The position numbers and the translations under genes are program-made. The notes below the pieces were generated by a model. The model saw only the letters and a program-made list of their open reading frames with translations. It did no database searches and was not told where the DNA came from. A stretch of DNA of 63,828 nucleotides, counting the filler, from Choristocarpus tenellus KU-1152 (Eukaryota; Protista; Phaeophyceae): assembly GCA_964200185.2 (NCBI GenBank). It is 10 parts of 10 records of this genome, joined end to end, with 100 filler letters (N's around TTAATTAATTAA, not from the genome) between each part and the next. Parts side by side here need not be neighbours in the genome. Positions count along the whole stretch, not along the records: positions 1 to 13,482 come from CAXNAD020001477.1; 9 more parts are not named here. One strand, written 5' to 3'. Of the stretch, positions 1 to 63,828 are shown piece after piece; within the stretch, counting starts at the first letter, position 1; each line of letters begins with the position of its first letter.

Positions 1-570
1 TAGCGTCGTTTTGAGGTTGTTGGATTAGAGTTGTACATCCTGGAAGGTGAGCATTGAGGGGCGCCTGTAACACACACGCCAATGTTGAAGCGCCTGGGGA
101 AACTTTGCAAAGGAATGGTCATCCCTTGCACTATGGAGGATGGCAGCCCATTTACTGCGGATAAGAATTTCTGCATGGGTCTCTGGTCTTCCATGCCGGT
201 GGAATCATGTACACCGGATCAGCTCCCTACTGAGACAAAAGCCTCCTCCTGGACGCTACATTTGCTGAAGTGCAGGCAGCATCTCACCTGCCTCACTCAT
301 CCACCAGCAATGGTGTAGGTGCTGCTGCAGCTGAGGCGCAAAAGTGCACCCACTACGAGGGTTCTTTTGATCCTCATAGCTTTAACCTTAACACCTTCGC
401 GGTGGAAAGTTTCGGGCGACTCGGTAAGCAAGTGGAAAGTTTTCTGGATGATCAAGCTACGCACGCGGTAGGGGGGAGAGGGACTGGAGGTCATAGGAGG
501 AAGGGGGGGTCAATATCCCGCCTATGACAAATAGTCTCTGTTATAATGTAGGTGGCCCTGTCTAGACGTG
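1..570 (+). mobile_element. Decayed 3' part of an RLE-endonuclease non-LTR retrotransposon (CRE/SLACS-like)
   Basis: Frameshifted ORFs 82-318 and 270-527 give LKRLG...GAAAAEAQKCTHY...TFAVESFGRLGKQVESFLDDQATH, matching the C-terminal restriction-like endonuclease region of early-branching LINEs. The same sequence recurs at 590-1385 and 54613-55200. Confidence 0.75.
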
Positions 571-589
571 CAATGTGTAATAATAAAAT

Positions 590-1385
590 TTTATTATTTT
601 GCCCTCTGACATTTTGGAGATGTGTTGTGGATATAACCAATGAAAACTATTCACATGTCAGAAAAATCCTTAAAAATGTAACAATTGTCATAAATGTGAA
701 ATTCATCCACTACAGTAGTATGTACTATTTTACTACCAGGTACGCTGCACCACTGTCTTCCTGTGCCTTCAACCTAGCATAGTCCTGCGCACCAGGGTCA
801 AAAGCTAGGGAAGCATCCCAAGAATCTAACAAGACCCTCCTTGCCCATCTCCCTGGTGTCTCCAGCTTAAAACGTGTGACACATCTAGATAGGGCTACTT
901 GCGTTGTGACTGAGACTATCTGACATAGACGGGATTTGACCCCCTCTTTTGTGCTGTAGCCTCCTATCCCTCTCCCCCCTACCGCTTGCGTAGCTAGCTC
1001 ATCCAGAAAACTTCCACTTGCTTACCGAAGCGCTCAAAACTTTCCACTGCAAAGTTGTTGAGGTTGTAACTACGAGGGTAAATAAAAAAGAACCTCGTAG
1101 TAGGTGCGCTTTCGTCCTTCAGCTGCAGCAGCAGCTACTCCATTACTGGTGGATGAGTTAGCCAGATGGGAGACTGCTTGCACTTCTGGAAACGTAACGT
1201 CTAGGAGGAGGCGTTTGCCTCAATAGGGAGCTGATCTGATGTCCGCTAGTAGTAGTGCCCCAACATTGAAGACCAGATAGATCCATGCGGAAATTCCTAT
1301 CTACTGCAAATGGACTACTGTCCTCCATAGTAGAAGGGATGTCCATTCCTTTCCGAAATTGACCCAGACGCTTCACCATCATATC
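590..1385 (-). mobile_element. Second decayed CRE-like LINE 3' end with 3' UTR and TAA-rich tail, inverted relative to 1-570
   Basis: The reverse complement matches 82-570 (VKRLGQFRKGMDIPSTMEDSSPFAVDRNFRMDL vs LKRLGKLCKGMVIPCTMEDGSPFTADKNFCMGL) and ends in AAAATGTCAGAGGGCAAAATAATAA. Confidence 0.75.
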
Positions 1386-1609
1386 GTGTAAAATTATTGG
1401 TATTGTGTCTCAACACTTAAAGTGGTAATTACTTGACTGCTAGGACAGGCAGTGTTTTGTTCCCCGATATAGTTGAAGTTGAAAAAAGCCATGTATTACT
1501 CGCAAAGGACTTCCCCAGCACATTTTAACTATCATATTATATATAAAAAATATTAAAGGGGTAAGATTGTGTAAGAATGAAACAAACCTAGTAGAACACA
1601 CTACTATAA

Positions 1610-1740
1610 TATTATTATCATTATGCCCTTTGACATTTTGCAGATGTGTCAGGGGGGAAACTAATGAAAACTATACATATATATGTCATTATTAGCCCTA
1701 AGGATATCAAATATACCAACTTATTGTAGGTTACCAATGA
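1610..1740 (-). mobile_element. Short 3'-terminal fragment of the same CRE-like LINE family
   Basis: ATTATGCCCTTTGACATTTTGCAGATGTGTCAGGGGGGAAACTAATGAAAAC matches 596-650 and 50178-50230. Confidence 0.7.
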
Positions 1741-2039
1741 TTGCTGATCTCCGTTTTGATTGGTCTGGTGGGTGAGTGGTGGGTTGTGTTGTGTTTCGTC
1801 ACATTTTGCGGTTACAATTGTTTTGCCTCTCCAGTTCACAATCGCTCCCCCGGAGGTGTATGTTTATCCTTCGGAGTGTCTTTTCAGATGGGCTATTCTA
1901 TTACAATGCATCATCACGAAAGAGCGAATAGTACTATCTTATGCCGCCTCCTCCTGGTAGTCCCCCCAAGACAAAAGGAGGAACAGTATACCATCAGCAG
2001 GTTCCTACAACAATATAAGAGACGGGAAGACTCCAGTGT

Positions 2040-4166
2040 ATGGGGGATCTAACCCTAAATTTGCTTGGACTCTTGGTGGAATGGGGGTGGATTGAGACCG
2101 AATACATCAAGCGCCTTCAGTTGGCTAGCTTGAGTGTCTGCATCGAATGTCGGAGAGAGGACTTGGCATTCCACTTGCGAGTTACAAAAGACACACCATC
2201 CTACCTGATTGAAGACAGAGAGTACTCGCAGGACGCAGATGAGACAATCAGATCATCCCGTGTGCCCACTTTACGTATTCGAGAGCTAACTTGGGAGCTC
2301 AGCTATCTGACACCCAGCAATAATGCCAACCAGATCTCTCGGTGTGTGAAATGGCCTTGTTATCCCCAGAAGATCAATCTTGGACGTAAAGTGGGAGGGA
2401 AAATGATCGGAATGGCGTGGGCAGCGGGACTCCAGTACTTGACATTTGGAACTCGGTTCAACGCAAGGTTGGATGGGATCGTGTGGCCGCCACATCTTCT
2501 GAAAATCACCTTTGGAGCTGCCTTCAATCAGCCCGTAGAACAGATTTTGTGGCCGCAAAAGCTTCAACACCTGAAATTTGGGCACGACTTTGATCAAGCT
2601 GTGAACCAGGTTATATTGCCAGCAGGACTTCATCACCTTGTTTTCGGATCAAACTTCAACCAAACTGTGGTTGCCACTGTATGGCCGGAAGGACTCGAGG
2701 AGCTGACATTTGGAGCACAATTCAACCAGTCTTTATATGGAGTTGTGTGGCCGGTGGGGCTCCAGAGGTTGACGTTCGGATGTAAATTCGACCAGGATGT
2801 CATGGGGGTGGTCTGGCCAATAGGACTCCAGGAATTGAATTTGGGATGCGATTTCGATCGAGAGGTGGTAGGGGTGGTGTGGCCTCCAGGTCTGCAACAA
2901 TTGACGTTCGGGTGTGATTTCGACCGGGGAGTTGTCGGGGTAGAGTGGCCACCAGGCCTCCGACAGTTGAGCTTTGGACGTAACTTCAATCAGGTGTTGG
3001 TTGGGGTGGTGTGGCCCGTAGGACTCCAGCAACTGACTTTTGGGTGTAACTTCAATCAGATGGTGGTTGGAGTGGTATGGCCGGAAGATCTTCAGCAGTT
3101 AACGTTCGGAGAACATTTCAATCAGGTGGTAGAGGGAATGGTACTGCCAGCTGGACTTAAGAAACTGACCTTTGGAGATCAGTTTGACCAGGAGGTAGCT
3201 GGGGTGGTGTGGCCAGAAGGACTTCAGGAACTATCATTTGGGTATTACTTCAATCGTGCAGTGAAGGACGTGAAATGGCCAGCAGGTCTCCAGCAATTGA
3301 CGCTTGTAGGTCACTTTGACCAGGATGTTCGAGGGATGGTGTGGCCAGCAGGCCTTCAGCGTGTGAGTTTTTCGAATTCCTTCAACCATCCAGTGATTGA
3401 TGTGGTGTGGCCAGAAGGTCTCCAGCACGTGGAATTTGGAACACATTTTGTCCAGCCTGTGCGCGGCGTAGTGTGGCCAGCAGGCCTTCAACAGTTGCAT
3501 TTTGGAATGTTGTTCAATGAGGCAGTGGAAGCAACAGTGTGGCCTGCAGGGCTGCGGAAAATAGTATTTGGGCGAAAGTTTGACCGGACTGTGAAGGGTG
3601 TGAAGTGGCCAGAGGGACTTGAACTGTTGGTTTTTGGAGCCAGATTCAACCAGCCGGTGGAAAGCGTGGTATGGCCAGAGGGACTATGTGAACTGCACTT
3701 TGGACAGAAGTTCAACCAACCAGTGGGTGATGTAGTATGGCCAACAGGTCTTAGGAAGCTTTTCTTTGGCTCCACATTCAATCAGGCTGTGAGAAGGGTG
3801 AGGTGGCCAGACAAGCTGCAGCAGTTGATATTTGGTTGTGATTTTGATCAGGAGATTGAGGGTGTAATTTGGCCATCGAGTCTTCAACAACTGACTTTCG
3901 GAGCATGCTTCAACCATGCTGTGGAGGGTGTGGTGTGGCCAGAAGAGCTTCGACAACTAGTCTTTGGAACACGCTTCAATCAACCAATGGATAAGGGAAA
4001 ATGGCCAATTGGGCTCCAGCAGTTGACCTTTGGACGTAACTTTTGCCAGGATGTGCGAAGGGTGCAATGGCCAGCAGGACTTGAGCAGCTGACCTTTGGG
4101 TTGCTGTTTAAACAAGAGGCAGAGGCAATGGTTTGGCCAACAGGGCTCAACCTGATGTTTATTTGA
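2040..4166 (+). CDS. Intronless FNIP/IP22-type leucine-rich-repeat protein, 708 aa
   Basis: Uninterrupted ATG-to-TGA ORF. A 104-aa N-terminal region is followed by tandem 22-aa units with consensus WPxGLQxLxFGxxFNQxVxGVV. Confidence 0.95.
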   Translation: MGDLTLNLLGLLVEWGWIETEYIKRLQLASLSVCIECRREDLAFHLRVTKDTPSYLIEDREYSQDADETIRSSRVPTLRIRELTWELSYLTPSNNANQISRCVKWPCYPQKINLGRKVGGKMIGMAWAAGLQYLTFGTRFNARLDGIVWPPHLLKITFGAAFNQPVEQILWPQKLQHLKFGHDFDQAVNQVILPAGLHHLVFGSNFNQTVVATVWPEGLEELTFGAQFNQSLYGVVWPVGLQRLTFGCKFDQDVMGVVWPIGLQELNLGCDFDREVVGVVWPPGLQQLTFGCDFDRGVVGVEWPPGLRQLSFGRNFNQVLVGVVWPVGLQQLTFGCNFNQMVVGVVWPEDLQQLTFGEHFNQVVEGMVLPAGLKKLTFGDQFDQEVAGVVWPEGLQELSFGYYFNRAVKDVKWPAGLQQLTLVGHFDQDVRGMVWPAGLQRVSFSNSFNHPVIDVVWPEGLQHVEFGTHFVQPVRGVVWPAGLQQLHFGMLFNEAVEATVWPAGLRKIVFGRKFDRTVKGVKWPEGLELLVFGARFNQPVESVVWPEGLCELHFGQKFNQPVGDVVWPTGLRKLFFGSTFNQAVRRVRWPDKLQQLIFGCDFDQEIEGVIWPSSLQQLTFGACFNHAVEGVVWPEELRQLVFGTRFNQPMDKGKWPIGLQQLTFGRNFCQDVRRVQWPAGLEQLTFGLLFKQEAEAMVWPTGLNLMFI
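2352..4163 (+). repeat. Coding tandem repeat: 27 x 66 bp plus a 10-aa partial unit
   Basis: From W105, 27 units of exactly 22 aa end at residue 698, followed by WPTGLNLMFI. No indels; the first unit is degenerate. Confidence 0.95.
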
Positions 4167-6567
4167 TGGACTAGAATTGGTCTCTACTTCTTCCTGACTC
4201 GGTTGATACACTGATGTGAAGGATTTGCAATGCAAAACGTGCGCATGTGAGGTGTTGGTCTGCTGCTGGGTGCATTGGGCACTTCGTTTGGGCCATCTGC
4301 CTTTTGATTTTTTCATAGAGTTGCAGCAGAAGGAATGCTAGTAGAATTTGTTTGAAAACGCGTACGTAGTGTATGTGTGTATGTAGGGGTTGATAGGCTA
4401 ATGATACATAAGGTGGGTAGGCTAGTAGCTCTACATGGGGAGTGCATAGCTTTGTAATGCAAGGCACTGTGCTGAATTACATGTATCAACTTTTCAGTGA
4501 TGAAGCTTATGAAATGTAGGTACCTGGGTGACTGCTTTTGTTCCAAAGAGGTCATCAGTACTGGTTGTATTCATCATAGGTTACAGTATGTACTATCACT
4601 TTCTTTCCTGGCTGACGTTTACCAGAGGAGAAGAACGGCAATATATATATCAAGGTGAAATCATTTTTCAATTACTTACGAGTCAGTGGTCAGAACAACA
4701 CTTAACTCGAATGCTACCTGTTTGTACTTATGTGTGCATTCCTGGTGAGCTAGTTTCTCATTTCCTATAGCATGTGCGGCAACTGAACATCACTAATTGT
4801 CGTATTGTGGTAAGGAGTGTGTAATAAGTAGTCAGTCATAGTCGACTGCTTGCCCCTGAATGACCCTAATAGCTTTGTTATTTAAAAAACTTCTTCGTCC
4901 CTGTCCTATTTCTTTTGCTTGCTGGTTTATTGAGAAATGAGAGGTAAGTACATACACATGTAGCACTGTTACGAGAAATTGACTGTTTGCAGTAAACATC
5001 CTGCCCTTCTGTGTGCCTTAGTGGATTTTATAGGCATCCCTGTTCATCTCCCAGAGAGCTATTCATTTTCACACTACACTACCTAGCAATAGCTGCAGAA
5101 GATGACTCAGAGTTATGAACTATTTGTGAAGGGCGTACGTGTCATTGTACTACTTACACACTGCTCATACACAGATTGAATTGAGGTGATGTAAAACATA
5201 CACAACAGCATACTTACGTACTCTGTATATCGTAGTCTGCAATAAAGTAGTAAAATTCTCTCTGTCCTAATGGAATTTCTCGTACTCCATGGCGTTGTGG
5301 ACCTGGATTGATAAGAATAAATTGTGTTTCAAGTACTTTTACAGTGGTAAAATGTCTGGAGTGGGTTAATGGTATCTCAGGGACATAAATATTTGCATCG
5401 ATACAGGTAGCCCAATAACTACTATTGACTCGGAAGGTGCAGCAGTACCTAACACACTAACATCATCGTTTACATATACAAGCAAGTTGTTCCAGGTCGT
5501 ATTGTTTTGGACAAAACCAAGGTCTTGCTGAAAAAGTGAGAAGGTTCTCCAATAGGCAATGGAAAAGTGATTAATGCCTAACATGTTGATGGCCCAGATT
5601 GGATAGGAATGAGTGTTTGTTGAGAAAGATGCCCCTCTCTGCTAGATGACCTCATGCTTTTTGTTCCTTCTCTCCAGCCTACCAAGGAAAAAAAATAAAT
5701 ACTTGAAAATAAAATACAGATATAGGACTCCTTCAACAACATAGGTTGCCTGGCACACACACGCACGTTGTGACTCCCTCTTAGCTTTGAGAAACTGCAA
5801 TCCGTAGAGTATATGTTAAAGTTATTGCCACCCACTAGAGAGGACACAATGTTCAGCACATTATGTAAAGCAGTAGTCTGACATGCGTGCTGAGGGCAGA
5901 TTATTGTGTCTAAAGAGTGTCATGTTTGGCATCGACTCTGGAATGCTTAGTAGACTCACCCATCTCCAAGACAATATGAAGAAAGGAATACCAATGGGAA
6001 AGAGAGTGTAGTTGGGAGCAGAGATTCATATGGATGTTAACTAGCGGAGATGGACAAAACCCTCTTCTTCTGTTGATTGTTTCCTAGTTTTGGGGTTTGG
6101 TCAGTAACTTTTCTGCAACCAAGTCCTCACCGTTGAAGTCTTGGTGACCTTGCATAGAGTGAGCTTTTCCTTGCATACCTAAATAGTCAAGCCAATGCAT
6201 ATATTAGACATGACCATCTTTGTTGCTTCAGGTCGTTCATTTGACAGGGGATAGACGATTTCCAGGCAACTTCGTACGTAGTGAAGTACAGGAATGAACT
6301 TTGTAACTTACATGGCAAGGTTGGTATGGATTTACGGCAACCTTTGTGTTTTATTAAGTTGAAAACATAAATTGAAAAGTGCATTGGGTAACAAACGGAG
6401 AAGAGTAATAACATACAATAGTTTAGTAGCGGAGAAAATAACACAAACGCCTTCCACAAGTTTACGTCACATATTGGCCATTAGAGAAATCGGGTGAAAT
6501 ATCCGGGAAAAGCTCAAACTTCGACTCACTCTGTGCTGACCTAAAAGGTACAGAGAGTAGTTGCAAC

Positions 6568-9500
6568 ATGAAGCTACACATAGAGGGAACGGGAGTTTTG
6601 GGATTGGCACTTTTGCTTGGGAGTCAGGCTAATGCAGCTTTCTCCGGCCCCACAGTCTCTGTATTGATTAAGGATCTGTCAATGCCCGATGGGATTCGCT
6701 CCCTCAACTTGCAAGGTCCGTGCACGTAAATGGCACAGCTAGTCACCAATTTACAGGATGCACATGGCGCTTTCACGCTTACTGTAGATGCTTTGAAGCT
6801 CTTCATTGCCCACATCCATTCCCTGCACATGCGCAATAAGGACTGTGCCTCAGGATATAGAAGGTTTGATATTGTTTTGCCTTCTGATTTCTTTGGTTTT
6901 GCCCCCCACTGGAGAGACCATTGTTGGTTGGTTGCACTTTTGTTTGTTAACAACTACAATGACGCTGTCCTATAACTTGCCCAAAGAGATTGGATTCCAG
7001 GGACTTCAGTTCTCGAGCTCATTGCGGATTTGAAGTGAGAAGTACGTGATCATTACCTTCATGAACGATCTTGCCAGGGCGAGGAGTCAACAGCTTGTAT
7101 TAATAGCCGTCCCCCCAACCAGTCGAATCTCCATAACAAATTTAGATAATTTAATCTCAACCTATCGCCGAACCGACCATTTATGTTTTCCTCGCGATGT
7201 CTTCCTGACGGTCGTCACCACTGGGTTTTCTTGCAACGCGATTGTTCTGTCCGCTCCACCTCCACTTTCTCCAGGGAACTATGACATGCAACTGTCGGAT
7301 GACGTTACCGCTAAGATGGCCTATTCCTTCAACAAAGATCGCTTTATGCCATCTGGACTGAGCGCCACGACGTTCACCGACACGTCGGCTGGGAGACTCT
7401 TCAGCACCTTTGCTGTGGACCCTCAGGTAGAAGAGACGGCACAGGAGTATGGGTTATAAGGGTAGGGGCTTGGCTGCACCTTCCCTATCCCTAAGAGTAA
7501 GGAAAATGGGTCACCATTTTGGTCAGTTCGTTATCCAGTCAGTGCCAGAAACGTGACGGATTGGCAATTCGGCTTGTGGTAACTGGCAGAGAAGGAGGCC
7601 TAACCCCGACCAGGCGGTTTGTGCTGTCGATCATTCATCATAAGTTGAACTAAGGCAAACATAACAGGGAGTAGAAGTACTTGTTACTGTGTTTGTATAT
7701 TTGACTATGTGCTGTAGCCAAGATTTGCCTTTAAAAAGGGTTGAGGTGCTACCGCGCAACTCTGCCATACCGGAACAATTTTTTTGACTGTTGAGTTGAG
7801 GTTGTGATTGCTGGAGCAGGACAGGTCTAGGGCAGTAAGTTCAGTGGAGAAATACCTCTCCTGTAGAGCCTAGACTTGAAACCAATGGGTTGGAATATAC
7901 CTGAGCTTGTTATGTTGTGCAGTTCCTGCATTAATCCAAATGTCCCATTTGACAAATTGTATGGTCTCCTTTTGGTTTGTTGCCATTAATCCTCCACCCT
8001 TTCAGGCAAAGAAAGCCACCTTGGACGCCACTGTCCTCAACAGTGACTATGGGACTTTTTCGACCTCCTATGTTGCGGATGGAAAGGTTGGTGCTTGCGG
8101 ATATATGTTTACTGTTTTGCATTTGTGTGTAAATTGCTTAGCTCACCTTAGTTTCCTTGTGTGAGTGGCGGACATTGTCAGAACTGTGGGGATTCACATT
8201 ACAGTAGCATCATCTGTTCAAGTGAGCCCTTCATGGCAAATCCTTGAAGACACATACGCAGTATTGGATGATGTACTGCAGTGCTGTGAGGCTACTCTTA
8301 ACATTTTGTGTTACCGCAAGATTTCATTTGCATGCAGGGCATAGTGGGTATGATAGGAGAGGATGTGGAGGGTTTGGAGGAAAGGATGAACGCGCAAAGA
8401 TGATCAGAGTGTTGATAACAGTATTTCGGTGCTGATGGTGTCCGGTTTCCAAAGATCTTACCCACTTTACCCACTTTACCCACTTTATTCCATATTTTTT
8501 GCGAGAACTGATGCATTTAGTGCGCTGCGATCATCCCTCTTTTAACAATCGTAGATATCACTTTTTTTTATGTTTTGGTGCAATACGACTTGTGCCAAAT
8601 TGTAATATGCCAAAATATCCTTGTTGGTGTTTTCTTGATTCACACCCCTGTTGAGGAAGTATGATGTGTCGGCACTACTGTGGCTGGGTTTTGATGGTTG
8701 CGTGGAAAAAAATGGTCTCCGTCTATTTTTCCCTCTGGGATCCCGTGGTAACAGAGTCCGAGATAGTTGTGAGCCTTTGCCTATTGTTTCATAGGGTTTT
8801 CCTTGCAAGTTCGTAACAGCAAAGCATGAAAGACCACACTTGGGTTTGAAGTCTGCAATTTTGCCTTACTCTGTGTGCTAGTTGTGTGCTAGTAATATGT
8901 AGTGCTACGTAACCCAACCGGATGAAATGCCACTCATGGTACTGTAGTAGTGTGCAGAGTGCAAACATACTGCTATTATATTGAAGAACTGAGGTGTTGA
9001 TTGTCTGACTGTTACACCAAAGCACTTTTTTCTCCCGTAGAGTGTAGTCTTCCTGCTTCAAGCATTAATTCAAGGGATCAAGTTGATGCTTGCCATTGTT
9101 GTCCTTGTAACATGTCCCCTTCCCTCCCATCCCCTCCCTGCAAAACTCGCACTTTGCACTCCAACTCTTCCTTCTCCCCCTTGTTGGGATGGGCGGATTG
9201 GACGGATATGACCAGGAAGGGGGACGATTTGGTCCGTTGATGTGGAAGAGTCTCCCAATGCCCTTTCCCTTTGCCAAAATTGGCAAGCCGAGGCCCATGT
9301 CAATGAGTGTCAAGCATGACATTGCTGCTAAGAGTGTCACTATCAACATGGCTGCTAGCATCTGTGACAATTTTGATGCCAAGCTGGACCTGTTACCTGA
9401 GGGGGAACCTGTGGTAACTCTTATTGGCTCCCGCAGGTATTATTTCATGCTATGTTGATCTTTCACTGAGTACGATATGGGAGATGATTATTCTTCTCAC

Positions 9501-11095
9501 TCAAGAAAGTGTTGGCGGAAGATTTTTAGGGTTCAGAAATGCCAACTGTCCATCACGAGTTGTGTCTGTCAAGTGTGAATGGAAGGAATACTCTGGGACA
9601 TGTGAGAATTGAGTAATTGTAATCACAATCATGACAAAAGAGTGGAAGAATTGACTTCCTCCGGGATGAACATCAGTTACTGTTTTTCCTAACCTACCCC
9701 ACAGCTGCTTGAATCTGTAGTGTGTATAGTGAAAAAAATATAATTTTTTGTGCATTTGTGTGTTTGTGCAGCAACACAAGGGATGCAGACCTTCCATGTT
9801 GTAGGAGATAAAACCCTTCAGCAAGGTTCACCTACTGCTATGCTACCCAATATTCCAATCCTCTTTCCCCTGCCCATGCTACTCTTCCCACTAGATCACC
9901 AATCCATCTCCAACTCCTCACACTTCTTCTTCCCCTCTTCTTGCCCACATCTCTTGCCCAGGCTAGACAAAGACTCTGTAGTGAGGGCATCTGGTAGCAT
10001 GCTTGATCTCCTTAATTCCGGGGTGGGCAAGGGAGCCTTGGGAGTCGCCTACTCAAGGGATCTGGATACAGGATCGGTCAGTGTCCTGCCCCTTCTCCTA
10101 CTTCAAGTATGCTTGCCTGTTTTTGTCGTATGTGTAGGTGGGGAGGGAAAAGTATCTGTATTTTGATGAACCAATATGTACTGGGTTTGAGTCGTAGTAC
10201 TATTTTTGTGTATTCAAAAGGCCTATATGATTGTTGTACATTGCTTGGTGTTTAGTGGGTTGCAAAATGTGGTTAGACAAGTGACAACAACGGCTTGTTG
10301 GCTCAGTATACGTTTTTGGTCAAGCCCCTCCCGCCCCTCCCTGTGCATTGGCCTGTTTTTCACCTCTTGCTGCTTTGACCTTACTCCCATGCTAAGATAT
10401 ATAGGCTGGCAATTGACATTTCTTTCTTTTGGAGGTGCAGTTTATGTTATTGTCAACACCGTGTCTCAACATTAGAGTACTCTTATCTTGCCTCCATTTG
10501 TAACTATTGAGTGGATTCAGCTGTACAAGATGCTTCATGTACGTTGGTTCAAGCACACGGTCAGCTAGGTGTAGAGACTATTATTGTTGGAGGTGTCTGT
10601 AAGCTCGGGTTTAGTAAAGGTCCATTTTCTCATCCGCACCCCAGTCGAATGGAGGTTTCATTTTCCTCAACCAATACATAACCACTATGTACTGGAAGGG
10701 CTTTAGAAGCACCTGGCATACATAATCTTCACATTTTAATTGTGGTGCCAATATACTCCAGGTTGTGTTCAAATGAAGACATGTGATCAAATTTTGCGTG
10801 CACGGGTCAACCAGGCTGCAGTTTTTGTTTGCAGACAATCCCACTCCTATTACCTTAACTTGCCATCTTCTTTAAGCCCACATGATCTTGCTGAGCCAAC
10901 AGTACCTTCACTCACTTACAGGGATCCTCATCACGCGTGCAGCTTGACACGAGGGACACCGGGGACTTTGCATGGAGCCTCACCAACACCACCCCCCGAA
11001 TGACCTTGGTTTTGTTTGGGAAGGGGAAACTGTGGCAAGGGGGAGAAGGAAAGTTCAGCTCGGTGTCAATCAAGCAAAGCCTGCGACTGTTCTGA
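6568..11095 (+). CDS. 6-exon, 296-aa protein with signal peptide and beta-barrel-like body (candidate plastid-envelope pore). Exons 6568-6715, 7275-7426, 8006-8086, 9216-9436, 9962-10076, 10922-11095
   Basis: All five introns are GT-AG with matching phases (1,0,0,2,0); exon total is 891 nt = 296 aa + stop. N-terminus MKLHIEGTGVLGLALLLGSQANA-AFSGP; C-terminus FSSVSIKQSLRLF. The gene model is well supported; the function is inferred. Confidence 0.8.
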
Positions 11096-13326
11096 TGGGC
11101 TTGACTTCACAGTGATGGGAATCTTCTTGATAATATTCCCGTTATGTATTCCAAAAACGTTTTACCACTGTGGTTTTGTACTTTCTTGGGTGTGTAGCTC
11201 AGTAGAGTCAGGGTCCAGTGAAGGGGGTGCCCCTCTCACACATACTCAGTGAAGTCTAGAAGGAGCCTTGGTTGGCCATTTTGAGAGGCTGGGAAAGAGG
11301 ACATTTTTGAGCCAGGCAGTGCTATTTTTTTTTCTCACTAGCTTCACTACCTCTACCTTGCTGTGGGCAGGCATCAAGGTGGTGTTAGGCAAAGCCCAGT
11401 TGACCCAACCCCTTGTTGATAGTTGACTTTGCAAGGAAGTTTTTTTGTGAGCCTCCCAGGTGTGCTCCAGTTGCATTGATACTAGCCAGTGGGGTGGGGC
11501 GAGCATAGTATGACTGTTTACTTGTGGTTGTGCGTTTGTCCCCTTGGGAACAAACATTCCTGCACCCACCTTGCTACAATTTATTGTTCCCCCTCGCCAT
11601 TCAGAGTGCGCATATCCTGTATCGTGTTGTCTTCGAGGCACTGGGCAATCAAGTGCTTGAGAGGAAGAATTTTCCTCTGTGTGCTGGTGCTAATATTTCG
11701 GACCATGGATGAAAATGATGTGGAGTTGGAAGTTGGTCCAGAACAGATTTAACCTCATTATCTGAAATACTGGTATGTTCTAGATCATCATGAAGCACTC
11801 TTAACTGACTTTGGTAGTGCAGTGTAAGTTGGGTTAGGGAGGGCTTGACTGCTGCTATATACATTTAGCAAGCGCTGGTGTTTCTGGTTGTGGAGGTAAG
11901 AAAATAGTCTGTCGTTGTGTTGTGTGCTTCTTATTATGATCCTAGTGCTGTTTGTTGTGGTTGGAGCGGTTCGTGCTTTTTGACCTGGTGTCCTTTGTCA
12001 CTCTTTCCTTGTGTCCACTATCTTGATACTGTTATTCCAGCTTGGGACGCTTGTAATACACAGGGCTTTCTTGATCACAGCATTTAAACTGTGATTTTGT
12101 GTTGTGGGGACACACAATGCTCTCGCAGCAAGGGGGTATATTTGTTTACTACTTCGGTCTTTGTCTAGGGTACTCCAAATCTTACCATGTGTAGAATGTA
12201 TTCTGCTTGGCAAGCAGGAACAATTTTATTGTGGGAGTTCTGGCTTCAACACCTTGCTGAACAACCGTATGTACCCGTGCACTTTCCAAGATGTACTCTA
12301 CCAATTGTACAGATAAGAGCAAATGTCTTGAGTATTTTCCTCAACATTATGTATCAGATTGGGGGGAGTTCACCATCGAGTTCCTCCTGAAGTGTAGGTC
12401 CTAATGATCTTTGAACGTCCACAATCCGCCAGCAATGATCTTTTTGTGGTGCTGAATAATAAGGCCTCCCATGACCCTCGACAACTGTGAACTGCCAAAC
12501 CCAAGAATACACTAACACTGTTCAAAAGGATGAGTACCGAAGGGGTGGTGATCGGATTTTTTGTTTATTGCAGGGTACTATGTTTGACATTGGAATGAAC
12601 AGTCACAACTGATCGAACACTTTCTGTAGTTCCAAACTGGTGTTAATGGAAGCAGTGGGGTGTTTCGGATTGGGTTGTATTAGCCAATCGCCGAAAGGTG
12701 CGAGCAATGATGAAGAAATCCGAATCAAGTGCCTCATCCCTCATCCCTAGCTCTCAAGGAGTGGATGTTTGAGTTGTACCCCTTGTACCCACCTGGTCTT
12801 TCATGCTTCTAGATCTCTCCGGTTGCTTGATTTCTTGTTGTACTTGACTTTTCTGTTGTTGGGCCATTACTTCCTATTGAATGTACAGATAGATGTGTGG
12901 GTCTCTCGCTAGTGAAATACCTGTGTTATTCATACGAAGTAAATGTTGGCAAGGCACTTGCTAGTGTAATCCCGATTTAGACTGTCGCCTTAGGATATCT
13001 TGTGAACAGATAAATAAATAGATGCGCGCATTTCCTCCATAAAATCATGTTGCGAATGAGAACAATAGTGTTAAAATTGACAAGGATAGTTGCCCTTCCC
13101 ATGTGCGCTTGATGGGAAAGAGAGAGGAGAAGTGAGCTTGAAATAGTCAAGTTGTAATAGCACCACCCAGAACACAATGTGAAATTTAAAGCGGGACAAC
13201 ACAGTCACTTCAGTCTCATTCTGAATGGTGAAAAGTGTACTGAACACCAAAGTTATTTGAATGAATAAGGAAATATCGCGCTACTTAATGACATATTTAG
13301 TAGAAGTATATGTTAAAACATGAAAA

Positions 13327-13482
13327 AACAGCCGATCATCAAAATTGAGGATGGAGCTTTTATTGAGGATGGGCAAGGTCCGGAATGGTGCGCGGAAAGT
13401 GCATATTTTTGGTCAAAAATATTTCGGGCTTGTGGAGGGCACCGCTACGATTCGGAAGCGACCTCGACCAAGCCAAAGGTAC
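13327..13482 (+). repeat. Terminus of an interspersed repeat (AACAGCCGATCACCAAAATTGAGGATGGAG family) at a contig break
   Basis: The same sequence with the same left boundary occurs at 23264-23334 and, inverted, at 47197-47266. Confidence 0.8.
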
Positions 13483-13582
13483 NNNNNNNNNNNNNNNNNN
13501 NNNNNNNNNNNNNNNNNNNNNNNNNNTTAATTAATTAANNNNNNNNNNNNNNNNNNNNNNNNNNNNNNNNNNNNNNNNNNNN
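13483..13582. other. Artificial contig spacer (44 N + TTAATTAATTAA + 44 N). Also at 16759-16858, 23335-23434, 36183-36282, 47079-47178, 50473-50572, 55247-55346, 58013-58112, 61199-61298
   Basis: Identical 100-bp structure nine times; the 12-mer puts stops in all six frames. A separate 10-N scaffold gap lies at 51550-51559. Confidence 0.99.
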
Positions 13583-13614
<32 letters not shown>

Positions 13615-13629
13615 TTTGTAAAGTAGGGG

Positions 13630-13675
<46 letters not shown>

Positions 13676-14289
13676 AGATGGCGTTGATAGAGCACAGTTT
13701 TTGGTTCTTCAAAATGAATTTTTATTGTACCTACACAACAGCCAAATCGCACTTCACAAGTGTGAAATGAGTGCCTTAAAAAGAAACACAACACCCCACG
13801 GCAGTCGTAGTAGTACCCCCAAGAACTCAACGACACCCTCCATCATAGATAGTATCACTCTCAACTTTGAACGGTCATGAGAATCGCAAGAGTACACGGG
13901 GGATGTGACCAGGATTTTACCGCTCCAATTTCCCGAGATCCCGAGAGGCTTGACCATTAGATACACCCTTACGTTTAGGATCAGGGTTTGGGTTAGGGCT
14001 TACAACTGAAACAGGCTCTGACCGCGAGGACTCGTCCTAGCCACCAAAAGCCAACGCCTACCAAGGGTCAGAGAACCCTCAACAACTACCGACCGATTGG
14101 ACTGTGTTGTTGAAGAAGGGATTACAACGCCAGCATATGCAGTGAGGCGGACCAATCACGCGTGGGCGGTGGGGGTGGCCCTACCCTAGAGGACACTACA
14201 CAAAAAATAAACAAAACAGTCATGAACTTTGAAAGGATGGGATGTCCCCCCAAATATCGAGACCCATCAGCCACTTGTCCAAGTCAAAG

Positions 14290-14420
14290 TATCTCAGGGT
14301 TAGGGTAGGAGTTTTGCCCCGTTCGTCCATTTGGGGTTAGGGTTACCATGAGGTTTTTCATTACATTTTCCTACCACTCCGAAATGTGTCGGAGTAGGTA
14401 AAATGTATATACGTTATGAA
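14290..14420 (+). repeat. Interspersed repeat fragment with internal hairpin (CTCCGA-AATGTG-TCGGAG)
   Basis: Reverse-complement similarity to about 49835-49960 on another contig. Confidence 0.6.
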
Positions 14421-14628
14421 AAGGTATGTCCAGAACAAGGATATTGACACTTCCTAACAAACACGATAGTCAAAATTACATCAAAATGGTAACATTGGAT
14501 ATTGGCCCCCAAAAGGACGCGCCCCTACCCTCTAAGATACTTTTTGCCTCTCCCCAAAATTGTGTTGTGCAGCTGAGGTACTCGAGATACTTTAAAACAC
14601 ACACACACACACATACACAAAATATCAC

Positions 14629-14721
14629 CCGCCTCATGGAGGAGTACGAAAGACTCGGCAATCTGATGCCCCTTGATGATGTAGGGCGATTCATTAGAAA
14701 CAGCATGTGGCATGAAAACAC
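14629..14721 (-). CDS. Possible internal exon of an unidentified gene (GVFMPHAVSNESPYIIKGHQIAESFVLLHEA)
   Basis: Open, AG/GT-bounded segment in otherwise low-complexity DNA; a phase-compatible terminal exon VESDTIYDGGCR* lies near 13826-13865. No recognisable domain. Confidence 0.25.
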
Positions 14722-14869
14722 CTTGTCATACAACTGATGTGCTTCTCATCAGTCAAGGCCTACCACAGAGGACAGATCTGTCTTCAATTGACCCTAGTGT
14801 AGTGCTACTCTTAATTCCACGTACAGATGCCATTGGCATCTTGTAACAGTCACAAAGAGTCTTTGCAAT

Positions 14870-15100
14870 ATGTTATTATTATTACTATTGTTATTATTAT
14901 TGTTATTACTATTGCTATTATTATTATTGTAACTATTGTTATTGTTATTGTTATTATTATTGTTGTTACTATTATTATTATTGTTATTACTATTGCTATT
15001 ATTATTATTGTAACTATTGTTATTGTTATTGTTATTATTATTATTGTTACTATTATTATTATTATTATTACTATTGCTATTATTATTGTTATTATTATTA
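14870..15100. repeat. Compound trinucleotide microsatellite (ATT/GTT/ACT/GCT) with a higher-order unit of about 80 bp
   Basis: The block GTTATTACTATTGCTATTATTATTATTGTAACTATTGTTATTGTTATTG recurs; it produces the spurious poly-N/I/L ORFs. Confidence 0.95.
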
Positions 15101-16858
15101 ACCTGGTACACATATACAAGACACACAGCAAATATACCACCAAAGCGCTTTCTATTCCCATACAAACACAAGCTGCAAGATGACATGGCACAACCTCAGA
15201 CTTACTACCTGGGACTAAAAGGAAAAGGTGGCACCACTAGATGATGATGGTTGCAATGAAGAAAAAGTATGTATTGATCCTCCCTAAGCTGCTCTCAGAC
15301 ACTACCTCCAAGGTATTTGTTGAGCTGTTCACATCAAAGCTAATTACTTTTGCTAAAAGTAACCAAGGTATTCATTGAGCTGTTCACATCAAAAATCAAT
15401 ACTTTTGCTAAAAGTATCCTCAATTGATGGATATAAAAACTACGGATATGAACAAACATATTATTTAGTACCTAAATATTCAAGTCTTTTGCTGACGTTA
15501 TGCCAAGGACCATATTTTTTTTTTCAAGTCTTAAATTCTAAAAGGGGCCATGGACACGAGCAAAGTTTCGGATCTGGAGGTCATCAATATTCAATTTTAC
15601 ATCTCCAATTTCTTTCCACCCCTTCCCTTCCCCGATCATCCACAAAAAATTCTTTTTTTTAAATAGAAAAAATGTTTGTTTTTTCTTAAAAGCCAACCGT
15701 TAATCAATCTCCAGATTCATAAAAGGTTGCGTACAAAATTGTGTTGAATTCACCCCTAACCCTTACATTTTCACCCTTGAAGGCTTTTTCCCCCTGGAGC
15801 TATCAATACATCACGCACCCCACTTTGAGAGACAAAACCCTCCGCACAAGAACCGAACTCAAGCTCAATTATTATTATTTATTATTATTATTTATTTATT
15901 TTAACGTGAGCTGAACAGCAGTAGAGTCAGAACACAAGGTCACCCTCATCCATTACCACAGAGGAAATAAAACAAAAAAGATAAATCTTATTTTTCCAAG
16001 GACTCCCTAACCCTAACAAGTAGTGAGGTAAATGAATTTAACTGAATGCTTGCAGTATTGTGAATTGAAAAAAATAAAAGTACAAAGTAACGGATGTCAA
16101 CTGAAAAAAAAAAACTGCCACCTCCCACCCACCCCCCCCCCTCCCCCCCCCCGCCCTCAAAATAGAGGGTTTCTACATACTTGATTAAATTGAAGAGTGT
16201 GCACAGTGCACTCAAAAGGTACACTCTGAAGGTACACTCTGAATGTACACTCTGAAGGTACACTGAAAGGGTATATGTGAGGATGCAAATCTCACAGCAT
16301 GGAAATCTGCAAGCAAATGTAACCGACTGTATATATGGTGATGCCTTGATCTTTTTTAATCTCATTTCTTTTTTCTTTTTTTTCAATTGAAAAAAATCGA
16401 CGAGATTCAAACTGCGAAAAATAAAAAATAATTTCACGAACACAGTACCAATGTTAACAAAAAAACAAAAAAACAAAAAACAAAAAACAAAACACACACA
16501 CACAACCAAATCAATATCGGTACTCCCTTCACCAACATGCACCAATCAACAAAAAGAAAAAAAGAAAAGAAAAAGAAAAATGTAATGTCTCCTTACCACT
16601 TGGCAGCGGACTAATTTTTTTTTTGTAGTCTTTTATCTTCCTTGCCGAAATTAATAACACCCATCTCTCGTGAAAACACGCCTACCTGTTGAACCACGTG
16701 GCTCCCGCCCGTCCGCGCTTTCCCCCCCCCCCTCCCCCGGTGCCCGATCTTGCCGCAGNNNNNNNNNNNNNNNNNNNNNNNNNNNNNNNNNNNNNNNNNN
16801 NNTTAATTAATTAANNNNNNNNNNNNNNNNNNNNNNNNNNNNNNNNNNNNNNNNNNNN

Positions 16859-16915
16859 ACATGAAAAAATTGACCCCAAATGGACAGCCGCCACCCCCTC
16901 CCAGATACTTTGAGC
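16859..16915 (+). mobile_element. Partial copy (right end) of the CAAAGTATCTG-TIR MITE
   Basis: AAATGGACAGCCGCCACCCCCTCCCAGATACTTTGAGCC matches 36400-36441 and the reverse of 42077-42130. Confidence 0.8.
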
Positions 16916-19338
16916 CAGTATGAGGCTTACAATTGTTGGAACTTCAGATTCTTGACAAACCCAACTAACCACCCTATCCATAAAATTGATACAGCGAAAG
17001 CACTACTTGCGAGAAGAATGGGTTTAGAGAATGAAGAGTTATAGATAATTATCAGTGTTGAGATACTTGAATAGTGTGTAGCACTACCTGTACAACAGAG
17101 TACCACAAACTATGTGCTTAGAAATTTGGTCAATGTCTTCATTATCCATTGATACTTGTGTGGTACTCTGAAACACCAAGGACTTCAAAGCGTAAATAGC
17201 ATGAAGCCAATGGGTCAGAGCATGCTTTAGAAAATAGCACACTACAAGCAATGCATACAATATACTGTTGAATCGATAAAGGGTTCGAAACTCAATTGGC
17301 CACTTGGAATGTTTTAGTTTAGAGTTGATCTTTGAATACTTTGCTTGACCTCCAGATCATTTTTGATATTCCTTGGTGCTAAATTGTCAATGGCACGTGA
17401 GGATAGAGCACATGCTAGCAAGAGCAAATATTTTCACCACCTGAATGCCCTGTGCCCTCAGATATATCAGGGCCATAGTATCCTAGAGGGGGGAGTGATT
17501 TTCCCAGTTTGTCCATTTGGGGCTTGATGGATTGTTGTAAAATACCCCAGTTTGATGCTCTTTGTGCTGGTTCCTTCGAATTTGGTACGGTCAGGGGAAT
17601 TTGAAAGGAAGGTGCGATCAGATTAAGGAAATGGTCTCTAAATCGAAAACGTCCACTCACAGAACATGAATGTAACTACAGGACCACACAGTCCACCAAT
17701 AGACGCTTGAACTACCTTCTAGGATACTTTTGGTCTCAAAGTGAGTCTGCGTTAAGAGTTAGAGTTGTGCTTGCTCAGCAACTTCGTCTTCTCCTTCTGA
17801 CTTTGTATTGTGCTCCTCTCCGTTGGCCACATCTAAAACCAACCAACATGTAGAAGGAAAGGCCTGCTGCTGTTTCAATGCACGCATCGATGGAGAGGAG
17901 GGGAGCACAGCTGTTGAAGTGTGATGCTTATTGGGGTGACTACGAAGGTGAGCAACAATACCTCATCTCAACTGTAGCTTTGGGCGTTTGACATTTCACT
18001 GTGGCCCACATCAAACCAAACCTTCAATGAGTGTGTCTAACATAGGCGACAAGTTTTCTCCTGAAGCTGCTTCAAGAGTACCTTGATTCTTGTCACGCTG
18101 TCTATATCTCAGCAATTACACGGCCCAAGTTGCCTTTCCCTACGATTCTCTACTGTATCTTCTTCTTTGTAAAAATTGCAGATTTTCAACTGAGAAACAG
18201 TAGTGCTTCTATATTGTCATTATTGTGAGACTTGCGACTGAGAAGTAGCAGTGTTTCTATCCGTCAACGATTTTTAGCACAGTACCCATCTTGCCCTATG
18301 TATGAGTTCTTGTTTTTCCAATGAGTGCTCTACAGTACCAATCAAATACCCAATTGTTTGAGATTTTGATAACAAATGACTTCGTGTGTGGAAATCTTCA
18401 CGATGAGTGAGCAGAGATCAAGGCCCCCTAATACATTATCTATATTCCCACTGGCAAAGTCAGCTTTCCAAATGAATAGTTTCCTGTGATGAGTGTTCTT
18501 GAACAGTGGTGAGTGGTATATTCGTTAGGGTAGAACTGGCAAATGTTACCACCAATCATTCCTTTTATCAATCTTCTCTTGTAATAATTTAATGTGGATG
18601 TGGATATGTAGCATACTATCGTTTTTACTCTGAGAACTTAGTGTATGCGTGCACAAGAAAAGAGGCAGTCAAGAGGTAGCTCCAGGGACCCAACCCACAG
18701 AGATTTCTTGAAAATCTTTGGAAGGAAATTTCTCGACATACGGAAAATGGTGTGGTCCTGGTAATTTCTTCTTTGTTCAATTTTCAACCTATGAAACCCA
18801 CCGAACCAGGCAATCACATGGAACATCCATGTACTTGCTCATTGTGGAATTGATACAGACACCCCGTGGGAAACAGCAATATTTGGTGGTACTGGATAAA
18901 TCATAAACGCACCACGACTTCAACCTTATCACTTGATAGAATGACCACAACAGTTTGATGAGCGCCGTTTGAGGAGTCACTCAATCCCAACCCTTCCTCA
19001 ACAAATACAGCAATGAAGGAGCGGTGGAATCTAAATACTCCACTCAGTATCCTCGAGGGTTATCAGCCAGAGCACAGGAACTATGATCGACCAAGGACGA
19101 CTGAGGTGAGTATTCCTCTGGGTTAGATTAATAGTATGTGATATGATCACTAGATTTCCTACATGGGAATTAGAAGGCTATGACATTGCTACTCAGAAAA
19201 TGCAGCACAATGCATGGTTGACAGACTAGTGAAGCAGAGGAATGAGTACATGTTCACAAGCAGAGTTTTGCACCCAACTGAGTAGATATGAAGGGACAGT
19301 CCACTGACTGATCCTGTAGAAACGTTTTCTAATAGGGT

Positions 19339-19513
19339 CAGTCAAGGGCTGTCAGGAACTTCAAAGGGGCCAGTCCACGGGCCGGCCTGAGTAAAGCATG
19401 TGTTAAAAGGGCTGGTCCGGGGCCATCAGAGATGGGGTTTTTTCAGCGTTAGTCCAGGGTCGTCAGATATTTTCATGGACCTGGGCCTTAGGCAAGCTAT
19501 CAGCCCTGGTCTA
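19339..19513. mobile_element. Possible decayed small TIR element, GGGCC-rich
   Basis: Imperfect inverted ends (CAGTCAAGGGCTG ... CAGCCCTGGTCTA) enclose repeated GGGCC/GGGTC motifs. Only one copy seen. Confidence 0.3.
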
Positions 19514-21069
19514 ACATCCGAGCTTCCTATATACCTGAATCAGAAGCTTCAAGCTTCAAACTATCTGTGTGTATGCTGACTGTGGTAGTCATTTCATAAT
19601 TCCTCAAAGGCAGTCAGCACTCAGTGTCTAGCCCACCACACTGTCTTGACTCACATTACCCGAACGAAATATCCACTCTTATGCTTGATACAAGGAATCT
19701 CGTCGTGGAGTACAGTCACACCATCGTGGAGAGTCACAGTCTTCCGCCCGGCCTCACACCGCTACAATCTCTAGCACTGGACTTCGTCGCAACAATTTGC
19801 TAACCAACAAAAAAAGGCAACACCATCACCCACAAAAAGACAAAGTCTCTGCAACCAATTCCTGCCAAGAACAGCAAGAACTATTCATACCTGCTTGGTC
19901 AGCTGAAAAAGAGTGAACACGAACAACAAAGTGTCTCTAAATAACTCAAGCCCAGTTGGAGGGTATCATCAATGGAATGAACAGCATAGGAAAGAAGGGA
20001 TATGATGCACCTAGCGCAAAATGATGTCATCATTCTTAGACACGCCTGTTTCTAGGGGCTTGCAGATACAGCCCAAATCCTCTTGTTCCAAAGACTGAGT
20101 TCTACACACACAGTAGTCCCAGAGTTGAAGGGGACCAAGGACTCTTGTAAGATATAAATAAAGTTGGCAAAGTAAGGCGACAATGAGAAAAATCTTCCTG
20201 TTGAGGAAATCCAGTGCAACCCTTCCACGGGGAGTGAAAACACAGAACTCCTGCACACCTTGCACGATGCGTGGAAGCAGTCCTTTGTCTTGTGATTTTA
20301 TATTGTGTGACTTGTATGCATCATTGGATTCAGGATGTTTAAAGGGGGACATCAGCTCCAGGATCGGGTGAAAACGTTTACATTGGAGCAAATCAATGGC
20401 AGTAAGGGTTTCTATGTGAGGGGAGAATTCATGCATTCCAGAATAGTGTGACAAAGTTTGGCAGTAAGCATGGAATGTACTATGTCAGCAATCACCAGGA
20501 TTGTGCTGATTGCAATCTCGAGTCGGACAGCGGTGCACTGTTTTGAAGGATCTTCTTATGGGGATATGTTTGCTCATGTCTAATTAATGTAATATTTTGC
20601 AGCACCCTTTCCTCTACATAACCGTTTTGTGCTAAACCTTTCATTGCATACTCCTTGCACACAGGGTTTCACGTCAAGTCTTATTGGAAGAGATCCGGAA
20701 GGTTGAGAAAGGTCAAATTGACAGTTGAGCGTTGAAAAGACCTCTCAATACATTGAATTAATGCTCAGTTCTGTCTTGCGTGGTACTCACCATATATATA
20801 TGCAGTAGTGGCGCATTATATATGGAATACTGTTAATGTTAGTATCAGCTCTTCCATATGTACATTAAACATATGCTTCAAAGTAAATATGTTGCATTGA
20901 AGTGTCTTCATTCATAGAATTGTGACATACAGAATTAAATGCAGCATAACATTTGCAGCCCTAACCCTAACCCACCAAATCTCAAGCAAAAATGGGGCAG
21001 CCAACACCCATCTACAATTCCACCCCCAAAGCCCTCTAAAGCTCCATTTTAACACGGTATATCGCCGCA

Positions 21070-22150
21070 TTCAATAGGGAATTCGGGGGGAGCATGCCCA
21101 CCTTCTCAGTCTTTTCCTCGCTAAGATATGGAAATTTGAAGACAATATCACCCATGGACCCCAGCACTTCACTCTAGATCCAGGAGTGGGTACACATCGA
21201 ACGCCTCCATTGTGGCCCTCCACGAGCTCCTCTCTGTTGGTTACTCCCACGTCTTCTTTCAGTTGCTGGATGGAATGAGACAATCCCAGGCCGTTGATAT
21301 TGAGGTCAGGTGAGTTAGCTGACTGGGCCCCTATGACAATATCTTCCCCCACCACCTCCTCACGCGTCTCCATGATCCCCCGTTGGTGTGTGACTTTGCT
21401 CCGACCTGCTGCACAACGATGGCGTACCTTCTGGTCTAGTCACATGGGGCTTGATTGCCAGGATGACTCCTCGATCATGAGCCTCTTATACCTCTCCCCA
21501 CCTTGACTGGCACAAACACCTAGGTGCCCTTGGGGTGATGTCTGCTGGAGTGTTTAACGACCACAGTTTCCATGATTGGCAAGACCTCGATTTTCCAATC
21601 GAACAACGCCCCATTGGAGAGCTTCCTAGGGCGGGCCACAACTGCAAGGAACATCAAATTTGTAACGTAATGCTTATTCTGACCCATGGGCTAGTTTTGG
21701 GGGGCCTTCAGTGGGGTCCAGGTACACACCTTGCCCATTTTTGAAGATGTAATACCACTTCTCATCCACATGCATGCAGTCATATAGAGATCGTCCACTA
21801 ATACCTCACTCCCCCCCCTCTTGGGCGAGTGGCTGATGACGAAACCCACCTTGTCGACTTTCTGCTGGTCTGAGAGGACTGGCATAATCAACCGCTTGAC
21901 CTTCTTGACCTTCTTGCGCTTGCACAAATCCCAAAAGGCAAGAGAGACCCAAACTTTGGCTGCCCGTTTGCAGAAAGATGTATGGTGTACTGATGGGACA
22001 TCTCAAATGTCGACAATACTTGCACGGTGGCTACATCGCCCCTTGCGACGTTGGGCAAGGTCCATGCATTCATCCCGTGTGATCTAGCTGTCGTACTCCT
22101 TCAGATGATGGAGCACGATGATTCAGGAAATTCTAATGTCGTCCGCGATG
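21070..22150 (-). pseudogene. Tc1/mariner superfamily transposase pseudogene (plant/oomycete DD39D-like group)
   Basis: Across frameshifts: PVLSDQQKVDKVGF, DCMHVDEKWYY, NLMFLAVVARP, VQQVGAKSH (QQDGA with D to V), AQSANSPDLNINGLG (DLG with D to G). Confidence 0.85.
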
Positions 22151-22789
22151 GGCACCGCTGTCCCCCAAGGCATGTAGTCTCGCGCCCTCTCGCCTCCAGG
22201 AATTTCACCATCATGCTGTTCTTTGTTGGGGTATTTGGGTCCTAACCCTGGACAGATCTTTGGGCTGAAGAATTGGGTCCGACAGGTGACAACGGGATTA
22301 GCGAGCACTTCAACGACAGGGGGCCTTCATACTAGGCATCCCAATGAACACTCGGTTTGACAGTTGCATGAGGTTTTTGAACCCCATCAAATGCGACTTG
22401 GTGGACTTTGTACTGGTGATCCTCCACAGTCGTGACAGTCCACGATCTCAAATTACACAAGCCTCCCAATCTATATGAGAACTAATCCTCATCCAGAGGG
22501 TTTATCACGTGGGTTTTTTTCTGGGTGAGAACAAAACTTGCAGACATTACGTTACGTTTAATTCCGAACAGAGGAAGTAATTTATCAGATAGCATCTTAG
22601 AGCAAACCATACTCCTTCTGTCTCATAAGTCTGTGTCGTTAAGTTGTACCTCTTCAAGATGACTTCGAACTACAAAAAGGATTTTGGCGTTGGATTCCTT
22701 GGAATATTCTACAATAACACAAACTGTCGAAGAACACTCCAAAGAATTCCGGTTCCGAAATTGTCCTGAAATTATATAACACAGAATGG

Positions 22790-23200
22790 GGAATTCTCGG
22801 GTCATTTTTTATGGTCCTCACGCAGCGTGGAGCCACTCACCAATCTCACGATCCTGCTGGTACACACTCAAGCACATACCTCTCCAACAGCCCTCCACAT
22901 CAACAGCAAGGGAACAGGATCTCAACATCAACGATTTGGGTTTTTTTCACGTCCCTGAAGAGCAGGGTTTGAACGGAGTGCTACGGTACCATTGATGACC
23001 TTGTAGAGGGGGTTAAGAGCATGGTCCACATTTACGAAGACGCAGACACGTTCGAGAGGGTGTGACAGAGTCTGTTTAAGAGGTACAATCCGGTATTAAG
23101 AGAGCTGGGGGGCAACAATTTTCGAGGTAGACCCCATGGAGGCCAAAAAAAGGCAGGGGAAAGGCGGGTTGGGTAGAGTGGTCGAAGTAATCCGAGTCGC
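22790..23200 (+). pseudogene. C-terminal fragment of a second mariner-like transposase
   Basis: LQQPS...DLNINDLGFFH followed by decayed FERV*QSLFKRYNPVLRELGGNNF. Confidence 0.7.
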
Positions 23201-23263
23201 CTACAACATCCCCAACCCTCAGAATTTTCTAAGGAGTCTAACGAAAAAATCTGTTTTGTAATA

Positions 23264-23334
23264 AACAGCCGATCACCAAAATTGAGGATGGAGTATTTTA
23301 TGGAGGATGAGTTTGACCCAAAATGGTGCGCGGA
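23264..23334 (+). repeat. AACAGCC-terminus repeat copy at a contig break
   Basis: Matches 13327-13400. Confidence 0.8.
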
Positions 23335-23734
23335 NNNNNNNNNNNNNNNNNNNNNNNNNNNNNNNNNNNNNNNNNNNNTTAATTAATTAANNNNNNNNNN
23401 NNNNNNNNNNNNNNNNNNNNNNNNNNNNNNNNNNATGAGGACAAGGGGGCTGTGGATGCACCGAGAGTGATGCGTAGTTGTGATGCGAGCAATAGATTGT
23501 TGTGGGACAGTCAAGGGTGGGGGTGGGGCTTCTTCTGCATTGGCAAAAGAACTTCGTCCCCAAGACACAAATCAAGAGAGTTGTGATAATGATCAGCAGA
23601 AAGGTACGTGGAGGGTGCCGCAAGGGTCTAACTGCCTAAAGGTGGGATCATACAAAATAAACAAACGTAGGAAAATGAATCTTCTTTCCGCCCTCTTCCC
23701 ACAAGGAGCAATTCCAGCAATGTGTCCCATGTAC

Positions 23735-24609
23735 CTCTTCAAGGTCTTCGGCTCCCCCGTCCAAGTCACCCGTATCCATGCGAGCCTTGCCCCTCCAGAA
23801 TCGTGCCTTGGCACTTTGAGGATCCATTTCAATGGCTTCGCTCGCCCGTACCACTGCCTGTGTCGCCCTCGACCCCCCAGGGGCTGAGGAACGCAGGAGG
23901 CACTGACACAGGTTGAGCAGGACAGGGAGCTTGGCCGCAAAGAGCTCTCCCCGATGCTTGTCACTGAAGTCAAACTGAACTTGCATGTCATCGAAATCTA
24001 TGTGATAGAGCGCCCTGAGAGTGCGCAGCAGAGAGTAATACGGTCATATTGATGTGATCTAAACTTCTATCCTTTAGATGGTGGTTAGGTGTGGTTAGGG
24101 CTGACTATTGTGGACCTGGTGGCATGGTTCAGTGCACGTTATTTCGTTTGAAGACGTGCCTCTGACCAGCACATAGGCAAGGGGACTTACAACACGATTG
24201 TACATCACAAGGTAAAGAATATAGGATGTTAGGTGTGGTTGGGAGGTTAATGATGAAGTCAAGTTGGGACAGGGCAAGATAGTCCATTCAGGTGTGCTGA
24301 GTATCATCTGCACCGTTCGTATGCCTTGACAGCATCCTCCATACAACCACGCTTAAAGCATTCATTTCCAAGCTGTCGGAGCTCGGCAGCAGACGCCAAG
24401 CGCTCCTCGAACACGTACGATTTCTCCTATGAACAGTTGGTTCAACAGTCCAGGCGGCAAAAACCAGAGGGGTAAAGGACAGGAGAAGCAAAAAATGAGC
24501 AACAGTATGACTTGGTACCACGTGCTTAAGTCCCCTCTCACTCTACCAGAAGCAAGCAATCAGGTCAAACCTTGGTGAGGGGATCGTCATTGGCCGTGTT
24601 TGTTGCCAT
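23735..24609 (-). CDS. TPR-domain protein (FKBP/Cyp40-type TPR triad), 3'-incomplete. Exons 24609-24571, 24426-24314, 24014-23735
   Basis: Phase-consistent GT-AG joins give MATNTANDDPLTK|EKSYVFEERLASAAELRQLGNECFKRGCMEDAVKAYER|ALYHIDF...LLNLCQCLL...AIEMDPQSAKARFWRGKARMDTGDLDGGAEDLEE. Confidence 0.85.
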
Positions 24610-24743
24610 TATTGAACTGCCTTCCTTTCCAACTTGAACTGCCCAACCTGGGGCACCTCAGGATGCCCCAGAGCGTAGTCTGGTTCAGATATATCTTGTT
24701 TTTGAACCTTAATAAGTGTCGATGACACATTTCACAAACCAAC

Positions 24744-27700
24744 ATGGCAAGCCCACAGTCACCCTTCCGTGCCGACTGTTTGGTAGGCAAGGTTGCACTA
24801 GTCACAGGAGGAGGCTCTGGCATCGGATATGAGATTACCAGACAGCTCGGTAAGATCATCAATTCATCCCATACGCTACACTAACTCTATCCCCTTCTTG
24901 CCTCACTTTCCGCAATTGTTCATCAATCGCACCCATTCTTAATCGCCTATAATCACACACAAATGCTTCCTCCTCTTGCTCTTGCGCCGTGATCCTCTTG
25001 GTGGCGTCAAAGGTTATCCGGTATTGCTTGTAAGATGGGGTGTGTCTTATCTACTTCCCCATTACACGACCACAACCCAGTACATCTACTCTTCTTTCTC
25101 ATGCCCTTCCAATTATATTTGAACACAATTCGGTAATGCCCCTTGGAATGAAGGATTGCATGGAGCCAAGGTGGTCATCATGGGCAGACGAGAGAAGTTT
25201 CTTGCTAAGGCGGTGCACTCTCTACATTCAGATGGCGTGGATGCCGCGCTTGTACAAGGGGACGTGAGGTGAGGTTTACACCAATAGCCGCCTTACGAAG
25301 AATGGTTAAATGAGTCGTTTCTCTGTTTGAAGACCGCCGTGTTGTTTTATGTGCTGACGATGTGAATTCGGTTCTTGCTAGAAACCTTTCGTCTGTCTGC
25401 ATGTGTGTGGAAAGGCAGCCCTACGTGAGGCAGGTAATCTCTGCCCACCTTCTCACAACATCCAAGGCTGTAAGCGACGGGAAATAGGATTCGCCTCCTG
25501 TTGGATAATACGTCGCTCTATTGATGCGGGACCCCTTTAAATCCTCTTGATGTGGACAAGGTCTTCGGAGAGTGCGGAGGCAGCTGTCGCGTTTGCTGTC
25601 AAACGCTACGGTGGACTGGATATCCTTGTGAACGGTGCCGCAGGAAACTTCCTGGCGAACGCAAACGAACTAAAGCTCAAGGTAACTACTCCCCCCTTTC
25701 TTCAATCACCAACTTTTCCAAGAGTTACCCAGTATTTCGTTTTTATCCTTTTCCGCGCTCAATCAAGTACGTGGCAAAAGCAATTATTTACTGCATGATC
25801 ACTGTTGCACAAGCCTGAACTACAATCAGGGATACTACAACTTCACTCAATATTAGTACTATGACTTCCTGCATTAATTTCAGGTATAAGGAGAAATGTT
25901 AAACATTTATTACCAATGTCAGGATATCCCACACAAACTACGTTATGTGAGGACCCCCCAAATTTAGAAAAAATCCTTGCTTTGGAGGTTGGACTGATGA
26001 GTCAATGGTTATAACCAAGGTTTTACTTCTGCGCAAAGTGTCTTGACAAAGTGGCCCCCACCCCATTTCCTGAACCACAATACAAGAACAGATGCACTGA
26101 TTCGCCCAACCTTCATATACCACCCATGCAGTTGTTAAACTTATCCACTTCCTCTCCCCCAATGTTGATCCATTGATGCGGACCCCCTAGCCTTATACAA
26201 TTTGGAGGCAGTAGCTCAGAAGGCATGCTTATAAGAGTAGGACAGGACACATTGTCTTGAGATGATGAATGCAGTAGAAAAGCTGTCAAAAGTTGTTGTG
26301 CGACCTGAGAAACCAAATGAACTGTCATCTATTGTACCCATGGAATATATTTATTCACTGTCTCTGCTCTGCTCGACAGCCCTAACATTTCTCACCCCCT
26401 CCAACCCTCACCCCCACCCTGAAAACTTGGAAAAGGGTTTCAAGACAGTCATGGAAATAGATACAGTGGGAGTGTTCAACATGAGCAGCGCAGCGTTCAA
26501 AGCTCTCAGTCGTCCAGAGTCTGGTCATAGTAAAATTGGAGGCAGCTTCTCAACGATAATCAATATCAGCATGACCCTCCACTATGGTGCAACATGGTAC
26601 CAGGCTCATGCCTCTGCTGCCAAGGCAGCAATTGACTCTCTGACCAGGTCTGCTTTCCCACCCCTCTCTCCTCCACCTCCTCACCACAAAAACAAAAATG
26701 TTCCTGAAAGATTTGGGGTTGCCGTGTTGTGGCAAGATATTTTTTGGGAAACAGTGGGCAGAAGCAAGGTACATCCTTTTGTCAACCTTCAGTATGGTCC
26801 CTATGAAAATACTACCTAGTATATCGGTTATTTTTGTATCTATTTAAACTTACATGGTGTGTAGAGGAGATCTCCATTTCTAGTTTTATGTGGCTATCAC
26901 AATAGTGACTGTGACGTGGAACGAGATAAGGGTTCATTCAACCCACAGTACCCTTCTACATGACATGGTAATATTTTTTGTTTAATTGTGGTCTGGATTG
27001 CTGGGCTCTGTTGATGCTCTATGGCACTGGAGGTTGCTTTTGATTGAGTAGACAAAGAGCTCAATATTGGTTAAAACAATTTTTGGATGAAGCAGTGATT
27101 GGACAGATGCATATTACTATTGTGTATTGTCCCACAGAGGGCGACACACAGAGTGAGTCAACTCCTGGTGTATAGTGCAGTGGCAATAAAGTCATACCCA
27201 TGCACTAGAGAAGGGAATTTCCCTGCCTTGCCCTTGCAGAATTAACATTATGTAGTACTCCTCCTCATTGCCATTCCCTGTTTCCCCCGTATTTTTTCTG
27301 CCATCTGTTAACTCTGATGGACACCCCACCCCCCAGTAGAACCCTCTCTCTAGTCTAGGGTCTGGTTAGTGGTTGAACTGAAGAGGAGTTGATTTTCCTT
27401 CCAATGCTTGGTCTCTCACTCTTCCTGCACCAGTTCATCCCGACTACACATTCGTTCATTCATCTGTGCTGCATTCAAACCTTTTTTCTCTTCCCCCACA
27501 TATAGAACCCTTGCTTTGGAGTGGGGTATGCATGGCATTCGAGTCAACGGCATCGCTCCAGGTCCCATTGCTGACACCCCAGGCATGACAAAGCTGGGAG
27601 TGGGGATTGGTCCTGGGGATACGTCTAGTGTTGCCAAGGATAAGGTGAGGCTTATGTTGCAGACTAGTCAGTATTGTTGTTTGTTGCCTCTGTGTGTCAC

Positions 27701-28529
27701 AATGTACCTCTGGCATGCACTACAGGATTGCTGGAGTAGCAACCACAGGGAAGATTACAATGCTGTTGGGATGTACAGGGCCTGCTGTAGGAGGGCCTAT
27801 AGTTCCTAGTTACAAAGTTTGTTTAATTTTTGCCTATTTTTATTTGTCGAGCTATCCATCGCACTTTTATGGAAGATAGATGCAGACGTAGATGAAAAGG
27901 TTGGGTGTAGTAAAAATGATGGAGAGGTTTCATGCCCTCAGAACTCTTAAGCCAGAAACTCGATCATGCTACGAGTCTTTGCAAGAGTATGGTCTCAGCT
28001 TCTATCTTCAAATAGCTGTGGACACCGAAGTGAGAACATGGAGGGATAACATATCCTTACATTCATCCCCTTGTGTATACTAAACCTGAACTTCTGATCC
28101 TTATTCTGGTTGTGTGCTCAACCACCTGAGATACATCAACACACTTCTGTCAACCTCTTCTGCCCCACGATCATTATCACGGCAAATCTATGACCCGTCT
28201 AGTCAATTTTGTTTAGTACCATAGTGAGTTTTGTATGATACCAAAACAAGTTATCCTCTTAGTCAGACTCCCCATATTTCCATGCTTTCCCAATGTCTAC
28301 ACTTGTTCAGGTGCCTCTTGGACGCATGGGTACCACATTCGACATCGGAATGGGGGCCGTGTTTCTTTGTAGTGAGGCCGCGGCATTTGTATCTGGTGAT
28401 ACCCTTATAGTGGACGGGGCGGAGTGGTTGTACAAACCACCCCTCCTCCCCCCCAAGGCTGTCAGTGAGATGTCACGGGCTGTGGAGGGGAGGAGCCGGG
28501 CTATGGGGGCTCCGAGAAGCAAATTGTGA
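24744..28529 (+). CDS. DECR2: Peroxisomal 2,4-dienoyl-CoA reductase (SDR family). Exons 24744-24849, 25154-25268, 25561-25681, 26436-26647, 27506-27644, 28311-28529
   Basis: TGGGSGIG Rossmann motif, [23 protein letters not shown] (H in place of the catalytic Y, typical of DECR2/SPS19), IAPGPI, and C-terminal SKL PTS1. Splice phases are consistent. Confidence 0.95.
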
Positions 28530-30249
28530 CTACTCCTTTGCTCACCCCCCCAACTGAACGTAGTAAAGTGATGACGGTCAAGGCGCTAGGTTGAGGTGGA
28601 TGGAAGGAGAGCTGAGTGTAATATTTGTTCAAGGTAGAAACAGATCGCTTGTGTCAACCAAACAGTGATGGTCACGATATAATATGTGTGTGTGTGTTTG
28701 TAGAGGTTGGGGTGAGGACTGCTCTGAATAAGGTTTTTGTCTGACACGCACCTTCCACTTGCCTCTTGGACACTATTCTTGTTCATTCTGTACGCTTAGT
28801 ATACCTTGTATTATCTGACCAGAGATACAAATACTGAGGTTGGGGGTGGTGGGATTGGGCTAGCAGAGTAGCTGCACCCTGACGACTGGTAGCATGGGAG
28901 GGACTTTGTTGTTGGTTGCGAATATCATTTAAGTGGTGAATAGCGGTTTGTTTAGAAACAGATTGATTTCCTGTGGTTGCAACCTATACACTCTTTTTCT
29001 TGTATTAGGTTTTTCAGGACTTGGAACCACCATGGATGGTAGTGGATGTCTTAGCAAGACAGATTCTGCAACTTGCTTCCAGACAGAGAGCTCCTGCCAA
29101 ATGTTGCCAATCCAATCCTTTCACTTGGCAACACCGGTGCTTAATTTTTTTTTTTCCTAAGTGGAACTACCCTAGAAGTTGCAAAGTTGTGCTGCATTCC
29201 AAAATATTTTGCAATAGTGGAATCTCTCTTCACAACCATATCTAGATCAGGTATGAGGGGTCAATTAGGGGTGTTATTGAAGGATGCAGCACAAGTTTGG
29301 AAATATCCTTGTGGTGACCAGTCTTTGTGAGGGTGGTGGCATTGATATGAGTTTGTGGTTTGTCTACAAGGATAAGAGTCTACCAAACAGTTTGCACTCA
29401 GTTTGTAGTGTGTTTTAGTTGCAGAGATAAGACTTAAACCTGCAAAGTAGATCCTGAGACATACTGATTGTAGTGTGGACGGCATACCCTGTTCATATTT
29501 TCTTACTGAGATCAAAGAGATGAACCATCTAGTGTCAATGAGCAACACTACCGTGGAGTATAGTGTAGATGGCATACTTCTATTCACTAGAGTACATGCC
29601 TGTCTGTTTGCCTGTGGTGCTTTGAACTGAATGTTCAGATGTGTCTCACCCACAGTGCAGTAGTGCACAGTCTATAACACTATGATTGCTGTTACTATCC
29701 AGGACAACCATCCCACATGAACATAAACCCCAAGCCAGTCACCAAACTCACGAAGCCCCCTCCAATTCCTCCAGCTGAGTCGTTACAACCCAACCTTAAC
29801 CCTAAGTTGGCACCATAGTAGATGATTCCGTTCTACCTATAGTTCTGGCTTAGTGTGCTTTCCTAAGGAGGTCCAGTAGCCGAACAGAGGCTATGGTGTG
29901 AATATTATTTCAACAATGAGCAAAATATCTACTACAGTAGTAGTTGTAGTAGTAGTATTTGCACTGCAACCATGACAAAAGGGAAGGGAAGAGATTGAGA
30001 CAAGCGACAGATACTCTTCCTGACAAGTCTCCCTTCTTCATGTAGATTGTTTGAATTGTGAGACAATAAATCCACTGAAGGCACCAGGCATTGCAAGCAG
30101 GGACCAAGGATGTCTGTACTGTGATCATTGTACTGTGCTGATGCTAACAGGAAATATTTAGGCAATGCCAATCTCAGGAACGGAAAAATAGCATCCATCT
30201 ACCTCGTTGTTACCTCTAGAGTTGTCAGTGGGCATGAGCATCCCCTTCC

Positions 30250-33068
30250 TCAACCTTTCCTTGGTGTTGGCATGGTTGTACTTATTCCTACATCAGGGTC
30301 CCATTTGAAACCCCAGTCTTTTTGCCCAATTCAGCACTCAAACAAAATCACACCCCGTTATCGGAGGTCTCTTGCAAAGTGCTGTGGTCTAGGTATACTT
30401 GTGTGTGAAGGGCAAGACGTAAGGTTAAAGCAATGGGAGACTCCAAAGAGAGATACTAATGCAAAAGCATAATCCAAAACAGCAGGGCATGTCCATGTAC
30501 AAAAAAAATAGGGTGCCTCAGGTGTACTCACTATACACGTACATTTGCTGACATCTTACAAAAAAAACAAACATTATACAATGGATCGCCCCATGCCAGC
30601 ACACACACACACAAGGAATCAGGCACAGATGCTGACTGCAAAACTAAAAAGGGACTACAGTCCTTATACCAAAACTTGCTTTTCCACGCCTTCCACCACC
30701 TCAGGTTGGACCATCCAGTCCCCTACATTCAAAATCAACCCTCCCCTCCACTTGGTTCAATCCTCCCCAATCACACATACCTACTTCATCTCTTTCCCCA
30801 GGAAGGGCAGGGTGATCAGAGGAATGCAAACCCAATTCGACAGCAGTTAATACAGCCTCCTGTTGTCCCCCCTCCTCAGTCCCACCAACTCCACCCTGGC
30901 TAAGCTCATTGCTGAGGTGGCTTTTCACATTCCCACCAACATTACGATCAACACCAACACCCTCCAAAAGAAGGGAAAACCCTCCCGGTTCATCTGCCAC
31001 GTCTTGTGGGCAATGTTGGTGCCCATCATCAATCTGAACAGGTCGTCGTCGGGCACGCTGTCGCTGGAGGTCCTGCCAGGAGGAAAGGAAGAGCATAGGA
31101 GTGAAGGGAGGAAGGGGGCTGAAGGGAGGGAGGAGGCAGCAGCAAATAGCAGTCTGTTGCGCACTGTAGGTTGCAATGTCACAGCTTTTACCTAGGCAAT
31201 ATATACATATACGCACCACGATTCCTGGATGCAAAACCTAATATAACAGTACATGGGATAGGACCAAGTTCAAATCTTGCATAGAACAGGGCATCACAGA
31301 AATGACCATCAAAATTGTAATAGTCCTATCAACGTGTCATACTATGCCATTGGAACACAGGAATCAAATCTAATAACAAGAGGGGGCGATCAATTAATGG
31401 ACTGAAGGGACGTCAAAATGTAAAGGCATGCCAAGTTCCCCCTGATCAACACATCTACAGACAGAGAAGTAACCAAAATTGATCAGGAAGATTCTTCATG
31501 GACAACTAACACAGAAGAAAACGGTGCAGCTTACAAAAGCTGAAACATCAAGACAAAACTCCTCTTTTTTAGCACGGTGAAAGTGATGCATGCAAATCAT
31601 TCTTGGCAGTGCATGATTTGAACAAACCTTGATTCTCGCCTCCTCGCGCTTGACTGGAGTCAAATTTTCTCGGCGGAGGCGAGCCCGTTCACGGTCCTTT
31701 GCCTGACAACAAAAACACAACAGTACAGTTGTGGGCAACAAAGTATCAGTGCATATATAAAACAAAGCCTAAACACACCAATGATCGTTGGCACGAGGCG
31801 TATGAGGCATTGATGTGATTCGAAGTAAGTGGTCAAGTTCATCACCAGTCCACACATACAAAATTTCTGTACACAGTGTCAAATATTGAGGCAATGCAGG
31901 GTAACAACAAAGATTTTGCATTTCTGGGAAATCTTCAAGAATATGCACACCCCTGTCATCCACATCACAAGATGGTCAACAGTAAAGTGGGGAAGGGGAC
32001 GATATCGGGATCCTTAGAGCAAGCCCGCTTTGCGCAATGTAATGAGGTAGTGGGTAACACTCTCGAAGTGGGGGGAATAATCATCCTCTGTATCTGTACC
32101 CTCTGTATTTGAAGTGCCTCTCCAGTCAGTGAAGCACGTCTGATTTTGGAAGCTATTCTTGCCTTGGTCTGCAAGCAGGAGCAGCAGGGGGAGGAGGGTG
32201 GGTGCACGGGTTTCTTGCCTTGTACGTTTGGACACATACATCTAGTGTATCGTGGCATTTGTTAGGTCAAGATAGACAATCGGGTGCACATACTGTGGCA
32301 AAGATACGAACATCATCCAGTCATCTCCATGTGACAGGAGCACCCATTCAAGATTGGGCCTGACTAGAGGCCATTGGTGACTATCTCACGAGATTCTATC
32401 ATGCGAGCATCACCTTGATAGGAAAGACTGTGTTCTGACCTAATCCTAGCCCAAGGTTTGATTGACTGCCTTCAATAATTTGTCGAACTTTTTGACTCGC
32501 CTTAATCTCCTCTGCTCGCTGATGGCTAAGTCGCTCCCTGTATCTTCGTTGGCGCTCTCTAGCTTTGGTCCTACTTACCTGTACGACAAAGAAGGTACGC
32601 GTTTCGGGATACATGGGAAGAAGAGTATGGTTCCCTAAACCACAAGGAGTTCTAGAGAGATTACCAGTGCCCTGAGCCTGCGCTTCAGATATCCTTCGAT
32701 ATTCCTTCAAGGTAACAGTACGTAACAGTAGAAGCACTGGGAGTTGTACTTCATAGGTTGTCCGAGGGTTTCACGAAGGGGTGTCATGACTCTTCCATCC
32801 TTACCTCTCGACGATTAATCTCTTGGTTGAGCGTAGAGATGTTTGCAGGGTATATGCATGAACGACCCCGACCCTTCAGTTGATGAGACTCAGGTTTGTC
32901 TATTGGCTGGTGGATGGCCTCTGTTGCACGCTGGTGTTGGGTTACTGCGAGTGGGAAAGAAACAACTGAAGGAGGAAGAGGGAACGGAGTCTCCGAAAGT
33001 GAGGTCATGTCAAAACCCACCAAGGCGGACGCGTCTAGGTCTTCACTTTCCATCTCCCAACTGACCAT
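30250..33068 (-). CDS. Protein with four basic 23-aa repeats (STPR-like, putative DNA binding). Exons 33068-32805, 32578-32501, 32168-32100, 31702-31628, 31072-about 30781, tentative last exon 30287-30250
   Basis: Phase-0 small exons join to ...REVSRTKARERQRRYRER LSHQRAEEIKTKARIASKIRRAS LTGEALQIQRAKDRERARLRREN LTPVKREEARIKDLQRQRARRRP. One donor is GC (AAG|GCGAGT). Confidence 0.75.
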
Positions 33069-33313
33069 GGTTGCACCTGAGAAGGTCAAGGTCCTACACA
33101 ATTCAAGCAATAAAATGGGTTGATGGTTGTTCGTTGTCTTCAATGTGTGAGTGGGAATATCTGACATCTAATGCTGGTTCTAACAAGAAAATATAATAAA
33201 ACAATGTCATGCCCTCTTCAACTGACACCTTTCCATCAACTTCGTATTAAGCCCTACCCACGTCAAAGTTTTAATCGCACTACCTTATCCGGGGAGGATT
33301 TCCTGGCAAGGGG

Positions 33314-36182
33314 GATGGAGGAATCATTCTTGTCTCTCGAAGAAGAGGAGATGATGGCCCAAAAGGACGCCGCGCTTGATCTTGTTAGAGATCTCGAGGA
33401 AAAGGTACATTTTGATTGATTTCTGTTTTGGAGGATTGGTTTGGTCTCGTGATGTGAAGAAACATCCACTTGTAGATCGTGGGATAATTAGGTTGTTGTA
33501 CTTCGATAAGGATTACGCCTTTGACACGGGGTTAGAGAGCATGGCCATGTTTTGAACCCGGCGTCATGTATTGAAAACATTTTCTGTCACAGATACGCAC
33601 CCAAACGGAGACATACGATACAAGGACCGAGGCTGCGGAGGTGGGAAGGCTGCAGGCAAGTACAATGCCACTAAATCATAGATTCTCACAGCTTTCTGAA
33701 CAACCCGTAAGGTTTAAGGAAAAGAGATAATCGCTAAAATGGGGACTATCTACCCTGTGAGGGAGCATATCTGGAAGTGTTACTGCCATCTCGAAAGTTG
33801 AATGCTTACTTTGTAACTCCATGTACCAGGTAAGTTTTATCACCATGTATATGCGATGGATTGACTCCGCCAGCGAACCGAGCTTGTATAGTAGACTGCA
33901 GCAGAACTTCGCGAACATCGTCCCAACCTAACCCCCATACAGGCGAAACTCAAGATGAACCACCTCCTTCAGGAAGGAGAAAAGAGCGCTCAGAAACTTC
34001 GCATACAGGCATCGTTTATCACGTGGGGTTGGCTGGGTGGGGTCATCGTTGGCTGGGTGGCGGCTCTTTTGACTGGAGGTCTCTTCTCTCCTGTTCTAGG
34101 GTTCATGCTGGTACGAGCTTTTTGTGCACGTATGTTTTCTCTGTAACAGAAAGCAGTCTCGCCTATTCTCCCTCCTGTGCTCCACATGTTTGGGGTCTTC
34201 ACCTTCTGTAGGTACGTTAAAAATACCAGGCAATTGTAGTAGTAATACACCTTTTCAAAATCCTTGTGGTCAAAGGGCGGTACACTCCTCACGAGGTAGA
34301 GCATGCTGCCGCATTATCTTGTGGTTTTTACTACTGGGTGTTTCCAAGGAAGCACGATTGGTTGGCTTGTGGAACCAAGTATGGTGTACAGCCCACATGT
34401 ACTGTTTCGAAGCATTGGTGTGTGTGTCAGATAAGTGGACTTGTGCTTAACCACTGGAGGAGAATCCACCCTCTGCAATATATCTTTGTATTCCAAGTAG
34501 TTCTTGCTTCCTACTAGGAGAGCAATCAACAAGGTAAAAAAGGAGTGCTTCAGCGAAACAGATTGATATCCGAACACATCTTATCCTCTGTAACACGCCA
34601 TCATTTCCCATATTAGTGATTCTTCCTTGAAGCTATGTATCTTCTTTGTTCAAGGAGGAATAATATGGTAACCCCAAATCAAGTGTGAGGACTTACCTTC
34701 CCCTACTATACCATGTTGGATCAAAAATAGGGGTGGGACGTTTGCTTTTTAGACAAGAGAGTTGATTTGCACTATGGCATATTTATGGCATATTTATGGC
34801 CACTTTCACCTCATTTTTGTTGGCTCCTTTGTTGGCCTTGGATTCTCCTGTTGTTGTCAATGCTGGTGGTGCTTCATTTCTGCATTTCTGCATGACATGA
34901 ACAGCAGATAGTACCATTTCCATCAATAGAACAGAAGAAATGTAGTTGCCATCAGCCTTGTAGGATCGGAATTATTGTAGTGGGGTCATTTTCTAATCTC
35001 AAGTCTCCGGCGATACATGCTATTGGCCAGTTGTGGCTCCCAGTCGATTGCTTGAGGTTTGACCTTTCGAAGGGGTTACAAATTCGCTGCACTTTCTTTT
35101 TTTTCAGTGCAAAATTGGAAGGCGTACCTCCTCCAGACCAGTCCTTTGAAAGGAGAAAAAGTTCCTGTTGGACCAAGTACGTACTGCATTGAATAGAGAT
35201 TCCATGAGGTGGGGGTTGCACTAAAGAGTGCATAACATGGGATGCCCTGTGCACACATCTCAATGATATAATACCAAATCTAGGGGCTTTGAAAGAAACA
35301 GCTTCTAGTCACCACATCGCTTTTTACTTTATAGTATTCATGATGATCGTGTGCAGAATATATACTCATGTGGCAGTGTTTAGCTTTTTGATTGTGTATT
35401 TTCAACATTACCTGCCAGAAGGGGTTGCTTCATTACTCCCACCGTGAACCACCATTCCACTTTGAAGAACCAATTCTCCCTCCCCCTGTCCTTGACCTAA
35501 CCCAGACCAAACCAAACCAAATCAATGAAAGGCCCGTTGTACCGCCTTCCATCGTTTGCAGGTCCTTCCTTGTACTTCGCTGGGACTCATGTGTGGCCTT
35601 GGTTGTCACCTCCTTAGTGACAAGATGGATTGGAGACAGGATGGAAAGGTAAGTCAAGGAAGAAATACTCCCACACATGTTGGCGTGGGGGAGGGAGGAG
35701 GGGGGAATGGGCAGGAGAGGATATAGTATGATTCTGCATGCCATGGATAGTACAATTGTGTTTTACACGAATGTGTCATTTTAAGCATTGGATGAAATGC
35801 AATCATTTTGCAGTCCATTGTGCTGACAGACTTGCACTAGGTTGACCCTTGGGTACTACAGTACATGGTCTTCGTTTGGGGGGAAATAGGAGTAAGGAAG
35901 TTGTGATAGGGCAGTGGCTTGGTGGAGAACGTTTCGTGGGCAGAGCAGTGCATTTTACAACAGCAGTGTAGAGGTTGACTTGATTTATGCTCACAACCTA
36001 GACCACCTTGCTGCCTTTTCACCACAAATAGGGTGAGTTGGACATGAGGGACAGGGATGTAGAGGAATTCTTGCTACAGCTTGGGGCACTACCTGACAAT
36101 TCCTGGCATATAGTGAAAGGGGAGCAAGGGAGAGGTGGCAGAGACCAGAGGCGCACAACCGCCTTTGCATATTTGTCATCAA
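33314..36182 (+). CDS. Multi-exon gene of unknown function with acidic coiled-coil-like N-terminus; downstream exon structure uncertain
   Basis: MEESFLSLEEEEMMAQKDAALDLVRDLEEK|IRTQTETYDTRTEAAE|EGEKSAQKLRIQ from AG/GT-bounded exons; further candidate exons near 35108-35176, 35562-35648 and 36032 onward. Confidence 0.55.
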
Positions 36183-36282
36183 NNNNNNNNNNNNNNNNNN
36201 NNNNNNNNNNNNNNNNNNNNNNNNNNTTAATTAATTAANNNNNNNNNNNNNNNNNNNNNNNNNNNNNNNNNNNNNNNNNNNN

Positions 36283-36441
36283 GGGGGGGATTCTACACCA
36301 GGGTGTCCATTTGACCAAAATCAGGAAAAAAGTGTATTTACATTATCCATCCGACGTATGGAATCAAATCACCCAAAAATCGTGATATGAAAAAATTGAT
36401 CCCAAATGGACAGCCGCCACCCCCCCCAGATACTTTGAGCC
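36283..36441 (+). mobile_element. MITE copy with left TIR lost at the contig break
   Basis: Reverse complement of 42077-42248 over nearly its whole length. Confidence 0.85.
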
Positions 36442-37400
36442 TCATTTGGAGCAGTCAGATGTGTTAGTTCACTTGAGGTACAATACTTGAGGTTATTGTT
36501 AATCTGACTAAAGTTAAAGTGTATCAAAGCCAATGCAAGCACTGCCAAAATATAACATTTTATAACCCACTCTTTTCGTTCCATTTGGACAAGTTTCCAA
36601 GCACTTTGACAATGCATGCCTTCAACACCTTCCGTTATCAACAGCCACTTATTATTCTCAATTTCGTAAACCAACACTCACCATACTAACCTTCCTGCAA
36701 TCACCAAACCTAACACCATACTTCAACTCATCCACAACTCTGTTTGTACAAGCTCTTCTTTGAACATAACTGGCAACTACCTCTAACCATATCGTAAGCC
36801 CCGGGTTCCAGTTAAATATAGGATTCACCATCCTTAACCCTATGGTCACAAAGCAATCACAGCACGTACATACCCTAACCTTGCTACCATAACCACTACT
36901 GGATAATATGTGAACATGTCTTCTCACCAAATCCACTCTTTACACCACAATGTGGACATGGGTCGATTTCTTCCCCAATCCAAAGCGCAATTCCTAAACC
37001 TAACCTCAAACTCTACTTACACTGTATATAATCTTTTGTTCTAAAACCATTACACAAACTGCAATCACATTGCAAGCCTTCAATTTGGAACATGTAAAAA
37101 GCAACCTCTGCATCACACAAACATCTCACACCTTACATTAACTTTACAAAGGGCATGGGTCGCACCCCCCCAGCCTAACTTCCCCTAACCCTTACCCCAA
37201 CCCTTGCCCTAGGCTAGGCCCATATACAAACCATGACACACAAACCATCAACCAACACGAACCCTATTGTCCAATATCCGTCCCTGTGACACGCTCGACC
37301 TTCATCATGCTAGCCTAAGACACCCTGTCTTCAGGAATTCCCACTGTCCTACTTTTTTCACACTTCTTCAAACAAAGCTTAAGGTTATTTGTCACACACA

Positions 37401-37460
37401 GGTTAGGTCAGGGTCAGGGTCAGGGTCAGGGTCAGGGTCAGGGTTAGAGTTAGAGTTAGA
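37401..37460 (+). repeat. Interstitial telomere-like hexamers (TCAGGG)n/TTAGAG
   Basis: GGTTAGG, then about six TCAGGG, then TTAGAG units. Confidence 0.8.
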
Positions 37461-38689
37461 TCATCGAAAATGGGTGAAAGATAGTAAAAAGTGATTGATC
37501 CTTGAGAGGTTATAGTTCCCTAGTGCACACTATACTCCTTTAGCACTTCTGCGAAAATGTTTTCTTAGCTGTTAGGAATATTTTCACACACAAATTGGGA
37601 GTAGGGATAAGGTATAGAGTTAGAGATAGGATTAGGCTTTCATAAATGCGTGCGAAAAAAGCGAAAAAAAAATAGAGTGGGGTTCCCTATGGACTGTAGG
37701 GGTTCCCGAATAAAGGGTCGTTCCCGAATGAAGGGGGGCAGGGGGGCTCGGCTCCCCTGTGCACTGCAACATTTTACTTGTCAACGGTCAACATCACAGG
37801 TAGACCCTTGAACAGTAGGTGGAAAATATCCAAGATTACCGCTCTAGCATACAACGTCAGATTTCTTATTGATAAGATAGTATAATCCCGAGCGGATTCG
37901 AACCCATATATTCTCATGAAGATACGACACCAGACAGTACACGTCGTGTCAGTTCTCACAAAACCAAAATGGATTTTAAATTGTGTTGATAGGATTGACG
38001 TGTACTTTAAAAAAAATCGAAGGGACCTATCTAGTTCCAAGGTTTTAATTAAGATTTACACAAGATCCAGAGAAGACACTTCTTTGGAATGTTCTAAGGT
38101 TTACGTACTATTTAAAAAGCATGCAGAGAATATTGCTAGGAATGTTCGGGGATTATTTGCGTGGAAGAACATCCATTCAAGTCACATACCAAAGAGCGTG
38201 TGCATGGTCCAATATTGAGTCGTCTTCTTGATATTACCCAATACACACCAATTATTAATAGTAATTCCTACAATGATAGTAAGAGACTCCTGCAGTTAGG
38301 TATCATTTTTGTCCATCCTTCTAAGTAGTGAATATAATTTTCAAGAGAATGTCCAGGTTTTCGAATGTTAAGAACTTATAGGAAGATCATATCTATATCC
38401 CTAAACGAAAGTAATTGAGCAATAATATATATTCTTAGTAGTAAGTGCATAAAGAACACTTGGATATGGGAGGATAGACCCTAAAAACACAATCTTTAAG
38501 TTTGGATTTGAAAAAGGCCCTTTTTAAAGTAGATGGACGACGAAAATATTCCAGAAATTTCCAAATTGCCATCTCCTAACTCTGTAGTATACACGAACTG
38601 GTGGTATGACTGTATAAGATACTTACGATGAACCACACAACATAGTGAAATAACAAATTAGTGTTTTTCACAGTTGTGGCATACTTTAT

Positions 38690-38780
38690 TTCTCTCGGGC
38701 ATATTCTCACATGTAGAATATATTTCGTTGGTATCGCCTATGACACATCTACAGAAGAATGTGAGAGGGCATAATAATAT
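38690..38780 (+). mobile_element. 3'-terminal fragment of the CRE-like LINE family
   Basis: TGACACATCTACAGAAGAATGTGAGAGGGCATAATAAT matches the family 3' end. Confidence 0.6.
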
Positions 38781-39433
38781 ATTACCTTTACATAATATAT
38801 AATTACTTTTACAAAAGGTTGAATGGACTTTTCATTGTTTTTTTTCTTGACACATATGGAAAATTTCATAGGACAAAATAATATGTAAACTGCCTCCTTT
38901 CAAAGCGACTTCAATAATCACACACTACTTCTGTTTGTACCGCCAACTAAGTTATATCATTTGCCCACCACTGACATTATACAGGTACTTGGAGGGGAGA
39001 GGATGTTTATTTCTTTCTACCTTTTGTTTTGAATTTAGAAGAAGAGAAAAGATAAACCAGAAAGATTAAGCCTACAAAACCTTTTGTGTCCAAGTGTGGT
39101 CATTGGTCACGATGTCACAACTAAACCACAACCATCCCTTATTTTGAACAGCCTGACGTTGCACGAAGTATAATTTTTAAGTGTACCCCTAAACAATTAT
39201 TGTAGTGTCTGAAGCATCACATTGTGTCAAAGTTAATGATGAACAGGCCCCAGTTGATCTTGACACAAAAATGGACTGAACATTGCAATTCACCAACCCA
39301 TGTAAGAAGGATCAGTGAGTTGGTTCTTTCGCATGTGACCCATAGTACTGCTACGCAACGGTGTCGACCTCATCTTGCCAAAAAGAAATAAACGAGACCT
39401 CGACGCCCCGCAAACGAAGTCACAGCCCAGCAG

Positions 39434-41573
39434 ATGCCGTGTCGACAACGAAGAGCTGATGTAGGCGATGTTTCCACCCCTATTGCTATTGAACCAACTC
39501 CTGGCAACCGCACATCACAAAGGCATCCCTCTAGTCGTAAGTCACGCAGTGCTGCTGGTTCTCTTGCTGGAGCTATCCCTCCTTCCGCTGGATCCGGCTG
39601 TAGAGTTGCGTCTTTTCTGACAAGCCTCCTGCACATGATCAAGTCTGAGGATGAGAACGTCATCTGCTACTACGATGGTGAGACGTCGCTCGCGTTATAC
39701 GCATACTCCCCTTGTCTCTGAATCACAGTCCCTCATCTTGACATGTATCTTGTGACATCAAGTCGATCCTCGGGTCACACCAGTGGCCTCGTTTCGGATG
39801 TGACTGAACGCATGACCATCTTTCACACATTAACTGTTTGTGTTGTGGTGTTGCATATCCTGCAAGGAGGAACGCGATCTAGTTCAGTCCTCGTGGTTCC
39901 CATCTCACTCATTCTCTATGTTACTGTTATGTATGTCTCTATGGTCTGTTCGGGGGTCAGGAAACGTCATCTTACGCAATCCCGTTCGTCTGGCCGAGCA
40001 ACTGCTGCCACGGTACTTTAGGCATGCCAGGTTCGCGTCTTTCCAGAGGCAGCTGCACTATTTTGGCTTCCGCAAGATCGTCGGAAAGGGAAGGCTTAAG
40101 GTGTATGATCATCACAAATATTTCTCTGTACATAGAAAAGAGCCCGTCAGACCCCTCATGTTCTGCCCCATCCAGCCACGACTTGAACACCTTTCCCTGT
40201 CGTTTATTGTCCTATGGTGGCCTCCTTATTGTCCGCTCTACCTCCCTGGTCATCTTGCCTGGATAATCCTAAGCGTTAGCATCAAGTCATCTTTGATAGG
40301 TGGTACTTTCTAACTATATTGCTGCTTTGCTGGGAGAACAACATAGACACCAACAACTTCTCTATAGACCAATGGTTGCCCTCGACAATCCATCCCCTGC
40401 CACCGTTGTTTATTCTCACTCCTTCTCCATTTTCCCACTATTGTTGTCGAAATATGTCCTTTTGCTGCCTCCTGCCTGGCTCTGTGTATTTTTCCATCCA
40501 GCCTGCCGTCTTCTTCAACTACACGCTACAGGTATGTGACCAGGTACAGTGCCATAGGTTTGTCATAGTCGCCCACTCTTTCTGCATTACTCTCCAGCAC
40601 ACACAACCCGATCTTCACGCACCCCATAACCGCTACCAACTGTCATCTACCCAACCACACGCAGGGACAGGAGCCAGAGAAGATACTCTCTCTACACCGA
40701 CGTACGAGACTCAACTTGGAAGATTCTAACCAGGGAACATCAGTGTTCATGCAGCCCATGTCTCCCTACAGCTTATCCCGTGGTAATGACTATATCCTAG
40801 AACTGGCGCCCTCGTCCATCTTCAGTAACAGCAACAGACCGTCAACAGAACGTTCAACAACACCACCACCATCGCCATTACCTTCATCTTCATCAGTCAC
40901 CTACCCATACCACCGTGTATCTGGCTCACAGGCTGGAAATATCGCGGAGGATGACATTGTTAAATTTAATCATAGGATTGAGGGGGCCATGGCTTTCCCA
41001 ACCTTACCTCCAAGCCCACTTGAGGAGGAGCCTGTTGGCAGGCCTGTTATCACCGCCTCGTTCACATTGCCGAACATTTCTACTATTCACGAGCGGATCA
41101 ACACCAAAGAGTTAGGATGCTACGACTACAAGCAAAACAACAGTGACCTCTGCGATATCCTGAGGGAGAGAATGGGGCGCATCAGAGGCCTCAGCGGCGA
41201 GCAACTCGACTTCGTTTTAGAAGGTGGCAGCAGTGGCAACAGTAACAGCAAGAGGACTCCTTTGGGAGTGAAATTTCCGCCTGAAAAATCTACTTCAGTC
41301 TGGAACAGAGTCGGAGATGTTGGTAATCCCATTATTGGAATGTTTGACCAGAGCGATGGCTTCAGCAGTGGCGTTGACACCAGTGGCTTCAGCAATATGG
41401 TCAGTCTCGTAGGAGTGGGGGACTTGGGGAGCGAATGGGGATGGGGAGATGACCGCATCATAAGTGACACCGTCACGACACCACTTTTCACCCAAAAGAC
41501 ACACTCTATCATGTCAGATGAGGAGATGCTGAGATCTATAGAGGTGGGTGAGCTCTGGAACTCCATGAAGTAG
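39434..41573 (+). CDS. HSF-type DNA-binding transcription factor. Exons 39434-39677, 39961-40100, 40502-40531, 40665-41573
   Basis: FLTSLLHMI...LAEQLLPRYFRHARFASFQRQLHYFGFRK...PAVFFNYTLQ|GQEPEKILSLHRR forms a complete HSF DNA-binding domain, followed by a long low-complexity acidic tail. Phases are consistent. Confidence 0.9.
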
Positions 41574-42076
41574 CAAATCGCTACCTGTTGGAGATAGGAG
41601 GATGAAGGGGGTTCATCCTACCTGAGTCTCTGGAGAAATATTTCAGCCGTAGGACAAGGCCAACTAATACCTTTGCAAAGAAGGGGTGGGGAGGATTGCT
41701 GGTGGTACGAGATGAGAAGATTCTAAACTTTGACATAGATCACATAGACAATGCACCATGGGATGCCGACACACATGAGCTCGTGAGAGGGTGGTTTGTC
41801 TTCTGTCGCAAACACGTAAGGTGCTTAAATTTGTGGGAACCAAATTGAAGGCAATTTTTGTTTAATTGTGAACAGATTTTGATTCGTACATTTAGTCAAA
41901 AGGGGACTTAGAAGCTCAGATCGGGGTTGCCGAGGGGAGTCGAGTAAGTGGGGTTGGTGGGTCAGGGAGTTACGGTAGAGATACAGTACTATGGAGCGTT
42001 TGCACCACACACGCGATATATATATATATATCTTACAATTCTCGTAAAATGCCGAGGGTCGCCTAGGGGACTAGGT

Positions 42077-42248
42077 CCAAAGTATCTGCGGGGGGGGTGG
42101 CGGCTGTCCATTTTGAGTCAAGTTTTCACGTCGCGATTCTTGGGTGATTTGGTTGCATACGTCGGATGGATAATGTAAATGCACTTTTCCTTATTTTGGT
42201 CCAAATGGACACCTGGTGTAGACCCCCCCTCCCCGCCAGATACTTTGG
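42077..42248 (-). mobile_element. Complete 172-bp MITE with terminal inverted repeats
   Basis: CCAAAGTATCTG(C)GGGGGGGG ... CCCCCCCTCCCCGCCAGATACTTTGG; non-coding; four copies in the window. TSD not resolved. Confidence 0.85.
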
Positions 42249-43384
42249 GTAAAATATTCACGTCTCAGCCACTACAAAGGCGTGCATGCCCTGCAACATC
42301 CTCTACACCCTCAAGCATATACAGACAAAACATAACTGTCAATACTCCAAGTACTATTTTCCAACTACTTTCATTAATCTTGGCATGACTTTTTGAAGTG
42401 ACGGCTCGCACACCCATATATTCTTACGCCTACAACCTACACACATGCAGTATCAACACACTCCAAAAAAGGCTATCATACCAAGGATCGGGTTGATATG
42501 CCCAACCAAAAAAACAAAATTACCTTGAACTGCATTTCGAACATTGGTTTTCGAAGTTGGGTCTATGACTACCTTGTATGTCTAATGCACGACGTGTTTT
42601 TTCACCCTCCCACGCAGACCAATTTTGGAGACCAGTGATAGATACAAAATGCCTTAGAAATGTTTTGGAGACCAGTGATAGTACGGGCCGTGCATTAGTT
42701 CAGAAATGATAAAATTTCCACACAGGGAAATTCGTTGGTGGGCAGAGTGCTACGAGCATATGGAATATCGCTGTTCATACTGTAGCACACACTGCAAAAA
42801 TAACTTGTTTGCTGGTTTGGAGACACTATGAATGTCCATGTCTTCATCTCTGTTGCCCTTTCACAGAGGTGTACTGACTGATATGATTTCGCCTCTGTGA
42901 AGCATATACGAACAAAATGGAAAATCTCCTCTGTAGAAAACTGGGTTGATTTTTGTGTGAAGAGTGTTTGTCACAAGAATATCGTCCATACCATATGAAC
43001 TCTGTTGTATCTAGCAATGCATCCAGATTGTCCCACCTCGCACAAAAGCAACAAGATGCACATAGTTGCACAGACCACATCGACAAGACCCGCGGTGAGT
43101 GCATAAAAAATCAAGGACTGGAACAGGCAGTCTGGATGCTCAATCTTTCCCCCCCCCCTCCTACTCCACCCCAACCACTCTCACCCTCTTTACCTTGCAG
43201 TAGATATGACATGTCTCTGCAACTTCTCTTCTCACGAACACCAAACTACCATCCACCAACCTTTAAGCCGCATCACATGCCTCCTACAGAAACCTGTTCA
43301 ACATTGATTGCTATAGCACATGTTTCCCTCTTCGTGTCAATGTCCTCCTCACCAACCTCTCTCTCCCCTCCTGCCTTCTCCAAG

Positions 43385-43930
43385 GGTGACCTTGAGCTGG
43401 CTTATGGGATCGGGGTATCTCCTCTCTGTGACCGGAGGGACAAAAACCTGCCTAAGAGCCAATGTGATTTCATCGACTTTATCGTCCGGCCATGTGTCAA
43501 CATACTATCAGACTTTTGTAAGGTGAAATATTTTCAATAAATTTTGACCAGCTATTGTGGCAGGGGACGTATCACTTTGATATATTGAATGTGTTGGTGA
43601 TGGTCGCTGCTTCGTCCCGCAGCTTAAGCCCTCACCCTTCTCTGTTCAGCAGGAACAGTCAGCGCCAGTACAGCAGGGGGAGTAACCATAGAGGAAGATT
43701 AAATGCACAAAATCAAGCATCCTTTTGATATCCCTCTCCTCTCTCGGCGGTAGGTTTCAATTTGGAACAACCAGCTCAATTTCAACTTCCATGAGTGGAA
43801 GAAGCAGCATGAGGCACAAGGGGGTGCCTCTGCTTCTGGAGGATTGCCACGCACCACAACACGGCTGCATGGAGTAAAAGGGATGCAAACAAGCGGGGCA
43901 TTAGCCGCGGCAAAGCAACCTTTACAATGA
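43385..43930 (+). CDS. Last two exons of a class I cyclic-nucleotide phosphodiesterase (43385-43522, 43754-43930); upstream exons not found
   Basis: GDLELAYGIGVSPLCDRRDKNLPKSQCDFIDFIVRP is the PDE C-terminal signature including the invariant Gln; then VSIWNNQLNFNFHEWK...*. Confidence 0.85.
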
Positions 43931-46499
43931 TCTGTTTATATCTTCAAGGATTTGTTGGAACCTTTAACAATAGCAATGGTGATATCAGGATTGGCATTGT
44001 ATCTCGTTACTGTTGGACGTTTTTGTGGTGAGCAACATGCTGCCTGCACATATATACAGCTGCTAGCAGCTGGCGTGGGGCATGCGTGGAGAAGGGGCAA
44101 GGGGAAGTTTGGAGGATTACAGCGACTGCAATGAATTGCAAGGGTGGTTACAGAGGGTTGAGATAGGACAACGTAGTTTGAGATGTCCGACTGCAGCACG
44201 GCTCTGGTCAAGGGGTAGTAGTAGTAGAAGTAGTAGCAGTGTATGATACTACAGCAACTTGTAGTGTGGAAGTGATGACCTTGCGAAATTCTCCAGAGTA
44301 TAAGATTTCGCAAGTCAAAATAGAAGGAAATAGTGCATCCTTTGATATGGCATTGAGGGAAGGTTGAAGTGCTTATGTTATATGTATGACTGTGAGTTGC
44401 CTAGGTGCAGGAAGGAGATTGACTTCAAATGTTGGGAGATAGATGCATAGTGTTGCAAGGTGACTTAGAGGCAGCCTTGCTGTTGGTAGTATTTCCTTCA
44501 GTAGGTTTGACGCCGGGTTGATATTCTTGGGTTACTTGGGTATGAGAAGGAGATCCACTTTGAAATGTAAGCATTGAACTATAGAGAAGTAGTGCTCATC
44601 AGAAGTGTTGTGATGTCAATTTTAGAGGAAGAAAGTCGATACTCTCGACCCATTACTTGACACTATTAACTTTGTTGTCAGAAAACAAGTAAGTGGATGA
44701 GCTGAGACCTAGTGACTACTATTGTAGTGGTAGGGAGCCTGCACGCATGTAGCCAATAAAGAATAACTCTTCATCAAAGCTTCCTTGCATCCCCCATCGT
44801 TACTACCGAGAACTAGATGAATAATACTGTGCATTGCTGTCCTCTGCGGATTGAGGCTAAGACACAACTTGAGTGGAGATATAATCGTTGGGATCATGGA
44901 TATGACCAAGACACCTTTGTGGAATTCGTAATTAGGACACAGACCCTCTCCTAACCATTTCCACTCGTTCTTAGAAGGGCGAGGTTTTTCGTCTCATACG
45001 GAGCGCTAGAGAGTACTATATAGCGCTACCAACCTTACTACAGTTCAAGATAAGGTCGTAGTCTTCTGTATGCATTTAACATTTGAGAACTGACTCATCC
45101 AACCCATTACCCATCTCCTTGTGTCCAGATACCCAAGCAAACTGTTCGCTGCCACAGGATCGTTCAGCATTGTTGCAAATATCTTACTAGAATAACCTAT
45201 GTTGCATGCTGCATGCTGCATGTCTTCATGTTACTCGGAAATTAATGTACAACAGCAGCAACAAGAGCAACGCGATTTGTTCTTTAACTACGACCAAGTA
45301 GATTGAGTTATACTTCTTGCAGAGCAATGAGTGAGTGATAGTGGAAAGGGATGCCCAGCCCTCAGTTAACTTCTGTCAAATGTTGTGACTGAACCCAAGA
45401 GAGCAATCTGCTACTCAAGTACAACTTGTATGAAAAAGGTCCTGTCTTGAATCAGAGTAAACAAAAGGTACCCAGACTTGCATTCTAAGGATGTTGACAA
45501 GTAGGGTGCAAAGTTGGTCTTTTATTACACATGTGTATATACGATATTCTCTTAATTTCTCGGGAAAGTTTCAAACAATAGAACAATAAACGCTATTTAA
45601 GTCAAAGTTAGAACTTCATCCAAAGAAATATGGGTAAAGTGTAAAACATTGAAAAAAAGACATCAAACGTAAAACAACCAAAACCTGGGTATCCCTCGTT
45701 TACTTTGGCTCCTTGTCGGGTTCTCGATCTTGTGAGTTGTCGAGGTGTAAGGAGCAATTTCAGCTTTGTTGTGAGTTTTCTAACAGTCGCCGATAATCCT
45801 CGGTAGTTGCGTCCTACAAAACCATAATAGAACATTGTTCATGAGATGATCATTCAATATAATAAGAGTAGTTGTGTATGTATGTTATGAATCGTAGAGA
45901 TTGGCTTTTTTTACACGAAATATCTTAGAGTAGATAACAGTCTTTGGCACTGTCAATCACAGTCTTTGCATTGCAGTCTTCACAAGATCGAGGAAGGATG
46001 ACATGACTCACAGAGGCAGAGTAAACGAGAGGTGCTCGGGGTTGCATTAATCATATTGACAATTATTGACAAAATTCGGCGCTTTCCACAAATATGCATA
46101 GGGACTTTTCTGTCTTCTGTCGAAAATTATGAAACAATAGAGAAATAATCCCCTCAAGTCACTCGTAGCATTTCATCCATAGAAATAAGGTGTGAACCAC
46201 AAGAAATGAAATTAGTGGCTTGAAATGCAAAACAGTCGAAATCTGTGTAAACTCTCATTTTCTTTGGCTCACAGCGGGGAAGAGATGGGTGAGAGAGAGG
46301 ACGAGTACAGCGTCAACATATGTTAAGAATATTGCATTATACTAGAGGGGAGGAGGATGGTCGTTGCTTGCTACAGTCTACTATGCCGTCAGCTGACCCT
46401 CTTGATTTCAATCATAATAGCCATCGTGACGATAGATACTGAAACACGCATTGCTATTGTCGTGGACACTCAAAAGGGACCAACCAACCTAGCTCTGTG

Positions 46500-46950
46500 T
46501 CCAACACTGCAAATTCCTGTAGGACTGTATTGGGTTCCACGAAACGAAACGTACGCACGGACTCATGCTTACAGAGAAGCCCTGAAGAGAACTGAACGTA
46601 AGCGCAATACGGGTAGTATGAGCGAAAGGAGGGTGCAATTTGCAGGTTTCATGTTGTGGATGGAAGATGATAATTTGCCCATGAACCTAATGCTCGAGGA
46701 ACTTACTGCTGATAAACCAAATGGGGAGTAGGGAGTTGCAGAGAAAAAATGGTGATCATGCCTCCATGATGACTGTGTGCCTTTTGACATTGCGGCTAAT
46801 CAGTCAGTTTAACTTACAGAGAAGTCAAACAGGTGGTACAAATGAGTGTAGGCTGGAGCAAAATACTTCACGGACGCCTGGCATACTGCTGGGTGAGGTC
46901 AAAACAGTCATAGCCCATCATGCCAAAGTGTCCAATCACCACGTGCGACA
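46500..46950 (+). mobile_element. Decayed C-terminal fragment of an RTE-like LINE
   Basis: AYREALKRT...ERRVQFAGFMLWMEDDNLPMNLMLEEL...EKKW*SCLHDD matches the post-RT RRLxFAGxxxRMxxxRLPK...W region; contains stops. Confidence 0.7.
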
Positions 46951-47196
46951 ATGCTTGCTGAGCTTCTTCCCTTTTTCTTCTTTTCTTCTTCGGAGGGGAA
47001 GGGGAATAGACTGTTAAAGTATCCCCAAAATCATCAAAGAGGATAAAGGTGATAAACCAGGCGAGATTGGTTAGTTGTNNNNNNNNNNNNNNNNNNNNNN
47101 NNNNNNNNNNNNNNNNNNNNNNTTAATTAATTAANNNNNNNNNNNNNNNNNNNNNNNNNNNNNNNNNNNNNNNNNNNNAAAAGCAGATGGCAGGTG

Positions 47197-47266
47197 CCGC
47201 GCACCATTTTGGGTCAAACCCATCCTCCATCGTATGCTCCATCCTCAATTTTGGTGAGAGGCTGTT
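47197..47266 (-). repeat. AACAGCC-terminus repeat copy next to a contig start
   Basis: Reverse complement of 23264-23334. Confidence 0.8.
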
Positions 47267-48551
47267 AAGACTCTTCATCTATAGATTCTGATGCACCATT
47301 CACTGCAACAAGAGAGTGGGGCAGATATAGGAGGACAATAGCATAACGTTCTTCATCAGCCTTAAAATTCCAACAGAGTGCACACCTCACGGCACAACAT
47401 TAGACCTCACTTCAACAAGCTCCCCACCAGTGATAAACTGCAGCATGTATGAGAATTCCAATTCAGTTACGCCTTCCAGAACCCCTAAAACACCATTTCT
47501 AGGGAAGACCACTTTGGGTTTCAATGAGCAAGTCTGAATTCAAAAAATGAAGTGTGTACTATTTTGAATACCATTCAGAAAGTAATGTAATACCAGGAAG
47601 GATAGGAAGAAAAAAGGACAGAGCGTGCAACCAAAATAGACACCTCTGCCAGGCGCTGTATCCCCCAGGAGTTGCACGTGTAGGACAGAGAGATGGGAAA
47701 GGGGAGGGAACACAGTGCGAATCCTTTCGCCTGTGTGTGTGAGGGAGCTTATGTTGAAGTCAAGGTGATATGTCGAAATGTGACATATATACGAACTATA
47801 CAGTACCTATAGTCTTTTCACTGGGCTGGCAAATTAAAAATTCCATGTCCCACTAGATATTGAACAAGTCCACTCTGCTGGATTGACCGGGTCAAACATT
47901 CTCCAACATATCCGGACTATGATCACGGGTTATTGTACCGGTCAATGTCCACTAACCAGTCAGTCTAGCTTCTTTCCTTGCATTTGACCATAGCTGCCAA
48001 CCAGTCCAATTTTTTTCTGGCGTGTCCGAACCATGTCCACTACGTGTTGTACAAGTCCAAATGACAATTTCGTTGGCCTTTTCATGTGGAGATTGTCACA
48101 AAGATTGTTGCTATCTCTGGGTCCATCACTGGCACGATCACTACTTACAGTATCCCTACCAGTACTCAGTACATATTCTCTCAATCAGGGTTGAGGTTTG
48201 CATCCACTGAACTTCGTGTTCACAGATCACACAACGGTGCGGAGTGATGTGTAATGTTGATTATTGGAGTGTGAATATGAGATATCGTGACATGGATAAC
48301 AAATCACGTCATCCACATCCAACAATGCACTTGTATTAAATTTATCATGTTTAATAGTGTAAATAGTAAAATTGAAACAAATATGGAAGTACAGTTTTAT
48401 ATTATATATGTAGTAATTTCAATATTCAAGTATAGGATAGAAGATTCAAGTAGAATGGACGGTAAAATCGGAAATTAGGGAGGCATGGCCATGACGTGGC
48501 TGGTCCAGGTGTTCAAAAATTAACCAACTGACAGGAAAGATGTGCTAATAT

Positions 48552-49692
48552 GGCTGAGTCCATAGCCATCACTTACTCAGCACGACCAGGGCTGCAGCTG
48601 GCTGTGCACAACCAAGTCCAAACATGACCGAGTCCATGGCCATCAACCGTTTCAACATGGTCATCCTGTGGATCGGGCCATGGCCATATGGTCGGCAGTG
48701 GGCATGCCAACCGTCCTTCGCAGTGAAACGCCCTGCCTATAACAGCATTGCTTCTTACGACATACAAGGACGAGAGCCAGAACTTACACAGGCAGGTGGG
48801 AGGGGGCGAGCAGACAGGCAGAAAGACATACAGACAGATGGATGGACATAAATTACTCGTTTCTACAAGGCATGTATGTGAGAGGGACCAAAAAGGTTGC
48901 AAGGTCCCCTTTCGGGAATATTAGACCTCAAGCTTCGAACAGTTGCAAAGATAATACACAACTCTATACAGTTAACGCTGGCATGTATAAAGAGACAGAT
49001 GGGCAGACGGATGGGTGGATGGACAGGAATTACCTTGTTTTACATGGTAAACGCATGAGGGGTAAAAAGACAGTTCTATATATAGTAGATAGATTATAGA
49101 GATATTTGTAATATATTCATAGTATAATGGGACTCAAACTTCTAACAATTCGAAAAGAGAAAAAGCAAAAAACAGCTCTATAGAGCCAGCCACACGAGGA
49201 AGAGAGGTGGTATGAATAACTACAGAAACAGATAAATGGACCTTCAGCACTACTACCATACCTTACGATATTTTTTACGTTAGATCCTACCATATTAGAG
49301 TCAAAGTAAGCGAGAGGTACTCAGGTTTGCGTTTTAAGGATGTATATAGGGAATTTTCTACATTTTGTCGAAAGCTTTTAACAACAGAAAAACCCAACGC
49401 TCTCAAGTCAATTTTAGTATTCCAACCATAGAAAATGGGTGAATCGTAGAAGAGTAAAGAAGCAACTTAAATGCAAAACGGCCAAAAGCTGGTACCTCTT
49501 TTTACTTTGGCTCTCATGCTGTATCTTTCAAAGTTCCCAGTTTTTTCATCGGACCAGGCAGGTAACATATCCACTATCGGGTGGCATATTGAAATGGCCA
49601 TTAGCCATGGACTTGGTCATGTTTGAACTTGGTTGTACATGGTCGGTTGGTTGTCCCACTCATGCTGAGTAGTGATAGCCATGGACTCAGCA
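48552..49692. repeat. Pair of diverged inverted repeats of about 120-130 bp (48552-48680 and 49575-49692)
   Basis: GCTGAGTCCATAGCCATCAC...ACAACCAAGTCCAAACATGACCGAGTCCATGGC versus GCCATGGACTTGGTCATGTTTGAACTTGGTTGT...GTGATAGCCATGGACTCAGC. Confidence 0.75.
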
Positions 49693-50055
49693 ATGTTAGA
49701 GAGCCAAAGTGTATCTTAGAGGGTAGAGCCGCGTCTACTTGGGGGTCAAAATCCAATGTTGCGATTTTGATGTAATTTTGGCTATCGTGTTTTTAAGGAA
49801 GTGTCAATATCCTTGTTCCGTACACACTTTTTACTAACGTATACATTTTACCTACCCCGAATCATTTCGGAGTAGGAAATGTCATTCAAATTCCGTGGGA
49901 AGCCAAGCCCCAAATGAACAAACAGGGCAAAACTCGTACCCTCTATGATACTTTAACTCAGAACATTTTATCTATGGGCACTCAGGTAATATTTTTTGGA
50001 CACTCAAACCAGCCACATCATGTTCATCCCTCCCTATTTTCCATTCACTCTCCTT

Positions 50056-50109
<54 letters not shown>

Positions 50110-50164
50110 TGTGCATATATGTATCTTTTATCCTATACTGCCGCTGTAAGTACAAAATATTATA

Positions 50165-50472
50165 TTTTTATTTTATTATTATGCCCCTCTGACATTTTGC
50201 GGATGTGTCAGGGGGAAAACCAATGAAAACTATAAATATGTCATTATTAGTCCTAAAGAAATAAAATATCATAAATGTGAAAACACAACTATAAAACACT
50301 GTAAGTGTGAAAACTACCACTAATAGATCATTTACTTCACCACTATCAATACTGTACTACTGTCTTCCTGTGCTTCCTATCTACCTACTCCTGCGCCCCG
50401 GGGAGGGGAGCTAGGGAGGCATCCCAAGAATCCAACAAACCCCTCCACGCTCATCTCCCCGGTGACTCTAGT
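50165..50472 (-). mobile_element. 3' UTR and tail of the CRE-like LINE family, running into the contig break
   Basis: Matches 596-865 (TGCCCCTCTGACATTTTG...TGTCTTCCTGTGC...GCTAGGGAGGCATCCCAAGAATC). Confidence 0.8.
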
Positions 50473-51349
50473 NNNNNNNNNNNNNNNNNNNNNNNNNNNN
50501 NNNNNNNNNNNNNNNNTTAATTAATTAANNNNNNNNNNNNNNNNNNNNNNNNNNNNNNNNNNNNNNNNNNNNCCCACACACACACACACACACCAGAGTG
50601 TCCATCAATAGAGGGGGTGCGGATGACGAGACTCGGAATCACCACGCACTAGACACAATACCCAGACCCCTTCGAGGTTCAAATCACCCCCCAGAACATT
50701 TCCAACGCTCATTTCCAAACCAGGGGAGTGAACCATGCCCAATGTGAACTCTGTCGAAAAAAGGTACACGGAACATGAGCATGACACTACCGCCAAGAAG
50801 CTTCACGGTGTTGGTCCAGAAGGTGTCCAACCTTGCCGTTATACAAGTCCAGGGACTGTTCAGCACTCCACACAATGCTACAGAATAGCAGGCGATGCAC
50901 ATTTTGCCTGACACACTCATTTTCAACAAAAAAAAACAAAAAAATGTCCTGCGAGTTGGACTCGCGAGCTCGTGTGCCCACAAATAACCCGGGTGTGCGC
51001 CACCCTCTCACCCCCACGCCAACAAGGCCTTCGTGGCACCTTGATGGGGATACAGATGGTTCTCCTCGCTTGTCATACGTTCGCTTGTCCCCCTAACCCT
51101 TTCAACACATTGATCGAGGCAAGATCTGACCGTTGATGCATGCCGTTGGTAGGCGAGATGGAGTCCCAACTTCAACGACTGCTTTACTTGAAGCAGGGCA
51201 TGAAGAGATCACAAAATGTTGCGATTGGTAGAACACCTTCATCAAGCATACGCTCTCAAAAATAGATTCGTGTGTCTATAGAGGTGCACACGTTCCCGTC
51301 CTCCAAAAAAACAACGCACACGTATGTGTTCCTCAACAAAGTTGCTTAC

Positions 51350-53472
51350 CTCTCTGCCCGAAGGGCTTTCTCAACAAACCCCACAGCCATTTTGTATTGG
51401 TTGGCCTTGTACAGTGTTCGAAACACCACTCCCGGCAGGCTGATCCCCACATTATTCACTAGCTCACCCCCCCGACCCCGAAATACCACCTTCTCCAGCT
51501 GCCCCCCCCCCCCCCCCCCCCTTTCCTTCGCCCGCAGCACCCCCGTGCCNNNNNNNNNNAATTAACTCCTTCTCCTGTTGCCCCCCCTCCCCCTCCCCAG
51601 TGTCATTCGCCCGGTCAGCCTCGTAATCATTGTAGATATCCACGACATCCTTCCAAGCCCTCAGTCCCTGTCACGCAATTTCAACATATATAGAGTTAGA
51701 GTTGGGGAGGTGGTGTCTGAGGGAAGGTCCTTCAAGGTTTGCTGGGGGAAGGGGGTGAATACTAGAATCTGGGTGTGTATGATGTGATGGGGGGTTATTA
51801 CATTGTGGATATTGTGCAGAGTCAATAAACCCAGACAGCAATGCTCTACTGTATTGAGGGAGTCAGAACAAAGTTGATGTCTGTGAGGGTGGGGGTAGGG
51901 TCAACAGGAGAACAAGCACAAATTTTCTCCCGAGGAAAACAGCATACTGTATCAAGCAGGTATTTGTACCATAAAATATAGGTCTTACTTTTTCTAACCA
52001 TTGGTAATGTCAGTTGAATGCCTTGACCTACCTCACATGCACGGCAAGCATAGGAGTATGCCATAATACGCTCACGATGTGAGGCATTCTCCCTGTGCAT
52101 GCAACCCGAGGCCTGCATCTTCCGAAACAGATTCAACACTTTTCTGTTGCTCTGTTTGGTCAGCAGCATGTTTAGCAGTTTCACATGGGTGCCCAGATGC
52201 ACGTATGCATTGCTGCCGGGCATATTTACATCCTCTAGCACCTGCACAAGCATCAATACTTGCATCATTCTATGTTTTATGCATGGCATCAAAATCGTTC
52301 TTGTGTAGTATATTCAGAACATGATAGGGCAAGGGCGTGAGTGTGCACACAAACATGTATGCAGCTCAACAAGTCAAATCAACAGTATTATCCACGCAGG
52401 AACGAGGGAAGCATTCACAGGGTGCAGGGTTTGGGTGGGGTGTGCTGTGGGGAAGAGGATTATTGACACCTGATGGGGCAAGGCAGTCACCTGTGGTTTG
52501 GGAAAAGGGTAGGACTTTATGTTTACTACTCACCTCCACAGCAATATCGACCTGGCCAGCCTTAGTGAGGGCGGTGACTAGTGACATGTATGAGTTAGTG
52601 TCTGGAGTCAATCCTTTTTGCCTTAGCTCTCTCCACAACTCAACAGCCTCGGGCCATCGACCTGATGAAGGGTGCCCGCGAATCCGGATCATGGGACGGC
52701 ATCAACCAGTAGGCAAGATAAGAAGCGAGAGGATCGATTATGCGAGGGAAGGGACAGCGACAGGACTGCGTTGGGAAGACGACGTCATGCTTGTGATCAA
52801 GTGTAGGCGATCGGTTCGCCAGAAGGGCATTGCTACAGGTGTTCAAAAACCCTATCAACAAGGCCCAGGAGTGCAGATATTACGTGCGAGCATCGAAAAT
52901 CTTTGCTGAGCAACATCTATGATGCGTTATTCACAACAGTACAAGCATTCAATGTCATTTCTCGTTCGTCTTCGCCCTGTCAAGTAGATTAAACAGAGGC
53001 AGCTTCGTATTGGGCAGCAACTTTGCAGATTCCACCCTCGGCCATTACAGTACACACTACAGGACAAATATGCTGAGAAGATAGAATGGCAGTATATCTT
53101 GAGTAGAACTAAAATTTCCATTTATCGATGCAAAAGCGAAGTACTTCATCTGACCCGAGTCCCTAGGTCTTTTTGTCTTGCACCTTGACGGTCGAGGCGC
53201 CGAAGCTGGAGGTTGAAGGAGTTGAGCATCGACGAGTCTACTACTGTATTTTCTTCCATACGACATTTTGACCTCTCCCTCGCTCGTACTCTCCCACCCA
53301 GTCGCAGGCTTGGAGGAGTAGTCCATGGCCTCCCTCCAGTTACGACATTTTGCGCAGCAACTGTTGGGGATTGTGGTTCCACAGTACCACCTCCTCCAGT
53401 AAGAACACGAGACACGCTCAACTTTACGGGAGCTTGAAAAGCCGCCATCTCTGGACACGGATCCGCTTTCAT
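51350..53472 (-). CDS. Pentatricopeptide-repeat (PPR) protein, partial. Exons (start uncertain)-53184, 52661-52534, 52241-52032, 51667-51350 (spans the 10-N gap); continues 3'
   Basis: Spliced SFNLQLRRLDRQG|RWPEAVELWRELRQKGLTPDTNSYMSLVTALTKAGQVDIAVE|VLED and AYSYACRACE|GLRAWKDVVDIY are PPR motifs. The frame across the gap and G-runs is unreliable. Confidence 0.8.
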
Positions 53473-54612
53473 GATCCAGGGTAATGTTTGAGTGTCAGCA
53501 TGAGGCAGGGTAGTATGCAACATACACTGGACGATGGACGGTGGTTGACATACAACATTAACCAAATATTGAGAACGAATGACATGGAAAATAATTCAAT
53601 AAAAGGGGGAAGTTTAATATTTATGTACAAAGATCAAACAACATCCAAAAAGGGTTTCATTAATAATCTACGTGTTTGCTCAGTATCTATCTGATAAATT
53701 ATATTTAACATCAAAATGAAGGTTTAATTGATGAAGGGTAGGAGGGCCCCAAAACTGTACGTGGAATACGATCATCACGAAAATCGTGGACTTTGGTGAC
53801 GTTGAACATTCCATGATTCTGAGGGATTCCTCTTCACTCGTTCAGTACCAACAAAGAAATACGCAAATCCGACCTAGCGTCTTATGTGACTATTGGATTT
53901 ATGTTTGGGATACAATTGTAAAGTTCGCCGACTTCAGAATTGTCAGCCTCCCTCGATTTGGTGTTAGGAGGGGTTTAGACGATAACGGTTTCTGAACGGA
54001 ACATTGGCCAGACATTTAACAGGAAAGGTTGTTTAATCCTGCTTATATACCCCAATCAATTCAAAGCAAGAAAGTGAACAATCAAAGTGATGAAGTATAT
54101 TTTACCACATTTTCATCATAGAGACTTCTACGAGCCTGGTCATCCACATACAGCCTTGTGGATTGGAGCTACATATCCTATCGTGGTAACCCTGCAGAGA
54201 GTTTTGTAACACTTACCCACTCTCGAGACCCTTAAACTGCAACTTTACCTACCTCTCCATTGGTTTGACCTAAATGCCGCTTGATAGTGAAGTGCAAAAG
54301 TAGTGCACGAGGTTGGCTTGTGCCAGTAATGGAGACAATGTCTGCAACAAGGTCGCCAACACCCTTAGCACAAGTTTATTACTGACAGTTTTAATACAAC
54401 ACATATGTGCACTCAATGTCCCGCTGCAGAGGTGGTTCAAATACATTATCATACATGAGAGGACTGAGGATTTGTATGTTCTATGTGAAGATCATGTATA
54501 AAGCCCATGTTACGGTAAGGGTTTTTAAGCAGATGTGTATATGCCGCATACACATTCCTTCAAAAAATAGTATCGGTACGGAGTACAATAATAGGCACAT
54601 AAGCGCACCATT

Positions 54613-55200
54613 ATGAGAGCTCTTCTGGCTTTCGTAGTTCTAACCCCCAACACCTTCACAGTGGAAAGTTTAGGGCACCTCGGAAAGCAAGCGGAACGTT
54701 TCCTGGATGACCTAGCTACACATGTGGTAGGAGGAAGAGGGGGAACTGGAGGCCACACCAGAAATGGACCCATCAAATCCCTCCAACGCCAGATAGTCTT
54801 AGTCACAACACAAATAGACCTATATCTAGACGGGTCATACGTTCCAAGCTGGAGTCACCAGGGAGATGGGCAAGGAGGGGTTTGTTAGATCCTTGGGATG
54901 CTTCCCTAGCTCCTCACCCCGGAGTGGAGGGATAGGTTTGAGACATGGGAAGACTGTAGTACAACATAGTAAAATAGGCAAGTATCCATGTGATTTTCAA
55001 CAACAGTACAACAACCACATACACCACATAACTAGTTGTGTTTACAACACTACTATTGCATCACCATCTCTCTTCTGGTTGTAAGATATGGCTCTTCAAT
55101 AGTAGAACGTTGTGTAGACAGACATTTGTTGTAAATAGTAGTGTCTACTCTTCTGCACTTTATCTGTGTTACCTCCAGCGCGCCCCAGAAGCTTACCTCC
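54613..55200 (+). mobile_element. CRE-like LINE 3' remnant
   Basis: NTFTVESLGHLGKQAERFLDDLATHVVGGRG, then the family 3' UTR (GGGATGCTTCCCTAGC). Confidence 0.75.
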
Positions 55201-55685
55201 ACAGGATGTATAGCTCCAATCTACAGGCCTATAGATGATACTGAAGNNNNNNNNNNNNNNNNNNNNNNNNNNNNNNNNNNNNNNNNNNNNTTAATTAATT
55301 AANNNNNNNNNNNNNNNNNNNNNNNNNNNNNNNNNNNNNNNNNNNNGGGGGGGGGGGGGGTGCCGCCCCATCGTGTGCTACGTAGGGAACCCCTGCGTTG
55401 GATTACCCCCCCCCCCCCCCCTCTCTCGCTCTCTCTCTCCGTAGGTGCACCAATCAACCCTTGGTGCACCCAACCCCTATGCTCTTGCTTTTTTCGGGGC
55501 CTTGTCTGGGTAAGTCATACGTAGACACAGCTTGTTCGATTGCCATGTGGCCACTTTGCTGTTGTTGTTGTTTACGAAGTGTTCCGCTCACTAACTTTTT
55601 TTTTTTTCCGGACACACCGCAATAAAAATAAAATGTGTATTTAAAAAAAAAAAACTATGTAACCATGGTAACGATGGTGATGCAG

Positions 55686-57580
55686 TGCTCCGGAAGTGCT
55701 TCGAGGGGAGGAGTTTGGTGCGGCGGCGGACATATGGAGTCTGGGCGCGCTCATGTTCATTCTGCTGAGTGGGGTGCATCCATTTGACCTGACAGGGGAT
55801 GCGTCTGATGATGATGTACGTGCTAGGGTTCTTGCTGGGGACCTCTCACCTGGTTCTTCTCTGTGGGAGGGGATGTCTTCTGAAGCCAAGGTGTGTGTGT
55901 GTGTGTAGATGTCTTGTGTTTTGTGTTGTTTTGCATAATAATATATATAAGAGTAAATCTCTGATTTAGTGGGGGAAGTTTGAGCCTTTTGGGGGGCTAT
56001 TTTTGTATTGGTGTTAATGGCGTTGATGGTGTAGAAGGTGTAGAAGTGCTTGCACTGTACTGGCACGGATTTTCACTCTGGAAGGATACATATATATATA
56101 TATATGTATTTACTTTGATTTTGGAGTACATTGTAAGTGACTTTAGTGTGACAGGGTGATAGAAAGGCTGGTCTGAGATTGTAGATATGGATGAGGTTTT
56201 ATATATTTAGCAGAGGCTTTCTTGACACTGGTAGTGGTGTCATGGTGGTTGAGGAGTCAGTCCTGTGTAACAACAGTATAGATGCAGGCATGGCGATTGA
56301 CTCAAGTATGCACTACTAATCTAAAACTTTCTTTTTCTTTGATACAGATATGTTGTAAACTCTCAGGTTGTCCAAACAATTTCAGAGATTTTTTTTTCTA
56401 TTTTTTTTTTGTCTGTTGATAGGCTAGTCTTACAGTATACTGGTGTTGATTTAATATTAATTGGGTTGTGGTGATAGCATCGATTATGACACCTGGAATT
56501 AGTATCTCAGTTAGGGACAACTGGTTATATATCCAGGCTAGTCTTACAGTATACTGGTGTTGATTTAATATTGGTTGGGTTGTGGTGATAGCATCGATTA
56601 CGACACCTGGAATTAGTATCTCAGTTAGGGACAACTGACAGGCCAGGTGTGTTGTGAGTGGCCTGACCCCCTGATTGACTTCCCCCCCCTCCCCATACAT
56701 GAGGAGGTGCAGGCAGAACCAAGTATTTGCCTTGATGAAGAGTGTGCTGCAAGAGGGGAGTTGTGTTGTGGGTTACTTCATCCTTGTTCCTGAATTCTGG
56801 GAAGTTATGCGATTGTTTTAGATGTATAGGAGAGGGTATTGTTGGATGCTTTGGTTGTCTTTTTCGGTGAGGGACTACCAAGTGTGCATATTTGTAATTA
56901 AGAGTTTGATTGGAGGTGGGATGGTTTTTGCATTGTTGTTTTGGGTTGTATCTTGTTTGAGGTATGAGATGTGTCCTCTGGTTTAGTCAGGACAGGTATA
57001 AGTGTCCTACCTAGTACAACGTGCCTTGAACCAAAATGAAACTTTATGTATAGCTGGAAAATACATAGACTTCACTACAGCATTGGATTAGTGCACCCAA
57101 TAAACTTCATCTAAGTACAACAATAAATATATACATATATTTATTATTTATTATTTATTAGGATCATTTGAAACACCCGTTTATTTCATTTTTTCTGTTT
57201 GAAAATCTGTTGGTTGACGAATGCGCCGTAGAGTGCCTCAGTCAATATTAATCAAACTCAGACAATAAAACTCTATTAGTTGTAGGAGTGATGGCGAATT
57301 GGCAAGCGTACCCCAGCGATCAAACGGCGAATGCTCCCCCTCCTCACCCACCCCCCACCCCCAACCCTGACCCCTGCCTTCCCTTCACACCCTTGAAAAT
57401 GTTATTGTTGGTCAGGACCTTATTAAGAGCCTCCTCCACCCGGACCAGAACAAGCGCCCCACAGCTATTGAAGTGCTATCACACCCATGGTTCTCTGGTG
57501 GTTCCCACCTGAGTCAAACACCTCTGACTTGCGCGGGGCTGAACTTGAGGCGGTTCCATGAAGGGCGCATGAGGCTCAAG
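55686..57580 (+). CDS. Ca2+/calmodulin-dependent-type Ser/Thr kinase, two internal exons (55686-55890, 57416-57580)
   Basis: APEVL...ADIWSLG...LLSGVHPF (subdomains VIII-IX) and DLIKSLLHPDQNKRPTAIEVLSHPW (XI), then LRRFHEGRMRLK resembling the autoinhibitory helix. Confidence 0.9.
56421..56637. repeat. Intronic tandem duplication, period 114 bp
   Basis: AGGCTAGTCTTACAGTATACTGGTG...GTTAGGGACAACTG starts at 56421 and again at 56535, nearly identical. Confidence 0.9.
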
Positions 57581-58112
57581 GTACTGGCTCCTACTTTTAT
57601 CCCCTCTGTTGTTTCCTCTCTTTTTTTTTATGCAATGTTCTGGTGAGATTTGAGTCAGAGGCTTGGGAGGCAATTGTGATTGTGCGCTGATTAGGAGCTT
57701 AGGTCAGAGCAACTCGAGGGGAGTACCTGGTGGATTGAAATCTGTTTTGTTCTGATATATATATATATATATATTATTTATTTATTTATTTTTTATTGAA
57801 TGGGAAGGTGTTGGGTGTTGGTAAGGTTAGTCACTTGTGGTTTAAGGGTGTCTATTCCGAGGTGGTGAGGGTTTTTGTTCTGAAAAAGAGTAGCACATTG
57901 TGTTAGGTAGACTTGTCGTGGGTTGGAGTTCAAACAAAGGTCATTCTGATCTTACACGCATACGGACTTGGATAGACATGTGTGCGTGCTCCTTGGAGGT
58001 CATGCTCCCCCCNNNNNNNNNNNNNNNNNNNNNNNNNNNNNNNNNNNNNNNNNNNNTTAATTAATTAANNNNNNNNNNNNNNNNNNNNNNNNNNNNNNNN
58101 NNNNNNNNNNNN

Positions 58113-58135
58113 CCCCCTCCCAGATACTTTGGGTC
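58113..58135 (+). mobile_element. Right TIR of the MITE family at a contig start
   Basis: CCCCCTCCCAGATACTTTGGGTC. Confidence 0.7.
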
Positions 58136-58198
58136 ACTACTATTATAATAGGGAAGAATTGCCACTCTCCCTAAAGCTGTCGAAGAATATTGCTCCTT

Positions 58199-60900
58199 CT
58201 AACCCAGTACCTGGTCTTCCTCCAATTTGATGCTCTTGTCCTCACGAGCAATGCGACTCCTTCGTTGCCTTTGATGACAGGTCTTGAACATATTTCGGGA
58301 GATAGGAGGGGTGCAGCCTACCCAAGGCAAACTATCGCCTTGTACAATGGCTTCCATCACAGCCTTGTATCTTTTCCTCAAAACTGTGTCCGGGTGAGCA
58401 TGACTGGTACTGCTTAGCGCAGCACTCGTAGGTGTAATGGTAAGAGGACTGTTCTCCGCTTCAGTCTGTACTTCGCAAAGTGCTCTGATGCCTTGATCAT
58501 CTTTCCTCACAGTATCCATTGCCTTTGCCTTTGCCTTCACTTTTCCTGGTATTTTTTTACCTGGGCACTCCACATCATGGGGTTTCACCTTACATGCATT
58601 CCTTTGCCTGCAAGGTAGGTTCTGATTAACCTTCCCCTTCACAATCAAGCTTTGTTCAGGATCTAGGTCTGATATTTGGCAAGGTGGCAAGCGCTCTGTT
58701 GGGTATTTGTCATCCAACGTTGCAATGAGAACCTGCAAATATTCCAAGGAAAATTCTGAAGAGTAAGTCCTTGGTATGGTGTATATGCACAAGGAGGGGT
58801 AGCTCAGGATGATGGTGGGAGCAGCAAAGGAAAACTGTAGAGAGGAGGGTGTGGAACATTGAAGGTTCGCCATCAACTGAGTCAAACCACCTAAGCGAAA
58901 TCCAGAGGTCCGAAAACCTTGTGTGTGTGAATATTGCCTCCTGTCCTTACAACCTGTCCCTTGCAGCAAAATATCACTCATGAAGTTTATAAATCCCCAT
59001 ACGCACTTTAAAAATTATATCAACTACCAACCTTTCTTCGGCACGACATCAACTGAGTCGAGAAAGCTGGGGTCTCAACTACATCACAGCTACGTCCTCT
59101 GAAGCCCTCCAATCGCTTCCATTCTCCCTCACCCCGCAAAAAACGGAACAAGCGCTGTTTCTGTTCGTTTCCGGAGCAGCAGCTGGTTAGTGCAGTGAAG
59201 AAGCCCTGAAGGGTGAGCATTCCTCCCGTGCATGAAGCCAAGGACTCCACCTGCCGCTGTATCTGTATTACTCCGGTGTAGATGTATGGAAGAGGCAGAC
59301 CCCAGCCGCAATATATATCAGGTCTCTTAGGTATTGCAGTGGTTGGTATTGCAGTATATAGAGTATGCGGAATTTTAACCAGCATAGACATGTAGCTGCA
59401 GTTCCTTTTTGTTTCACCCCAAGGGGTACTTTTTACAAGAAAGTACTGACCTCTCCATGTATCAGAGTACTCTGGACAGGGTTCTTGCTTAGGCACAATG
59501 CCCGATGTCTTTAGCATGTCAAAGGGACCTATCATTTTGGATAGTGTATTTGATTGCCTAAATTCTCTTGCAGTGAGGATATTTTCAGGAAAATGTGTTA
59601 GAAGAAGTGCTTTACCAGATTTGTCTCCGACTAGATCAGACAGCGTTTCCCATTCAAATTTTCCAATGATGCATCTCAGTTGTGGAAAGAAGGTGAGAAA
59701 TATTCTTTCTTAGATGCCCAAAGGCACTTCACTCATCAAATACAAGTAGCAAGCAATATCGTCATGAACAAGCATGTCTGAAGGGGCAATGAGCAAAGAG
59801 TAAGAACAAATCCATTCTCCAAAGTACTTATTGTCCATTCAATACGAGGAGATCCGAAAGTGCTCCAATGTCGTACCTTCTTGACATCGGTGTTGAGTCC
59901 AAGTGTGATAATGGGATCAATAACTTTCTTACTCTCCACAGCGCCAGCTTCCCCAGCTAATTCCTCAAACCAACTCCGTAGAACCCTGCCTGTGGGGCCG
60001 CTCCCAGTCCTACAAGGCAAATATTGTGTGCAGTACATATGAAAAATGCAAATTCTTTTAAGCATCCACTGTGCATCATCCTCCAAATCTTGTGTATCTC
60101 ACCTTCGAATCTATTGTTGCACATTGCCACCGTTTTCTCTATCCCTTACTCATTCTGAACTTGCTCTATAGTTATAATCAGCAAGGAACTACTCCAGAGA
60201 ATATCTTTTCTTGTGTCATACAACCACTCCACCTATCTCCGACTTATCCCAAACTGGATCTCCATTTGAACGTAGCAAAAAAGAAAATCTGGTATGGCTC
60301 AATGCATCGCTTTCAGTGTTCCCTTATCCCGTCGTCAAGATACTTCACATATGGTTCAACTCTCCAACCTCTCCATGTGAATATGTTCTTGGCTGGATCA
60401 ATCTTGCGTCACCAGGTCTTCACTCACCATTCCAGTCGATGTTTATCTTACTACACCGAACCATCTCCCCCTTCTACTGGCTTATCTTGTTGCCCCCACA
60501 GAAAACAAAAACTTAAATCGTGGGTTTTTTTTTTACGAGTTCCTCTTTTTCTGCTCGATAGGAGAAGGTTTGGATCGCAATGGACTGACCACAAGTAATA
60601 ACCAGTTTGTCAGAAAATTGCTTGACGAGGGGCATAGAACAATTCCAACAACGGCATGGAACATACAGAGACTACCTATTCTTGCCTTTTTCCTCCCCGG
60701 CCAGCCCATTTGCGAGTATCACGCAACCGTTGTTCTTCTCGTAAACGATTCAGACGCTGACGACACCTCCTCCTGTTAGAGATTGAGGTTTGCGTCACTT
60801 TAAGGGTAATAGTACGTGGTGGCTGATATGGAAGATTACACAGTGACGGGCGATGCTTGTGGACGAGTGCAATATTTTGAGAGAGACGAAAAAAAGTACA
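58199..60900 (-). pseudogene. Heavily decayed intronless ORF, probable KDZ (Kyakuja-Dileera-Zisupton) transposase
   Basis: Across frameshifts and in the expected order: Cys-containing segment, YLDDG, TLYTAIPT...PKRPDIY, CLFHT, FMHGRN..CSPF, TSCCSGNEQK. These resemble the KDZ YDxAC, FHxxxH and NTSxxEQxN motifs. Confidence 0.5.
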
Positions 60901-61748
60901 ATGCCTTTGAGGCTTTGGAGAAGATGAAACCCCTCCCTTGTATAGTTTTGATGGTGGAGAGAGCACTCCTCACCCACTAGATATGCTGAAAATATTGTTT
61001 TGCAAGTATTGCACAGAGAGGTTAGAGCACCACACACGGGGGGGGCGACATGTGTCCACTTCCACGTCGTGATGCTATTGACTATCTATGTATCTGTATC
61101 AAAATGTCAATAATGCAGTGACCCCTGGGCGGTAGCTTTCCCACCTTGCTAGTTGAAGCTGTTTCCACTCTAGGGCTGTCGTCTGGTTGTGTTCGCCCNN
61201 NNNNNNNNNNNNNNNNNNNNNNNNNNNNNNNNNNNNNNNNNNTTAATTAATTAANNNNNNNNNNNNNNNNNNNNNNNNNNNNNNNNNNNNNNNNNNNNAA
61301 CCCTAAAATTGTAGACAAGGGGAAAACAAAAGGTTTACACCCCATCCCTCAACATCTGCTTCCAGGGCTTGAAACTCCTCCCCCCCCCCCCTCCCCCCCC
61401 ACTCACAACAAAATAATCTCAACAGCAACAAAGTAAAGGATAAGTTAGGGAAGGGGGGTGCAGGGCAAGGAGAGCACGTGTGCAGGTACTTGACCTTGAG
61501 GGGAGGATATTTTGTGCACAGAAAACCCTAACCCTAACCCTAGCCCCTCGAAACCCCCCAGAAGGTCCTCAAATGACACCAGTGATGATTCCACTGGCAC
61601 CCCATATAGTCAAGTCGTTCTACTGCAAGGCAGTAACCCTGACCGCACATCCCATGTCCTACGACATCAGAGGGGTATGATTTGCGTCGATATGTCTCAG
61701 AGATCAAGAACAATGAGGGGGGGACAGAATGTCTACACAACTACTCAC

Positions 61749-61995
61749 TTGCAGGGAGTCCTGAACAATGTTGTTCCTTCTCACATGCAGCACAAGGTAG
61801 GGACTCACCGACAGGAACCCTCCGGTAAGACCCCTGGACAAAAGGGCTTCCTAAAATGATGGAGGCGTGCAAGATGCGCGAGAATTAGTTTAGAGGGTGG
61901 TGGACAGTGGTGGCGGCAAGTGAGGAGGTGGATGCATTTTAAGAACAAAACAGTCACTCACGAAAAACAAAAAAAAAGAGCTGTGTTTCAGTTAC

Positions 61996-62026
<31 letters not shown>

Positions 62027-63495
62027 TGTATGTATGTATGCACGTAATCTGTGACAGACATAGACAACAATGTTTATACTTCATACTCAAGGCCAAAGAG
62101 TTTATGTCTAGAATTAAAGAGTACAAAATGACGCGCACCTAAACCGGTAAATACATTACCTCTTTAAAACAAAAAAACTGTTCCTATGCCAAAGATTAGA
62201 GAAAATAACCATTAACGGCGTTATGCACGCACACAAAAATAAACAAATATTTGAAAGAATAAATAGGGGATTTCATCAAACTAAACAGGCGGTAAGATCG
62301 ACCAAAAAAGTTACAAACAGCACCTACCATTAATAGTCAGTTCAATATATATATATATTTGAGTCAACACCAAATCCCCACAAAAACAAAAACAAACGAG
62401 CTTGTAGTACATCGTATGAACAAAAAAAGCGATTGATATATATAATATATTTTATTTATTTTAGCACAACCGTTGCCAAATAAATAAATCATTGCATCAA
62501 AAAGTACCTCCTGTTTTTCAGCAACGCAACCAGTAACCAGTAAACAGACGCCTTTTCAAAACACAACCAACCGGGTTCTCCCCACAAAACATTACCAACC
62601 ATTTTTTTGAAATCTCAAACTACTGAGCTTTTATTTTTTTTGTAGAGAGCGAAGTGCAGCAGTTTTGTTAAAAACAAAAATGGGAATTACAAAAACAAAA
62701 CAAAACAAAACACACACGTACATACATATATATATATACATATATTTGAAAATTTGAAAAAATTCTGTACTCCCACACAGGAACACCAGGAGTTTCGATA
62801 AACCAATGAACCGGAAAAGAAATTTTTTGCTGAGACTCTCACCTACCTTTAAAAAAAAGAAGAGGGTTTAAAACGGATTCGGGGGCCTTTGTACGAGAAA
62901 TTAGGCGTTTATCATGCCTACGACCGTGTTTCAAACACAAAAAATAAATATGTCCAGTATCATCGCACTCTACTGATGGTATTCAACAGCAAACAAGGGG
63001 GAAAAAAACGTGAATTAAATAAAAAAAGGGTCAAAGTACCTGGGGCGGGAGGGGGGGGAGTTAACGTCCATATGGGAAAAAGAACAGTTCCATTTTCATT
63101 GTTCTAATCATTACAATCTATTTTTGAAAAGTGGTAGAGCCGATCAGCTAATAATCTTAGTATAAATAAATGCCAGCATTTTAGCCTTTTGTATGTACTA
63201 AGATAATAGATAACAATCAAGTCAAAAGCTGGAAATATTTCACTGCAGTTAACTCATTTTACACCCATTTAGACAGCAATACAAAAGCACATTCCCAAAT
63301 AAAGAAATAAACAAACAATAGACACGATAAAGATCTTTTTGGCAAAAAAATTGACCATAAATTAAAGAGTACTACGTTTATTAACAGCAGCATTCATTAT
63401 TAAACCAAAGCCTACAAACATTTAAACCACCATTGTTCTACCATAAGAAATAAAGGGTAGTGGAAACCCCATATTTACTCTCACTTAAAAAATAA

Positions 63496-63527
<32 letters not shown>

Positions 63528-63684
63528 TTCCCCTTGCCTGAATCTCGCTGTTGACCCTGATCCTCATTTGCCGCTCACTATCAATAGAGAGCACAAGCGC
63601 CTTGCTCGCCGGCTCCAGCACCTCCTGAAAAGAGATGAGAGACGTGGGCTCAGCGTGTGGTGCCCCCCCAAATTGTGAGGCGTT
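61749..63684 (-). CDS. HECT E3 ubiquitin ligase (UBE3A/small-HERC-like), two internal exons (63684-63538, 61850-61749)
   Basis: SFQEVLEPASKALVLSIDSERQM...|EALL...SPYLVLHVRRNNIVQDSLQ matches the pre-HECT segment and HECT entry motif PYLxLxVRRxxLVxDSL. The join needs a GC donor (CAG|GCAAGG). Confidence 0.8.
61996..62040. repeat. (TATG)n microsatellite in the HECT intron
   Basis: About 11 tandem TATG units. Confidence 0.95.
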
Positions 63685-63731
63685 CTGCAAGAGGGTCAAA
63701 AGTCGGGCAGGTGGCATCAGAGTGGAAGGGT

Positions 63732-63767
<36 letters not shown>

Positions 63768-63828
63768 GGAGGACAGGGCGGAACTCCAGTCACCTCAGAA
63801 ACTAGGATGCAGTCTTCTGCTTGATATA

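Follow-up and report, generated by a model that had tools for sequence, protein, structure and literature searches.

What protein is encoded on the plus strand between positions 6568 and 11095 of the window analyzed here (a stretch of 63,828 nucleotides, filler included, from Choristocarpus tenellus KU-1152, assembly GCA_964200185.2), and to which membrane, if any, is it delivered? A preliminary description, made from the sequence alone, had read a six-exon gene for a signal-peptide-bearing beta-barrel at this locus, and proposed that its product is an OEP24/OEP37-like or new porin routed to a plastid envelope membrane. The source organism, a brown alga, is indeed among the stramenopiles that carry a red secondary plastid. 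Taken as a whole, this interpretation is partly supported by the analysis below.

Gene structure and the overlooked first exon

By reading the splice sites in the sequence, we found six exons with a combined length of 891 nt, i.e. 296 codons and a stop. Exon 1 (6568..6715, on the plus strand like all features below) supplies the start codon and 49 codons plus one nucleotide. It is followed by exon 2 (7275..7426, 152 nt), exon 3 (8006..8086, 81 nt), exon 4 (9216..9436, 221 nt), exon 5 (9962..10076, 115 nt) and exon 6 (10922..11095), the last of which holds 57 codons and the TGA stop at 11093-11095. All five introns have GT..AG borders, and their phases are consistent across the whole exon chain. 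They are intron 1 (6716..7274, 559 nt, phase 1), intron 2 (7427..8005, 579 nt), intron 3 (8087..9215, 1129 nt, with a 9-nt microsatellite at 8458-8487), intron 4 (9437..9961, 525 nt) and intron 5 (10077..10921, 845 nt). Every splice acceptor in the gene reads AG|G, a trait that would suit a dinoflagellate, but such an origin is rejected by the identity of the record. The peptide segments quoted in the preliminary description were all recovered in the frames given there.

The deposited gene call, P0001 (7286-11095, 243 aa), corresponds exactly to exons 2-6 and was started at an internal Met. Consequently, it is without exon 1 and therefore without the signal peptide. The mature part of exon 1 aligns with the N-terminus of the Hapterophycus orthologue and with those of other orthologues, and the codon formed at the exon 1/2 junction is Gly, followed by Asn-Tyr-Asp, which agrees with a G-N-Y-D conserved in the orthologues. 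Furthermore, all five intron positions are common to the Choristocarpus and Hapterophycus genes. Judged by these alignments, exon 1 is a genuine part of the gene that the deposited model overlooked, and the six-exon, phase-fitting gene for 296 aa that had been proposed is borne out. That the exon chain is a chance succession of reading frames, or a pseudogene, with no functional gene behind it, is hardly credible, given that orthologues align over the full length at 45-53% identity and that the frame is intact across conserved intron positions. A 293-aa kelp-like orthologue is also encoded, as one uninterrupted reading frame, on four Logan contigs of 1.1-1.6 kb, which we read as transcript assemblies.

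The neighboring gene is an intronless one for an FNIP-repeat protein. This neighbor raised the question of a giant-virus or phaeovirus origin, which was rejected because the gene under study has five introns at conserved positions; a Foldseek search against viral structures gave no meaningful match. No synteny was seen between the Choristocarpus and Hapterophycus loci, and an Rfam search of the whole piece was without matches. The same was true of a scan for bacterial promoters and terminators upstream of exon 1, which is of no relevance for a eukaryote.

Family members and their distribution

The protein is, by sequence comparison, the orthologue of Ectocarpus siliculosus CBJ25771.1 (UniProt D7G778), a protein of 297 aa named "expressed unknown protein". 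The two have the same length and architecture (a signal peptide followed by a beta domain) and the same C-terminal motif, and CBJ25771.1 is 53% identical to the part encoded by Choristocarpus exons 2-6. A HMMER profile search over 1.84 billion representatives returned 45 matches, and those that were traced proved to be brown-algal models, unnamed Logan/ENA pieces and one Aureococcus protein. Profile and word searches added further orthologues in Pylaiella, Ectocarpus, Laminaria, Sphacelaria and Scytosiphon, as well as an additional clade of Aureococcus and environmental sequences. The brown-algal and pelagophyte clades could be aligned by hhalign with a probability of 89% (E 2e-6, 243 columns), and we regard them, on this alignment, as homologous.

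Neither the HMMER search nor the profile and word searches found relatives in plastid-lacking lineages, and no homologues were found in diatoms, eustigmatophytes or other ochrophytes beyond brown algae and pelagophytes. Nor was any bacterial homologue found by HMMER among the 1.84 billion representatives. In the databases searched, the family thus appears as an orphan family of brown algae and pelagophytes, i.e. of plastid-bearing ochrophytes only, as had been expected for its distribution. In the literature, no paper was found for the Choristocarpus assembly or the Ectocarpus accessions, and none on Ectocarpus beta-barrel porins that describes the family. Some pelagophyte members carry the automatic IMG name "outer membrane receptor for Fe3+-dicitrate".

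The pelagophyte clusters comprise dozens of member sequences out of environmental assemblies. Because these clusters are large, the protein may be abundantly expressed in natural pelagophyte populations.

Links to named families were sought with equally sparse results. Searches of Pfam, NCBIfam and PDB sequences gave no match above threshold. In Pfam, the individual exons as well as P0001 and P0002 returned nothing but a spurious 11-residue EGL-1 match, and the PDB sequence searches returned only noise, e.g. LCB1 against a probably spurious insert in P0002. A profile search of PDB likewise contained nothing significant, with the KdgM entry 4fqe at E 0.49. Porin_3 of Pfam was not matched at E up to 10 by P0001 and P0002, nor at E up to 1 by 27 family members. 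KdgM (PF06178) was matched by two of 27 members, with a best E of 0.0023 that lies below the gathering threshold, and DUF5777 gave a similarly weak, sub-threshold echo of a bacterial barrel. The TamB profile was matched by seven of 30 members, again sub-threshold (best E 0.0031). No sequence similarity to the plant OEPs (OEP21/24/37) appeared in the HMMER search over 1.84 billion representatives or in the PDB profile search, and the OEP24/OEP37-like identity suggested earlier consequently found no sequence link to lean on, to these or to any other named family.

Signal peptide, mature chain and predicted fold

A predicted ER signal peptide spans residues 1-23 (6568..6636), as read from the sequence, its hydropathy and the presequences of relatives. 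It consists of the n-region MKLHIEGTG, the h-core VLGLALLL (mean Kyte-Doolittle value 3.07) and a c-region ending in ANA, with cleavage predicted before AFSGP. By inspection and hydropathy, an equivalent presequence with the n-h-c layout and an A-x-A site was found in all full-length relatives, in agreement with the signal peptide of the preliminary description.

The Phe behind this signal had been likened to that of the ASA-F motif, a likeness that does not extend to the relatives. Counted from the best A-x-A site of Choristocarpus (ANA|AF), the Phe takes position +2, and a less convincing site would place it at +1. Where Choristocarpus has A-F-S-G-P after the signal, the other brown-algal orthologues have G-G, with all 13 of their N-termini reading ...A-x-A|GG and the conserved first strand following directly, and in the pelagophyte members the +1 residue is A, G or D. 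By this comparison, the post-signal Phe is a peculiarity of Choristocarpus, and not an ASA-F-type motif of the family. According to the ASAFAP rule, an aromatic residue or Leu is found at +1 of the transit peptide, and a transit-peptide-like region is needed for stromal and periplastidal import alike (PMC3101018). The conserved first strand of the brown algae starts within 2-5 residues of the A-x-A site, which upholds the earlier remark that it follows the signal almost directly. Counted from the start of this strand, the next 25 residues contain 0-4 K+R versus 2-4 D+E, where a transit-peptide-like stretch is expected to be net positive. This segment is neutral to acidic in charge, and since it is also part of the conserved fold, a transit peptide does not fit the protein as predicted here. 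Out of the features of the ochrophyte bipartite signal, the ER signal peptide is present, and both conservation of an aromatic residue or Leu at +1 and a transit-peptide-like stretch are absent.

The maximum 19-residue Kyte-Doolittle mean in P0001 is 0.77, in keeping with the claim that there is no transmembrane helix. In the strands of the Choristocarpus protein, hydrophobic and polar faces alternate, and we infer that the mature chain is an all-beta domain of ~270 aa with about 16-19 short amphipathic strands. Family members have 0-3 Cys per mature chain, none of which is conserved. All brown-algal members share one N-x-S/T sequon, and no sequon is conserved among the pelagophyte members.

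The C-terminal strand is VSIKQSLRLF (11063..11092), where the consensus of the family reads V-S-hydrophobic-basic-x-x-F-x-hydrophobic. Its terminal Phe, which the preliminary description had taken as a mark of strands read by Omp85-family insertases, is indeed present. The classic bacterial beta-signal ends in Phe or Trp and is hydrophobic at 3, 5, 7 and 9 from the end. In the brown-algal end, ...V-S-L-R-Q-S-F-R-M-F, the hydrophobic face falls on 2, 4, 8 and 10 from the end, and the terminal Phe is therefore out of register. It is also restricted to brown algae: in the pelagophyte members the last residue is L or V (...F-K-R-K-F-S-L or -K-V), and positions 1, 3, 7 and 9 from the end are hydrophobic.

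AlphaFold2 models were made for two distant family members, namely a kelp-like orthologue (model 1) and a pelagophyte member (model 2, ~25% identical). With pLDDT of 62 and 70 (core 70-89) and pTM of 0.48 and 0.53, the models have 13-16 amphipathic up-and-down strands: 15 in model 1, whose core pLDDT is 70-89, and 13 confident ones in model 2 (pLDDT 69.6). The N- and C-terminal strands of both models have pLDDT <50. Almost all of the best PDB matches of both models in Foldseek are membrane beta-barrels, at TM-scores of 0.50 or less. The list of model 1 is headed by VDAC, Tom40, LptD and TonB-dependent receptors. The best match of model 2 is VDAC1 (E 3e-4, TM 0.50 over 185 columns, rmsd 4.5 A), with further matches to the Rps. 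blastica porin (TM 0.42), Tom40, Mdm10 and Omp33.

The predicted cores share with VDAC, Tom40 and Mdm10 a similar size, an up-and-down amphipathic beta-meander and a similar curvature, although these matches are weak (E 1e-4 to 1e-2, TM <=0.50) and there is no sequence similarity. Moreover, those proteins have an N-terminal helix where the present one has an ER-type signal peptide, and VDAC is a closed barrel of 19 strands, as compared to ~16-19 inferred strands with termini modelled without confidence. The bacterial porins and KdgM resemble the family in that the first strand comes directly after a cleavable signal peptide and the C-terminus is hydrophobic or aromatic; the core of model 2 is that which resembles the 16-stranded general porin of Rps. 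blastica. They differ in the register of the C-terminal hydrophobic residues, their sequence matches are all sub-threshold (for KdgM in Pfam as well as PDB), and the Choristocarpus protein is the product of a eukaryotic nuclear gene that is interrupted by five introns. A VDAC/porin-like beta-barrel, with putative closure and a putative lipid-facing belt, is the likely fold according to the models, in which the terminal strands that would close it are poorly modelled. Hence, the all-beta character of the earlier beta-barrel claim and its VDAC and porin neighbors stand, the two independent models being closest to VDAC, Tom40, porins and LptD, at moderate model confidence.

Delivery route and competing explanations

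The explanation that we propose, and to which we give an even chance, is that the 296-aa precursor combines an ER signal of ~23 residues with a porin-like barrel that resides in a membrane reachable from the ER lumen, acts as a passive pore and travels by a non-bipartite route. The chain would enter the ER lumen, which in ochrophytes is continuous with the chloroplast-ER lumen, co-translationally, and the signal peptide would then be cleaved. The domain would fold into a large, porin-like barrel within a membrane to which the ER or chloroplast-ER lumen gives access. Entry into the periplastidal compartment or envelope by the canonical pairing of signal and transit peptide (the bipartite route) would play no part, which would set the protein apart from outer-envelope channels of the usual OEP type. 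This proposal draws on the gene structure, the orthology, the family-wide signal-like N-terminus, the strand pattern and the membrane-barrel-like predicted cores, together with the lack of conserved Cys, the sub-threshold echoes of KdgM and DUF5777 and the automatic IMG name of some pelagophyte members. Against it stand the moderate confidence of the models, with their poorly modelled terminal strands, the TM-scores of 0.50 or less and the sub-threshold TamB matches. In addition, we know of no machinery for inserting beta-barrels from the side of the ER lumen, which counts against an ER-delivered barrel.

The same point favors a soluble or peripheral protein of the secretory pathway, possible though not probable in our estimate, in which the strands form an open curved amphipathic beta-sheet (a beta-groove/taco or a single layer) that either reaches the cell surface or wall by secretion or stays in an endomembrane lumen, and might bind a hydrophobic or polysaccharide ligand. 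The barrel-like matches would then reflect generic up-and-down beta-meander geometry, and the amphipathicity of the strands is also compatible with a soluble sheet that buries one of its faces. Besides its signal peptide, the precursor has neither a retention nor an anchor signal, the sequon is conserved in all brown-algal members, the terminal strands that would close a barrel lack confidence in both models, and the sub-threshold matches of seven of 30 members are to TamB, an open beta-groove protein. However, closed membrane barrels dominate the best 50 PDB matches listed for each model, and no TamB/AsmA or lipid-transfer groove is found among these. Extracellular proteins of eukaryotes do not usually lack conserved cysteines, as this family does, and the sequon is not conserved in pelagophytes. 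The plastid-envelope porin of the preliminary description, OEP24/OEP37-like or new, with bipartite ASAFAP-type import and insertion by a plastid Omp85, appears quite improbable. The porin-like predicted fold, the restriction to plastid-bearing ochrophytes, the Phe just past the Choristocarpus signal and the terminal Phe of brown-algal members are all compatible with it, and ptOmp85 of diatoms illustrates that beta-barrels can reach the complex plastid via the ER (PMC3101018). Against this stand the Gly at +1 in the 13 other brown-algal N-termini (Ala, Gly or Asp in pelagophytes), a conserved fold that in brown algae sets in 2-5 residues past the cleavage site, with 0-4 basic versus 2-4 acidic residues in the 25 that follow, the lack of homologues found in diatoms, eustigmatophytes and other ochrophytes, and the all-protein HMMER search without similarity to plant OEPs. 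With the Phe unconserved and no transit-peptide-like region in the relatives, the routing to the envelope by a bipartite signal is thus not supported. OEP21/24/37 and diatom ptOmp85 are accordingly proposed as functional analogues only, i.e. as beta-barrel solute or protein channels, with no detectable sequence relationship to the Choristocarpus protein.

Very improbable, finally, is a divergent mitochondrial porin of the VDAC/Tom40 superfamily, whose hydrophobic N-terminus would not be a signal peptide. VDAC is the top structural match of both models, and the mature length of ~270 aa is close to that of VDAC (~283 aa), but TM-scores do not exceed 0.5, Porin_3 is matched by no member, and every member has the n-h-c layout and A-x-A site and not an amphipathic helix. 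Furthermore, E. siliculosus already has a Tom40 (PMC3095331).

For Choristocarpus itself, the analysis corrects the deposited gene model, to which exon 1 and the signal peptide are restored. As to the wider family, the passage of small solutes over the two extra membranes of red-derived complex plastids is, to our knowledge, largely unknown, and the only beta-barrel that we know to reach such plastids via the ER is the Omp85/Toc75 import channel. We consider it rather doubtful that the family is a true pore-forming barrel delivered from the ER or chloroplast-ER lumen by a signal peptide alone, e.g. a general diffusion pore of the periplastidial or chloroplast-ER membrane of ochrophytes. If so, the two outer membranes of the complex plastid would gain their first assigned beta-barrel channel, and Sec61 would for the first time be seen to deliver a eukaryotic barrel that lacks a transit peptide. 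If soluble, the family would instead add a new beta-fold to the secreted proteins of brown algae and pelagophytes. A lineage-restricted protein with a predicted ER signal and a porin-like predicted fold is a tangible candidate for cloning and for localization and bilayer tests.

Exon chain and deposited gene model

The gene, situated on the plus strand of CAXNAD020001477.1 from Choristocarpus tenellus, a brown alga that branches early, comprises six exons at 6568-6715, 7275-7426, 8006-8086, 9216-9436, 9962-10076 and 10922-11095, which sum to 891 nt, i.e. 296 codons and a TGA stop. All five introns run from GT to AG, with phases 1, 0, 0, 2 and 0, and have a G+C content of 42-46%, as against 50-56% in the exons. 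The product of the deposited gene call (7286-11095), 243 aa long, is identical to exons 2-6 read from an internal Met in exon 2, so the annotators independently reached the same chain for these exons. The deposited model omits exon 1, and with it both the signal peptide and the first of the conserved strands. Judging from the orthologues, exon 1 is nonetheless real. Its post-signal part is identical to the N-terminus of the Hapterophycus orthologue at 12 out of 28 positions and similar at 22, and the codon split between exons 1 and 2 (G + GG) gives a Gly followed by N-Y-D, matching the G-N-Y-D kept in all orthologues. No upstream start codon was found in the open frame of exon 1.

The Hapterophycus gene has the same five intron positions, plus one extra intron and one extra annotated exon. 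A kelp-like orthologue of 293 aa (P0003), which shares 82% identity with the Laminaria model, is uninterrupted on four contigs of 1.1-1.6 kb from four sequencing runs, which we read as assembled transcripts, implying that the chain is spliced in this way in a relative. With its GT..AG introns, consistent phases, agreement with the deposited product and shared intron positions, the in-phase chain of 296 aa put forward in the preliminary description holds.

Some further features of these genes and of the contig were observed. At all five acceptors (7274/7275, 8005/8006, 9215/9216, 9961/9962 and 10921/10922) the AG is followed by G as the first base of the exon, and intron 3 holds a perfect 9-nt microsatellite (TTACCCACT, 3.3 copies, 8458-8487). 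Non-conserved inserts of 18-35 aa occur at the exon 5/6 junction (9499-9567 in locus L002, from a relative, and equivalents) in models from Hapterophycus, Scytosiphon, several Ectocarpus species, Laminaria and Sphacelaria. The transcript-derived P0003 lacks them, as do the Pylaiella model and Ectocarpus siliculosus CBJ25771.1, and they probably represent micro-exons annotated in error. Elsewhere on the contig, an intronless plus-strand gene at 2040-4166 encodes a 708-aa FNIP-repeat protein (Pfam PF05725, E 4e-73, 19 matched stretches), and at the DNA level has a period of 66 nt and a strongly positive GC skew. A composite inverted repeat at 211-1242, with arms of ~360 nt (211-571 and 880-1242, 78-81% complementary) around a 309-nt spacer, resembles a foldback or MITE-type element, and a related 79-nt direct repeat is found at 578-656 and 1602-1680.

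Distribution of the family

Neither Pfam and NCBIfam scans nor a PDB sequence search, using the exons and full-length members, gave a match above threshold, and by sequence the protein falls into no named family. Since these scans were uninformative and any claim on distribution depends on absence, an all-against-all HMMER search was run over 1.84 billion representatives (E ≤ 1e-3). It returned 45 proteins, mostly exon-sized pieces, the sampled ones being from Logan or ENA assemblies, together with P0003 and one Aureococcus anophagefferens protein. Profile and word searches added two groups, namely full-length orthologues from Pylaiella, several Ectocarpus species, Laminaria, Sphacelaria, Scytosiphon and Hapterophycus, and proteins of 241-291 aa found in Aureococcus and in marine environmental assemblies, the clusters containing as many as 71 member sequences, a possible sign of high expression. 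The brown-algal and pelagophyte clades share ~25% identity and align profile to profile over 243 columns (probability 89%, E 2e-6). No member was found by these searches in diatoms, oomycetes, other eukaryotes, bacteria or viruses.

The A. anophagefferens homologues are tandem copies (7292-9444 and 10001-10777 of its locus L007), and several deposited models (760, 408 and 397 aa) fuse neighboring copies and contain internal signal-peptide-like segments. Some members of the cluster of the pelagophyte protein P0060 were automatically named 'outer membrane receptor for Fe3+-dicitrate' by JGI/IMG, which we take as a barrel-like compositional hit. One short environmental sequence in the family alignment (A5) also matches NRPS/adenylation-domain models (E 2e-17), and is probably a chimeric contig or miscalled ORF.

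Targeting signals

The signal peptide previously proposed for the Choristocarpus protein has a counterpart in every full-length member, where a brief n-region precedes a hydrophobic core (8-residue Kyte-Doolittle mean 1.9-3.9) and a small-x-small site. The Choristocarpus presequence reads MKLHIEGTG / VLGLALLL / GSQANA. An ASA-F-like motif had also been suggested, but the best cleavage site, ANA|AFSGP, places Phe at +2, and Phe is at +1 only at the less favorable NAA|F. The 13 other brown-algal N-termini instead read A-x-A|G-G, directly followed by the conserved first strand (S/T-V-S-V/I-N-I-K-D-L), while those of pelagophytes read T-A-S-A| and then A-K-Y, G-K-Y or D-A-P. Hapterophycus and Scytosiphon have a Trp at -2, within an A-W-A site.

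In diatoms, stromal import is associated with an aromatic amino acid or Leu as the first residue of the transit peptide, and periplastidal proteins lack this residue yet still require a transit-peptide-like sequence (PMC3101018). The little room for such a sequence noted before is evident throughout the brown algae, where the conserved fold begins 2-5 residues past cleavage, the following 25 residues hold 0-4 basic and 2-4 acidic residues, and no transit-peptide-like stretch was found after the signal. Pelagophyte members have a linker of ~7-25 residues ahead of the first strand. Neither a C-terminal ER-retention motif nor a hydrophobic tail is present, and one N-x-S/T sequon is kept in all brown-algal members, not in pelagophytes. 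As judged from sequence, there is thus good support for entry into the ER, but not for subsequent passage through the periplastidial membrane along the known pathway.

Predicted fold and candidate function

Two AlphaFold2 models were built from the family alignment, using distant members as queries. That of P0003 (mean pLDDT 61.5, pTM 0.48) has 15 strands and one short low-confidence helix, with a core at approximately residues 40-200 (block means 60-89, mostly 70-89); that of mature P0060 (residues 17-269; mean pLDDT 69.6, pTM 0.53) has 13 confident strands and no helices, with a core at residues 21-200 (62-89, mostly 72-89). Counting patterned low-confidence terminal segments, we estimate 16-19 strands. 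Foldseek searches of the PDB with the first model gave VDAC1/2, Tom40, LptD, TonB-dependent receptors and a porin (E 1e-3 to 1e-1, TM 0.23-0.35), and with the second VDAC1 at E 3e-4, the best superpositions being on human VDAC1 (6g73) and yeast porin (9jvq; TM 0.50, 185 columns, 4.5 Å). Other matches of the second model were the Rhodopseudomonas blastica porin with its 16 strands (TM 0.42), Tom40, Mdm10, Omp33, LptD and designed transmembrane barrels. The list includes beta-propeller lectins only far down, at TM ~0.2.

Mapped onto the Choristocarpus protein, the strands are two-faced (mean Kyte-Doolittle ~1.0 to 3.4 on the hydrophobic face, -0.1 to -3.4 on the other), apart from one at residues 63-72 with little contrast, and no 19-residue segment of the exon 2-6 product approaches transmembrane hydrophobicity (maximum 0.77), bearing out the alternating, helix-free pattern first described. 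Mature chains have 0-3 cysteines, none conserved. The proposed terminal-Phe strand stands in part: all members share an amphipathic last strand, an aromatic residue lying two or three positions before the chain ends and a hydrophobic one close to that end, but the Phe itself is limited to brown algae (V-S-L/I-R/K-Q-S/T-F/L-R/S-L/M/F-F, one model ending one residue short; V-S-F-K-R-K-F-(S/N/K)-(L/V) in pelagophytes) and is out of register with the hydrophobic face. The strand fits a beta-signal without being diagnostic of one.

The models lean towards a large porin-like antiparallel barrel, which we regard as rather probable. The closest matches are mostly membrane barrels, but at TM of at most 0.50, and each model has pLDDT below 50 over its first 20-35 and last 30-45 residues, i.e. 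the strands whose meeting would close a barrel. This leaves room for a soluble or peripheral secreted protein with a curved beta-sheet, as amphipathic strands alone would also suit a soluble sheet with one face buried; sub-threshold TamB matches point the same way, and we know of no ER-lumen insertase for beta-barrels. No TamB-type groove was however found among the best 50 matches listed for either model, and we consider the soluble sheet somewhat unlikely. That the protein would be translocated into the ER, cleaved of its signal and formed into a porin-like barrel, serving as a passive pore of some membrane accessible from the ER or chloroplast-ER lumen, has in our judgment about an even chance; a location specifically in the periplastidial or chloroplast-ER membrane is rather unlikely.

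The OEP-like plastid-envelope porin originally proposed, imported by a bipartite signal, has become improbable, as the post-signal Phe is confined to Choristocarpus among the members compared and brown-algal members lack a transit-peptide-like stretch. A divergent mitochondrial VDAC or Tom40 would suit the predicted core, but is very improbable given the signal peptide, the lack of a Porin_3 match and the Tom40 already present in Ectocarpus (PMC3095331). An artefact is scarcely credible.

Among characterized proteins, VDAC/Tom40 and bacterial porins come closest to the family, and by structure only. The family has been in databases as 'unknown protein' since deposition of the Ectocarpus genome, CBJ25771.1 (297 aa) being named 'expressed unknown protein', and our literature search found no published description of it. 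A plastid pore is a hypothesis that the comparative targeting signals weaken. What is new is the pairing of an ER signal peptide with a predicted VDAC/porin-like barrel, in a family confined to two classes of ochrophytes.
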